Shown: positions 1 through 43,226 of the stretch, piece after piece
Position numbering within the stretch: the first letter of the stretch is position 1
Layout: every line of letters starts with the position of its first letter
IMG/VR virus record: IMGVR_UViG_3300005467_000006
Span: 1-43,226 of that record
DNA from: a virus
Length of the DNA: 43,226 nucleotides
Direction: 5' to 3' (one strand)
The notes under the pieces: generated by a model
Seen by the model: the letters and a program-made list of their open reading frames with translations, nothing else
Database searches by the model: none
Told to the model about the DNA's origin: nothing
Made by a program: the position numbers and the translations under genes

Positions 1-181
1 CGGCTACGGCTCCGGCTACGGCTACGGCTACGGCTACGGCTACGGCTCCGGCTCCGGCTCCGGCTACGGCTCCGGCTCCGGCTACGGCGACGGCTACGGC
101 TCCGGCTACGGCTCCGGCTCCGGCTACGGCGACGGCTACGGCGACGGCTACGGCTCCGGCTCCGGCTCCGGCTCCGGCTAC
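1..181 (+). repeat. Tandem 6-nt array GGC-TAC / GGC-TCC / GGC-GAC (30 units) running off the left edge
   Basis: Read directly: strict 6-nt period with only three unit types, in frame with the ORF ending at 514. Nt 1-25 are identical to nt 43202-43226. Confidence 0.95.
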
Positions 182-514
182 TGGCTCGCCATCGCGCGCT
201 CGCACCCGAAGACGAAAGAAGCGTACGCGCGTGGTGCGAGCGTCGTCGCGTTCTGGCGCTCCAACGAGAAGGGCCTGCCGTCGAACTACGACGGGAAAGT
301 GACCATCAAGCCCGCAGAGCCTGGTGTCGTGCACGAGGTCGGAGGTCCGTTGCGCGTTGCAAGCGAGCACGCACTACACGCGACGATGCACGTCGGCGAA
401 TGGAAGGGCGAGCGCCTGTGGCTCGTCGCGCTGTTCGGCGATGTGCAGCACGCCGACAAGAAGATGGGCGCACTCAAGCGCGAAATCCTCGCGGAGCTCG
501 ACTGCCGGCTATGA
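2..514 (+). CDS. 3' part of Gly-X dipeptide-repeat protein: (G-Y/S/D)x30 then a 110-aa globular C-terminal domain (5'-partial in window)
   Basis: Frame 2 is open from the window edge to TGA 512-514; the ORF track only starts it at an internal Met at 299. GC3 bias is present and the stop overlaps the next start (ATGA at 511). Confidence 0.8.
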   Translation, partial: GYGSGYGYGYGYGYGSGSGSGYGSGSGYGDGYGSGYGSGSGYGDGYGDGYGSGSGSGSGYWLAIARSHPKTKEAYARGASVVAFWRSNEKGLPSNYDGKVTIKPAEPGVVHEVGGPLRVASEHALHATMHVGEWKGERLWLVALFGDVQHADKKMGALKREILAELDCRL

Positions 515-813
515 ACGTGTGGCGTCGACATGCCGCCAGCGGCGACAAGATGTTTCACGCCGGTCGCGAGGCCGGCGGTTCGTTCGTCACGCTGTGCAAC
601 GGACGCTGGTCTCTCACCGACGAGGTCGACGATGGCGTTCAGTACGACGCGAACCCGCCGCATGCGCATCGCTGCGAAGCGTGTCAAAGGCAACGCATCG
701 ATGTGCTCCGCATCGAGCAGGGACTAAGCGAGCTAGCCGAGTCTCGCGACACCGAGCTGAACGAGGACCTCTACGACGTCGAGCGATTGTTCGACTACGG
801 CGGGGAAGCCTGA
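511..813 (+). CDS. Hypothetical early protein (100 aa, contains CxxC)
   Basis: ATG 511 overlaps the upstream stop (ATGA). GC3-rich. The internal part of ORF 400..813 was chosen by coupling. Confidence 0.6.
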   Translation: MNVWRRHAASGDKMFHAGREAGGSFVTLCNGRWSLTDEVDDGVQYDANPPHAHRCEACQRQRIDVLRIEQGLSELAESRDTELNEDLYDVERLFDYGGEA

Positions 814-1769
814 TGTCGGCGACGGTCACCGTTCGCGCGAAGGCGTTCGGCGACAGGCGGCTCGTGCGCCTCGCCGAGCTCGCCGGCTATGCGGGCGGTG
901 ATGACGAAGCGCTCGGCAAGATGTCGCGGCTGTGGTCGCTGTGCGCGGAACTTCAAACAGACAAACCCGACGTGCGCGAGATTCGCGCGTGCCTCGGTCC
1001 TCGTGGAGAAGAACACCTGGTCGAGAGCGGCCTCGGCGACGACTCGCGTCGCGACCCGACTCTCGATGCAGGTGTTGTTCGTGTCCGCGGGTGCGACGAA
1101 TGCGACTGGGCGGGCGCCCTTGCCGAGCAACGCGCCCGTGAAGAAGGAGGCCGCGTGCGCGCCGAGACCGCGCTGCGTGACTCCTCCGGTCGGTTCGTCA
1201 ACGAACGACCACCTGACGTCCAGCTGCCTCCAGCTTCTGATCACTCTCCGGATCTGGGATCTTCTTCTGATCTTCCTATTCCGGAGCTTCCGGATCTCGG
1301 AGAGATCGTTCAAGCAGAACGCGAGGTCGCGACGAAGCTGTCGTCGATCCCAGCTCGGTCGCGCGACGACCGCAGGCGCAAGCTATTCGGTGACGCATGG
1401 AACTACGCCTGTCTCAAGCATCACGAGCTGAGGGCGGAGGGGATCGATTCGCACGCGCGCAGCTGGGCGGCCATGCCGCCGGCATCGAGCATCGAGTCGC
1501 AGTTGCTTCTGAGTCGGATCAACGAGCTCACCGAGGACGACGCCGCTGACTTCAGGGCCGCGGGCGAGGTGATCAAGAACAGGGTTGACGTTGCGGCCGC
1601 AGAGGCGCGGCGTGACAAGACGCTGCGCTGGTTCATCCCCGCGCGCATGTGGGACGCGAAGAGCTTCGCGATCGCGAAGGATCTCTCGCCCGCGCAGGCC
1701 GCGCAGCCGCGGCGATCGGCGAAGGAATCCGCGCCCGAACAACCGATCCGCAAGATGAGGACGTTCTAG
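813..1769 (+). CDS. Hypothetical early protein, possibly replication-associated (directly upstream of the helicase)
   Basis: ATG 813 overlaps TGA 811-813. It is the internal part of ORF 324..1769. No family recognised; the function is guessed from position only. Confidence 0.6.
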   Translation: MSATVTVRAKAFGDRRLVRLAELAGYAGGDDEALGKMSRLWSLCAELQTDKPDVREIRACLGPRGEEHLVESGLGDDSRRDPTLDAGVVRVRGCDECDWAGALAEQRAREEGGRVRAETALRDSSGRFVNERPPDVQLPPASDHSPDLGSSSDLPIPELPDLGEIVQAEREVATKLSSIPARSRDDRRRKLFGDAWNYACLKHHELRAEGIDSHARSWAAMPPASSIESQLLLSRINELTEDDAADFRAAGEVIKNRVDVAAAEARRDKTLRWFIPARMWDAKSFAIAKDLSPAQAAQPRRSAKESAPEQPIRKMRTF

Positions 1770-1771
1770 TC

Positions 1772-3163
1772 ATGGCCAGGCGCGTACTCCGACACCACCT
1801 CGACGCGGAGGCATCGATCCTCGGTGGCGTCATCCTGCGCAACGAGGTCCTGGCCGAGCTCGACACGCTCGAGATCGACGACTTCTACCACCACCAACAC
1901 AAGGTCGTGTTCGAGGCGATGCGTAACCTCGAGGTCGCGCAGCAACCGATCGACGTCGTCACGCTCGAGGCCGAGATCGGCAAGAAGGGCAAGCTCGGCG
2001 CGGTCGGTGGCATCGCTTTCCTGGGCGAGCTCGCGCTCCGCGTGCCCACGGTCGACAACGTGCTCGCGTACGCAGACCTCGTGCGCAAGGCATCGCAGAT
2101 GCGCCAGCTCACGCTGACGACGAGCGAGCTGTGCGAGCAGACCTACGAAGAGGACGCCGATCCGGACGAGCTCGTGAGCATGGCGTTCGCATCGTTGTCG
2201 AAGATCGAGAATCGCCGCGTCGAGACCGCTGGCCCGATCGGCGAAGTGATCAAGCGGCGCGTGCGCGAGCTCGAGGAGCAGTGGGCGGCCAAGGCACGCG
2301 GCGAAGTCGTGTGGCTCGGTGCGCCGACCGGCGTGAAGGCGCTCGACCGGAAAATCGGCGGTTACCCATTCGGCGACGTCGCGATGATCGCGGGCCGCCC
2401 GGGGATGGGTAAGAGCGCGCTCGCGCTCGCGGCGACCGAGGCCACCGTCGCGGCGGGGTTCGGCGTCGACGTGTACTCGTCCGAGGGCGGCGAGCGCATG
2501 TACGCCGACCGGCTGATCGCGCGCAAGGCGAAGGTCGCGATCGAGAAGCTAAAGACCGGCGACCTATCACCGGCGGAGTCCTCGCGTATCTCGCACGCGA
2601 TGATGTGGTACGGGCAGCGCTCGCACTTATGGCGACTCGACGATCGCGGCGGGCTGAGCGCTGTCGATATCGTGCGGTCGGTTCGCAAGCACCGACGCAA
2701 GCTGAAGACGCGCTTGGTGGTCGTCGACTACCTGCAGATCCTGAAGCGGCGCGAAGGTGCGAGCGAGAACGAAGCTCTCGAAGAGATCATCAACGTCTTT
2801 GGCCAGGCCGCGCCGGGCGACGACATCGCATGGCTGCTCGTGTCACAGCTCAACCGCGACGTCGAGAAGCGTCCCGACAAGCGGCCGCAGAAGTCGGACC
2901 TGCGTGGATCGGGCGCGCTCGAGCAGGTCGCGCGGCTGATCGTCGCGCCGTACCGCGGCTCGTACTACTACGACGACCCGAAGCGCGACGTCGACTACGA
3001 GTGCACCTGCCAACGGACGTGCGCGCGCGACGCGTATTGCCCGAGCACACCGACGGCCGAGCAGTTCGAGTCGACCGCGCAGGTCCTCGTCGTGAAGAAC
3101 AACAACGGGCCCGAGGGACGCGTGTTCGCGTCGTGGAACGGGCCCACCACGGAGATCTGGTGA
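1772..3163 (+). CDS. dnaB: Replicative DNA helicase, DnaB family
   Basis: DnaB N-terminal domain signature (HLDAEASILGGVILRNEVL..., FYHHQHKVVFEAM), Walker A GRPGMGKSALAL, and a C-terminal VVKNNNGPEG motif. ATG at 1772 lies 3 nt after the upstream stop. Confidence 0.9.
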   Translation: MARRVLRHHLDAEASILGGVILRNEVLAELDTLEIDDFYHHQHKVVFEAMRNLEVAQQPIDVVTLEAEIGKKGKLGAVGGIAFLGELALRVPTVDNVLAYADLVRKASQMRQLTLTTSELCEQTYEEDADPDELVSMAFASLSKIENRRVETAGPIGEVIKRRVRELEEQWAAKARGEVVWLGAPTGVKALDRKIGGYPFGDVAMIAGRPGMGKSALALAATEATVAAGFGVDVYSSEGGERMYADRLIARKAKVAIEKLKTGDLSPAESSRISHAMMWYGQRSHLWRLDDRGGLSAVDIVRSVRKHRRKLKTRLVVVDYLQILKRREGASENEALEEIINVFGQAAPGDDIAWLLVSQLNRDVEKRPDKRPQKSDLRGSGALEQVARLIVAPYRGSYYYDDPKRDVDYECTCQRTCARDAYCPSTPTAEQFESTAQVLVVKNNNGPEGRVFASWNGPTTEIW

Positions 3164-4041
3164 TGATGAAGACGGTCGTCCGAATAGCGTCCCCAATCGT
3201 CGACCTCGATCGCGCCCGCTTGCTGAAGCAAGTGCGGACGGCATATCGCACGATGCAGTACGCGGAGGGCGAGGAAATCAAGTACCGCGATCTCGTCGCC
3301 GCGCGCAGGCTAGAGCTCGGCACGCACCTGATCGCCGCGCGCAGGATGTGGCCGGCACGCGGGCCGAACGCGAAGGGCTGGGGCGAGTTCCTCGTGGAAG
3401 CCGGGATTGATCAAGACACGGCCCTCGTCGCGATGAAGTACGCAGGTTACGTGCAGGAGCATTTCCCAGACAAGCCGGGAAAACTCCCGACCCTGCAGGA
3501 CGCCGGACTCGACAAGCGGCCTCGCAAGAATGACGAGGGCGACGAACCGAATCGCGATGCCTACTGCACGCCGGAACCGATCGTGAAGGCGCTGCCGAAG
3601 AAGCTCGGCACCGACCCATGCAGCAACCCACACAGCCTCGTGATCGCGGAGAACATGTACTCGCTCGAGACCGGGGAGGACGGGCTAAAGCTCCCGTGGA
3701 TCCGGTTGACGTACGTGAACGGCCCGTTCTCGGGGTTGCTGCCGTTCGCCGAGAAGCTCCACGAGGAGAAGTCGAAGCCTCGCGCGACGCGGACGATCAC
3801 GGGCGCGGGCTTCATGGTCAATGCTGACCACAGTCCTGAATGGTGGCGGCTGTTGATCGTGCATCTGCACATCCGGCTCGACTTCGACGATCGGCTCGAC
3901 TTCAAGCCACCGCCGGGCGTTGTGCCGAGCAAGAACGACAGGCCGCAATCACTCCTCATGGACAAGGCGTTCTGGGCCGCGTGCGATCGGCGCGCGTTTC
4001 TCAAGATGGGAACGCTCTGGATCAAACAACCGAAGGCGTAG
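3163..4041 (+). CDS. Phage Dam-type N6-adenine DNA methyltransferase-like protein with an extra N-terminal domain; motif IV reads NGPF instead of NPPY/F
   Basis: YCTPEPIV..., DPCSNP, DGL..W and YVNGPFSG follow the layout I recall for phage Dam (PF05869-type) enzymes. ATG 3163 overlaps the dnaB stop. Confidence 0.6.
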   Translation: MMKTVVRIASPIVDLDRARLLKQVRTAYRTMQYAEGEEIKYRDLVAARRLELGTHLIAARRMWPARGPNAKGWGEFLVEAGIDQDTALVAMKYAGYVQEHFPDKPGKLPTLQDAGLDKRPRKNDEGDEPNRDAYCTPEPIVKALPKKLGTDPCSNPHSLVIAENMYSLETGEDGLKLPWIRLTYVNGPFSGLLPFAEKLHEEKSKPRATRTITGAGFMVNADHSPEWWRLLIVHLHIRLDFDDRLDFKPPPGVVPSKNDRPQSLLMDKAFWAACDRRAFLKMGTLWIKQPKA

Positions 4042-4065
4042 CCGACAAAGAGAGGCGATACCGAG

Positions 4066-4383
4066 ATGACGAAGAAGGGTTCGAAGACCAAACCGAAGAA
4101 GCAGAAGCCCGAGCAGCTCAAGATCGAGGGCACCGGTCGCATCGACGCGATCCCCGAGCTCGACAAGGCGGGTGAGGCGTATCGCGAAGCGCGCGACGCT
4201 CGCATGGAGCTGCAGGAAGACGAGAGCGCTGCGCAGGACTTCCTGACGGCGATGCTCAAGAAGCACGGGCTGACCGAGTACCCGTACGAAGGTACGGACG
4301 GCAAGACGTACAAGGCGACGCTCGGCGAGGCGAAGGCCAAGGTCAAGCGCGTCACCGAGAAGAAGCCGGCGAAGTCGGAGTAG
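4066..4383 (+). CDS. Hypothetical lysine-rich protein
   Basis: Clean ORF with ATG start and GC3 bias. Confidence 0.7.
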   Translation: MTKKGSKTKPKKQKPEQLKIEGTGRIDAIPELDKAGEAYREARDARMELQEDESAAQDFLTAMLKKHGLTEYPYEGTDGKTYKATLGEAKAKVKRVTEKKPAKSE

Positions 4384-4587
4384 TTGGTGATCGAGGTAGT
4401 CGACCTGGTCGGGCGCGACGATGGCGCCGACACGGCGCTGCGTGTACTTCCGTGCACGAAGCGCACGTGGTGCATGTTGCATCGCGATCACGACGGCTCG
4501 TGCGTCGAGATCCCGCGCCGCGAGCACGAGCGCCCCGAGTGGGATCGGCGCACGCCCGATCCCAAGGGATGGAGGAAGCCGCGATGA
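4384..4587 (+). CDS. Hypothetical small Cys/His-containing protein (TTG or GTG start)
   Basis: The ORF fills the gap exactly and its stop overlaps the rusA start (ATGA 4584). Moderate GC3 bias. Confidence 0.5.
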   Translation: MVIEVVDLVGRDDGADTALRVLPCTKRTWCMLHRDHDGSCVEIPRREHERPEWDRRTPDPKGWRKPR

Positions 4588-5102
4588 TCTCGTTCAACGT
4601 TCTGGGAACGCCGGCGCCGAAGGGCAGCTCGCGCGCGGTGATGAACAAGTGGACCGGCCGCGCAATGATCATTCCGGGCGGCAGCAAGGTCAACGAGGCC
4701 AAGCTGAAGACCTGGGACGTGTGCGTGCGCGCGGCCGCGTCCATCAAGCTCGGCCCGCGCGACACGGCGGTGTTCGTGCTCAAGCCGCTGCACGTCGAGC
4801 TGCACTTCCGCATGCAGCGGCCCGGTGGGCACTACGGTAAGGGCAAGAACGCCGGGCGGCTCTCGCCCTCCGCACCAATCGCGCCAACGTCGAAGCCCGA
4901 CATCGACAAGATCACACGCGCGACGCTCGATTCGATGACGGGCCTCGCGTTCGATGACGACTCGCGGATCGTTTCGTTGCTCGTGACGAAGATGTATGCG
5001 GCGCCAGGCCAGGAGGGAGCATTCATCGTCGTGCGCGAGTACGACCCGGCGATCATCGTGACGTACACGAACGATGCCTCGCTCGTGGAGGACGACGCGT
5101 GA
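4584..5102 (+). CDS. rusA: Holliday-junction resolvase, RusA family
   Basis: SKPDIDKITRATLDSMTGLAFDDDSRIVSLLVTKMY matches the RusA catalytic-Asp region. GGAGGAAG RBS lies upstream of ATG 4584. Confidence 0.8.
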   Translation: MISFNVLGTPAPKGSSRAVMNKWTGRAMIIPGGSKVNEAKLKTWDVCVRAAASIKLGPRDTAVFVLKPLHVELHFRMQRPGGHYGKGKNAGRLSPSAPIAPTSKPDIDKITRATLDSMTGLAFDDDSRIVSLLVTKMYAAPGQEGAFIVVREYDPAIIVTYTNDASLVEDDA

Positions 5103-5314
5103 AGCGCGAACGCGACACGCACGAGCGGTTTCGCGGGGCTCGAGGTGGCCGGCTTTCGCGTGCGGACGCCGTGCAGCAAAGCATCAAGCTCGCGATCGAC
5201 GAGGTCGAGCTCGCGATCGCGGCGCACGACGTGAAGCGTGCGCGCATCCACGCGTCGATCGCGAGGCGCCTGCTCGGCGAGGCGCTCGCACAGATCCAGA
5301 AGGACCGCACGTGA
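5099..5314 (+). CDS. Hypothetical protein
   Basis: GTG 5099 overlaps the upstream stop (GTGA). Helical-looking 71 aa. Confidence 0.5.
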   Translation: MKRERDTHERFRGARGGRLSRADAVQQSIKLAIDEVELAIAAHDVKRARIHASIARRLLGEALAQIQKDRT

Positions 5315-5487
5315 TCGCGCACCAGGTCTACCAAGGCGAGCACGGGCTCGTCGTCTCGCCACCGCTGCCCGCCGGCGTCGAGCTGCGCGGCATCGTCTAC
5401 GCGATCGCGTGGCGCCTGCGCCGCGGTCGCCTCGAGCTCGTGAACATCCGACAGCAGGGCGCGCGCAAACGGAGGCTAGCGTCATGA
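5311..5487 (+). CDS. Hypothetical protein (58 aa)
   Basis: GTGA coupling at 5311 and ATGA coupling at its stop. Confidence 0.45.
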   Translation: MIAHQVYQGEHGLVVSPPLPAGVELRGIVYAIAWRLRRGRLELVNIRQQGARKRRLAS

Positions 5488-5756
5488 GCAAGGAGCCATG
5501 GCAATGGCCGCCGGTGCCATACCCCGGCATGTCGAGAACTCGCGCCTGGGATGCGTTCTCGGGCGCGGCTCGGGCGCTCTTCGATCCAAGCGAGCGCGAT
5601 GATCAGTTCTGGCGCATGGTGCGCTTCGCGTTCGACCGGTGGTGGCGCGACTACAAGAACGCGCGCGGTCCTCGGACCCGCATTTCCGACGAGCGCGACA
5701 TGCGGCGACCGCTCAAACATCCCGGGCTTCGGCTCCTCGGAAGGACGCCGAAGTGA
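5484..5756 (+). CDS. Hypothetical Trp-rich protein (90 aa)
   Basis: ATG 5484 overlaps the upstream stop. The stop overlaps the next GTG. Confidence 0.55.
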   Translation: MSKEPWQWPPVPYPGMSRTRAWDAFSGAARALFDPSERDDQFWRMVRFAFDRWWRDYKNARGPRTRISDERDMRRPLKHPGLRLLGRTPK

Positions 5757-6181
5757 CCGCCGTCGTCCTACTCACCGAGCTCGAGGCGCGGTGGCCGATC
5801 GAGATCGACCGCACCTTCGGCTGTGCGCTATGGACCGGAGCTCGAGACAAGCGCGACGGCCGAGCGCTGCAGTGGCGCGGCGGCAAGCCGGCTCAGGCCC
5901 AGCGCCTCGTGTACGAAGCCGAGGTCGAGCCGGTTGGCGTCGACGAGCACGACGTGCCGCGCGAGCTCGACCACATGTGCAGGCGCTCGCACTGCGTCGC
6001 GCCGCACCACGCCGAGCCGGTGACGCGGTCCGAGAACGAGCGTCGCAAGAGCCCGCACTACCGATGGAAGCGCCTGAGGTGCCCCCTGGGGCACGACTTG
6101 AGCCTGCACGGAACGATCACGCCCGAGGGCGGGCGTGTGTGCCGAACCTGTAACCGACAAGCACTAGGAGAAACGAGATGA
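5753..6181 (+). CDS. HNH endonuclease
   Basis: DHMCRRSHCVAPHHAEPVTRSEN is an HNH core (DH..C..C..P.H....T..EN). GTGA coupling at 5753. Confidence 0.75.
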   Translation: MTAVVLLTELEARWPIEIDRTFGCALWTGARDKRDGRALQWRGGKPAQAQRLVYEAEVEPVGVDEHDVPRELDHMCRRSHCVAPHHAEPVTRSENERRKSPHYRWKRLRCPLGHDLSLHGTITPEGGRVCRTCNRQALGETR

Positions 6182-6483
6182 AGGAAAAGCTGAGGCCTCT
6201 GCACAACAACGTCATCATCAAGCGGCGCGATCCCGAGCAGGTCACGCCGGGCGGCATCATCATCGCCGACGACGCGCAGTCGAAGAACCTGCGCGGCGAG
6301 GTCCTCGCGGTCGGGCCCGGTCGCATGAACGACAAGGGCGTGCGGCTCGAGGTCAGCGCGAAGCCCGGCGACGTTGTGCTGCTGGCGAACGAGTACGCGG
6401 GCCACGAAGTGACGCTCGCCGGCGAGAAGTACTTGATCGTCCGCGATGACGAGATCACCGCGGTCGTCGAGGCCGCGTCATGA
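6178..6483 (+). CDS. groES: Co-chaperonin GroES (phage-encoded)
   Basis: Full-length match to the GroES pattern: LRPLHNNVIIKR, GGIII.D, GEVLAVGPGR, GD.V...EYAG.E, YLI.R..EI.AV. AGGAG RBS before ATG 6178. Confidence 0.9.
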   Translation: MKEKLRPLHNNVIIKRRDPEQVTPGGIIIADDAQSKNLRGEVLAVGPGRMNDKGVRLEVSAKPGDVVLLANEYAGHEVTLAGEKYLIVRDDEITAVVEAAS

Positions 6484-6746
6484 GCGACGTCGAGCTCAAG
6501 TGGAAGCCGGGCGACGTCGTGCGCCTGAAGACCGGCGGCTGGCCGATGACGGTCCAGAGCGTTGAGACGTACACGAAGAGCGACGGCCAGAAGCTGTCGA
6601 CCGCTGTCGAGTGCGTGTGGTTCGAGAAGCGCCCAACGGGACTTGCTCGCTCAGAGGCTGGTTTCGACCGCGAGTTCTCATGGGATGGACCGAAGTTCGG
6701 CACGTTCTACGAGGACGCGCTCGAGAAGTGCGAGCCGCTCAAGTGA
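6480..6746 (+). CDS. DUF2158 (YodC-like) small protein
   Basis: The GDVVRLKTGGWPMTV motif is typical of that family. ATGA coupling. Confidence 0.7.
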   Translation: MSDVELKWKPGDVVRLKTGGWPMTVQSVETYTKSDGQKLSTAVECVWFEKRPTGLARSEAGFDREFSWDGPKFGTFYEDALEKCEPLK

Positions 6747-7132
6747 AGAGTCCGAGCGAACGCCGGTCGCGAGCTCGTCAGCACAAGCGACGACGGCTCG
6801 AGAACATGGCAGCAATCACAGCGATCAAGGAGGCAACTCCGTGCGCTGACTGCGGCGACAAGTTCCCGGCGTGCGCTATGGACTTCGACCATCGGGAAGC
6901 GAACGCCAAGCGAGCTCAGGTCTCTGACCTCGTCAACAAGTCATGGAACGTCATCGCGGATGAGATCGCGAAGTGCGATGTCGTGTGTGCGAACTGTCAT
7001 CGCATACGTTCGCACAATCGCAAGCAGCACCTCGGCTCGACGGCAAAGTCTGAGCCAAGTGCGCAGCTCGACCTGCCGGGGGATACACCCGCGACGGCCC
7101 CACCCATTACGGGCGCGCTGCGGCGATCGTGA
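6743..7132 (+). CDS. HNH endonuclease (second copy, different subtype)
   Basis: CADCG...DFDH......IAKCDVVCANCHRIRSH motif. GTG 6743 is coupled; alternative ATG at 6806. Confidence 0.7.
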   Translation: MKSPSERRSRARQHKRRRLENMAAITAIKEATPCADCGDKFPACAMDFDHREANAKRAQVSDLVNKSWNVIADEIAKCDVVCANCHRIRSHNRKQHLGSTAKSEPSAQLDLPGDTPATAPPITGALRRS

Positions 7133-7138
7133 GATTTC

Positions 7139-7492
7139 ATGGCCAAAACTGCAAATAAAAGGGTGGAACCGACTGCGGAGACCGTCCTCGACGCTGCGAT
7201 CGGTGTTCTGCACATCGGAATCGAGGCGATCCGCGAGGAGATCGAGAAGATCAAGGCGGGCAAGGCGGGCAAGAGCAAGTACGACAAGGCCGCTCGCATC
7301 TCCTACCTCGCCCAGAAGGCCGGATCGATCGCCGATTCGGTGCGCAAAGCGGAGGCCGCGCGCGCTCGGCGGCTCGACGAGATCACGTTCGAGCTCGTGC
7401 TCACGTGGTTTCGACGTTTGGACAAGACTGATCAGCTGCGCTTCGAGCGCGAGCTGCAGCTGATCGGCAGCAAGAGGAGCGGACTCGCATGA
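7139..7492 (+). CDS. Hypothetical helical protein
   Basis: Clean ATG ORF with GC3 bias. Confidence 0.65.
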   Translation: MAKTANKRVEPTAETVLDAAIGVLHIGIEAIREEIEKIKAGKAGKSKYDKAARISYLAQKAGSIADSVRKAEAARARRLDEITFELVLTWFRRLDKTDQLRFERELQLIGSKRSGLA

Positions 7493-7929
7493 AGGGACCA
7501 GTAGATAGATTCACCGACCTTGGAATCACCACCAGGTGGCTCGTCGACGTCGTCCCGGATGCGCCCTTTGCGCACGAGATCGAAAGCGAAGTAGCCGCCG
7601 CTCTCGAAAGGCACGGGCTCGAGCCTCAAAAAGACAGCGCGTTCACCGGAACTATCCTCGTGCGGGGACCGAACGACGAACGGATCGAGCTCGAGCGTCA
7701 TCCGTTGTATACGGCCGCGACCGGCCCCGAAGTGATCGCCGGCATTCGGGCGCACATCGCGCTGATCGCGGAGCGCCATGGCCGCGGCCGCGTCTGGTTC
7801 CTCGATGCGCCGGTCCACATCGTCAAGGACGACGCCCGAATCGTCATGCAGCACGTGAGCGACAGTCCGTATCAGCACGTTCTGCTCCGCACGTACTACG
7901 CGCACGAAAAACAAGGAGCCGCATCGTGA
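7489..7929 (+). CDS. Hypothetical protein
   Basis: ATGA coupling at 7489. Confidence 0.65.
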   Translation: MKGPVDRFTDLGITTRWLVDVVPDAPFAHEIESEVAAALERHGLEPQKDSAFTGTILVRGPNDERIELERHPLYTAATGPEVIAGIRAHIALIAERHGRGRVWFLDAPVHIVKDDARIVMQHVSDSPYQHVLLRTYYAHEKQGAAS

Positions 7930-8249
7930 AGGTCACCGTCGTAGCAATCCCCGTCGTCATCGGCAGCTTCGAAATCGGCATCCGCGACCCCGGAACCATT
8001 CGACACGTCGCCTTCGAGCGGAAACCGAAGCTCGTGATGACGCAAGGAGAGCCGAACTTCGAAGAAGTGCCGGTCCTCTTCGTGGAGGGTCGGCAGGGCG
8101 CGCCGATCCGCAAGCACAAGTACGTCGTGATCAACCACGGCGAGTGGTGCGATCCCGATGATCACGAGGAGGCGACCTGGGTAGCGACCGGACTCAGCGG
8201 CGGCGGCCTGGTCGTGCACATCTTCGAGATTACGGAGCGGCCATCGTGA
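7926..8249 (+). CDS. Hypothetical protein
   Basis: GTGA coupling at 7926. Internal part of ORF 7536..8249. Confidence 0.55.
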   Translation: MKVTVVAIPVVIGSFEIGIRDPGTIRHVAFERKPKLVMTQGEPNFEEVPVLFVEGRQGAPIRKHKYVVINHGEWCDPDDHEEATWVATGLSGGGLVVHIFEITERPS

Positions 8250-8608
8250 TCATCACCGGCGAGCACTGCCAGCCGTGCGGCGCGTGCTGCCAGACGCGCC
8301 CGATCGCGGACTCGACGCGGGCCGCGCTCGGTCTTCCGGTCGTCGGCACGTGGGTGAACTGCACGGCCGAGGACGTCGCGCGAATGTCGAAGCGTTCGCG
8401 CAGCCGGCTCGTGCCGGTGAAGCGCGACGGCGAAGAGATGCTTGCGACGCCGCTGCGTGCAGACGGCACGTGCGGCTTTCTCAACGGCAAGCCGGGCGAG
8501 CGCGTGTCGTGCGCGATCTACGACCGGCGGCCGACGATTTGCCGGCTCTACGAGCCTGGCTCCGAGTACTGCCGCGCCTCGAGGCGCGAGATCGGACTAC
8601 CCGCATGA
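8246..8608 (+). CDS. YkgJ-family (UPF0153) cysteine-cluster protein
   Basis: N-terminal CxxCxxCC (CQPCGACC) plus the C-terminal CGFL....C.IY..RP..CR.Y pattern of this family. Confidence 0.7.
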   Translation: MIITGEHCQPCGACCQTRPIADSTRAALGLPVVGTWVNCTAEDVARMSKRSRSRLVPVKRDGEEMLATPLRADGTCGFLNGKPGERVSCAIYDRRPTICRLYEPGSEYCRASRREIGLPA

Positions 8609-9030
8609 CCTTTATCCGCAAGTACCGCAGCGAGGGCCGCACGAAGACGATCGCGGCCGAGTACGAGTGCGAAGAACACGGCCGCTTCGAGCTCGACGTC
8701 GAACGCAACGACGCCGGCGACGCGCCGGACGTCATCCAGTGCCCGATCCCGATCGCGGTGCGCAATAGCGATGGCGAGGAGGTTCTCTGCAGCAAGCCGT
8801 GCGAGTGGCGCATCTCCGCACCGCTCACGACGGTACGTCGCGTCGAGGCCATCAAGGGCAAGTCGCAGAAGCCCGAGCGCAAGACGTGGACCGACACCAC
8901 GGCGGTCGGCGAGGGTCAGCCGCTCTACGACTGGTGGGAGGACCGCGCGAAGATCTGGGAAGAGAAGCGCAAGGAAGACGTGATGGCGTTCGCGCGCGAG
9001 GTGCACGAGCGCCCGATCGGAGGCGACTAG
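8605..9030 (+). CDS. Hypothetical protein
   Basis: ATGA coupling at 8605. Internal part of ORF 8275..9030. Confidence 0.6.
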   Translation: MTFIRKYRSEGRTKTIAAEYECEEHGRFELDVERNDAGDAPDVIQCPIPIAVRNSDGEEVLCSKPCEWRISAPLTTVRRVEAIKGKSQKPERKTWTDTTAVGEGQPLYDWWEDRAKIWEEKRKEDVMAFAREVHERPIGGD

Positions 9031-9031
9031 C

Positions 9032-9289
9032 ATGACGTTCGTCGGCAGGATGCGTGTGCACTTCAACCGGCACGGCGCGGCGCCGCTCGTGTGGTGCGTC
9101 GCGACCGACGCGTGGGAGCTCGCGGTCACCGAGGTCCGCTTCGACGACTGCCAGATCAAGAGCGTCTATCGGCCGAAGGCGACGGCCGACGACGAGGACG
9201 GCAGGCCGAGCGCTTGGTTCGAGGTCGACGGCACGCTGACCGTGAAGGGCAGCATCGCGACGATCAGTGCTTGGGAGACCGCTCGTTGA
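9032..9289 (+). CDS. Hypothetical protein
   Basis: ATG ORF. The stop overlaps the next start (TTGA). Confidence 0.6.
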   Translation: MTFVGRMRVHFNRHGAAPLVWCVATDAWELAVTEVRFDDCQIKSVYRPKATADDEDGRPSAWFEVDGTLTVKGSIATISAWETAR

Positions 9290-9759
9290 CCATCGCCTAC
9301 CGACCGGCCGAGCTCGAGGACGCGCCCTTCGTCGTTTCGATGTGGTCGCGCGGATTCAAGAGCTCGCGTTCGGCCGGCATGATTGCGGACAAGCGCTGGG
9401 CAAGGATCATGCACCCCGAGATTCAGGAGGTGCTCGCGCGGCCAGACGTTCAGACGATCGTCGCGTACGAGAACACTCAACCCTCGTTCCTCTACGGCTT
9501 CATCACCGCGTCGCCGGCGAGCTCGCCGCAGATCGTCTACTTCACGAGCGTGAAGGAGGCGTACCGCCGCGCCGGCTATGCGCGCGGCCTCTTCGCCGCG
9601 ATGGGCATCGATCCGGCCTCGGCGTTTCGCTACACGTGCTGGACGTCGGTGATTCCGAAGCTGCAGCGCGCGATCCCTTTCGCGAAACATGTTCCAGAGT
9701 ACGCCCGCATCGTCGGGTACGTTGAACCAGAGCCAAGGAGTGACCGATGGAAACGATGA
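9286..9759 (+). CDS. GNAT-family acetyltransferase-like protein
   Basis: A beta-strand / RRAGYARGLF (Q/R-x-x-G-x-A type acetyl-CoA loop) arrangement. The TTG 9286 start is inferred from coupling. Confidence 0.5.
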   Translation: MTIAYRPAELEDAPFVVSMWSRGFKSSRSAGMIADKRWARIMHPEIQEVLARPDVQTIVAYENTQPSFLYGFITASPASSPQIVYFTSVKEAYRRAGYARGLFAAMGIDPASAFRYTCWTSVIPKLQRAIPFAKHVPEYARIVGYVEPEPRSDRWKR

Positions 9760-10055
9760 AGGACAAGAACACCAAGCCCGTCGCCAAGGCGACGCACCCG
9801 CTCGTCACCGAGCTCGCCGGCGCGGAGGGCGTTCCCGTCCTCGAGCTGCGCTTCTGCGTGAAGGACGGCCGCGACCTGCCGCTCCCCGAGTCGAACGGCG
9901 GCATCGGGATCCTCCGCGCGAGGGAAGACACCGACATCACGTTCCTGCCGAAGGTGCTGCTGTATCGCGTGGTGCGGCGATCGCGGGATCCGAACGTGAA
10001 GACGAGGACGTTCTACATCCCGCGCGAGTGGGCGATGTTCGAGCCGCTGGAGTAA
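9747..10055 (+). CDS. Hypothetical protein immediately upstream of terL (small-terminase position, not recognisable as such)
   Basis: ATG ORF that ends 1 nt before the terL ATG. Confidence 0.6.
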   Translation: METMKDKNTKPVAKATHPLVTELAGAEGVPVLELRFCVKDGRDLPLPESNGGIGILRAREDTDITFLPKVLLYRVVRRSRDPNVKTRTFYIPREWAMFEPLE

Positions 10056-11765
10056 ATGAGCCGCAAGGCGCGCAAGCCGGCGAAGCCGCACTCGCGGAAG
10101 AAGGCGGCTAAGCGCGTCCTCTCACCTGACGAGGAATGGGCAAACGACATCCGCGAGCGCGTCGTCGCGGACTGTCACCCGTTCCAGCGCTGGGCGGTCC
10201 TCTGCATCCTGCGCTTCATCTCGCTCCTGGTCGGCCGCGGCGGCGGCAAGACGACCACAATGCGCGCGCGCGCGATCATCAAGCTCACGTCGATCCGCCG
10301 CGCGAAGCTGCTCTACATCGCGCCCACGCGCGAGATGGCGCGCGAGCTCATGTGGGAGCCGCTGAAGAACTCGCTCGAGTTCTACGGCATCTTCGACGAG
10401 TTCACGTTTAACGACACGCGGCTGCTGTGCACGTGCAAACGCACCGGCGCCACGTACAAGCTCGTCGGCCTCGACGACCAGGGCGAGGTCGACAAGCTGC
10501 GCGGTCAGCCGTTCGACGAGGTGCACTGCGACGAGGCCTCGCTCTACAAGGCGAAGCTGCTCGAGAACCTCCTCGATCGTTCGATCGGTCCGCGCCTCGG
10601 CGAGCGCAACGGCACGATGGTGCTCGCCGGCACGCCGGGTCACATCCTCGCCGGGCCGTTCTACAACTTCACGCGGCCGAAAGCGTTCGCACAGGAGCCC
10701 GACGAAGAGGGCAACCCGATCCCGCTGCACGTGCCGTACGCCGAGCTCGACAAGCACCCGGGCTGGGACGGCTACGTTTCGTTTCACTGGACGAACGAAG
10801 ACGTCGTCAAGCTGCCGAACGCGAAGGTCCTCTACGAAGCGCTCTGGAACAACTGGCAGGAAGCGCTGCGCGTCAAGAAGCGCAACCGGTGGAGCGACAA
10901 GAACCCCATCTGGCTGCGCGAGTACAAAGCGATCTGGGCGGCCGACGCGACGGGCATGGTGTTCCAGTACCGCCCGCACCTCGAGGACGGCAGGCCGTGG
11001 AACCAGTGGGACCCGTTCGGCGAGCTGAAGCTCGAGGGCCTGCAGGGGCTGAGGATCGCGCTCGAGAAGCTGCGCGAGCTGCACCCAGAGTTCGGCGACT
11101 GGCGCTTCGTGGTCGCCGGCGACAAGGGCTCGACGGATCCGTTCGCGCTCAACGTGTTTGCGTTCTCGCCGCGCGATATCGAACGCCGGATCTGGCACGT
11201 CCTCTACTTCGAGCGGACGAAGATGTACATCAAGCAGTGGGCCCAGATGCTGATCGGGGCCGAGCTCAACGCGTCGAGCCCGGAGAAGGAATCGATCTAC
11301 GGCACGATCGGCTGGCCCGACGGTGCGGTGTTTGACTCCGACCAGACCACCATCGACGAGCTCGCGAACGTCTATGGCGTGCGGTTCAAGAAGGCCGACC
11401 GCAATCCGATGTCGAAGGTCGGCGCGATCGAGCTGACGAACGGCGACTTCGTCGACGGCCGCATCTTCATCATCAAGGACTCGCCGCTCGAGCAGCAGCT
11501 GCAGCAGCTGCAATGGGCGGAGGACTCGCACGGCCGGTTGATCGAGAACAAAGCGCAGGCGAACCACTCGACCGACACGCTCGTGTACGGGCGAAAGGAA
11601 AACCAGATGTTGTTCGAATCCGGTGTGGTGGCGCAGGATTCGACCGCGCCCGCCGACACGGTGCTGCAGGCGATGGTGGCCGCTGGCGAGATCTCTCCTG
11701 TTGGGCGCGACGAATATGCTGGCTTGCTCACCGACCCGACCTTCGGGGACAGTGAGGACTACTGA
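10056..11765 (+). CDS. terL: Terminase large subunit
   Basis: Walker A GRGGGKTT, Walker B-like HCDEAS, C-terminal nuclease-like half. 569 aa, positioned before the portal. Confidence 0.85.
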   Translation: MSRKARKPAKPHSRKKAAKRVLSPDEEWANDIRERVVADCHPFQRWAVLCILRFISLLVGRGGGKTTTMRARAIIKLTSIRRAKLLYIAPTREMARELMWEPLKNSLEFYGIFDEFTFNDTRLLCTCKRTGATYKLVGLDDQGEVDKLRGQPFDEVHCDEASLYKAKLLENLLDRSIGPRLGERNGTMVLAGTPGHILAGPFYNFTRPKAFAQEPDEEGNPIPLHVPYAELDKHPGWDGYVSFHWTNEDVVKLPNAKVLYEALWNNWQEALRVKKRNRWSDKNPIWLREYKAIWAADATGMVFQYRPHLEDGRPWNQWDPFGELKLEGLQGLRIALEKLRELHPEFGDWRFVVAGDKGSTDPFALNVFAFSPRDIERRIWHVLYFERTKMYIKQWAQMLIGAELNASSPEKESIYGTIGWPDGAVFDSDQTTIDELANVYGVRFKKADRNPMSKVGAIELTNGDFVDGRIFIIKDSPLEQQLQQLQWAEDSHGRLIENKAQANHSTDTLVYGRKENQMLFESGVVAQDSTAPADTVLQAMVAAGEISPVGRDEYAGLLTDPTFGDSEDY

Positions 11766-11766
11766 G

Positions 11767-12015
11767 ATGACGAAGGCGTCCGCCGCGGAGCTGCTCGACT
11801 TGCTGATCGACCGTGCGCCGAAGCTTCGCAAGGCCGGGTATAGGAAGGTCAGCCTCGAGAACGCGATCAGCTTCGAGCTCGAACCGCTCGAGCCCGAGGC
11901 GCCGCCGGCGGCCGCCAACGCCGGCGACGACCAGGCCGAGCCGAGCGATCCATTCCACGACCCGGACACGTTCGGCCGCACCCGCGTCCCGGGTAACCAG
12001 AAACGAGAACGCTGA
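11767..12015 (+). CDS. Hypothetical protein
   Basis: ATG 11767 lies 1 nt after the terL stop. The stop overlaps the portal ATG. Confidence 0.55.
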   Translation: MTKASAAELLDLLIDRAPKLRKAGYRKVSLENAISFELEPLEPEAPPAAANAGDDQAEPSDPFHDPDTFGRTRVPGNQKRER

Positions 12016-13856
12016 TGGCCGACGTCGTCGACTCCATGCTGTGGTGGAAGGCCTCGAAGGGCCAGGTGCACACGCACGTCTCGGTGGCGGTGCGGAAGAT
12101 GGAGGAGGCGCAGGGCGAGCTGTTCGATCGCTTCGTCAAGCTCGAGGTCCTCTACGATCCGAACACGCCGATCGCACACGACAGCGAAGACGCGACGGCC
12201 AACGTCAGTGAGAACACGATCGCCTCGAACGTCGACTCGATTGCAGCAGCGATCTCGACGACCGATGTGCGGGCGCGCGTGATGACGGACGGCGCGGACT
12301 GGAAGACGCAGCGCCGAGCTCGGCACCTCGAGTGGTACGCTGAGGAGCAGAAGATCAAGCTCGGCGTGATGCCGAAGTGTCGCTCGGCGTTCAAGGAGAG
12401 CTCGAAGAAGGGCAACGGGCTCACGAAGACGACGTGGCGGTTCGGCAAGCCGATCGTCGAGCACGTCCTGGTCGACAACATCATCGTCGACCCTAACGAG
12501 TGCCGCGACGGCCGCACGCCGAAGCAGATGCACGAGTGGGTCACGTGCGACGCCGACGAACTGATGGCGCGGTTCCCGAAGTACGAGCTCGAGATCGAGC
12601 GCGCGCGTCAGCAGGGTTGGCGCCACGGTTGGCGAGCGTCCGCACGCGCGCTGATCGCCGGCGGCAACGACGTCACCTATCTCGAGAGCTTTCGGCTGCC
12701 GGTCGGCGAGAAGGGCGAGAAGGGCTATCGGCCCGGACGTCACACGATCGTGATCAACGGGCAGGACCTGTTCGACGAGAAGTGGGAGGACGAGCTCTTC
12801 CCGTACGCGGTAGGCGTCTGGACCGAGCGCACGACGAGCTGGTACGGCATTGGCGGCGCCGAGCGCATCGCCGGGATCCAGCGCGCGCTGAACAAGCGCA
12901 ACTGGCAGATCGAGCGCCAGCTCGAGTACGGCGCGCTGCCGACGACGTACGTGCGCCCGGCCGATGCGAACCTCCAGGTCAAGTCGAGCCGCGTCGGCGC
13001 TGTCGCCGTCGTGAAGGGCGACTACCCGCACACGGTCACGCCGACCGCGGTGTCGGCGGAGACGTACAACAGCCGCGTCGACCTTCGCCAGTCAGCGCAG
13101 TTCGAGTTCGGTCAGACGAGCATGGCGACGCACGGTGCGAAGCCGCCCGGCATCGACTCCGGCATTGCGATGCGCGAGTACAAGGACCAGACGAGCACAC
13201 GACACGCGCTGCAGGAGGCGATGTTCGAGCAGCTCGTGATCGACACGGTGTGGCTGGTGCTCTGGGTCTGCAAGAAGCTCGGCGCGAAGGCGCCGAAGAT
13301 GACGCGCCACAGCCGCTTTGGCTCGCGCGTGATCAAGTGGGCCGACGTCGACATGGGCGACGTGAAGGTGCAGCTGCAGCCGGCTTCGAACCTGAACCGC
13401 ACGCCGGCCGGCCGCATGCAGATGGTGATCGAGTTCGCGCAGGCGGGCATCATCTCGCAGGAAAGCGCGCGCCGGCTGATCGGCCACCCCGACCTCGAGA
13501 GCGAGCTCTCGCTCTACACGGCCGCGCTCGAGAGCGTCGAGTACTGCCTCGACGAGATCGCGGACGGCCGCGTGATCATGCCCGAGCCGTTCATGAACCT
13601 GAAGATGTGCGTGTGGCGGGGCCAGCAGGAGTACTTGAAGTGGTCCGTCGACGGCGCACCCGAGGAGATCCTCGAGACACTGCGCACGTTCGTCGTGCAG
13701 GCGGCCTACATCGAGTCGACGAAGGCCCCGGCGAATCAGAACATGGCGCCACCGATGCCCGGCGCCGAAGCGATGCCACCGATGCCGACAGAAATGCCGG
13801 CTGCGCCGCCGGTTGCAGCGTTCGCACCGCAGGCGATGCAGCTCCGCGCGTCGTGA
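12015..13856 (+). CDS. Portal protein
   Basis: 613 aa directly after terL and before the scaffold. Called from size, position and general portal-like composition. Confidence 0.75.
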   Translation: MADVVDSMLWWKASKGQVHTHVSVAVRKMEEAQGELFDRFVKLEVLYDPNTPIAHDSEDATANVSENTIASNVDSIAAAISTTDVRARVMTDGADWKTQRRARHLEWYAEEQKIKLGVMPKCRSAFKESSKKGNGLTKTTWRFGKPIVEHVLVDNIIVDPNECRDGRTPKQMHEWVTCDADELMARFPKYELEIERARQQGWRHGWRASARALIAGGNDVTYLESFRLPVGEKGEKGYRPGRHTIVINGQDLFDEKWEDELFPYAVGVWTERTTSWYGIGGAERIAGIQRALNKRNWQIERQLEYGALPTTYVRPADANLQVKSSRVGAVAVVKGDYPHTVTPTAVSAETYNSRVDLRQSAQFEFGQTSMATHGAKPPGIDSGIAMREYKDQTSTRHALQEAMFEQLVIDTVWLVLWVCKKLGAKAPKMTRHSRFGSRVIKWADVDMGDVKVQLQPASNLNRTPAGRMQMVIEFAQAGIISQESARRLIGHPDLESELSLYTAALESVEYCLDEIADGRVIMPEPFMNLKMCVWRGQQEYLKWSVDGAPEEILETLRTFVVQAAYIESTKAPANQNMAPPMPGAEAMPPMPTEMPAAPPVAAFAPQAMQLRAS

Positions 13857-13921
13857 TGAGATCCCGGGCGACCTGAATCGCCTATCCGCGCCGATGCCAC
13901 GTCTGTTAGATCTTGACGTGC

Positions 13922-15130
13922 ATGGCTGACGAGCACGTCGAAGCAGCAGCAGCGCCAGAGGCAACGAACGGCGCGGCCGAGAAGCCGAAGCTGTTGACGC
14001 GCGCGGAGCAAGACGCTCGCGATCGCGAAGCGTTCCTCTCGGGCGCATGGAACGACGACGACGAAGCCGAAGCCCCGGCGCCGAAGAAAGATGGCAAGAA
14101 GAAGGCGGCTGTCGAGTCAGACGAGGACGACGAAGTCGACGCCGGCGATCGCGACGATGACGACGAGGACCTCGACGACGCTGACGACGCTGACGACGCT
14201 GACGAAGTCGTCGACGAGGACGATCTCGACGCCGACGACGAAGACGAGGACCTCGAGGGCGACGACGAGGACAAGGAGCCGGAGGGCGCTGACGACCCCG
14301 AGCTCGCGAAGCGTCTCGCGAAGGTCCAGAAGTACGAAAAGAAGGTTCGCGATCAGGCGACCGCTCGCGAGAAGCAGTTCGCGCAGGAGCGCGACGCGTT
14401 CGTCGCCGAGTGGAAGCCGAAGCTCGAGGAGTACGAGGCCTTCGAGAAGCTGAAGGGCCGCAAGACCGGCGCGATCGAGAAGCAGCTCAAGGCGCTCGGC
14501 TATACCGAGGACGACTTCGAGGACGTCTCCAAGATCCTCTGGGGCCTGTCGAAGACCGGCGCCGCAGACCCGAAGAACCGCGAGGCTGTCGCACGCATGC
14601 AGGCGAACCGCGAGCTCCGCGAGAAGAACGACGCGCTCGAGGCGCGGCTCGCGAAGCTCGAGGGCGACCTTACGAGCCAAAAGACCGAGGCGCAGCAGAA
14701 CCAGGTGGTCGAGAAGTACCTCGGCCGCGTCACAAAGGCTGTGGGTGACGACACGCCGCTCGTCAAGAAGCGCCTCGAGCTCGAGCCGAAGAGCACGAAG
14801 CGCGCGCTCGAGCGCGTCGCCTATCGCCTGTCGAAGAAGGCCGGCGAATTCGCTGACCCGAAGAAGGTCACGCGCAAGTACGAGACCATCCTCGCGCGCG
14901 ATCGCGAGCTCGCTGCGAAGCTCGCCGAAGCACCGACCGAGACAACGACCGACAAGGGCAAGAAGAAGCCCGCGATCGCGGTCGTCGACAAGACGAAGAA
15001 GGGCGCGACGACCGAGACTGCTCCGAAGAAGCAGAACGGCTCGAACGGTTCGCTGATCCCCAGCCGCGAAGAGATGATCGATCGGCTGCGCAAGATCGAC
15101 CGCGGCGAGCTCGACCCCGAGCACGACTAA
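13922..15130 (+). CDS. Scaffolding protein with a hyper-acidic N-terminal tract and a coiled-coil C-terminal half
   Basis: Lies between portal and capsid. D/E run around 14040-14290, K/E/A-rich helical remainder. Alternative TTG start at 13913. Confidence 0.7.
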   Translation: MADEHVEAAAAPEATNGAAEKPKLLTRAEQDARDREAFLSGAWNDDDEAEAPAPKKDGKKKAAVESDEDDEVDAGDRDDDDEDLDDADDADDADEVVDEDDLDADDEDEDLEGDDEDKEPEGADDPELAKRLAKVQKYEKKVRDQATAREKQFAQERDAFVAEWKPKLEEYEAFEKLKGRKTGAIEKQLKALGYTEDDFEDVSKILWGLSKTGAADPKNREAVARMQANRELREKNDALEARLAKLEGDLTSQKTEAQQNQVVEKYLGRVTKAVGDDTPLVKKRLELEPKSTKRALERVAYRLSKKAGEFADPKKVTRKYETILARDRELAAKLAEAPTETTTDKGKKKPAIAVVDKTKKGATTETAPKKQNGSNGSLIPSREEMIDRLRKIDRGELDPEHD

Positions 15131-15137
15131 ACGTTTC

Positions 15138-15161
15138 GCGCGCTGTGAAGGCGCGCTGTTT
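15138..15161 (+). terminator. Weak hairpin (GCGCGC-N7-GCGCGC) followed by TGTTTG, between scaffold and capsid genes
   Basis: Read directly: 6-bp GC stem and a short T-containing tail. Confidence 0.3.
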
Positions 15162-15261
15162 GCGACGACGACCAAACCTGTCCTGCCGAAGCGACCGACG
15201 GCGAAAACGCTGATCTGGCGCCACTCCGAATCCTCGGAGGCGGCTCTCGGAGGACACGGCC

Positions 15262-16470
15262 ATGACTGCCGTCGCAGGTTCAACGACTTCTGTTCCGTAC
15301 ATTTACAAGCACCGCTATTCGGATCGCCAGGCGACCGAAATCGCGCTGCGTGACCACCTCACACTCGACCAAATCCCCAAGGAGGGCGGGCTCGACGGTA
15401 TCGACTTCAACTACTCGATCACCACGGGCAACCCGCAGGGCATCGCCGACGACTTCACGACGGCACAGGACGTCGCTGAAACGCTGAAGGGTGTCCAGCC
15501 CGCTGCGGTTCCGTACACGAAGTACGGCGACCTCGTGCTCGACGGCCCATCGATGATGCGCGCGAAGGGCGGCAAGGCGAGCTTCTACGATCTCGTCACC
15601 CGTTCGCAGGACGGCATCCTCGACGAGCTCGGCGCGGAGATCGCGTTCAACCTGCAGCGCGATCGCTCGGGTATGCGCGGCCGCCGCTCGAGCGCGGCCG
15701 GCAACGTCATCACACTGACGAACCGGCGCGACGTCGAGAAGTTCAAGCGCGGCATGACGGTGATCGCGTCGACGAACATCACCGGCGCGTCACCGCGGTC
15801 GGGCTCGACGAAGGTCGACGGCCTCAACCGCACGAACGGCACGATCACGCTCAACGACGCGTCGCAGATCAGCGGCTTCTCGGACAACGACTACCTCTTC
15901 CGCAAGGGCGGCAACGCCACCGGTATCGAGGGCTTCGGTGTCTCGACACCGCTCGCGGTTCCGACCGCCGGCGACTCGTTCCGCGGCATCGATCGTTCGG
16001 TCGACGCAGAAGCCCTCGCTGGCTCGCGCATCGACAACACGAACCAGTACCCCGAGGAGCTCGCCGGCGACCTCGCCGTCGAGGTGTCGATCATCGGCAA
16101 GGGCGCCTCGAAGTGCGTCGTGTTCCCGACGGTGTTCCAGGCGATGGTGAAGCGCCTGGGCGCGAAGGTCGAGTTCATGCCCGGCCGCACCGCTGACGTC
16201 GGGTTCCAGTACATCACCATCATCACCGCCGGCGGCACGCTGCAGGTGATGTCGGATCCGGACGCGGTCTACGACCTGCTCCGCATCTTCAACCCGGCGA
16301 CGCACGCGCTGAAGCACCTCGACGAGAACTTCGTCCACTTCATCCGCGACGACGGCCGCCCGAACTTGCGCACGTCGACGACCGACGGTCTCGAGACGCG
16401 CGCGCGCTTCATCGGCAACTACGTCCAGTACGACACCGCGTCGCACGGCGTCGGTCGCCCGGCCACCTAG
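15262..16470 (+). CDS. Major capsid protein
   Basis: 402 aa after the scaffold. GGAGGA RBS before ATG 15262. Called from position and size. Confidence 0.75.
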   Translation: MTAVAGSTTSVPYIYKHRYSDRQATEIALRDHLTLDQIPKEGGLDGIDFNYSITTGNPQGIADDFTTAQDVAETLKGVQPAAVPYTKYGDLVLDGPSMMRAKGGKASFYDLVTRSQDGILDELGAEIAFNLQRDRSGMRGRRSSAAGNVITLTNRRDVEKFKRGMTVIASTNITGASPRSGSTKVDGLNRTNGTITLNDASQISGFSDNDYLFRKGGNATGIEGFGVSTPLAVPTAGDSFRGIDRSVDAEALAGSRIDNTNQYPEELAGDLAVEVSIIGKGASKCVVFPTVFQAMVKRLGAKVEFMPGRTADVGFQYITIITAGGTLQVMSDPDAVYDLLRIFNPATHALKHLDENFVHFIRDDGRPNLRTSTTDGLETRARFIGNYVQYDTASHGVGRPAT

Positions 16471-16545
16471 CCCGCACAAACTACAACCCACCAACCACTT
16501 CCCAACAGCACACACGGGGACGAGCTCCCCGAAGAGAGAAAGACA

Positions 16546-17295
16546 ATGGCGACCGATACCGACCTCCTTGGTTCACGAGCACTGCCGGCTCCGATTCCCG
16601 GCGACAACCTCCGCGTTCCGCCGCGCTCGGCGTCGCTCTACGGCGATGCGTCGCACATCAGCCTCATCGGCAGCTTGATGCACGCGCTCGCCGATGAGGG
16701 CACGTACTTCTATTCGCAGCATCCGACGATCGATGCGGCGACGACGGTCGCCGGTCACGCGGCGCCCGTGCTCGCGGACCTCTACACGAAGCCGTTCCTC
16801 GTCGTGTCGAACAATGACGTCGCGGGCTCGAAGAAGCGCACGTACCTGCACTGGATCCAGATCTCTGTGATCACGGCAGGCGCGAGCGGCACGTCCGACA
16901 ACTGGGCGGCCGAGTGCGACAACGGCGTGCGCTACAGCTCGGGCACGCTCGTGCGGCTCGGCACGGTGAACCCGAACATGCAGTCGACGACGACGAATGC
17001 GTCGGTGATCGACTGCGGTCCGTACGTGGCGACCGCGCCGACCTCGGCCCAGCGCAAGATGGGCTCCGGCGTGTTCCGTCCTGCGATCGCGCTCACGGGT
17101 GACAAGTACCTCTTCGTCTTCGGTCCATCGGCGCTCGCGGAAGCGAACGTCGTGGCGACGGCGACGACGCACCACATCATCCCGATGCCGCCGGTGATCC
17201 TCGGCCCGAACGACAAGTTCCTGCTCCACCTGTACGCGCCGTCGCAGTCCGCGGCCGGCGTCTACAAGGTGCAGATGGGTCACTGGGAGCGCTAG
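16546..17295 (+). CDS. Virion structural protein (unknown role)
   Basis: Clean ORF in the head module. Confidence 0.65.
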   Translation: MATDTDLLGSRALPAPIPGDNLRVPPRSASLYGDASHISLIGSLMHALADEGTYFYSQHPTIDAATTVAGHAAPVLADLYTKPFLVVSNNDVAGSKKRTYLHWIQISVITAGASGTSDNWAAECDNGVRYSSGTLVRLGTVNPNMQSTTTNASVIDCGPYVATAPTSAQRKMGSGVFRPAIALTGDKYLFVFGPSALAEANVVATATTHHIIPMPPVILGPNDKFLLHLYAPSQSAAGVYKVQMGHWER

Positions 17296-17358
17296 TCGCG
17301 CGCCGATCAACCGGGGAGGGCGGCGCGAGTCGCTCTCCCCTTCCCACAGGAGCACGAC

Positions 17359-17742
17359 ATGCAATTCTATGATGACAAGACCTCGCTCGCGGAGAAGCGC
17401 GAGTACGAGTGCAGCTTCACGGGCACCGGCGCCGCGAATCCGACGAAGCGATACGGGCAGGGCATCACCTTCACGCGCACGGCGAGCGGCGTCTATCGCG
17501 CCACCTTCGCCGAGCACCCCGGCGCGTTCGTCAAGATCGGCGGCTACGCCTTCGGCGCCGACACGCCGAGCGCCGTGAAGGGCTACACGCTGACGCGCGG
17601 CGTTTTCGTCGCGCCGACGAGCTCGGCGCTCGGCTACCTCGAGATGTCCGTGTGGAACTCGTCGTTCGCTGCAGCCGACCTCGCGGCGCTGCAGTACCTC
17701 GACGTGACGCTCGTGTTCGCAGCGAGCGCGGTCGCGCAGTAG
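17359..17742 (+). CDS. Virion structural protein (unknown role)
   Basis: Clean ORF in the head module. Confidence 0.65.
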   Translation: MQFYDDKTSLAEKREYECSFTGTGAANPTKRYGQGITFTRTASGVYRATFAEHPGAFVKIGGYAFGADTPSAVKGYTLTRGVFVAPTSSALGYLEMSVWNSSFAAADLAALQYLDVTLVFAASAVAQ

Positions 17743-17749
17743 GAGCGCG

Positions 17750-18424
17750 ATGCCGCATCGTCTGACAATGGGCGAGTTCGTTCTCCGGTGTCGACGGCGA
17801 GTCGACATGAAGAGGAACCAGGCTCGTACGGACGATGACTTCAAGGCGCTGATCAGCGAGCAGTACGGAGACCTGTGGGGCGTCGTCTCGGGCACCGGCT
17901 ACCGGTACTTCGAGACGTCGACGACGATCACGGCAACCGGCGCCGACTCCTACGACGAGCCCGACGACCACCTCGGCAGCGTGTGGCTTTCGCGCGTGCT
18001 GCCCGATGGTCGCGAGTGGCCGCTCGAGGAGCTGATGGCGCAGGAGGAGTGGATGTACAAGGGACGCACGGGCGACGCGCTCGCGTTCTCGCACATCGAC
18101 GATCAGATCTTCCTGTACCCGAAGCCGTCGAGCGGCACGTACAAGCTCTATTACATCCCGCAGGCGACGGACCTGTCGGCCTATGCCGACGGCGAGGTCG
18201 TCGACGTCGTTACGGCGGACGGCGCCGCGTTCCTGATTTGGGGCGTCGCGGTGAAGGCGCACGGCGAGCTCGAGGGCAACGCGCAGCTTGCACTCGCCGA
18301 GCGCGATCGCTACGAGAAGAAGCTGATGGAGTGGGCCGCGCTGAAGGCCTTCAACGAGCCGCGCCGCACGCCGGTCGAAGGCCGGCCGCCCTACCTGCGC
18401 GACGGGGAGTGGTGGCCACGGTGA
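17750..18424 (+). CDS. Putative head-tail connector / adaptor protein
   Basis: AGGAG lies 4 nt before ATG 17750. Position between head and tail genes. Confidence 0.55.
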   Translation: MPHRLTMGEFVLRCRRRVDMKRNQARTDDDFKALISEQYGDLWGVVSGTGYRYFETSTTITATGADSYDEPDDHLGSVWLSRVLPDGREWPLEELMAQEEWMYKGRTGDALAFSHIDDQIFLYPKPSSGTYKLYYIPQATDLSAYADGEVVDVVTADGAAFLIWGVAVKAHGELEGNAQLALAERDRYEKKLMEWAALKAFNEPRRTPVEGRPPYLRDGEWWPR

Positions 18425-18744
18425 TCACGCTGCCCAGCACGCCGATCGACGAGCGCACGAAGCCCGAGGAGCTGTGGCGCTTCCTTCGCACCGTCGTCGA
18501 CGCCGTTCGCGAGCTGCAACGCCAGCCGCTCGCGTTCGGCAAGCTCGTTACCGACGTCGCGCTCGCCGATGGCGTGGCAACGCCGATCTCGCACATGTTC
18601 GGCCGTCGGGCGCGCGTCTTCTGGTCGCCGCCGCAAGGTGCGGCGCTGATCGAGGAGGTTCGCGACAGTAACTTCAACCCGGACAAGTTCGCCGTCCTCC
18701 GGGCGAGCGGCGGCGATGCCGTGCTCGACGTGGTGCTGGTGTGA
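18421..18744 (+). CDS. Putative connector / tail accessory protein
   Basis: GTGA coupling at both ends. Confidence 0.55.
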   Translation: MITLPSTPIDERTKPEELWRFLRTVVDAVRELQRQPLAFGKLVTDVALADGVATPISHMFGRRARVFWSPPQGAALIEEVRDSNFNPDKFAVLRASGGDAVLDVVLV

Positions 18745-21700
18745 GCTTCGTCGGTCTCAGCTGGCAGACGTGGACGATGCGCCTCGTCGCGGGCCTCAAT
18801 CAGAGTGCCGACCCGCGCTCGATCGAGCCGCCCGATCTCGACGAGCTGCTCGACGCCCAGTTCGACAAGGTCGGCGGTGTGCAGACGCGCTATCCGTTCG
18901 GCGAGATCGAGGACGAGCTCTTCGACGGCAGCACGATCCTCGGCAGCGGCATGCGTCGCGTCTTCGCCAACGGCGACGAGCGCGTGCTCTTCGCGAACCG
19001 GTGGCTCTACAGCCAGAACGCGCAGGACGACAAGTGGCACCTGCGCGACGAGCATCTCGCGATCGCCGTCGACCAGGTGCCGGTCTTCCAGACGACCGAC
19101 GAACAGATCACGTGCGACCGCGCCGAGCTCGACGGCGTGATCGTCACCGCGTGGACGGTCTCGAAGACCGGTGGCAACAAGACGTACGTCGCCGCGCGCG
19201 ACAAGGACACCGGCGCGATCGTGCTGTCGCCCACGGCGCTTCCCGGCAATGCGGTCACGCCGCGCCTGGTCGCGCTTGAGTCGAAGATCCTGCTGTTCTT
19301 CTCCGACGGCCTCGGCAACCTGCTCGTCTATGCGCTCGATCCCGCGGATCCGGGCGCAGCGCTCGCCGGCGCGTCAACGACAGTTCTCGCGACCAACTTC
19401 AACGCCAACTACGACGCCGTCGCGTGCCCCGGCCTCGACAAGGCCGTCGTCGCGATGCGCCGCACCGTCACCACGAGCTATCAGGTCGCGTTCGTCACGT
19501 CGGCGCCGGCGGTGTCGTCGTCGACGACGAAGGCGCGCGCGTGCACCGGCCCGATCTCGGTCGCGTGGGAGAGCAGCGCTCCGATCGCGCTCGTCGTTCG
19601 CAACAACACGACCGACATCAAGGGCGACCTGCTGACGTCCGGGCTCGCCGACGGAACCGTCAACACGACGATCGGCACGACGGGCTTCCCGCTGCTCAAC
19701 CTCACCGCTGCGTGGCAGACGAGCTCGCAGGCCGCGGTGTTTTGGGACGACCTCGGCGCGACGTTCTCGTCGGTCTTTCGCAACACGATCTCGAGCGCGG
19801 CCGCTGTCGGCACAACGGCGTCGACGCACTACGCGACGCTCGCCTCGCGCGCGTTCATGCACGACAGCGAGGTCTACGTCTGGTACGCGACGGACTCGAC
19901 CTCGAGCGCGACCGATACCTCGGGCAACGCGCTCTTCACCGCGGCGTTGCAGAACTGCTACCTGCTTTACCGCGACGACGGCATGCCGTTCGCGAAGGCC
20001 GCGTGGATGCGTGCGGGCGGCCGACCAGGTGCCGGTTACTTGCCGGGCGTCGCGTCGACCGACACGAATCGCTACGCATGGTGCGGCACCGAGATGCGCC
20101 TCATCTCGACGGACGCGCACTCGTTCCCGGCGTACGCAGATCGCAACCCGGTCGACATCATGATCGAGTTCGACTCGAACCGAGCTCGACGAGCAGCTCG
20201 GTCGGGCGGCACGATGTACATCGCCAGCGGGCTCGGCCTGCTGCAGTACGACGGCGTCGGCCTGGCCGAGGTCGGTTTCCTGCAGTTCCCGTTCGCGTTC
20301 ACGGTCGCGGACGGTGGCGCCGGCACGATGGTCGCCGGCGGCTACTCGTACAAGAGCACGCTGCGCTGGCAGAACGCGGCCGGCGAGGTCGATCGATCGA
20401 CGACGGCGACGTTCAAGGGCATCACGCAGATCGCGAGCAAGGAGGTCGACATCACGTTCGACCATTTCGATCACACGCTCAAGCGCGACCCGCGCTCGAA
20501 CATCGCGATCGAGTTCTGGCGTACCGCCGTCAACGCACCGCCGGGTGCGGACTTCAAGCTCGTCACTGGCGTCGATCCTTCAGCCACGACGGGTGACAAT
20601 CGCTACATCGAGAACGTACCTGGCACGACGGCCGCGGCGTTCACGGACAGCTACCCCGAGGCAACGCTCGCCGCGGCCGCCGGCGACCCCGAGCCCGGTG
20701 ACACGCTCGAGGGCGTAGCGCCGCCGCCGTGCCAGCTCGTCGAGGCGACCGACACTCGCGTTTTCATCGCGGCGATCGCCGGCCAGCCCGACCTCGTCAT
20801 GTACTCGAAGCAACGCGGCCCGAACGAGGTCGCGTCGTTCAACGATGCGCTCTCGATCCCGATCCCAGCCGCTGGTGGCCCGATCACCGGGCTCGCGCTT
20901 CTGAACAAGACGCTGTTCGTGTTCCGCGAGCGCGCCGTGTACCGCATCGACGGCGAGGGCCTCGACAACACCGGTGGCGGCTTCAACTACCAGGCCGAGC
21001 GCATCCAGGGCGAGGTCGGCGCGTTGAACCAGGAGTCGATCGCGGTCACCGAGAACGGCGTGATCTTCAAGTCGTGGAAGGGCTGGCAGATCACGAACGG
21101 CCAATCGATCCGGTACATCGGCGACAAGGTGAAGGACTTCGACGGTCACGCCGTGCTCGCAGCCGACGTGATGAAAGCGCAGCACCAGGTGCGTTTCCTC
21201 GTCTCGTCCGCGTTCGATCCGGTGGCCATCGGAGGTGGCGGCGTGTTCTCGTCGGGAATCATCCCGCCGCCGATCGTCGTGAACGATACGGTCTCGCCGG
21301 CGTGCATGCTGATGTTCGACACGAACGTTGGGCAGTGGGCGCAGTGGTCGGTCGACGACGGCGTGCACTCGTGCGTGTGGAACAGTCGGCACGTCGTGCT
21401 GACGGACACCGGGCCGCGCACGCAGCTCACCGAGTACACCGATCTCGACTACGGCCTCGACCTCGAGACCGGCTGGATCAAGCTGAACGACCTCGCCGGC
21501 TACGGTCGCGTGCGGTGGTTCCAGACGCTCGGCGAGTACCGCTCCGCGCACAAGCTTCGCGTTCGTGTCGCGATGGACTACGACGACACGTTCATCGACG
21601 ACACAGCGTGGACGCCGTCGCCGACGACTGTCGGCGGTCCCGAGCAGCTCGAACACGGGCCCTCTGAACAGAAGATGTCGGCGATCAAGATCCGCCTCAC

Positions 21701-21821
21701 CGCGGTCAACGCGAGCGGCGTCGGCGCACCGACCGGCGAAGCGCTGCGTCTGACTGGACTCTCTTTCCGCCTCGGCATCAAGCCGGAGGCGCCGCGGCTA
21801 CCGGCGCTGCAGAAGCAATAG
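18741..21821 (+). CDS. Large tail protein (1026 aa; nozzle / tail-tubular-B-like position)
   Basis: Largest structural ORF. T7-like gene order (connector -> large tail protein -> internal proteins -> fibre). Confidence 0.6.
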   Translation: MSFVGLSWQTWTMRLVAGLNQSADPRSIEPPDLDELLDAQFDKVGGVQTRYPFGEIEDELFDGSTILGSGMRRVFANGDERVLFANRWLYSQNAQDDKWHLRDEHLAIAVDQVPVFQTTDEQITCDRAELDGVIVTAWTVSKTGGNKTYVAARDKDTGAIVLSPTALPGNAVTPRLVALESKILLFFSDGLGNLLVYALDPADPGAALAGASTTVLATNFNANYDAVACPGLDKAVVAMRRTVTTSYQVAFVTSAPAVSSSTTKARACTGPISVAWESSAPIALVVRNNTTDIKGDLLTSGLADGTVNTTIGTTGFPLLNLTAAWQTSSQAAVFWDDLGATFSSVFRNTISSAAAVGTTASTHYATLASRAFMHDSEVYVWYATDSTSSATDTSGNALFTAALQNCYLLYRDDGMPFAKAAWMRAGGRPGAGYLPGVASTDTNRYAWCGTEMRLISTDAHSFPAYADRNPVDIMIEFDSNRARRAARSGGTMYIASGLGLLQYDGVGLAEVGFLQFPFAFTVADGGAGTMVAGGYSYKSTLRWQNAAGEVDRSTTATFKGITQIASKEVDITFDHFDHTLKRDPRSNIAIEFWRTAVNAPPGADFKLVTGVDPSATTGDNRYIENVPGTTAAAFTDSYPEATLAAAAGDPEPGDTLEGVAPPPCQLVEATDTRVFIAAIAGQPDLVMYSKQRGPNEVASFNDALSIPIPAAGGPITGLALLNKTLFVFRERAVYRIDGEGLDNTGGGFNYQAERIQGEVGALNQESIAVTENGVIFKSWKGWQITNGQSIRYIGDKVKDFDGHAVLAADVMKAQHQVRFLVSSAFDPVAIGGGGVFSSGIIPPPIVVNDTVSPACMLMFDTNVGQWAQWSVDDGVHSCVWNSRHVVLTDTGPRTQLTEYTDLDYGLDLETGWIKLNDLAGYGRVRWFQTLGEYRSAHKLRVRVAMDYDDTFIDDTAWTPSPTTVGGPEQLEHGPSEQKMSAIKIRLTAVNASGVGAPTGEALRLTGLSFRLGIKPEAPRLPALQKQ

Positions 21822-21830
21822 GAGACGACG

Positions 21831-22733
21831 ATGGGATTCGGCGATGGACTCGAATGGAGCGACCTGAACCCGTTCACGTGGCCGGGCCAGGTCAAGAGCA
21901 GCGCAGCGAAGGACTTCGGCTTCATGGGTGCCGAGTCGGAGTCCGCGAAGCGCCAGCGCGAAATGCTGGAGCAGCAAGGCGCGGCCGCGTCGGGTTTCGC
22001 CGGCGTCGGCGAGGGCAACTACGGCGCAATGACCGAAGAGTCGAAGCAAGCGCGCGACTACCTGCGGCGCCTCGCGACCGGCGAAGAGTCGGTGTCGCGC
22101 GAGCAGCTCCGTCAGGGCCTTCTGCAGAACACTGCCGCGCAACGTTCGTACGCAGCATCAGCGTCGCCGTCGAACCAGCCGGCGGCTGCGCGGACGGCTG
22201 CGATCCAGATGGGAAAGATGGGCTCCGGTCTTTCCGGTCAGCAAGCGATGGCCGGCATCGCCGAGCGCCAGGCTGCGCAGAAAGCATGGAACGACGCGAT
22301 CCTCGGGGCGCGCGGGCAGGACCTGCAGGCGGCGCTCGGCTCGCGACAGAACGCGGTCAACGCCTACGGCGGTGGCAAGCCCGAGGGCACCTGGATGGAC
22401 AAGTACGGCGGCGCTGTATCTGCCGGAATCGGAGCGCTGGCGATGATGTCCGACAAGCGCCTCAAGACAGAGATCAAAGACGGTGACGACGACGCGAACG
22501 CGGCGCTGAAGGGCCTGCGCGCGTTCGCGTACAAGTACCGCGACGAGAAGCACGGCAAGGGCAAGCAGGTCGGGATCATGGCGCAGGACCTCGAGCGCGC
22601 CGGTCTCAAGCACACGGTCGTCGAGACGCCGATCGGCAAGGCGGTGGATGGCGGCAAGCTCGCCGGGGCGAACACCGCAATGCTCGCAGCGCTCGCGAAG
22701 CGCGTCGCGAAGATCGAGGGCAAGGGGAAGTAG
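21831..22733 (+). CDS. Virion protein with a C-terminal peptidase-S74 intramolecular chaperone (auto-cleaving) domain
   Basis: MSDKRLKTEIKD...FAYKYRDEKHGKGKQVGIMAQDLERAG... matches the SD.RLK / Y.Y / G.IAQ signature of the S74 domain. Confidence 0.8.
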   Translation: MGFGDGLEWSDLNPFTWPGQVKSSAAKDFGFMGAESESAKRQREMLEQQGAAASGFAGVGEGNYGAMTEESKQARDYLRRLATGEESVSREQLRQGLLQNTAAQRSYAASASPSNQPAAARTAAIQMGKMGSGLSGQQAMAGIAERQAAQKAWNDAILGARGQDLQAALGSRQNAVNAYGGGKPEGTWMDKYGGAVSAGIGALAMMSDKRLKTEIKDGDDDANAALKGLRAFAYKYRDEKHGKGKQVGIMAQDLERAGLKHTVVETPIGKAVDGGKLAGANTAMLAALAKRVAKIEGKGK

Positions 22734-22735
22734 GC

Positions 22736-25012
22736 GTGGCGTTGAACGATCCATACGATCCCTACGGGCCTGCGCCGATTGGCCTCTGGGACGACGACTT
22801 CGACGCGCGCTATCGCGCGGCGATGGGCGACGTGCAGGCGCCTGCACCGTTCGAGGTGAACCCGATCGGGCCGGAGACGCCGACGGTGTTGCCGTCGCCT
22901 CCTCCACCGCCTCCGCCCCCACCGTCACGCGACGACAAGGCGCGGATCGCGCTGCCGGGCGCTCCTGTCGCTGAGGAGGTGCCGCGCAGTGCGTTCCCGC
23001 CGGCGCTGACGACCGAAACAGTCGAAGCGGTCGCGCCTACGCTCTCGTCGGACTCGACGACGCCACAACTCGACGTCGACGCGATCAGTGGCGTCGGCCC
23101 GACACCGAAGGCCGGCGACTACGTCGGGCCCGGCCAGACGTCCGGCAAGCCCGAGTTGCCCGACGACTACATGACGGGCGACGAGTACGGCCAGAAGCTC
23201 ACGACGCTGCCGTTCGAACAGCAGGAAATGATCCGCGGCAAGATCGAAGGCGCGAAGCAGAACTTCCAGGCGACGCGCCTCCTCGAGGAGAGCGCGAAGA
23301 CGCGCGAGCGCGCCGAGCAGAACGCGCAGGACTACGCCGATTCGGTGAAGCTTGCGCACCAGAAAGCAGCCGAGCTCGACGCGGATGCGAAGACCATCGC
23401 GTCGCAGGATCCGCTCGATGCGATCCCGACGTGGCGCAAGGTGCTCGGCGTCATCGCTTCCATCATCGGTGGCTTTGCGCCCCACGGAAACGTGGGACTT
23501 CAGGCCGTGAGCGGTCTCGTCGACCAGGCGGCCGCGATGCAGCGCACGAAGCTGGCCGAGGTGAACCACCAACGCGGCGCGCTCGGCGAGAACGTCGCCC
23601 GCGCCGGCGACCTCTACAAAGCCGAAGAAGCAACACGTCTCGCGGCGTGGGACGGCGTGATCGGCCGCCTCGAGTCTGAGGTGCAGCAGTTCGATCCGCG
23701 CGGCACGACGGCGCTGCGCGTGATGGACACGATCAATCAGGCGAAGGCGAAGCGCGCCGAGCACGCGGCGAAGTACTTGGCCACCCAACAGAAGCAGATC
23801 GAGAACGCGCTCAAGGAGCAGCGCGAGATCGCGCAGCTGCAGGAGACGCAACGTCACAACGTCGCCGGCGAGAAGACCGACGCGACGCGAGCGTACGCGG
23901 ATCTGCTGCGCGCGAAGACCGAGGACAAGAAGGCGACCGCAGAGGCCGGCACGACGTACACGCCCGAGCAGCTCGGGCAGCTTTATGGCGTCACCGATCC
24001 CGCGCTCGTGCCGCCGATCCCGATGAACCCGAAGCAGTACGACAAGTGGCTCGAGGCGAAGCAGAAGGGCGGCCAGGTCACGAAGGTCACGCAAGAGACC
24101 GCGGCCGAGGAGCGCAACCGCGAGCTCGCGGTCGGCGAGATCGTCGACGACCAGGGCAACCCGGTGAAGTTCCGCACGCCGGAGTTCGCGGGCAAGCTCG
24201 CCAAGTCGAAGGGCTCGGCCGACAACGCGGTCCGGCTGATCGACAAGATCATCGCGGCGCGCACGAAGAGCGGCTGGGAGAGCGACTGGGTCAACGGCCC
24301 GGTCAAGCGCCAGCTCGCCGGCGACATGGCGTCGCTGCAGCTCGAGAAGAAGAACACCGACGAGCTCGGCGTACTGGCCGGGCCCGACATGGACCTGATC
24401 AACAAGTCGATCGGCACTGCGGATCCGAGCGAGTGGCGTGACTCGGTGCTGCCGGGACTGCGCAACGCGCGCTCGAACATCGTCGAGCAGCTCAACGCGA
24501 AGGTTCGCGCCGAAGCGGTCATGCCGAAGGGACGCACGCTGCAGCGGTACGAGCCGCCCGAGCTCGCCGACCTGCCCGAGTCGCGGCCGCTGATTCAGGG
24601 CAAGACGTCTATCGAGCAGGGCGAGAGCGCGAAGCGCGGCAAAGCGGGCGAGGCGATCCAGAAGACGTTCTACGGCGTCTCCAATGAGGAAGCCGCGGCG
24701 GCCGCCGAGAACGCTGCGAAGTCGGGCCCGACGGGCCTCGCGCCTGACGACGACAAGCGTGTGCTCGAGGCGATCAAGGCCGCGCAGAGCGGCGGCAAGG
24801 ATGCGGCGAACGCGCTGCAGCGTCTGGCCGATGCCGCGAGCAGCGATCGCGAAGCGGTGTCCTTCGGCGTTCTCAACCGCGTGCGCATCGAAGCGCCCGA
24901 CCTGTTCGATCAGGTGCTCGCCAAACTGCCGCCCGAGAAGCGCGCCGCGATTCAGCAGATCAACGCGATCGACGAATCGAAGCTGCCGCCGTGGATGCGA
25001 GGTGGGCAATGA
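22736..25012 (+). CDS. Internal virion / ejection-type protein (758 aa, proline run, coiled coils)
   Basis: GTG 22736. Low-complexity helical protein in the gp15-like position. Confidence 0.6.
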   Translation: MALNDPYDPYGPAPIGLWDDDFDARYRAAMGDVQAPAPFEVNPIGPETPTVLPSPPPPPPPPPSRDDKARIALPGAPVAEEVPRSAFPPALTTETVEAVAPTLSSDSTTPQLDVDAISGVGPTPKAGDYVGPGQTSGKPELPDDYMTGDEYGQKLTTLPFEQQEMIRGKIEGAKQNFQATRLLEESAKTRERAEQNAQDYADSVKLAHQKAAELDADAKTIASQDPLDAIPTWRKVLGVIASIIGGFAPHGNVGLQAVSGLVDQAAAMQRTKLAEVNHQRGALGENVARAGDLYKAEEATRLAAWDGVIGRLESEVQQFDPRGTTALRVMDTINQAKAKRAEHAAKYLATQQKQIENALKEQREIAQLQETQRHNVAGEKTDATRAYADLLRAKTEDKKATAEAGTTYTPEQLGQLYGVTDPALVPPIPMNPKQYDKWLEAKQKGGQVTKVTQETAAEERNRELAVGEIVDDQGNPVKFRTPEFAGKLAKSKGSADNAVRLIDKIIAARTKSGWESDWVNGPVKRQLAGDMASLQLEKKNTDELGVLAGPDMDLINKSIGTADPSEWRDSVLPGLRNARSNIVEQLNAKVRAEAVMPKGRTLQRYEPPELADLPESRPLIQGKTSIEQGESAKRGKAGEAIQKTFYGVSNEEAAAAAENAAKSGPTGLAPDDDKRVLEAIKAAQSGGKDAANALQRLADAASSDREAVSFGVLNRVRIEAPDLFDQVLAKLPPEKRAAIQQINAIDESKLPPWMRGGQ

Positions 25013-27147
25013 GCGTGCGCCTGCGGCCACCCGGTGTCGACGCGGCGCCGGTCGACGTTCCCGACGAGCAGGTCGACGCCGCGATCGCGCGCGGCTGGAA
25101 GCCGCTGTCCGCCGGCGAGGCTTCAACGTTCGAGACGACGCCGGGCCCGGACACGTCGCTCGGTGCGCAGGCGAACGCGGCGATCGGCGAGGGCCTGTCG
25201 ACGGCGACGTTCGGCGCGTCCGACGTCCTCATCGACCAGCTCGGTACGCGCGCGGAGCGCGAGTACCACGAGAAGGTGCGCCGCGATAACCCGGGCGCAA
25301 CGATCGTCGGCGGCGCGATCGGCGCGATCGCCGATCCATTCGGCGCCGCGTCCGCAGCGGGCAAGCTCGGCGGCGCGGCCGCGCGCGGGCTCGAGGAGGG
25401 CGGCACGCTCGCGCAGCTCGCCGGCGCTGGCGTCAAGGCGGGAACCGAGGGCGCCCTCTTCGGCGCCGGCGCCGGTGTCAGCCAGCTCGCGCTGTCCGAC
25501 GACCCGCTCTCGATGGAGCGCGTCGCGTCAGTAATCGGGACGAACGCGCTGTTCGGCGCAGCCACGGGCGGCGCGATCGGAGTCGCCGGCAAGGGCCTCG
25601 GCAAGGGATTGTCGCGTGCGAAGGAGAAGCTCGACGAGATCGCGGCGAAGGGGCTCGACACAACCGTCGACGCCGGCGCCGACCTCGCGACGCTCGACCG
25701 CAAGGGCCTGCGCACCGCTCAGAAGCTCGAGCTCGAGGCGATCGAGGCTGCGCGTGTTCCGAAGCGCGCCGAGCTCGCGGACGAGATCAAGTCGCTGCGC
25801 GGCGAGATGAAGCAGAACAAGCTCTGGCTCGCGACGAAGGACGCGGAAGAGGCCGAGATTCGCGCGATCGGCAAGCGCACGCTCAAGGCCGACCGCCAGC
25901 TCGACAACATCCTCGACGACCCGAAGGCGCTCGCGGAGAACCCGAAGTCGACGCTGTCCGCACTGCGCAAGCAGGAGGCCGCGCTCGACGACCTGGTCAA
26001 CAAGCACGGCGACGCGCTGCGCACGAAGTTCGCCGGCGACACGAGCGGCACTCGCGCGACCGCGCTCGACTACGCGTCGGTTGCTCTCGAGAAGAACCGC
26101 GCGCTGCAGGCGAAGATCGCGGAGGTCTCGAGCAAGCCGACGTCGGCGCGACTCGAGGCGATCGCGGACCACATGGCGATGGGCCCGGCCGCGGCGAAGA
26201 GTGCGGGCGCGATGGACGCGCTCGGAGATGCGGCGATGGGCTACGGGCTCGGCATGGTCGCCGGTCTGCCGGGCCTCGGTGCCGTCGCCGGCGTCGCTCG
26301 AGTCGCGGCGCCGATCCTTCGCAAGCTCGGCGCGAGCTCGGCCGCGGCCGCGGAACGCGCATCGAAGGGTGTGCAGACGTTCCTGAACGTCGGAGAGAAG
26401 GTCGCGCCAGTGGCGCCGGTCGTTGCGACGAAGGTGCTGTCGGGCGTGCGCTACGCGTTCGGCAACGAGCGCGAGAAGAAGAGCAAGAAGCCGGCGGAGC
26501 TCGCTGACCTCTACAACGCGCGCTCGGCGGAGATCCGCGCGCTGACCGCGCCGGGCCCGGACGGCAAGCCGCAGATGCGACCGGAGAAGCGCGCGCAGCT
26601 CGCCGCGCAGCTCGCTCCGCTTCACGCAGTCAGCCCTCTGCTCGCGGATCGCGTCGAGACGAACAAGGCTGACGGCTACGCGTTCCTCGCCGGCAAACTG
26701 CCAAAGATGCCCGACCTGCCCGGCATGTCGCTCGGGTCGAAGTGGCAGCCGGCCGACATGCTGATGCGCGGCTGGGCTCGTTACGCCGCGGCCGTCGAAG
26801 ATCCGTACGGCGTGATCGATCGACTCGCGTCGGGACAAGTCACGCCCGAAGACGCGGAGACCATGAAGACGGTCTACCCCGAGCTCTACGCCGACGTGCA
26901 GCGCCAGATCATGGAGCAGCTCGGCGAGCTGCAGAAGCTTCCGTACCAGCGCCGGCTCGCGCTCTCGATCTTCTCCGACATCCCGGTTGATCCGGCGATG
27001 GATCCGCGCGTGCTCGCGATGCTGCAGGGCCAGTTCGAAGCCGAGGAGGGCAGCGAAGGCGGCACGCAAGCTCCGACCGCGTCGCCGCAGTTCGGCTCGG
27101 TGTCGCGCGAGCAGCCGACGCCGTCGCAAGAGAGGAGCGCGGGCTGA
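25009..27147 (+). CDS. Internal virion / ejection-type protein (712 aa, Gly/Ala-rich membrane-like segments)
   Basis: ATGA coupling at 25009. gp16-like position. Confidence 0.6.
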   Translation: MSVRLRPPGVDAAPVDVPDEQVDAAIARGWKPLSAGEASTFETTPGPDTSLGAQANAAIGEGLSTATFGASDVLIDQLGTRAEREYHEKVRRDNPGATIVGGAIGAIADPFGAASAAGKLGGAAARGLEEGGTLAQLAGAGVKAGTEGALFGAGAGVSQLALSDDPLSMERVASVIGTNALFGAATGGAIGVAGKGLGKGLSRAKEKLDEIAAKGLDTTVDAGADLATLDRKGLRTAQKLELEAIEAARVPKRAELADEIKSLRGEMKQNKLWLATKDAEEAEIRAIGKRTLKADRQLDNILDDPKALAENPKSTLSALRKQEAALDDLVNKHGDALRTKFAGDTSGTRATALDYASVALEKNRALQAKIAEVSSKPTSARLEAIADHMAMGPAAAKSAGAMDALGDAAMGYGLGMVAGLPGLGAVAGVARVAAPILRKLGASSAAAAERASKGVQTFLNVGEKVAPVAPVVATKVLSGVRYAFGNEREKKSKKPAELADLYNARSAEIRALTAPGPDGKPQMRPEKRAQLAAQLAPLHAVSPLLADRVETNKADGYAFLAGKLPKMPDLPGMSLGSKWQPADMLMRGWARYAAAVEDPYGVIDRLASGQVTPEDAETMKTVYPELYADVQRQIMEQLGELQKLPYQRRLALSIFSDIPVDPAMDPRVLAMLQGQFEAEEGSEGGTQAPTASPQFGSVSREQPTPSQERSAG

Positions 27148-27434
27148 TGTCACACATGCCGACCACCGACGGACCGAGCTCGCCGGTTCAGCGCTTCCTG
27201 TTCACCGTGACTGGCTCGGAGAATGGCCTCTCGACGTTCAACGTCGCGCTGCCAGCGACACGCTCGAGCACGAGCTACACGGTGCACATCGAAGACGGCG
27301 GCACGGTCAGCGGCAATCACCGCGAGTACTGGGCGCCGATCGCCGGCTTCACGACAACACAGATCCAGGTGAAGGCGGGGGCGCCGGTGGCGACCGGCGA
27401 CAAGCTTCTCATCACCGTCGAAGACCTCACATAG
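27147..27434 (+). CDS. Small structural protein (95 aa)
   Basis: ATG overlaps the upstream TGA by 1 nt. Confidence 0.6.
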   Translation: MSHMPTTDGPSSPVQRFLFTVTGSENGLSTFNVALPATRSSTSYTVHIEDGGTVSGNHREYWAPIAGFTTTQIQVKAGAPVATGDKLLITVEDLT

Positions 27435-27443
27435 GAGACCGCA

Positions 27444-28841
27444 ATGTTGTTTCGCTCCGTTACCCAGCCTCTTCGTGCACGTCTTGGTCTGACGGTGATT
27501 GTCGCGGCGGTAACCGCGTTTGTGGCTACGGCGATCGCACACGATGACGTCAATATCTTCACGCCGACGGAGATCGAGGATCTGCGGGCTGGGCAGATCG
27601 CGGTAACGGGCTCGACGACATTGGACGGCCCCATCGAACTGGGCTCCGTTACGACTCCGAGCGCGCTCGCGAGCGGCACAACTCAAAACTACGACCCAGG
27701 CACTCGCAACCTCGTCTATCGCCTCACCGCGCACGCAAGCAACTCGGCCCTTGGAGGCCTGGTCGCGCCGGCGTCCGGGCACGACGAGGTCCACATCATC
27801 CACAACGTCGGCTCCGGCAACCTCACGTTCAACTATATCGATTCAGGATCGACGTCCGCGAATCGGTTTCTCACCCCGCGCGCGATGGCGCTCTCGATCG
27901 CGAGCAATGGGTCCGTGCTCGTTCGCTACGACGCTACGGATAGCCTCTGGCGAATCGTCTCGTGGACGGGCGAAGCCTTCGGCGTTCGATCGAGCGGTGG
28001 GCCTATCCCAACTTGCTTTCCGACATGGGCAGACGGCACCGGCACACTGACTGCGAGTTGTTCGACAGCCGACGACGGGGCCACGCTGCTACTCGGGGCT
28101 TCCCGAGCGATTAATGCGGCAGGCGTCGTCACGTTCACGAATTCGACGGCTCCTACATTCGATCATGGACTTTCGGCCAACGGAGGCGCGCTGATCAGGC
28201 AGCCGCAATGGATCGATCGAATCGTTCCGGCGGCTCTGACGTCGGGCTCGACCACCAATGACTGGAACCCGACTGACATCCACACTCAGATGTTCGTTGC
28301 CGTCGAGACCACGACGAGCAGCCTTGCGACGCTGACAGGAATCGCCGGCCCCCTAAATGGTGAGCTCAAGACTCTGTGCAATCACGGACCCGGGCCGCTA
28401 AAGCTGTTGCACAACAACACGGGAAGCGTAGCCGCGAACCGCTTCAAGCTCGCGGACGGCGAGGACGCCGTTCTCGGCGTTGGATTCGTAGAGCTCTATT
28501 GCATCGGCTTTCGGTACAACTCAAACAGCAATCGCTACGAGGAGAACTGGCGCAACTTTTACGGCAACAATTCAGGAGGGGCGCCGACCCTCAGCGCCGG
28601 GTCCCTCGGTACGGGATCTAGGAATCAGCGCGGCGACGTCACCAGCGTCGGCGCGACCACCACGACCCTGACGTATTCGACACCGTTCACGAACCGATCG
28701 TGGTGCACCGCGACCGGCAACGGAGCTGCGCAAGTGATCACAGTGACACGGTCAGCGTCGGCGCCGGTCTTTAGCTGCTTCGACATGGCTGGCGTCGCGC
28801 AGAACTGCAACGACTTCTCTTATACGTGCTGGGGGAACTGA
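27444..28841 (+). CDS. Tail fibre / receptor-binding protein candidate with a hydrophobic N-terminus and an internal duplicated module
   Basis: AGGAG RBS. Last structural gene before lysis. Visibly lower GC than its neighbours. Two ~70-aa segments share an N.G.G.L...S..ANRF...W pattern. Confidence 0.55.
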   Translation: MLFRSVTQPLRARLGLTVIVAAVTAFVATAIAHDDVNIFTPTEIEDLRAGQIAVTGSTTLDGPIELGSVTTPSALASGTTQNYDPGTRNLVYRLTAHASNSALGGLVAPASGHDEVHIIHNVGSGNLTFNYIDSGSTSANRFLTPRAMALSIASNGSVLVRYDATDSLWRIVSWTGEAFGVRSSGGPIPTCFPTWADGTGTLTASCSTADDGATLLLGASRAINAAGVVTFTNSTAPTFDHGLSANGGALIRQPQWIDRIVPAALTSGSTTNDWNPTDIHTQMFVAVETTTSSLATLTGIAGPLNGELKTLCNHGPGPLKLLHNNTGSVAANRFKLADGEDAVLGVGFVELYCIGFRYNSNSNRYEENWRNFYGNNSGGAPTLSAGSLGTGSRNQRGDVTSVGATTTTLTYSTPFTNRSWCTATGNGAAQVITVTRSASAPVFSCFDMAGVAQNCNDFSYTCWGN

Positions 28842-28891
28842 TGCTTCGCGGGATCGTCAAGACGGCCTCGATGGCGCACAAGGAGTAACCG

Positions 28892-29254
28892 ATGGACGAC
28901 CTCAACATCTGGAAGCTGCTTGCACAGTACGGTCTCGCCGGCATCTTCGCCGGCATCATCGGCTGGATCCTCTACCGCGTCGGCCTGCGCATGATCGCGG
29001 CGATCGACAACCTCGTCGCGAAGGTCACCGCGGCGATCGACAAGCTCGGCGACAAGCTCGACGCGCACACGAAGGTCGACGTCGAGTACCACAACGAGGT
29101 TCAACAAGACCTCGTAGCAATCAAGACGCGCATCGATACCGCGCTCGAGCTGACACCGGTCGAGGGCGTTCGAGTGCAGACGTCGCCGCGCGGCGTACCG
29201 GTCGGCGAGTACTCGCACCACCGGCCGCGCACTCGCAATGATGGAGACCGCTGA
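28892..29254 (+). CDS. Lysis-cassette membrane protein (one N-terminal TM helix + coiled coil; holin or i-spanin-like)
   Basis: TM segment LAQYGLAGIFAGIIGWILY followed by a helical periplasmic-type region. AGGAG RBS. Confidence 0.55.
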   Translation: MDDLNIWKLLAQYGLAGIFAGIIGWILYRVGLRMIAAIDNLVAKVTAAIDKLGDKLDAHTKVDVEYHNEVQQDLVAIKTRIDTALELTPVEGVRVQTSPRGVPVGEYSHHRPRTRNDGDR

Positions 29255-29538
29255 TGTTCGACAGTGGCGAGCACAAGGTCGTCGACGTCGAGCACTTCTC
29301 CATCGCGCGGCCGCGCGTACCTACGAAGGAGCTGACGATGCAAGTAATGCACGAAGGCGCGTGGCACCGGCGGTTGCCGGACCTGTCGGCGACGGCGTGC
29401 GGTTCCAAGATCCACTCGCAATTCACCCCGCCACGGCGCGAAGAGCTGACGCATCCGCTGTGCCCGACGTGCCACACGCCGTTCGAGCTCGCACTCGCCG
29501 ACAAGGCGCAGCTCGAGGCGGAGGAGAAGAGCGAGTGA
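29254..29538 (+). CDS. Hypothetical protein in the lysis cassette (CxxC-containing)
   Basis: 1-nt start/stop overlap. Confidence 0.5.
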   Translation: MFDSGEHKVVDVEHFSIARPRVPTKELTMQVMHEGAWHRRLPDLSATACGSKIHSQFTPPRREELTHPLCPTCHTPFELALADKAQLEAEEKSE

Positions 29539-29642
29539 TCGCCGAGCTCGTCCGCACTGTGCTCGTCAACCTGCTTGCGGCGGCGCTCGCGATCGCGGGC
29601 CTGTCGTTTCTTTTCTTCCCCAGCCCATGGAGGGCAGCATGA
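29535..29642 (+). CDS. 35-aa single-TM peptide
   Basis: GTGA coupling at 29535 and ATGA coupling at its stop. Hydrophobic core LVNLLAAALAIAGLSFLFF. Confidence 0.4.
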   Translation: MIAELVRTVLVNLLAAALAIAGLSFLFFPSPWRAA

Positions 29643-30223
29643 AGCCTGGCTACAAGACGACCGAATTCTGGCTGACCCTGCTCGCAAACACGATCGGCGC
29701 GCTGCTCACGAGCGGGCTGATCGCCGACGGTTCGACGCTAGCGCGCGTGCTCGGCGTGATCATGATGGTGCTGTCGACGCTCGGCTACAACGTCAGCCGC
29801 GGCATGGCGAAGGGCGGCGAAGCGAAGCCACCGACGAGCGAAGGCGGCTTCGCGCGCGTGCCGATGCTGCTCGTGATCGCGATGGTCGGCGTGATGATCG
29901 CGTGTGGTGCGAGCGCCCGCGAGAAGGCGCTGCGCACGACCTTCGTCGCCGCGACGACCGCACAAGCCGGTTTCGTCGAGTGGGACAAGGAGCATCAGCT
30001 GCAGATCGCGCGAGACGCACCGTCGAAGCTGATTGCACTCGCCGAGCTCACGACCTACCGCGAGAAGCGCGCCGGCGTCGTCGACGCGTTCGAGGCGGTC
30101 TACCGCGCGATCGCGGCCGCGGCGCTGCTCGAGCAGGACCACAAGAGCCTGGCCAGCGCGCTCGGCGCGTTCGAGCAGCTCCGCCTCGCGCTGTCACTAC
30201 TCACCGGAGGGCAAGTGCCATGA
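29639..30223 (+). CDS. Holin-like protein (two N-terminal TM helices) continuous with a lipobox-containing C-terminal half
   Basis: TEFWLTLLANTIGALLTSGLI and LARVLGVIMMVLSTLGY helices, then MLLVIAMVGVMIAC|GAS (lipobox-like) starting at internal ATG 29864. Confidence 0.55.
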   Translation: MKPGYKTTEFWLTLLANTIGALLTSGLIADGSTLARVLGVIMMVLSTLGYNVSRGMAKGGEAKPPTSEGGFARVPMLLVIAMVGVMIACGASAREKALRTTFVAATTAQAGFVEWDKEHQLQIARDAPSKLIALAELTTYREKRAGVVDAFEAVYRAIAAAALLEQDHKSLASALGAFEQLRLALSLLTGGQVP

Positions 30224-30477
30224 CCGCACGCACGATGCTGCAGATGGCTGAGGCCGCGATCGGCGCGCTCGAGACCATCGAGAAGCTGACGAACGTTGGT
30301 GGCGACAAGGCCGAGCCTGCACTCGCTGCGATCCGCGGCGTGCTCGCGGCCCTGCGCGAGGGCTTCGACGGCAACCTCTCCGCGCAGGGCGTGCTGCTGC
30401 AGATCGAGTCGCTGCACGCGGCGATCGCGAGCAACGACGCCGCGGCGATCGCCGAGCTCGCGAAGAGGTTCCCGTGA
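30220..30477 (+). CDS. Hypothetical helical protein in the lysis cassette
   Basis: ATGA coupling at 30220 and GTGA coupling at its stop. Confidence 0.5.
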   Translation: MTARTMLQMAEAAIGALETIEKLTNVGGDKAEPALAAIRGVLAALREGFDGNLSAQGVLLQIESLHAAIASNDAAAIAELAKRFP

Positions 30478-31262
30478 TCCTCGCGCTCGGTTCGCACAGC
30501 GAAGACGTGCGAACGCTGCAGACCGTGCTCAAGTCGCTCGGGTTCTACGCCGACGAGCTCGACGGCGAGTTCGGCCCGAAGACCGAGCTCGCGGTGCGGC
30601 AGTTCCAGGTCGCGCGGGGCCTCGTGAGCGACGGCATCGTCGGCTCGAAGACGTGGACCGAGGTCCTCAAGCCCTTGAGCGAAGTCCTCATGCGGATCGC
30701 GAGCGCCGACCACCTCGGGCCGGTGCGGCCGTTCCCGCGCGAGCGCTGCTTCCCGTTGCGTTGCCTGCAGGACGGTCGCAAGCCGGTCGTCACGAGCGGA
30801 CACAAGGTGCGCAACCCCGATCGGCCAAAGCACTACGGCGTCGATCTGTTCTACGCGTACAAGGCCGGCGATCAGCCGATGAAGATCGGCGACGGCGGCC
30901 GCACCGCACGATGGTGGATCCCTCAGAATACGTGGTCGATCGCGCCGTTCGCCGGCCGCATCGTGATCGCCGGCGACTCCGCGACGGGCAAGCGTGTGTG
31001 GCTTGCGCATCCGAGCGGCTGGAACGCCGGCTTCTTCCACCTCGACATGCTCGCTGGCAACGTCGTCGGCGACGAGCTCGAGCTGGGGCACGACATCGGC
31101 CGCGTGTTTCACAACCCGTCGCCGGACCCCGACGCGATCCACCTGCACTTCGAACTCTACTGGGGCGACATCGTCGACGACGTCAAACACGGGCGCTACC
31201 CGCACGGCACCGTCGATCCCGAGCTGATGCTCGCGACGACGCCGTACCTCGCTGCGGCTTAG
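30474..31262 (+). CDS. Endolysin: PG_binding_1 domain + M23 metallopeptidase domain
   Basis: LQTVLKSLGFYADELDGEFGPKTELAVRQFQ (peptidoglycan-binding repeat). HYGVD (HxxxD) and HLHFE (HxH) M23 motifs. Confidence 0.8.
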   Translation: MILALGSHSEDVRTLQTVLKSLGFYADELDGEFGPKTELAVRQFQVARGLVSDGIVGSKTWTEVLKPLSEVLMRIASADHLGPVRPFPRERCFPLRCLQDGRKPVVTSGHKVRNPDRPKHYGVDLFYAYKAGDQPMKIGDGGRTARWWIPQNTWSIAPFAGRIVIAGDSATGKRVWLAHPSGWNAGFFHLDMLAGNVVGDELELGHDIGRVFHNPSPDPDAIHLHFELYWGDIVDDVKHGRYPHGTVDPELMLATTPYLAAA

Positions 31263-31624
31263 GGTGGATCGCAGTAGCAAACGCGCGCGGCGCTCGTCTC
31301 GAAAGCGAACCTCTCGACGCCACCGACGCTCGTGCACTTGCCGAAGCCACCGCCGGCGAGGCTCACCGATTCACAAAACGGCCTGCAGATTCCCAAAGGC
31401 GTGCAGTAGGCCTTGGGGTACGGCAGCTCGAGACGGCACTGGACCTCGACACCGAGCGTCGATGGCGGATCGCAGGCCTCGCCGAAGAAGTCGGGCGTCC
31501 CCGTTGGCACGTCGATGAGAGGTGCGCTGTCGATCGGTGCGTCGGGCATTACCGTGCGGACATCATCACAGCCGACCACCAGGACTAGCACCACCCAAGC
31601 CGCAGATCGCATCGGCTCCATCAT
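31259..31624 (-). CDS. Cys-rich lipoprotein (moron, opposite strand)
   Basis: Signal peptide with lipobox VVLVLVVGC, eight further Cys. The stop overlaps the endolysin stop (convergent TTAG). Confidence 0.7.
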   Translation of the reverse strand: MMEPMRSAAWVVLVLVVGCDDVRTVMPDAPIDSAPLIDVPTGTPDFFGEACDPPSTLGVEVQCRLELPYPKAYCTPLGICRPFCESVSLAGGGFGKCTSVGGVERFAFETSAARVCYCDPP

Positions 31625-31659
31625 TGAGGACGGCTGCCCGAAAGGTCAATGCAGCATTA

Positions 31660-31679
31660 TGCGGCGGCAGGAACCGCCG
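31660..31679 (-). terminator. GC hairpin (GCGGCGG-N6-CCGCCGC) downstream of the 31702..31911 gene
   Basis: Read directly. There is no clear U-tract, so it is weak as an intrinsic terminator. Confidence 0.25.
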
Positions 31680-31701
31680 CAACCTGCGAGGCGGTTGGGG
31701 C

Positions 31702-31911
31702 CTAGCGGCTGCGGCCGCCGGACCAGCCGACGTTCTGCTGCTGCGGCAGGTACTGGCGGCGCTCGGGCTCGGCTGGGTTGTAGACCTCGCCGCTGCGCGC
31801 GACCTCTAGGCCGAGCGCAGCGATGGTATCGAGGACGGTGCGGCGGAGCTGGTCGCGATCAGCTGTCGTATCGGCTGCAGCAACGCGCTCGAGGACTGCG
31901 TCGAGCTTCAT
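31702..31911 (-). CDS. Hypothetical protein downstream of the integrase
   Basis: ATG ORF with GC3 bias. Confidence 0.5.
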   Translation of the reverse strand: MKLDAVLERVAAADTTADRDQLRRTVLDTIAALGLEVARSGEVYNPAEPERRQYLPQQQNVGWSGGRSR

Positions 31912-31942
31912 ACGAAATCACGCTAGCAGACGGGTCCGACAG

Positions 31943-33553
31943 CTAAGCAACTAAGCGGATTCGCAGCGGCTCGTACCGATCGCTTTCGTGGTGCACATCC
32001 CAAGACGATGCGTCCACGAGAGAGACCGCGCAGGCGGGCGCGACGCGAGACATTGCCGCTACCGGTGGCTCCGCCAGGAGCTGAATCTCGCGTCCGTGGA
32101 AAGTGATCGAGCCCGGTGGTAGGAACATCACCACGAGCTCGCGGCGGGCCTCGAGCGACGCGTTCGGCAGTGCGCCGGCCATCTTCGCGAGCGTCGCCTT
32201 CGCGTCGTCTACGAGCGCGCGGTGCGTGGTCGCCTGCAGCGCTGCGCCTTCGGCGAACTTGAGCTGCTCGCGCAACGAGTCTCGTTCGCGGCCGAGCCGG
32301 TCGAGCTCGAGGTCGAGAGCGCGCTCGCTGACGGTGCCGCGGCTGAGGCGCTGCAGCAGAAGCGACTCGGACCGATCAAGCAGCGCGATCCGCCTCGCGT
32401 ACTCGGCCGCGTCGGCCTTCCAGTCGTGCGGGTCGTCGGCCTGCGCGCGCCGTTGGTCGAGTGCGGCTTCGATCAGTGCAGGTGTTTGGATCAGGCGCGA
32501 CAGCGAGGTCCATACACGCGCATCGGCCTCGGCCACGGTGATAATGGTCGCCTCACAGCGCTCTACGTCGCGCAGCTCGAGCTTCCTTCGGCGACACACG
32601 TATGCGGCTGGATGGTAGCGCTCGCCAGTCGACGGCTTGATCGCGCCGGTCGCGGAGCGTACGAGCATCGGCGATCCGCACGCACCGCACCGCGCGAGGC
32701 CTTCGAGCAGGTACGTGTGCTTCGTCCGGCGCAGACCTCGCTTCTTGTGCTGCAGCAACGCGACCTGCGCGCGCTGCCACAGCTCCTCGGTCACGATCGG
32801 CGGCACGGTGATCGTCAGCTTGCGCTTCTTGTCGACGGTCCATTCGCCGACGGCGTGTCGTGATCGCACGATGCCCCACACCCGATGCCGGCTCCACGTG
32901 CCACGCGGCCGCGGAATGCCGCGACGGTGAAAGTCGTCCGCGATCGAGAAGCAGCTCTCGCCGGCGGCAACGCGCTCGAACATCTCGATCACGATCGGAC
33001 CACGCACGGGATCGACTGACCACGCGCCGGTCGCGCGGTCGTACGCGAGACCGTACGGCGTCGGGCCCGACGGCTTTCGGCTGCGCTGAATCGCGGTGAT
33101 CTTCCCCTGCACGGTGCGCTCGCGGCGTTTGCGGTTCTCTTCAGCGGCGAAGAAGGTCTGCAGCGTGCTGAACAGATCGCCGATCGATGTCGACAGGTCG
33201 AGAACCTGGCCGGTCGTGGCCGACGCGATCTTGACGCCGGCGCGCTGGAACGCTCCGAGGATCGCGCCGCGCTCGGCGAGGTCCTCCGCGCGCGTCAGAC
33301 GATCGAGGTCGACCACCACGACGACATCGAAGACGCCGGCGGCCGCGTCGCGCAGCAGCAGTGCAAGCCCGGCGCGCTGCGCGAGCTTGCCCGACTTCGC
33401 GGAGAAGCCATCGTCGACGTACGTGTCGGCGGGGCGCACCAGCGTCCAGCCCATGCGCGCGATGAACTCGGGCAGCACGCGCAGCTGCGATGCGATCGTG
33501 TCGCGGTCGCGCTGCAGCGCCGAGCTCACTCTTGCGTATAGAACCGCACGCAT
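31943..33553 (-). CDS. int: Large serine recombinase (integrase)
   Basis: N-terminal resolvase domain MRAVLYARVSS..QRDRDTIASQ with catalytic Ser, a recombinase domain, a Cys4 zinc-ribbon (CGACGSP...C) and a coiled-coil C-terminal region. 536 aa. Confidence 0.9.
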   Translation of the reverse strand: MRAVLYARVSSALQRDRDTIASQLRVLPEFIARMGWTLVRPADTYVDDGFSAKSGKLAQRAGLALLLRDAAAGVFDVVVVVDLDRLTRAEDLAERGAILGAFQRAGVKIASATTGQVLDLSTSIGDLFSTLQTFFAAEENRKRRERTVQGKITAIQRSRKPSGPTPYGLAYDRATGAWSVDPVRGPIVIEMFERVAAGESCFSIADDFHRRGIPRPRGTWSRHRVWGIVRSRHAVGEWTVDKKRKLTITVPPIVTEELWQRAQVALLQHKKRGLRRTKHTYLLEGLARCGACGSPMLVRSATGAIKPSTGERYHPAAYVCRRRKLELRDVERCEATIITVAEADARVWTSLSRLIQTPALIEAALDQRRAQADDPHDWKADAAEYARRIALLDRSESLLLQRLSRGTVSERALDLELDRLGRERDSLREQLKFAEGAALQATTHRALVDDAKATLAKMAGALPNASLEARRELVVMFLPPGSITFHGREIQLLAEPPVAAMSRVAPACAVSLVDASSWDVHHESDRYEPLRIRLVA

Positions 33554-33556
33554 CGA

Positions 33557-33718
33557 TCACCGACCTTGCCCGGGAGTGAGTAGCCGTTGCAACCACCGAT
33601 CGAACCGAGCGAGCAACGTCGGGTCCTCGGATGGCTTCGTCTCGAGGAGGACCGTCACCGGCTCGCGGGGCCGCTTCGCTTCGACGCGCGCAATGCGCTG
33701 ACGCCGGCGACTGGTCAC
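33557..33718 (-). CDS. Hypothetical small basic protein
   Basis: GTG 33718 overlaps the upstream stop (GTGA). Ends 3 nt before the int ATG. Confidence 0.45.
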   Translation of the reverse strand: MTSRRRQRIARVEAKRPREPVTVLLETKPSEDPTLLARFDRWLQRLLTPGQGR

Positions 33719-33981
33719 CAGGGAACTCCGCCGCCGGCGACGTCGACCGGCGGGATCGCGCACCACTCAGCCGTAAGCAGGGCGAGCTCGTGATCGGCGA
33801 GACGCCGGCGCGCGTGCAGCACCGTCGTCGCGCGTTCGCGACGCGTGTCACCCGTCCCGACGCCTTCGAGCAGCGCGAGCGCGGACCGCTTTAGCAGCTC
33901 GCGCGTGCGCTCGTCGCAAAAGACCCACGGGATCGGGCCCGAGCGACTATGCACGCAGACACTCGCGTGCCACACGGGCAC
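33715..33981 (-). CDS. Hypothetical protein
   Basis: GTG start. GC3 bias. Confidence 0.55.
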   Translation of the reverse strand: MPVWHASVCVHSRSGPIPWVFCDERTRELLKRSALALLEGVGTGDTRRERATTVLHARRRLADHELALLTAEWCAIPPVDVAGGGVPW

Positions 33982-33999
33982 GCCGGCGAACGCGTCGAG

Positions 34000-34116
34000 T
34001 CACTTGTTTACCGTGAGGATCGTCGACAGCGTGAGCGCGCCGATCTTCATGGCCCGGAAGAATTCGGTCGCGAGGGCCTCGTCAGCGCGCGCACACGGCG
34101 TGCGGATCGCGATCAA
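34000..34116 (-). CDS. Possible 38-aa ORF (TTG start; below the ORF-track cut-off)
   Basis: My manual translation gives LIAIRTPCARADEALATEFFRAMKIGALTLSTILTVNK. It fills an otherwise empty gap in a tightly packed operon. Confidence 0.3.
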   Translation of the reverse strand: MIAIRTPCARADEALATEFFRAMKIGALTLSTILTVNK

Positions 34117-34127
34117 CTGGCGCGCGT

Positions 34128-34397
34128 TCACTTCTCGCCTCGCCACTTCGACGCGTCAGGGCAGCGCGCGAAGTGGTTCGTGTAGCGCTGCGGCTGAGGC
34201 CCAGCGCCGAGCTCGAGCTGCTGGGGCGGCGGACCGACGTGCCGCGCGGTTCCGTTCTCGAGGACGTATTCGCCCTTTTCGTCCGGCTCGAACGGTGCCT
34301 TCTTGCCGCCGAGCGTGTAGGCCCACTCGACGTCGGCCTTGCACGAACGACACTTGCCCTTATTGAGGCCGCGATGGAGGACGAGCTCGCTACCCAT
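34128..34397 (-). CDS. Hypothetical protein (CxxC)
   Basis: ATG ORF with GC3 bias. Confidence 0.6.
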   Translation of the reverse strand: MGSELVLHRGLNKGKCRSCKADVEWAYTLGGKKAPFEPDEKGEYVLENGTARHVGPPPQQLELGAGPQPQRYTNHFARCPDASKWRGEK

Positions 34398-34620
34398 TGC
34401 TTGGCTCCTTCGTCGGAAGCGAACCAGCGCGGATCCGCTCGACCGAGACCAACACGCGGTGCATGAACAGCTGTGGGTCGATGCCAGTGTGCTCGAGCAC
34501 CGAGGCCACGACGAGCTGCAGCGCAGTCATCGCTTCGGCGGGATGCGCGCCGTTCAGCAGGCGCACGACCTTGTTCGCGAGGTACTTGGCGCGCTCGACG
34601 CCGGCGTCGGACTCGTCCAT
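34390..34620 (-). CDS. Hypothetical protein
   Basis: ATG 34620 overlaps the ParB-like stop by 1 nt. Confidence 0.6.
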   Translation of the reverse strand: MDESDAGVERAKYLANKVVRLLNGAHPAEAMTALQLVVASVLEHTGIDPQLFMHRVLVSVERIRAGSLPTKEPSNG

Positions 34621-36398
34621 TACTTGCCCTTGCCTTTCTTCGCCTTCTTCGCCGGTGCTTGCTTAGCGGGCTCCTTCTTCTTGGCGTCCTTCGCGGCGTC
34701 CGCCTTCTCCTCGGCCTTGGCGGCGGCCTTCGCTGCGTCGACGGCCTTGTCCCAGTCGATACCACCGAGCTTGAGTGCCTCGTCAAAGAGGTCGTGGTCG
34801 TGCTTGGACTGGAATCCGCTGATCTTGCCGTCGGCGTGTTCTGCCAGGAGGATCTTCACGACGAGAGCACGCACCTCGCCTAGCGTCTTCGCGACGAAGA
34901 TCTTGTCGCCGTAGTCATCGTGAAAGGAGCAGTCGAGCTGCTCGAGATACTCGTTGGTCGCGGCGCTTCCCGCTTCGCACACGACCCGCGACGCGGCACG
35001 GCCGATCCAGCGAAGCCACGCGAGGTTCTTCTTGTAGTCGGCGCTGTCGTCGCCGGCCTTCGACACCGAGCCGATCTGTTCGAGCACGCGGGTGAATGCC
35101 GCCATGTGGAGCTCGCGCTTCGAGTTCTCCTTCTTCCGGTCGGCGTAGTTCGAGTTCGACGAACTGCTGGCCTTTGGCTTCGCCGGCTTGTCGATCTTGC
35201 CCTCGTCGAGCAGGATCTTCTTCGCGGCGCCCTTGTCGAGCAGCTCGCGCGGCGCGCCGCTCTCATCCTGCACGAGCACGCGCGGCACCTCGTCGGCACG
35301 CTTGCCTAGCAGCTTCTTCCAGGTCGCCTTCGAGCCGGGCGACTTCTGCAGGTCGTACGGAAGCTGCGCATCGAGCTCGACATACGGCGAGTCGCTAGTG
35401 ATCGACACTCCGTCGTAACCGAAGACCTTCTCCTTCTTCGCGTCGTCGACGACGGCGAGCCCACGTTCCTTCGCGGACGCGGCGGCCCTCTTCCATGCCG
35501 CTTGATTCTTCTCCTCGTAGCACGATGGGCGCAGACAGAGGTCGTCGCCCTTCACTTCGACGAGACCTGGGAGTTGAGGCTGATTGCCGCTTCGATGCGG
35601 GCACGACGTGCAGGCGCCTGCACTCGTGAGGCCTGCGTCGCTCGTACTGAACTTCGCGAGCGCCAGCTTCGTCGTGAACTTCTGGCGGATCAGCGCCTTC
35701 GTCGCGCGGTAGCTGAGCAGCTGCGCATCCTGATGTTGACGCGCCCACTTGCCGTCCTCGGATACGAGCTCGTGCTGAATGCCGATGGTCTCGAGATCGT
35801 CGACGATCTCGTCGTCGTCTCTGTGGTCCAGTTTGCCAAGCACAATGCGTGTGCACTGCTCCTGCAGCTTCGCGTCGCCGAGGCGCGCGATCAGCTCGGC
35901 GTGTGCCATTGGCAACCGACCCTCGAGAACGGCCTTGCGCGGGCCCGGCGCGAGGTCCTTCGCGAGCTTGATGCGTCCGTAGATGTACGCCTTCGACCGG
36001 CCGGTCTTCGCGATGATCTGCTCTTCGGTGTAGCCGTGCTTGTTGAGCAGCTGCCAGTAGCCCTCGCCCTCTTCGATCGGGTGGACATCCTTGCGCTGCA
36101 GGTTCTCGACGATCAGCTGCTCGATAACCTGGTCGTCGGTGAGGTCGACGACGATCGCCGGAATGAGGTCGAGCTCGGCCGCGCAGGCCGCGCGCCAGCG
36201 CCGCTCGCCGAAGACGAGCTCGAACGTGCCGGGCTTGCCGTTGGGCCGAACGCGGATCGGCTGCAGCACGCCGTGGATGCGGATGCTGTCGGCGAGTTCC
36301 TTGTCCTCGGTGCCGCCGAACGTCTTGCGGTACTGATAGGGAGACGGAACGATCTTGTCGACGGGAAGTTGTGCGTAGTTTCCTGGTGCTTCGGTCAT
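34620..36398 (-). CDS. ParB/Srx-like N-terminal domain protein (592 aa) with a Lys/Ala-rich C-terminal tail
   Basis: IHGVLQPIRVRP....FELVFGERRWRAA is the ParB-box motif. AGGAGA RBS before ATG 36398. No ParA partner in the window. Confidence 0.8.
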   Translation of the reverse strand: MTEAPGNYAQLPVDKIVPSPYQYRKTFGGTEDKELADSIRIHGVLQPIRVRPNGKPGTFELVFGERRWRAACAAELDLIPAIVVDLTDDQVIEQLIVENLQRKDVHPIEEGEGYWQLLNKHGYTEEQIIAKTGRSKAYIYGRIKLAKDLAPGPRKAVLEGRLPMAHAELIARLGDAKLQEQCTRIVLGKLDHRDDDEIVDDLETIGIQHELVSEDGKWARQHQDAQLLSYRATKALIRQKFTTKLALAKFSTSDAGLTSAGACTSCPHRSGNQPQLPGLVEVKGDDLCLRPSCYEEKNQAAWKRAAASAKERGLAVVDDAKKEKVFGYDGVSITSDSPYVELDAQLPYDLQKSPGSKATWKKLLGKRADEVPRVLVQDESGAPRELLDKGAAKKILLDEGKIDKPAKPKASSSSNSNYADRKKENSKRELHMAAFTRVLEQIGSVSKAGDDSADYKKNLAWLRWIGRAASRVVCEAGSAATNEYLEQLDCSFHDDYGDKIFVAKTLGEVRALVVKILLAEHADGKISGFQSKHDHDLFDEALKLGGIDWDKAVDAAKAAAKAEEKADAAKDAKKKEPAKQAPAKKAKKGKGK

Positions 36399-37060
36399 GG
36401 TTCTCCTAGTTCGCGCTCGGCCTCCGCCAGCGCGGCGTTGATTTCCGCCGCGAGCTCGTGCGAGCCGCCGGCGTCGGGATGGGCGTTCTTGATCAGCTTG
36501 CGGTGCTGGATCTTCACGATGTCGGCGAGCAGCTCGTTCGGCGTCGCGGCGCGCACGGCCGCGTTGATACCGAGGACCTCCCACCAGGGGCGCTTCTTCG
36601 GTGGTGGTGCCGGGCTCGGGCTACCAGGCGGCAGCGCGGCGAAGCCGGTGAACGCTCGGTTCACGACGTCGCCGGCACCCCATCGCGCGAGTCCGCGCAT
36701 CGCTTCGATCGAGAGCGCGATCGCGCGCATGTTCTCGGCATGCGTTCGCCACTTGTCGCAGGCGAATACGCGCTCGTCGACGCGCCCGGTAACGATGTTC
36801 GGCATGGCGAACCAGACGGCAACGCCGACGTCGGATGCGCGACTATCGGCGTAGGGCAAGCCATCGCGACGAGTCGGAAGGTCTGTCGTAATCACGATGT
36901 TGGCCGCCCCCAAGCGCTCGAGCTCGAGCAGCAGCCCATCGCGCGCGATGCTCAGACCGATCTTGTAGATGCCTTTGCCAAATCGCGAGTCGATGCGTTC
37001 GTGCGCTGGCGTTCGCGGCCAGCCGTCGGGCCACTGCAACGGAAATGGTTCTCTTGCCAT
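36395..37060 (-). CDS. J-domain (DnaJ-like) protein
   Basis: C-terminal J domain with KLIKNAHPDAGGS (HPD motif). The N-terminus FPLQWPDGWPRTP is typical of a phage-associated family as I recall it. Start ATG 37060 lies 2 nt after the tRNA. Confidence 0.75.
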   Translation of the reverse strand: MAREPFPLQWPDGWPRTPAHERIDSRFGKGIYKIGLSIARDGLLLELERLGAANIVITTDLPTRRDGLPYADSRASDVGVAVWFAMPNIVTGRVDERVFACDKWRTHAENMRAIALSIEAMRGLARWGAGDVVNRAFTGFAALPPGSPSPAPPPKKRPWWEVLGINAAVRAATPNELLADIVKIQHRKLIKNAHPDAGGSHELAAEINAALAEAERELGEP

Positions 37061-37062
37061 CG

Positions 37063-37133
37063 TGACGCGTGCGGGAATCGAACCCGCGTTGGCCGATGGA
37101 AAGTCGGCCGTCCTGCCACTAAACGAACGCGTC
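37063..37133 (-). tRNA. tRNA-Glu (anticodon UUC), 71 nt, no encoded CCA
   Basis: Hand-folded cloverleaf: acceptor GACGCGT/ACGCGTC, D arm GTTT-AGTGGCA-GGAC, anticodon arm GCCGA-CTTTCCA-TCGGC, variable CAAC, T arm GCGGG-TTCGATT-CCCGC, discriminator A. The architecture parallels E. coli tRNA-Glu. Position 37 is C, which is atypical. Confidence 0.8.
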
Positions 37134-37142
37134 GACCGCGAA

Positions 37143-38213
37143 CTACGATGCGCGTCGACCGCGGCCACCGCGTTCGGTCGCATCGGCCTGGCGGATCTGA
37201 GCGAGCTGCTCGGTGTAAACGCGCTGCAGGCGCGCGATCGCTTCCTTGCCGGAGATGTCGACGCGTGGCTTGCTGCGAGCGGCGAGCTCGTTGAGCGCTT
37301 TCTCCGTGCCGCACCGCGCGAGCTGCTCCACCAGGTCCTCGATCTCGTCGCCGCTGAGAGCGCGTGGTGGCGCGTACCCCTGGTCGACCTCGGACTCGAC
37401 GATCGTCTTGTTCGGCGTCGCCTTCACGCGCGACTGCGATTGACCGCCGTTGCCCTTTGCGGCCGCGCGTCGATCCGCTTCCTTCAGTGCCGCCGCTCCA
37501 CCGTCGATATGGTCGTCTCGCCGATCGGCGGGCGGGGGAAGATCCTCGAGATCCTGCGTCAGCAGGTCCGACGCGCCGACAGCGGTGAGCGTGCAGTCGA
37601 CTTGCGCGCGCTTCTTCGCCATCTTCAGCACCGTGTTGTAGGTGTCGGCCACATCCGGGTTCTCGACGCGCCCGGACTCCTGCGCCTCGATCTCCTTCGC
37701 ACCATCGGGCCACTTGTAACCGCAGCCGCCCTTACGCGTGAAGCAGACCCAACCGCCGCCATACTCTTCCTTGCCTTTGATGATGGCGGCCTTGCCGCAC
37801 TCGGGGCACTTCCGCTCGCCGCGGCGCCAGCGGTACTTGCTCTCCATCGTCGAGCACGCGCCGACGCCTTCGCCAACGACCGCACCGGTCGCGATGTGAT
37901 GGAGCGTGCAAACGATCTCGTACTCGCGATGACCGTTCGGCAGATCCGTGCGCGAGATCTTGAACGTAGGTGCCAAGCCGAACGTAGTCGCGAGGACTTC
38001 TGCCCCGGCCTTGAACAGCGACGGCTTGTCGCCACACCCAGGAATCGTCCCGTAGTGCTCGCCCTCCTTCATCACCGCTTCCATGACCTCGCCGATCTTC
38101 CGCTTGCGCTCGACGACGGCCTGGACGGACATGGAGCCGAGCTGCGCGAGCTCGCCGGCGACGGGGTTGACGGTGGCAAGTGCTTTGTTGTCGTTGTTCA
38201 CAGAGTTCTCCAC
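37143..38213 (-). CDS. Putative single-strand annealing / recombination protein (family uncertain) with an inserted CxxC...C.GC zinc ribbon
   Basis: The GEHYGTIPG...KPSLFKAGAEVL and NTVLKMAKKRAQVD motifs resemble phage SSAP-type proteins from memory. GTG start. Not verified. Confidence 0.4.
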   Translation of the reverse strand: MENSVNNDNKALATVNPVAGELAQLGSMSVQAVVERKRKIGEVMEAVMKEGEHYGTIPGCGDKPSLFKAGAEVLATTFGLAPTFKISRTDLPNGHREYEIVCTLHHIATGAVVGEGVGACSTMESKYRWRRGERKCPECGKAAIIKGKEEYGGGWVCFTRKGGCGYKWPDGAKEIEAQESGRVENPDVADTYNTVLKMAKKRAQVDCTLTAVGASDLLTQDLEDLPPPADRRDDHIDGGAAALKEADRRAAAKGNGGQSQSRVKATPNKTIVESEVDQGYAPPRALSGDEIEDLVEQLARCGTEKALNELAARSKPRVDISGKEAIARLQRVYTEQLAQIRQADATERGGRGRRAS

Positions 38214-38314
38214 AGGGTTCGGGAATAGGTGACGTCGCCGGCGAGCTCGCTACGGCGCGAGGCGGGGGGATCGGGGGCGCGCTATCGCGCGTCGCCGACG
38301 ACGTCGGAACGGAA

Positions 38315-38398
38315 TCACCGCGACCTCCGCTCGTAGTGGTGGATCACGAGCATCGAGAGCACGAGCAACGACACGAGCAGCCACTCACCCGCGTTCAC
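38315..38398 (-). CDS. Possible 27-aa single-TM peptide
   Basis: GTGA-coupled to the upstream small ORF. Manual translation VNAGEWLLVSLLVLSMLVIHHYERRSR. Confidence 0.35.
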   Translation of the reverse strand: MNAGEWLLVSLLVLSMLVIHHYERRSR

Positions 38399-38517
38399 GG
38401 GCGACCTCCGAAGCTGGCGATCAAAGCGGCGGCCGAGCGATTGAGCGCGTAGAGCAGCGCGGCCCGATGCTCGACGTCGTGCCGGCGAGCGCGCAGGTAG
38501 TAGGCGGCGAGACTCAT
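38395..38517 (-). CDS. Possible 40-aa ORF
   Basis: ATGA-coupled to the upstream gene (ATG 38517). Manual translation MSLAAYYLRARRHDVEHRAALLYALNRSAAALIASFGGRP. Confidence 0.35.
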   Translation of the reverse strand: MSLAAYYLRARRHDVEHRAALLYALNRSAAALIASFGGRP

Positions 38518-38720
38518 GTCGACCTCCGCGCGTTGAGGATCTCGGCGCAGCGGGCTCGAGCGGCCTGCGCCATCTCGCTGGTCACATCATCGCCGCGGCC
38601 AAGCCCGCGAAGCGCTCGCGCGCGGAGCTGGATCAGTTCGACGTTGCTCTCGCGCACGCGCGGATCGAATGCCGTGGCCTCGACGATCTGGTTGTCGGTG
38701 ATCGTGTCGGCGGTGATCAT
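38514..38720 (-). CDS. Hypothetical protein (68 aa)
   Basis: GGAGG RBS before ATG 38720, with ATGA coupling. Confidence 0.55.
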   Translation of the reverse strand: MITADTITDNQIVEATAFDPRVRESNVELIQLRARALRGLGRGDDVTSEMAQAARARCAEILNARRST

Positions 38721-38950
38721 CGCTGGCCTCCGTACGCGAGGGCGCCGGGCCCGACGTTGGCCTCCGACCGCGCCGTGCCCCACGCGTACCAAATCGCGCG
38801 CGAGTCGAGCTGCTCTGCCTCAGCCTTCACGAGATCGACGTCGGCCAATGCTGTTTCGTGGTCGACGTACGGACCGGCGACGAGCGCGCGGCGACCGCCG
38901 TCCTCACAGGACACGTAGTAGTAGCCAGGACGCGGATCCGGCGCGATCAT
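38717..38950 (-). CDS. Hypothetical protein (77 aa)
   Basis: ATGA coupling at 38950. Confidence 0.55.
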   Translation of the reverse strand: MIAPDPRPGYYYVSCEDGGRRALVAGPYVDHETALADVDLVKAEAEQLDSRAIWYAWGTARSEANVGPGALAYGGQR

Positions 38951-39162
38951 CGGCCCACCGTCCCCGCCGCGGCGCGCGCTGCTGCGACGAGCTGCTCGGC
39001 GACACGATCGAACGGTGCGACCGAGCCGGTCGGAATGCGACCCGCGTTGATCAGCGCGCGGATCGAGAGCCCGACGCCGAGCGCGTCGCCGATATCGACG
39101 GTGACGGTGATCGGTTCTGCGGCGGACACGAGTACGGGCGCCTGCACATTCCGGAGTGCCAT
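38947..39162 (-). CDS. Hypothetical protein (71 aa)
   Basis: ATG ORF with GC3 bias. Confidence 0.6.
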   Translation of the reverse strand: MALRNVQAPVLVSAAEPITVTVDIGDALGVGLSIRALINAGRIPTGSVAPFDRVAEQLVAAARAAAGTVGR

Positions 39163-39165
39163 GGT

Positions 39166-39231
39166 CTAGCGCCCCGTCCGATCGCTGTGCGATCCGGCGT
39201 GACCCGGCGGCAACGTGCACGCGCGCGGAGC
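39166..39231 (-). pseudogene. 3' remnant (21 codons + TAG) of the IS-interrupted first gene of the leftward early operon
   Basis: After conceptual removal of the IS plus one target-duplication copy, this segment is in frame with 40865..41014 and stops 3 nt before the next ATG. Confidence 0.5.
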
Positions 39232-39239
39232 GTTCGATC
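39232..39239. repeat. Target-site duplication, left copy (GTTCGATC)
   Basis: The identical 8-mer is at 40865..40872, immediately outside both inverted repeats. Confidence 0.8.
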
Positions 39240-39252
39240 CATGCTTATCCGC

Positions 39253-39281
39253 TTGACACCACCGGCACCCGTTGCTAGTGT
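39253..39281 (+). promoter_or_regulatory. Sigma70-like promoter inside IRL (TTGACA-17 nt-TAGTGT) followed by an AAGGAGA RBS
   Basis: Read directly. Drives 39307 onward. Confidence 0.5.
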
Positions 39282-39306
39282 ATAGGCACAAGGAGATATC
39301 AAGACC

Positions 39307-39579
39307 ATGAGCGAGTACATGTTTGGCGTGTCGCGTCAGAAGCCCACGCGTAAGGCCGCGAAAAAGATGGAGCAGATCGCCAAGCGGCACGGCGCCTATC
39401 TCGTCGAGGGCACCTTCCCGGGCGACGGCTACAAGCGCTGGTTTGCGGGCCCCAATCTCGGACACCCCTTCGATCGCGCGATGTCCAAGGCCGTCCACGA
39501 CGACCTCGTCAAGGCCGGTATCTATCTCGACACCGACAGCGATTACCCGCTGGCGCCTGCGCACATGGCCAAGCAATGA
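39307..39579 (+). CDS. IS passenger ORF 1, hypothetical (90 aa)
   Basis: AAGGAGA RBS, ATG start, strong GC3 bias. Confidence 0.7.
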   Translation: MSEYMFGVSRQKPTRKAAKKMEQIAKRHGAYLVEGTFPGDGYKRWFAGPNLGHPFDRAMSKAVHDDLVKAGIYLDTDSDYPLAPAHMAKQ

Positions 39580-39812
39580 GCGACGTGGTGAGCGGCGACT
39601 ACGCCTATCACGCTGGCCAGCGGGCCACGCGTCGAAAGCTCCATCGGCTGTTGGAGTCGAGCGGCGCGGGATGGTGGTGGTATGTCTCGGCCGATATCGT
39701 GCTCCGCGATGCGTGTGAGATCGCAAACGCGCTGAACGATCGTGACCTGTGGGTGTTGATCGATCGCGTGTACGCGAAGGGCGACCCGTGGCCCTGGCCC
39801 GAGGAGGACTGA
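39576..39812 (+). CDS. IS passenger ORF 2, hypothetical Trp-rich protein (78 aa)
   Basis: ATGA coupling at 39576. The stop lies 1 nt before the transposase GTG. Confidence 0.6.
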   Translation: MSDVVSGDYAYHAGQRATRRKLHRLLESSGAGWWWYVSADIVLRDACEIANALNDRDLWVLIDRVYAKGDPWPWPEED

Positions 39813-39813
39813 G

Positions 39814-40842
39814 GTGGAGGACTTCGCCGCCAAGTTTCCCGAATCGCTGCCAGAGTTTCAGCGGATGTTTCCCGACGATCTCGCGTGCGCTCGCTACCTG
39901 GAATCGGTGCGCTGGCGCGACGGATTCGAGTGCCCTCACTGCAAGACTACCGCCGCACCCATCCGCCCGTCGCGGATCTACGTCCTGCGCTGCAAGGGCT
40001 GCAAGCGTGACGTCTCGCTGATCGCTGGCACCGTCATGGAGCGCACTCACACACCGCTCTCCACGTGGTTTTGGGCGGCATACCTCGTCTGCTCGCTGAC
40101 ACCTGGCATGAGTGCCGTCCAGTTGCAGCGCCAGCTCGGTCTCAGCCGGTACGAGACCGCCTTTCAGATCCTGCACAAGCTCCGGTCCGCCATGGTCCGC
40201 ACGTCCGGCCCGATCGGCTTGCGTACGCACGTCGAAGTTGACGAGACCTACGTTGGCGGACGCACGCGCGGCAAGGGTCGCGGCGTCACCGATCAAGCGA
40301 TTGTGATTGGCGCAGTTGAAGTGAAACAAAGGAAAGTCGAGAAGATCGACAGCGAAGAGAACTATCGCCATAGCAAGAGCAAGCCACGGCGAGGCGGACG
40401 CTATGCGGGACGGCTTCGCCTTGCGGTGATTCTCGATCGCACAGCCAAGTCGTGCACTGGTTTCGTTTCCGCCAACGTCGATACCCTCACCGAGATGGTC
40501 GTCACTGACGCGCATCAGGGGTACGCCGGATTGGCGAAGCTCGGGTATCAGCATCTCGCGGTTGCCGAGCGCGGTGAGCCCGAAGTCGCCGAGGACTACC
40601 TGCCAATCATCCATCTCGTTTTCTCCAACCTGAAGTCGTGGCTCAACGGGACGCACCACGGGGTCTCTCCTGCGCATTTGCAGGCATACCTGAACGAGTT
40701 CGCGTTCCGATTCAATCGGCGCTTCTACCCCTTTAACTCGTTCCGCTCGCTCTTGGGTTTGAGCGTCGATACCGAGTCGCCTACCTACGCCGAATTGTAT
40801 GATGGTGATTGGGAGCATCCTGGCACTAGCGGTGTGTCGTAG
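39814..40842 (+). CDS. tnp: IS1595-family (ISXO2-like) DDE transposase
   Basis: N-terminal zinc ribbon CPHC...CKGC. VEVDETYVGG, VVTDAHQGY and YLNEFAFRFNRR motifs (D, D, E regions) typical of this family. Confidence 0.85.
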   Translation: MEDFAAKFPESLPEFQRMFPDDLACARYLESVRWRDGFECPHCKTTAAPIRPSRIYVLRCKGCKRDVSLIAGTVMERTHTPLSTWFWAAYLVCSLTPGMSAVQLQRQLGLSRYETAFQILHKLRSAMVRTSGPIGLRTHVEVDETYVGGRTRGKGRGVTDQAIVIGAVEVKQRKVEKIDSEENYRHSKSKPRRGGRYAGRLRLAVILDRTAKSCTGFVSANVDTLTEMVVTDAHQGYAGLAKLGYQHLAVAERGEPEVAEDYLPIIHLVFSNLKSWLNGTHHGVSPAHLQAYLNEFAFRFNRRFYPFNSFRSLLGLSVDTESPTYAELYDGDWEHPGTSGVS

Positions 40843-40864
40843 TGGTGTTAACCGGACAAGCATG

Positions 40865-40872
40865 GTTCGATC
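40865..40872. repeat. Target-site duplication, right copy (GTTCGATC)
   Basis: See the left copy. Confidence 0.8.
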
Positions 40873-41014
40873 CGCGGTACGCGAAGATCCGCCGGCAGCG
40901 TCGCGTGACCGATGGCATCTCCTCGAACGGCTGCGCGTCGAAGGTGCTGTGTCCGGCGCGGATGACCGCGCTGACGACGTCGAACTCGTCCCCACCTGAT
41001 TTCTCGTTCGCCAT
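40865..41014 (-). pseudogene. 5' part (50 codons) of the first gene downstream of the predicted PL, interrupted by the IS; as it stands the reading frame runs on into the IS to a TAG at 40826
   Basis: ATG 41014 lies immediately downstream of the operator/promoter block. GC3 bias. The frame crosses IRR. Confidence 0.5.
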
Positions 41015-41016
41015 AT

Positions 41017-41033
41017 GTTCGAGATACTCGAAC
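41017..41033. promoter_or_regulatory. Operator OL1: perfect 17-bp palindrome GTTCGAG-ATA-CTCGAAC
   Basis: Read directly. Same architecture as the sites at 41058 and 41764. Confidence 0.65.
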
Positions 41034-41050
41034 ACCCTGACAAACGTCAA
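41021..41050 (-). promoter_or_regulatory. Predicted leftward early promoter PL (TTGACG-18 nt-TATCTC), -10 ends 6 nt before ATG 41014
   Basis: Minus-strand reading TTGACGtttgtcagggtgttcgagTATCTCgaacatATG. OL1 overlaps the -10. Confidence 0.45.
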
Positions 41051-41054
41051 CGAC

Positions 41055-41249
41055 TCAGTTCGAATCTTTCGAACACGAGCCCGAGCGCACGACCGAATCC
41101 CATGCTTCGGCGCGGAGTTCTCGGTAGAGATCCCGGTCGCGGTTTGCGATCAGGCACATCAGTGCGACCCACTCCGCCTTCTCGGCGTTGCCATGCACTC
41201 GCTTGGTTGCGGGATAGACCAGGTCAGTCGCGGCTGCGTCGTTCTTCAC
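41055..41249 (-). CDS. Hypothetical 64-aa protein located between the cI-like gene and PL (lysogeny-expressed moron position)
   Basis: GTG start with an AGAGAGG RBS-like element. GC3 bias. Co-oriented with the cI-like gene. Confidence 0.5.
   Translation of the reverse strand: MKNDAAATDLVYPATKRVHGNAEKAEWVALMCLIANRDRDLYRELRAEAWDSVVRSGSCSKDSN
41058..41074. promoter_or_regulatory. Operator OL2: perfect-arm 17-bp palindrome GTTCGAA-TCT-TTCGAAC
   Basis: Read directly. Its centre is 41 bp from the OL1 centre, and it overlaps the last codons of the 41055..41249 ORF. Confidence 0.65.
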
Positions 41250-41344
41250 TCGGTATCGCCTCTCTTCGGCTACGCCGTAATGAAGTACTTATAGCAGCGC
41301 GATCTGACCCCTCGGGGAAGACGATCCGGAGTGGCGCGACGACG

Positions 41345-41707
41345 CTAGCGATTCGTTCCGGTCTTGCGCGCGGCTGCAACAATTTGCTGCTCGTAGATCG
41401 CGCGAGCTCGTTCGAGTAGGCGGCCGCGTTCGACGTCATCGAGTCGGTCCCAAATTCCGAACAGCTCGCTCGCGTCATTCGACAGGATCGGTGGAAGCGG
41501 CGGGTCCCAGCCAAGCGCCTTGTGGATCGACGGCAGACCGACGCACTCGTTCGTCTTGCCGTTCAGCAAGTCGCTGATCGTGGATCGGCCGACGCGAGAT
41601 TCGCGGGCGAGATCTGCTCGGTTCCACTTCTTCTCTACGAGACGCACCTCGACGCGATTTCTCCAATCGTCGTCAACCACATACGAGGTGCCCTTGTTAC
41701 GAGGCAT
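41345..41707 (-). CDS. XRE-family HTH repressor (cI-like)
   Basis: HTH WNRADLARESRVGRSTISDLLNGK. Divergent from a cro-like gene across an operator-containing 83-bp spacer. Confidence 0.8.
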   Translation of the reverse strand: MPRNKGTSYVVDDDWRNRVEVRLVEKKWNRADLARESRVGRSTISDLLNGKTNECVGLPSIHKALGWDPPLPPILSNDASELFGIWDRLDDVERGRLLERARAIYEQQIVAAARKTGTNR

Positions 41708-41718
41708 GCCTCATCCTG

Positions 41719-41746
41719 GTTCGAGATCTGTCCGCGTAGTTCGAAC
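41719..41746. promoter_or_regulatory. Operator half-sites in the cI/cro spacer (GTTCGAG at 41719; GTTCGAAC at 41739; possible degenerate 17-mer 41730-41746)
   Basis: Read directly. Arms match the operator consensus only on one side. Confidence 0.4.
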
Positions 41747-41753
41747 ACCCCAC

Positions 41754-41783
41754 TTGACGCCCAGTTCGAAATAATCGAACAGT
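41754..41783 (+). promoter_or_regulatory. Predicted rightward early promoter PR (TTGACG-18 nt-AACAGT), -10 ends 7 nt before GTG 41791
   Basis: Same -35 hexamer and spacer length as PL. OR lies in the spacer and overlaps the -10. Confidence 0.4.
41764..41780. promoter_or_regulatory. Operator OR: GTTCGAA-ATA-ATCGAAC (one arm mismatch)
   Basis: Read directly. Confidence 0.6.
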
Positions 41784-41790
41784 TGGCTTC

Positions 41791-41982
41791 GTGAGTCTCG
41801 CAAAAAATATCGTCCGAGCCCGGGAGAAGGCGGGGCTCTCACAGGCCCAGCTCGCCAAGAAGCTCGGGAAGTCACGATCTTCGGTCAACGAGTACGAGTC
41901 CGGCGAGCACGAACCGAAGCTCGACCTGCTCGTCAAGATCGCGAAGGTCACCGGCGTGACCGTCGAGGAGCTGGTGGCATGA
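41791..41982 (+). CDS. XRE-family HTH protein (cro-like)
   Basis: 63 aa. HTH LSQAQLAKKLGKSRSSVNEYESG. GTG start. Confidence 0.8.
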   Translation: MSLAKNIVRAREKAGLSQAQLAKKLGKSRSSVNEYESGEHEPKLDLLVKIAKVTGVTVEELVA

Positions 41983-41996
41983 GGTCGGGTGCGTCC

Positions 41997-42377
41997 CTAC
42001 TCGAACGCTCGGCACTGCGATCCGTCGCGTCCGTTGTTTCGCTCGAAGCTCGCACACGATGCGGGATTCGCGAAGCAGGTCGCAGCGCAGATCGAAGTCT
42101 GTTGAAACGCGCATGCGTCGTAACCATCGCCGGGCGGCATGCCGGCGCTGAAACGGCCGCGCCCAGCCTCGCACTCGCCGGGCTCGCGGAAGCAAACGCC
42201 GTAGCCAGCGCGACTCGTACACCACCAACCTCGCGGCTTCGGCGGAGCTTCTGCCTGGCCCGTCTTGCAGTTCGTCACGGCCGTTCCGTAAACGTTCGAC
42301 GTCGTGCACTGCGTCTCGCCCGGCTCGAGCGGACGTGCACACGCCGCGAGCGCCGCGGCGATGACCAATCGCTTCAT
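41997..42377 (-). CDS. Cys-rich lipoprotein (second opposite-strand moron)
   Basis: Signal peptide MKRLVIAAALAAC with a lipobox, and about 10 further Cys. Confidence 0.7.
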   Translation of the reverse strand: MKRLVIAAALAACARPLEPGETQCTTSNVYGTAVTNCKTGQAEAPPKPRGWWCTSRAGYGVCFREPGECEAGRGRFSAGMPPGDGYDACAFQQTSICAATCFANPASCASFERNNGRDGSQCRAFE

Positions 42378-42464
42378 CAGCCGAGCCTACCCGACTAAGG
42401 GCCTGCACAGGGACGCGGCGCTCGCTCACCTCCTCGGTACGTCCATTCCTAAAAGAGCGCCGCT

Positions 42465-42491
42465 GCTGGTTCGACTCCAGCCGGGTCCACC
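42465..42491 (+). other. tRNA 3'-end-like fragment (T arm GCTGG-TTCGACT-CCAGC, acceptor 3' strand CGGGTCC, discriminator A, CC)
   Basis: Read directly. No D arm or anticodon arm can be folded upstream, so it is not a complete tRNA. Confidence 0.6.
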
Positions 42492-42531
42492 GACGAAGAA
42501 ACAACAAACACCGAGACGAAAGACGAATCAC

Positions 42532-42866
42532 GTGAAGAAAGAGAACGAGACCAACTCCGACAAGAAGACGAGCGAGCGCAACGGACGCCCGGTCGTCGTC
42601 ACCACCGAGCATCGCGGCGTGTTCTTCGGCTACGCGACGCCCACTGAGCTCGCGCGCACCGACAAACAGATCGCGCTGACGAACGCACGCAACTGCCTCT
42701 ACTGGTCGGCCGCAATGCAAGGCTTCATCGGCCTCGCGAACATCGGGCCCGACAAGGACTGCAAGATCGGACCGGTCGCGCACGAGCTCACGCTTTTCGA
42801 TGTAACCAGCATCGTCGCCTGCACGCCCGGCGCGGCCGACAAGTGGGAGAGCGCTGGCTTCGGCCG

Positions 42867-42870
<4 letters not shown>
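42532..42870 (+). CDS. Hypothetical early protein (112 aa)
   Basis: GTG start inferred. A conserved-looking core VVVTTEHRGVFFGY...ARNCLYWS...GFIGLA...GP recalls a phage-associated DUF, unverified. Confidence 0.55.

Positions 42871-43226
<356 letters not shown>

Follow-up and report, generated by a model that had tools for sequence, protein, structure and literature searches.

Why does a temperate phage carry an insertion sequence (IS) in which two further small genes stand in front of the transposase, and whom do those genes serve? The locus that raises this question is a 1625-bp element at 39240-40864 of the 43,226-nt stretch that we analysed (IMG/VR record IMGVR_UViG_3300005467_000006, here called the window), with terminal inverted repeats (IRL and IRR), an intact IS1595-family transposase gene and two small ORFs. 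Our preferred answer, to which we give a probability of about 0.7, is that it is an intact ISAcr1-related transporter IS (tIS) resident in a temperate phage, and that its left part is a slot holding swappable genes, probably of benefit to the phage.

39232..39239, no strand: left copy of the 8-bp target site duplication (TSD), GTTCGATC, read from the sequence; perfect match to the right copy
39240..39280, plus strand: IRL, with a 23-nt core (39240-39262) and an extended 41-nt repeat including the inner block GCTAGTG (39274-39280)
39254..39282, plus strand: promoter-like site in IRL, TTGACA (39254-39259), 17 nt, TAGTGT (39277-39282), read from the sequence
39290..39295, plus strand: Shine-Dalgarno (SD) sequence AAGGAG, 11 nt 5′ of the ORF1 ATG, read from the sequence
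39307..39579, plus strand: ORF1, 90 aa, small alpha/beta protein of a phage family (GC3 0.84; 34 homologs)
39576..39812, plus strand: ORF2, 78 aa, lineage-specific, probably helical orphan (GC3 0.81; two sister homologs)
39814..40842, plus strand: IS1595-family transposase, 342 aa, GTG start after GAGGAGGA (Pfam and NCBIfam matches)
40824..40864, minus strand: IRR, with a 23-nt core (40842-40864); the transposase ORF terminates within it
40826..41050, minus strand: probable target gene, a small phage ORF that now enters IRR at its 3′ end (GC pattern, in-silico IS removal)
40865..40872, no strand: right copy of the TSD, GTTCGATC, read from the sequence

The element, its family and its phage

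The locus is a real, intact IS1595-family mobile element within a temperate phage. The initial annotation had delimited it by 23-bp inverted repeats matching at 20/23 positions, coordinates that we reproduced, although the repeats do not stop there: they reach 41 nt (30/41 between 39240-39280 and 40824-40864) and take in a second conserved block, GCTAGTG. The two ends differ at one recognisable motif, IRR carrying TTAACA at the position of the TTGACA in IRL. Across relatives the end consensus is CATGCcTATCCGGTTgaCaCccAcacccaCta..t.TAG, and the sequence ends read CATGCTTATC; that many relatives share these ends is what the initial description of a mobile element presupposed. The transposase stop codon, which had been said to abut IRR, lies even closer, the TAG at 40840-40842 overlapping the first base of the 23-nt IRR. 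The direct repeat GTTCGATC on both sides is perfect and of the 8-bp size expected for IS1595, as had been noted, and perfect 8-bp TSDs flank the same ends in 40 related elements elsewhere; at 7/8 positions it agrees with GTTYGAAC, the target consensus of the family, and it is identical to the TSD of one chromosomal relative (L072). Assemblies from three samples yielded this phage with this insertion at an identity of at least 99.9%, so the junctions are not an assembly artefact.

The proposed family assignment is upheld by the agreement of Pfam, NCBIfam and the 8-bp TSD. The transposase matches DDE_Tnp_IS1595 (PF12762; 4.1e-29, covering 3-153/153), Zn_ribbon_IS1595 (PF12760; 6.8e-10, above cut-off) and the NCBIfam model for IS1595 family transposases (NF033547; 3.7e-55, 187 bits against a cut-off of 75). 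It retains every one of the invariant motifs, CxxC...CxxC, D (EVDET), D (VTD), H(7)K and NEFxFRFNRR, the conserved zinc ribbon reading CPHC...CKGC, IHLVFSNLK supplying H and the K at +7, and NEFAFRFNRR supplying E, R+4 and R+7. IS1595-family elements have a C-terminal DDE_Tnp_IS1595 catalytic domain, an N-terminal zinc ribbon in all groups save IS1016 and an 8-bp TSD, and a strict-sense IS of the family has the transposase as its sole gene (PMC8101967). The window element has the DDE domain, the zinc ribbon, the 8-bp TSD and terminal inverted repeats, but it also has two more ORFs inside those repeats, both under purifying selection, and for this reason is a tIS and not a minimal IS. Its transposase shares 60% amino acid identity with that of ISAcr1 over 97% of its length, and a tblastn search of cultured phages returned only transposases of at most 31% identity. 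The ends (nnnGCnTATC) and the DDH(7)K and E-R4-R7 signature may point to the ISSod11 group, which is not known to have a passenger-bearing subgroup.

That the insertion lies in a phage, as first proposed, is confirmed by the terminase, DnaB and serine integrase genes of the host replicon, which also encodes a repressor/Cro-like HTH pair. The element would have transposed into the leftward, repressor-side (immunity-side) operon of this temperate phage, duplicating 8 bp, and it is likely to have interrupted or truncated a small minus-strand gene there. The part of ORF 40826..41050 outside the IS has a coding-type GC pattern (0.60/0.42/0.83), its frame continues after removal of the IS in silico to a stop 3 nt before the ATG of the next gene, and the ORF is called as a gene in the JGI assembly; the reconstructed pre-insertion ORF found no homologs. 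An empty site in related phages, which the initial annotation had suggested looking for, was found by none of three routes. The neighbouring 120-aa HTH and 71-aa proteins recovered no related phage from IMG/VR, the exact 24-nt sequence of the empty site (...GGAGCGTTCGATCCGCGG...) gave 0 matches in JGI metagenomes, and exact-protein look-ups of both neighbours returned only the same phage with the IS and one short contig of 528 bp, which ends 33 bp short of the junction. No near-identical DNA was obtained for the element and both flanks by megablast against INPHARED phages and PLSDB plasmids, and no second copy of this exact element was found.

Two genes between the left end and the transposase

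The closest named relative, ISAcr1, is 1080 bp long with the TSD GAATCAGC and encodes the transposase only; in its IRL, TTGACT-17-TAGTGT is followed 5 nt later by the transposase ATG. Minimal copies of this kind (1046-1178 bp) account for 68/81 copies on bacterial genome contigs and, with 8-bp TSDs, are common in Alphaproteobacteria chromosomes, reaching at least 15 copies per genome in places, which bears out the earlier statement that minimal family members carry nothing but a transposase. Because ISAcr1 has the same ends and TSD size with a transposase alone, ORF1 and ORF2, which lie between IRL and the transposase gene as passenger genes of a tIS do between its repeats, are cargo. The initial annotation had left them as cargo or accessory factors: that they are additions inside the inverted repeats stands, and we read them as the former, keeping the latter as a rival.

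As had been noted, neither protein has a recognisable domain. ORF1 gave no match in Pfam, NCBIfam, PHROGs, a PDB profile search or PADLOC, and none by tblastn against cultured phages; its AF2 model is confident (pLDDT 93), and a fold search with it (Foldseek, PDB and BFVD) returned nothing significant. Its dN/dS is 0.21-0.43, and homologs occur outside any IS, in plain phage gene arrays, in seven other contexts. From these homologs ORF1 reads as an ordinary phage accessory gene captured by the element. One homolog (L003), which precedes TAAGCCGTG, was considered as an IS remnant; no IRL remnant was found there, and the idea is only a hint.

ORF2 is of a different kind. It gave no Pfam, NCBIfam or PHROGs match and only designed helical repeats (E > 0.3) in a PDB profile search, and its three-helix AF2 model (pLDDT 68) is too weak for a fold search. 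Homologs are confined to two sister elements (L005 and L227), in each directly 5′ of the transposase gene; when 1.84 billion representatives were searched exhaustively with HMMER, the first of these was the sole match. Its dN/dS is 0.22 and its dS equals that of the transposase, which points to co-inheritance; ORF2 is probably a small, helical protein that has descended along with this lineage of transposases.

The coupling of both ORFs to the transposase, and the restriction of a predicted helical ORF2 with matching dS to one transposase lineage, in which its three occurrences all immediately precede the transposase, would suit a role for ORF1 and/or ORF2 as accessory or regulatory proteins of transposition (an inhibitor, target selector or DNA-binding co-factor). 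We nevertheless consider such a role unlikely, as minimal relatives with the same ends reach their high copy numbers without such a gene, the closest transposases (L008, L044, L226 and L229; 78-80%) are preceded by unrelated ORFs, the homologs of ORF1 lie far from any transposase, and cargo overall is unrelated between elements. Relatives that transpose without these genes and sisters with unrelated cargo also lend indirect support to their being dispensable for transposition.

The initial annotation saw in IRL a good promoter followed by a strong ribosome binding site. The TTGACA at -35 is perfect and specific to the left end, but “good” overstated the case: the “-10” TAGTGT matches TATAAT at only 3/6 positions, which is why a consensus promoter scan, which called nothing, missed it. 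This hexamer lies inside a conserved block of the inverted repeat that is also found in IRR, and since the block is kept at both ends its conservation may reflect transposase binding instead of promoter use. TTGAC is kept in IRL by 21/33 cargo-bearing relatives; their IRR lacks it, save in a mirror case (L020), in which a DNA methylase is read inward from an IRR bearing TTGACA. The IRL site is thus best called a putative promoter. The SD sequence AAGGAG is indeed strong, although its 11-nt spacing to the ORF1 ATG is long, and the leader through AAGGAG is 83-92% identical to that of four sister elements (L005, L226, L229 and L231). No terminator-like site was found on the plus strand between 38800 and 41800, and an Rfam scan of 38800-41300 returned no RNA family.

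The coordinates of the two coupled small ORFs were confirmed, with an ATGA overlap between the ORF1 stop and the ORF2 ATG, and ORF2 ending 1 nt before the transposase GTG (TGA-G-GTG); both junctions differ from the canonical TGAGCCATG form. On our reading the promoter-like site and the SD sequence would give rise to a single ORF1-ORF2-transposase transcript, with translation handed on via the ATGA overlap and then the SD-TGA-G-GTG junction. The amount of transposase made would depend on cargo expression and probably also on transposase binding at the left end.

Cargo turnover in a phage-dwelling branch

A hypervariable cargo slot characterises the family as a whole and goes with residence in phages. 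In IMG/VR, 28 loci encode transposases 57-79% identical to that of the window, with perfect TSDs and an IRL 130-1200 bp upstream of the transposase gene, and every related element on uncultivated phage contigs (25/25) has one to five small ORFs between its left end and its transposase. A length above 1250 bp is found in 25/25 viral versus 13/81 genomic elements (Fisher 4e-15, for copies that are not independent), and in a neighbour-joining tree the cargo-bearing phage elements occupy several deep clades and the minimal ones a single derived clade. The 141 cargo ORFs form 123 clusters (67 formed 64 in a smaller set), and replacement of cargo shows sharp borders when elements with ∼90% identical transposase genes are compared: in pairs at 90-92%, homology is confined to the first 27-190 bp and is back ∼6 nt before the transposase ATG. 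The boundaries themselves recur. Junctions are tightly coupled across the family, an SD-stop-GCC-ATG form is found repeatedly (relative to flanks, cargo regions are enriched 62-fold in T[GA]AGCC[AG]TG), and unrelated first ORFs begin with a common N-terminal adapter, MTNQALT. Cargo with known roles includes Lar restriction alleviation and an N6/N4 methylase; such anti-restriction-type matches are only a handful among the 141 ORFs, and PADLOC recognised in the cargo set only the models PDC-S03 and PDC-S70, with one member each. Transposase-less, cargo-only mini-elements with TSDs also exist, and their ORFs are retained. A literature search found no account of phage-borne, cargo-carrying IS1595 elements, and this phage-dwelling branch with its variable gene slot is previously undescribed.

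Tight coupling throughout the family, extreme diversity of slot sequences and a shared MTNQALT start on unrelated first ORFs might also be expected if the upstream ORFs were mainly translated spacers that gate transposase synthesis, their protein sequence being largely irrelevant. We think this quite improbable for genes with a dN/dS of 0.2-0.4, one of which folds confidently and has conserved family members outside any IS, in a branch where some cargo encodes recognisable enzymes or Lar and where mini-elements that lack a transposase keep their ORFs. Very unlikely, in our view, is a decaying IS copy, immobile and fixed in this phage by drift, whose cargo hitch-hikes as neutral DNA. Searches for a second copy of this exact element and for its empty site found neither, the three assemblies all have the insertion fixed and the 23-nt repeats have three mismatches, but the three ORFs are intact with coding-type GC3 and under purifying selection, the catalytic residues are intact, the TSD is perfect, and the asymmetry of IRL and IRR falls at the same positions family-wide, which is not decay. 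A coincidental repeat pattern or assembly chimera, with a transposase gene merely lying beside two phage genes, has a negligible probability even though ∼7% of random 43-kb sequences yield an 8-bp direct repeat around an inverted repeat of at least 18/23, since the repeats here match at 20/23 and agree in sequence with the termini of over 80 relatives that have TSDs of their own, independent assemblies agree at the junctions, the 21-nt repeat pattern (at most three mismatches) occurs twice in the window and in 0 of 100 shuffles, and the combined direct and inverted repeat configuration has a single instance within the window.

Under the preferred reading, a tIS with a slot for swappable phage genes, the ancestor would have been a 1.1-kb element with a left-end promoter driving the transposase directly, and in the phage branch the slot between promoter or leader and transposase start would have come to hold one to five small genes. 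ORF1 would have been picked up from the phage gene pool and ORF2 inherited with the transposase lineage, and cassettes have apparently been swapped by recombination at the conserved leader, at the SD-stop-start junctions and within the transposase gene. The phage that carries the element most likely profits from the cargo, as it would from a moron or an anti-restriction gene, a view extrapolated from the few anti-restriction-type matches; such a benefit would account for the persistence of cargo-bearing copies alone in phage genomes.

A bolder proposal, which we advance tentatively and hold to be possible but doubtful, is that the element is a dedicated cassette platform for capturing, expressing and swapping small phage accessory genes, anti-restriction genes included. 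The leader with its SD sequence, or the common MTNQALT start, would serve as the 5′ adapter and the SD-stop-GCC-ATG junction as the 3′ adapter, and the platform and its transposase-less, cargo-only derivatives would spread such genes among unrelated phages. IS are considered poorly tolerated, or counter-selected, in phage genomes (PMC3429520), and a platform of this kind would explain how an IS lineage thrives in phages despite that selection. It would amount to integron-like gene shuffling built on a DDE transposase and translational coupling.

Significance and comparison with known systems

For the window itself, the annotation becomes that of a new ISAcr1-related IS1595-family tIS in an immunity-side operon, probably truncating a small phage gene. 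More broadly, phage contigs hold one entire branch of an IS family solely in the form that bears cargo, with turnover of the slot far faster than that of the transposase. If the cargo helps the phage, the branch would be a vehicle that moves small accessory or counter-defence genes between phages, and its slots a ready list of small phage proteins, over 120 of them, that await characterisation. In the conserved adapters one may see a simple design, provided by nature, for gene cassettes that are driven by a promoter and coupled in translation.

With ISAcr1 the window element shares its end architecture (C.TGCCTATCCGGTTGAC...CTAGTGT), the 8-bp TSD and the left-end TTGAC-17-TAGTGT; ISAcr1 has no extra gene and is multi-copy in bacterial replicons (Acidiphilium plasmids and chromosomes), whereas in the window element, which resides in a phage, a further 507 bp of coding DNA separate leader and transposase. 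The concept of the transporter IS is cited in PMC7986276. Like other IS1595 tIS, the window element is IS-sized, has inverted repeats and an 8-bp TSD, and carries passenger genes that are not obviously needed for transposition. Two tIS subgroups of this family, ISPna2+ and ISNwi1+, were reportedly described by Siguier et al. in 2009; the window branch differs from them in its promoter-proximal array of tiny, hypervariable, coupled ORFs and in its residence in phages.

Integron cassette arrays likewise place variable, promoterless, interchangeable small ORFs with recurrent boundaries behind a fixed end promoter, the counterpart of the putative promoter in IRL. The window element, in contrast, has neither the tyrosine-recombinase integrase nor the attC sites of integrons; its boundaries are SD-stop-GCC-ATG coupling signals, the junctions being SD-stop-start signals of 9-16 nt and not attC hairpins, with no Rfam match, and it is by DDE transposition that the array moves, as one piece. 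Morons of temperate phages are also extra genes, inserted between or into phage genes on the lysogeny side and of plausible benefit to phage or lysogen; they have their own promoter, where the window element has a weak promoter-like site. But they consist of promoter, gene and terminator with no mobility of their own, whereas the window element, in which no terminator was found, has inverted repeats, a TSD and a transposase. The mycobacteriophage ultra-small mobile elements (MPMEs), bounded by inverted repeats, a few hundred bp long, with one small ORF and dispersed over phage genomes, resemble the transposase-less mini-elements of this branch. To our knowledge MPMEs have no cognate transposase, and their ends are different; the mini-elements described here, in contrast, have their ends and 8-bp TSD in common with an autonomous IS1595-type partner.

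Architecture of the element and its carrier

The window holds an intact, cargo-carrying element of IS1595 type that has been mobile, recently or at some earlier time, and its carrier is a phage, coding for a terminase large subunit, a DnaB helicase, a large serine recombinase and a ParB-like protein. The same phage with the same insertion was found at 99.9% identity or more in a JGI sample and an ENA sample besides the window's source; cultured phages yielded no close relative, and the terminase has distant matches alone, in phages of Proteobacteria. Coordinates were confirmed for the 8-bp direct repeats, the 20/23 inverted repeats, the two coupled ORFs and the overlap of transposase stop and right repeat.

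Features of the element and its surroundings
39232-39239, left target-site duplication (TSD), GTTCGATC, read from the sequence
39240-39262, 23-nt core of the left inverted repeat (IRL), CATGCTTATCCGCTTGACACCAC, directly inside the left TSD
39307-39579, plus strand, ORF1, 90 aa, ATGA overlap with ORF2
39576-39812, plus strand, ORF2, 78 aa, stop 1 nt 5' of the transposase GTG
39814-40842, plus strand, transposase, 342 aa, GTG start, TAG overlapping the first base of the right repeat
40842-40864, 23-nt core of the right inverted repeat (IRR), its reverse complement matching IRL at 20/23
40865-40872, right TSD, GTTCGATC, read from the sequence
40826-41050, minus strand, 74-aa ORF running into the right repeat
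41345-41707, minus strand, HTH repressor-like gene, 120 aa
about 41791-41982, plus strand, HTH Cro-like gene, 63 aa

The terminal repeats agree with the initial annotation over 23 bp but are longer than it stated, reaching 41 nt (30/41 match) with a second conserved block, GCTAGTG. A 21-nt repeat pattern with up to 3 mismatches matched just the two element ends (0/100 shuffles), and the combination of direct and inverted repeats occurs once in the window. Because 2/30 random sequences gave an inverted repeat of at least 18/23 beside an 8-bp repeat, this local pattern taken alone is suggestive rather than proof; the element is proven by relatives with the same ends and TSDs of their own.

Four features define the IS1595 family: an 8-bp TSD, a zinc finger at the N terminus, a DDE_Tnp_IS1595 domain and a single transposase gene (PMC8101967). 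The window element has the first three, but ORF1 and ORF2 accompany its transposase gene. Its assignment to the family, already made in the initial annotation, is upheld by the TSD and by matches of the 342-aa protein to Pfam DDE_Tnp_IS1595 (4e-29) and Zn_ribbon_IS1595 (7e-10) and to the NCBIfam 'IS1595 family transposase' (3.7e-55). Invariant in the transposase alignment are CxxC...CxxC, D (EVDET), D (VTD), H-x6-K (IHLVFSNLK) and NEFxFRFNRR. The ISSod11 group of the ISfinder table we take to have ends nnnGCnTATC with DDHK and ER4R7.

The IS faces the opposite way to the leftward operon that follows the repressor-like gene. Its distance from the divergent HTH pair is 0.5 kb, which places it in the operon on the lysogeny side. 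Outside the IS, the 40826-41050 ORF has a coding-type GC pattern (0.60/0.42/0.83), and with the IS removed in silico its frame stops 3 nt before the ATG of the next gene, so the insertion probably truncated a small phage gene. This ORF is an orphan, with no homologs on search. No empty site was found: the proteins of the neighbouring genes had no relatives in IMG/VR, and the 24-nt empty-site sequence did not occur in JGI metagenomes. An 18-nt inverted repeat (41016-41033 and 41058-41075) lies between a 64-aa gene and the interrupted ORF.

Relatives and the hypervariable cargo slot

Scanning IMG/VR with the transposase identified 28 loci at 57-79% identity; in nearly all, the transposase starts 130-1200 bp downstream of a left end reading CATGCYTATCCGGTTGACAC..., its stop is followed by a right end, and perfect 8-bp duplications of differing sequence flank the two ends. 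A scan of one genome per species, from which the best 80 of 269 relatives were kept, returned mostly Alphaproteobacteria, where one genome can hold 15 to more than 20 copies; these multi-copy relatives are 1046-1178 bp long with the transposase as sole gene. Where both ends were found, 25/25 elements on viral contigs and 13/81 on genome contigs exceeded 1250 bp (Fisher's test, 4e-15, with copies within a genome non-independent). Ten of the 13 long genomic elements carry cargo upstream of the transposase, all ten on contigs of 2-32 kb. In a neighbour-joining tree of transposases, cargo-bearing phage elements occupy several deep clades and minimal chromosomal elements, with a few cargo-bearing exceptions, one derived clade. 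The window element belongs to this phage-associated branch with a hypervariable slot.

The consensus of forty perfect TSDs, from the L008-L122 loci and the window, is GTTYGAAC, a weakly palindromic target that GTTCGATC matches at 7/8; one chromosomal copy (L072) is flanked by the same 8-mer, GTTCGATC. The closest genomic relative (L044; contig CAYGHU010000031.1, 15 kb), a cargo-bearing element of 1546 bp with 78% transposase identity, is binned into a Dehalococcoidaceae MAG, nearly all other relatives being alphaproteobacterial, and is probably a mis-binned phage contig. Two elements (L010 3227-5018 and L018 3322-5556) have good ends and non-matching flanks, the latter with a second left-end-oriented repeat in place of the expected right end, which suggests recombination between copies or adjacent insertions.

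Between left end and transposase, 32 elements carry 67 ORFs (called in relatives by GC3 and tiling, not by a gene finder), most with raised GC3, which fall into 64 clusters at E <= 1e-4; a further 74 ORFs from an end-anchored scan bring this to 141 ORFs in 123 clusters, counts that include non-independent copies. Elements with 90-92% identical transposase genes (L009/L010/L011, L019/L021, L031/L032; 89% for L024/L025) are homologous in their first 27-190 bp only, homology returning about 6 nt before the transposase ATG; the cargo has therefore been exchanged cleanly and, measured against transposase divergence, recently. ORFs within the slot meet at a recurrent junction, typically GGAGGGC TGA GCC ATG, and T[GA]AGCC[AG]TG is enriched 62-fold there (18 in 24.3 kb of cargo regions vs 5 in 459 kb of flanks, 2/5 of the latter inside other IS-derived elements). 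In the window's sub-lineage, five elements (L005 4686-4770, L226, L229 7590-7680, L231 and L008 2896-2980) share a Shine-Dalgarno sequence (SD) and seven first codons, M-T/S-N-Q-A/G-L/V-T, before complete divergence into unrelated first proteins, and the 5' replacement border therefore lies inside coding sequence; the window element diverges from them directly after the SD.

Few cargo proteins match known families: Lar restriction alleviation, HTH proteins, zinc-binding domains, a DUF433/DUF5615 pair, Uma2 and 14 PHROG families. A mirror case (L020 3869-6431, equal to L198 3177-5739) has its transposase directly after the left end and, on the other strand, a 468-aa N6/N4 DNA methylase (Pfam 2.9e-26) read inward from the right end, which contains TTGACA, the sole case among 32 cargo-bearing elements with both ends read. 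Cargo can also occur alone: of 52 TSD-flanked IMG/VR elements anchored on the left-end pattern, 27 lack a transposase (256-1191 bp), making mini-elements about as frequent as autonomous ones, and 22/27 have at least one called ORF, three at most, as in one of 1191 bp. One of 675 bp with a 194-aa ORF recurs in five contigs.

Mini-elements with the same ends and 8-bp duplications
L135 199-873; L150 10734-11408; L179 7410-8084; L204 962-1636; L216 8698-9372
Further: L012 121-654; L024 952-1628; L222 7866-9056

Six leaders (L009 2160-2195, L010, L022, L026, L028, L050) contain a conserved hairpin, GGGCGCTTCCGCCC, then TTTGATGGAGAGACAGATG, ahead of the first cargo start and after the left-end promoter-like site. 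The window's element lacks this hairpin, which could act in attenuation or as a stability element. Left ends are nested or in tandem within single elements at L019 2778-5042 (inner IRL at 3719, of a sub-lineage other than that of the outer IRL/IRR pair), L034 (3388 and 3666) and L231, as if IRL-plus-cargo modules can stack.

Origin and proposed expression of the passenger genes

ORF1 (GC3 0.84) has 34 homologs at 48-81% identity with F6, V8, A25, P38, G41, W45, F46, N50 and G52 invariant, and an AlphaFold2 model from their alignment has a beta-alpha-beta-beta-alpha fold (pLDDT 93). The absence of a recognisable domain noted initially holds for ORF1: profile searches gave no match, and Foldseek nothing significant in PDB (best E 0.045) or BFVD (best E 0.013). 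Seven further genomic contexts hold its homologs, each time in an array of small phage-type genes; no IS1595 transposase was called there within 2.5-5 kb, and the four loci scanned (L003, L004, L006, L007) showed no ends of this element family. These contexts, with dS values to the L003/L004 homologs (0.55/0.40) below that between the window and L005 transposases (1.05), argue that ORF1 is an ordinary phage gene, seemingly acquired once this lineage had separated from that of the L005 element. Just after the L003 homolog lies TAA GCC GTG (5268-5276), a form of the junction motif. The 10-kb locus has no second T[GA]AGCC[AG]TG match, and no inverted-repeat remnant lies close to this one, which reflects either past residence in an IS array or chance.

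Among 1.84 billion representatives, ORF2 (GC3 0.81) has a single homolog, that of L005; L227 holds a third family member. In all three elements it immediately precedes the transposase gene, the first genes differ, and sister elements L226, L229, L008 and L044 are without it. Its dS (0.98) equals that of the transposase, its dN/dS is 0.22 and its model is weak (pLDDT 68, three helices). A transposition-accessory role is unlikely for ORF1 and possible for ORF2, and for the pair we consider it improbable. Slightly less probable still is that both are pure translated spacers, a reading in conflict with purifying selection (dN/dS 0.21-0.43 for ORF1) and a confident fold. There is little chance of a dead copy with neutral cargo, given the intact ORFs and motifs, and coincidence or assembly chimera is excluded, virtually with certainty, by relatives and independent assemblies.

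The TTGACA-17-TAGTGT promoter of the initial annotation is present as sequence, but hardly 'good': its putative -10 matches TATAAT at 3/6, lies inside the GCTAGTG block and recurs at the right end, and a consensus promoter scan made no call there. Likewise the proposed strong ribosome-binding site, AAGGAG, exists, but 11 nt from the ORF1 ATG. What so far best supports a promoter reading into cargo is left/right asymmetry, TTGAC occurring in the left end of 21/33 cargo-bearing elements and in no right end except L020. From this TTGACA-17-TAGTGT site, whose ISAcr1 counterpart directly precedes the transposase gene, a single ORF1-ORF2-transposase mRNA would be made. Its translation would presumably be coupled at two points, the ATGA overlap and GAGGAGGAC-TGA-G-GTG. 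These 40 bp must also be bound by the transposase, which would probably modulate the promoter. Recombination may swap cargo, with the conserved leader, the junctions and the transposase gene as crossover sites, and cargo may occasionally be captured from phage gene arrays, with ORF1 a candidate example. Phages are reported to tolerate IS poorly (PMC3429520); phage-helping cargo could offset the cost of carriage, and would explain why phage contigs lack minimal copies.

Comparison with ISAcr1 and transporter IS

Our literature search found no description of this phage-restricted branch, of promoter-proximal arrays whose tiny ORFs are hypervariable and coupled and come with conserved adapters, or of the cargo-only mini-elements. 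Among named elements, ISAcr1 of Acidiphilium comes closest, with a transposase 60% identical to the window's. The copy examined is 1080 bp long (TSD GAATCAGC); its left end reads CTTGCCTATCCGGTTGACTCCCATACCTACTAGATCTAGTGTTGGGC, with the transposase ATG directly after, and its right end has the same architecture as the window's. The earlier statement that minimal relatives encode the transposase alone is borne out by ISAcr1 and the 1046-1178 bp chromosomal copies. In comparison, the window element combines ISAcr1-type ends with 507 bp of coding DNA that ISAcr1 lacks, placed after the left-end TTGAC...TAGTGT and before the transposase. Siguier et al. in 2009 reportedly assigned passenger-bearing IS to two groups of the family, ISPna2 and ISNwi1. 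IS bearing passenger genes (transporter IS, tIS) are already known (PMC7986276), which makes the window element a new IS of an established kind, a tIS.
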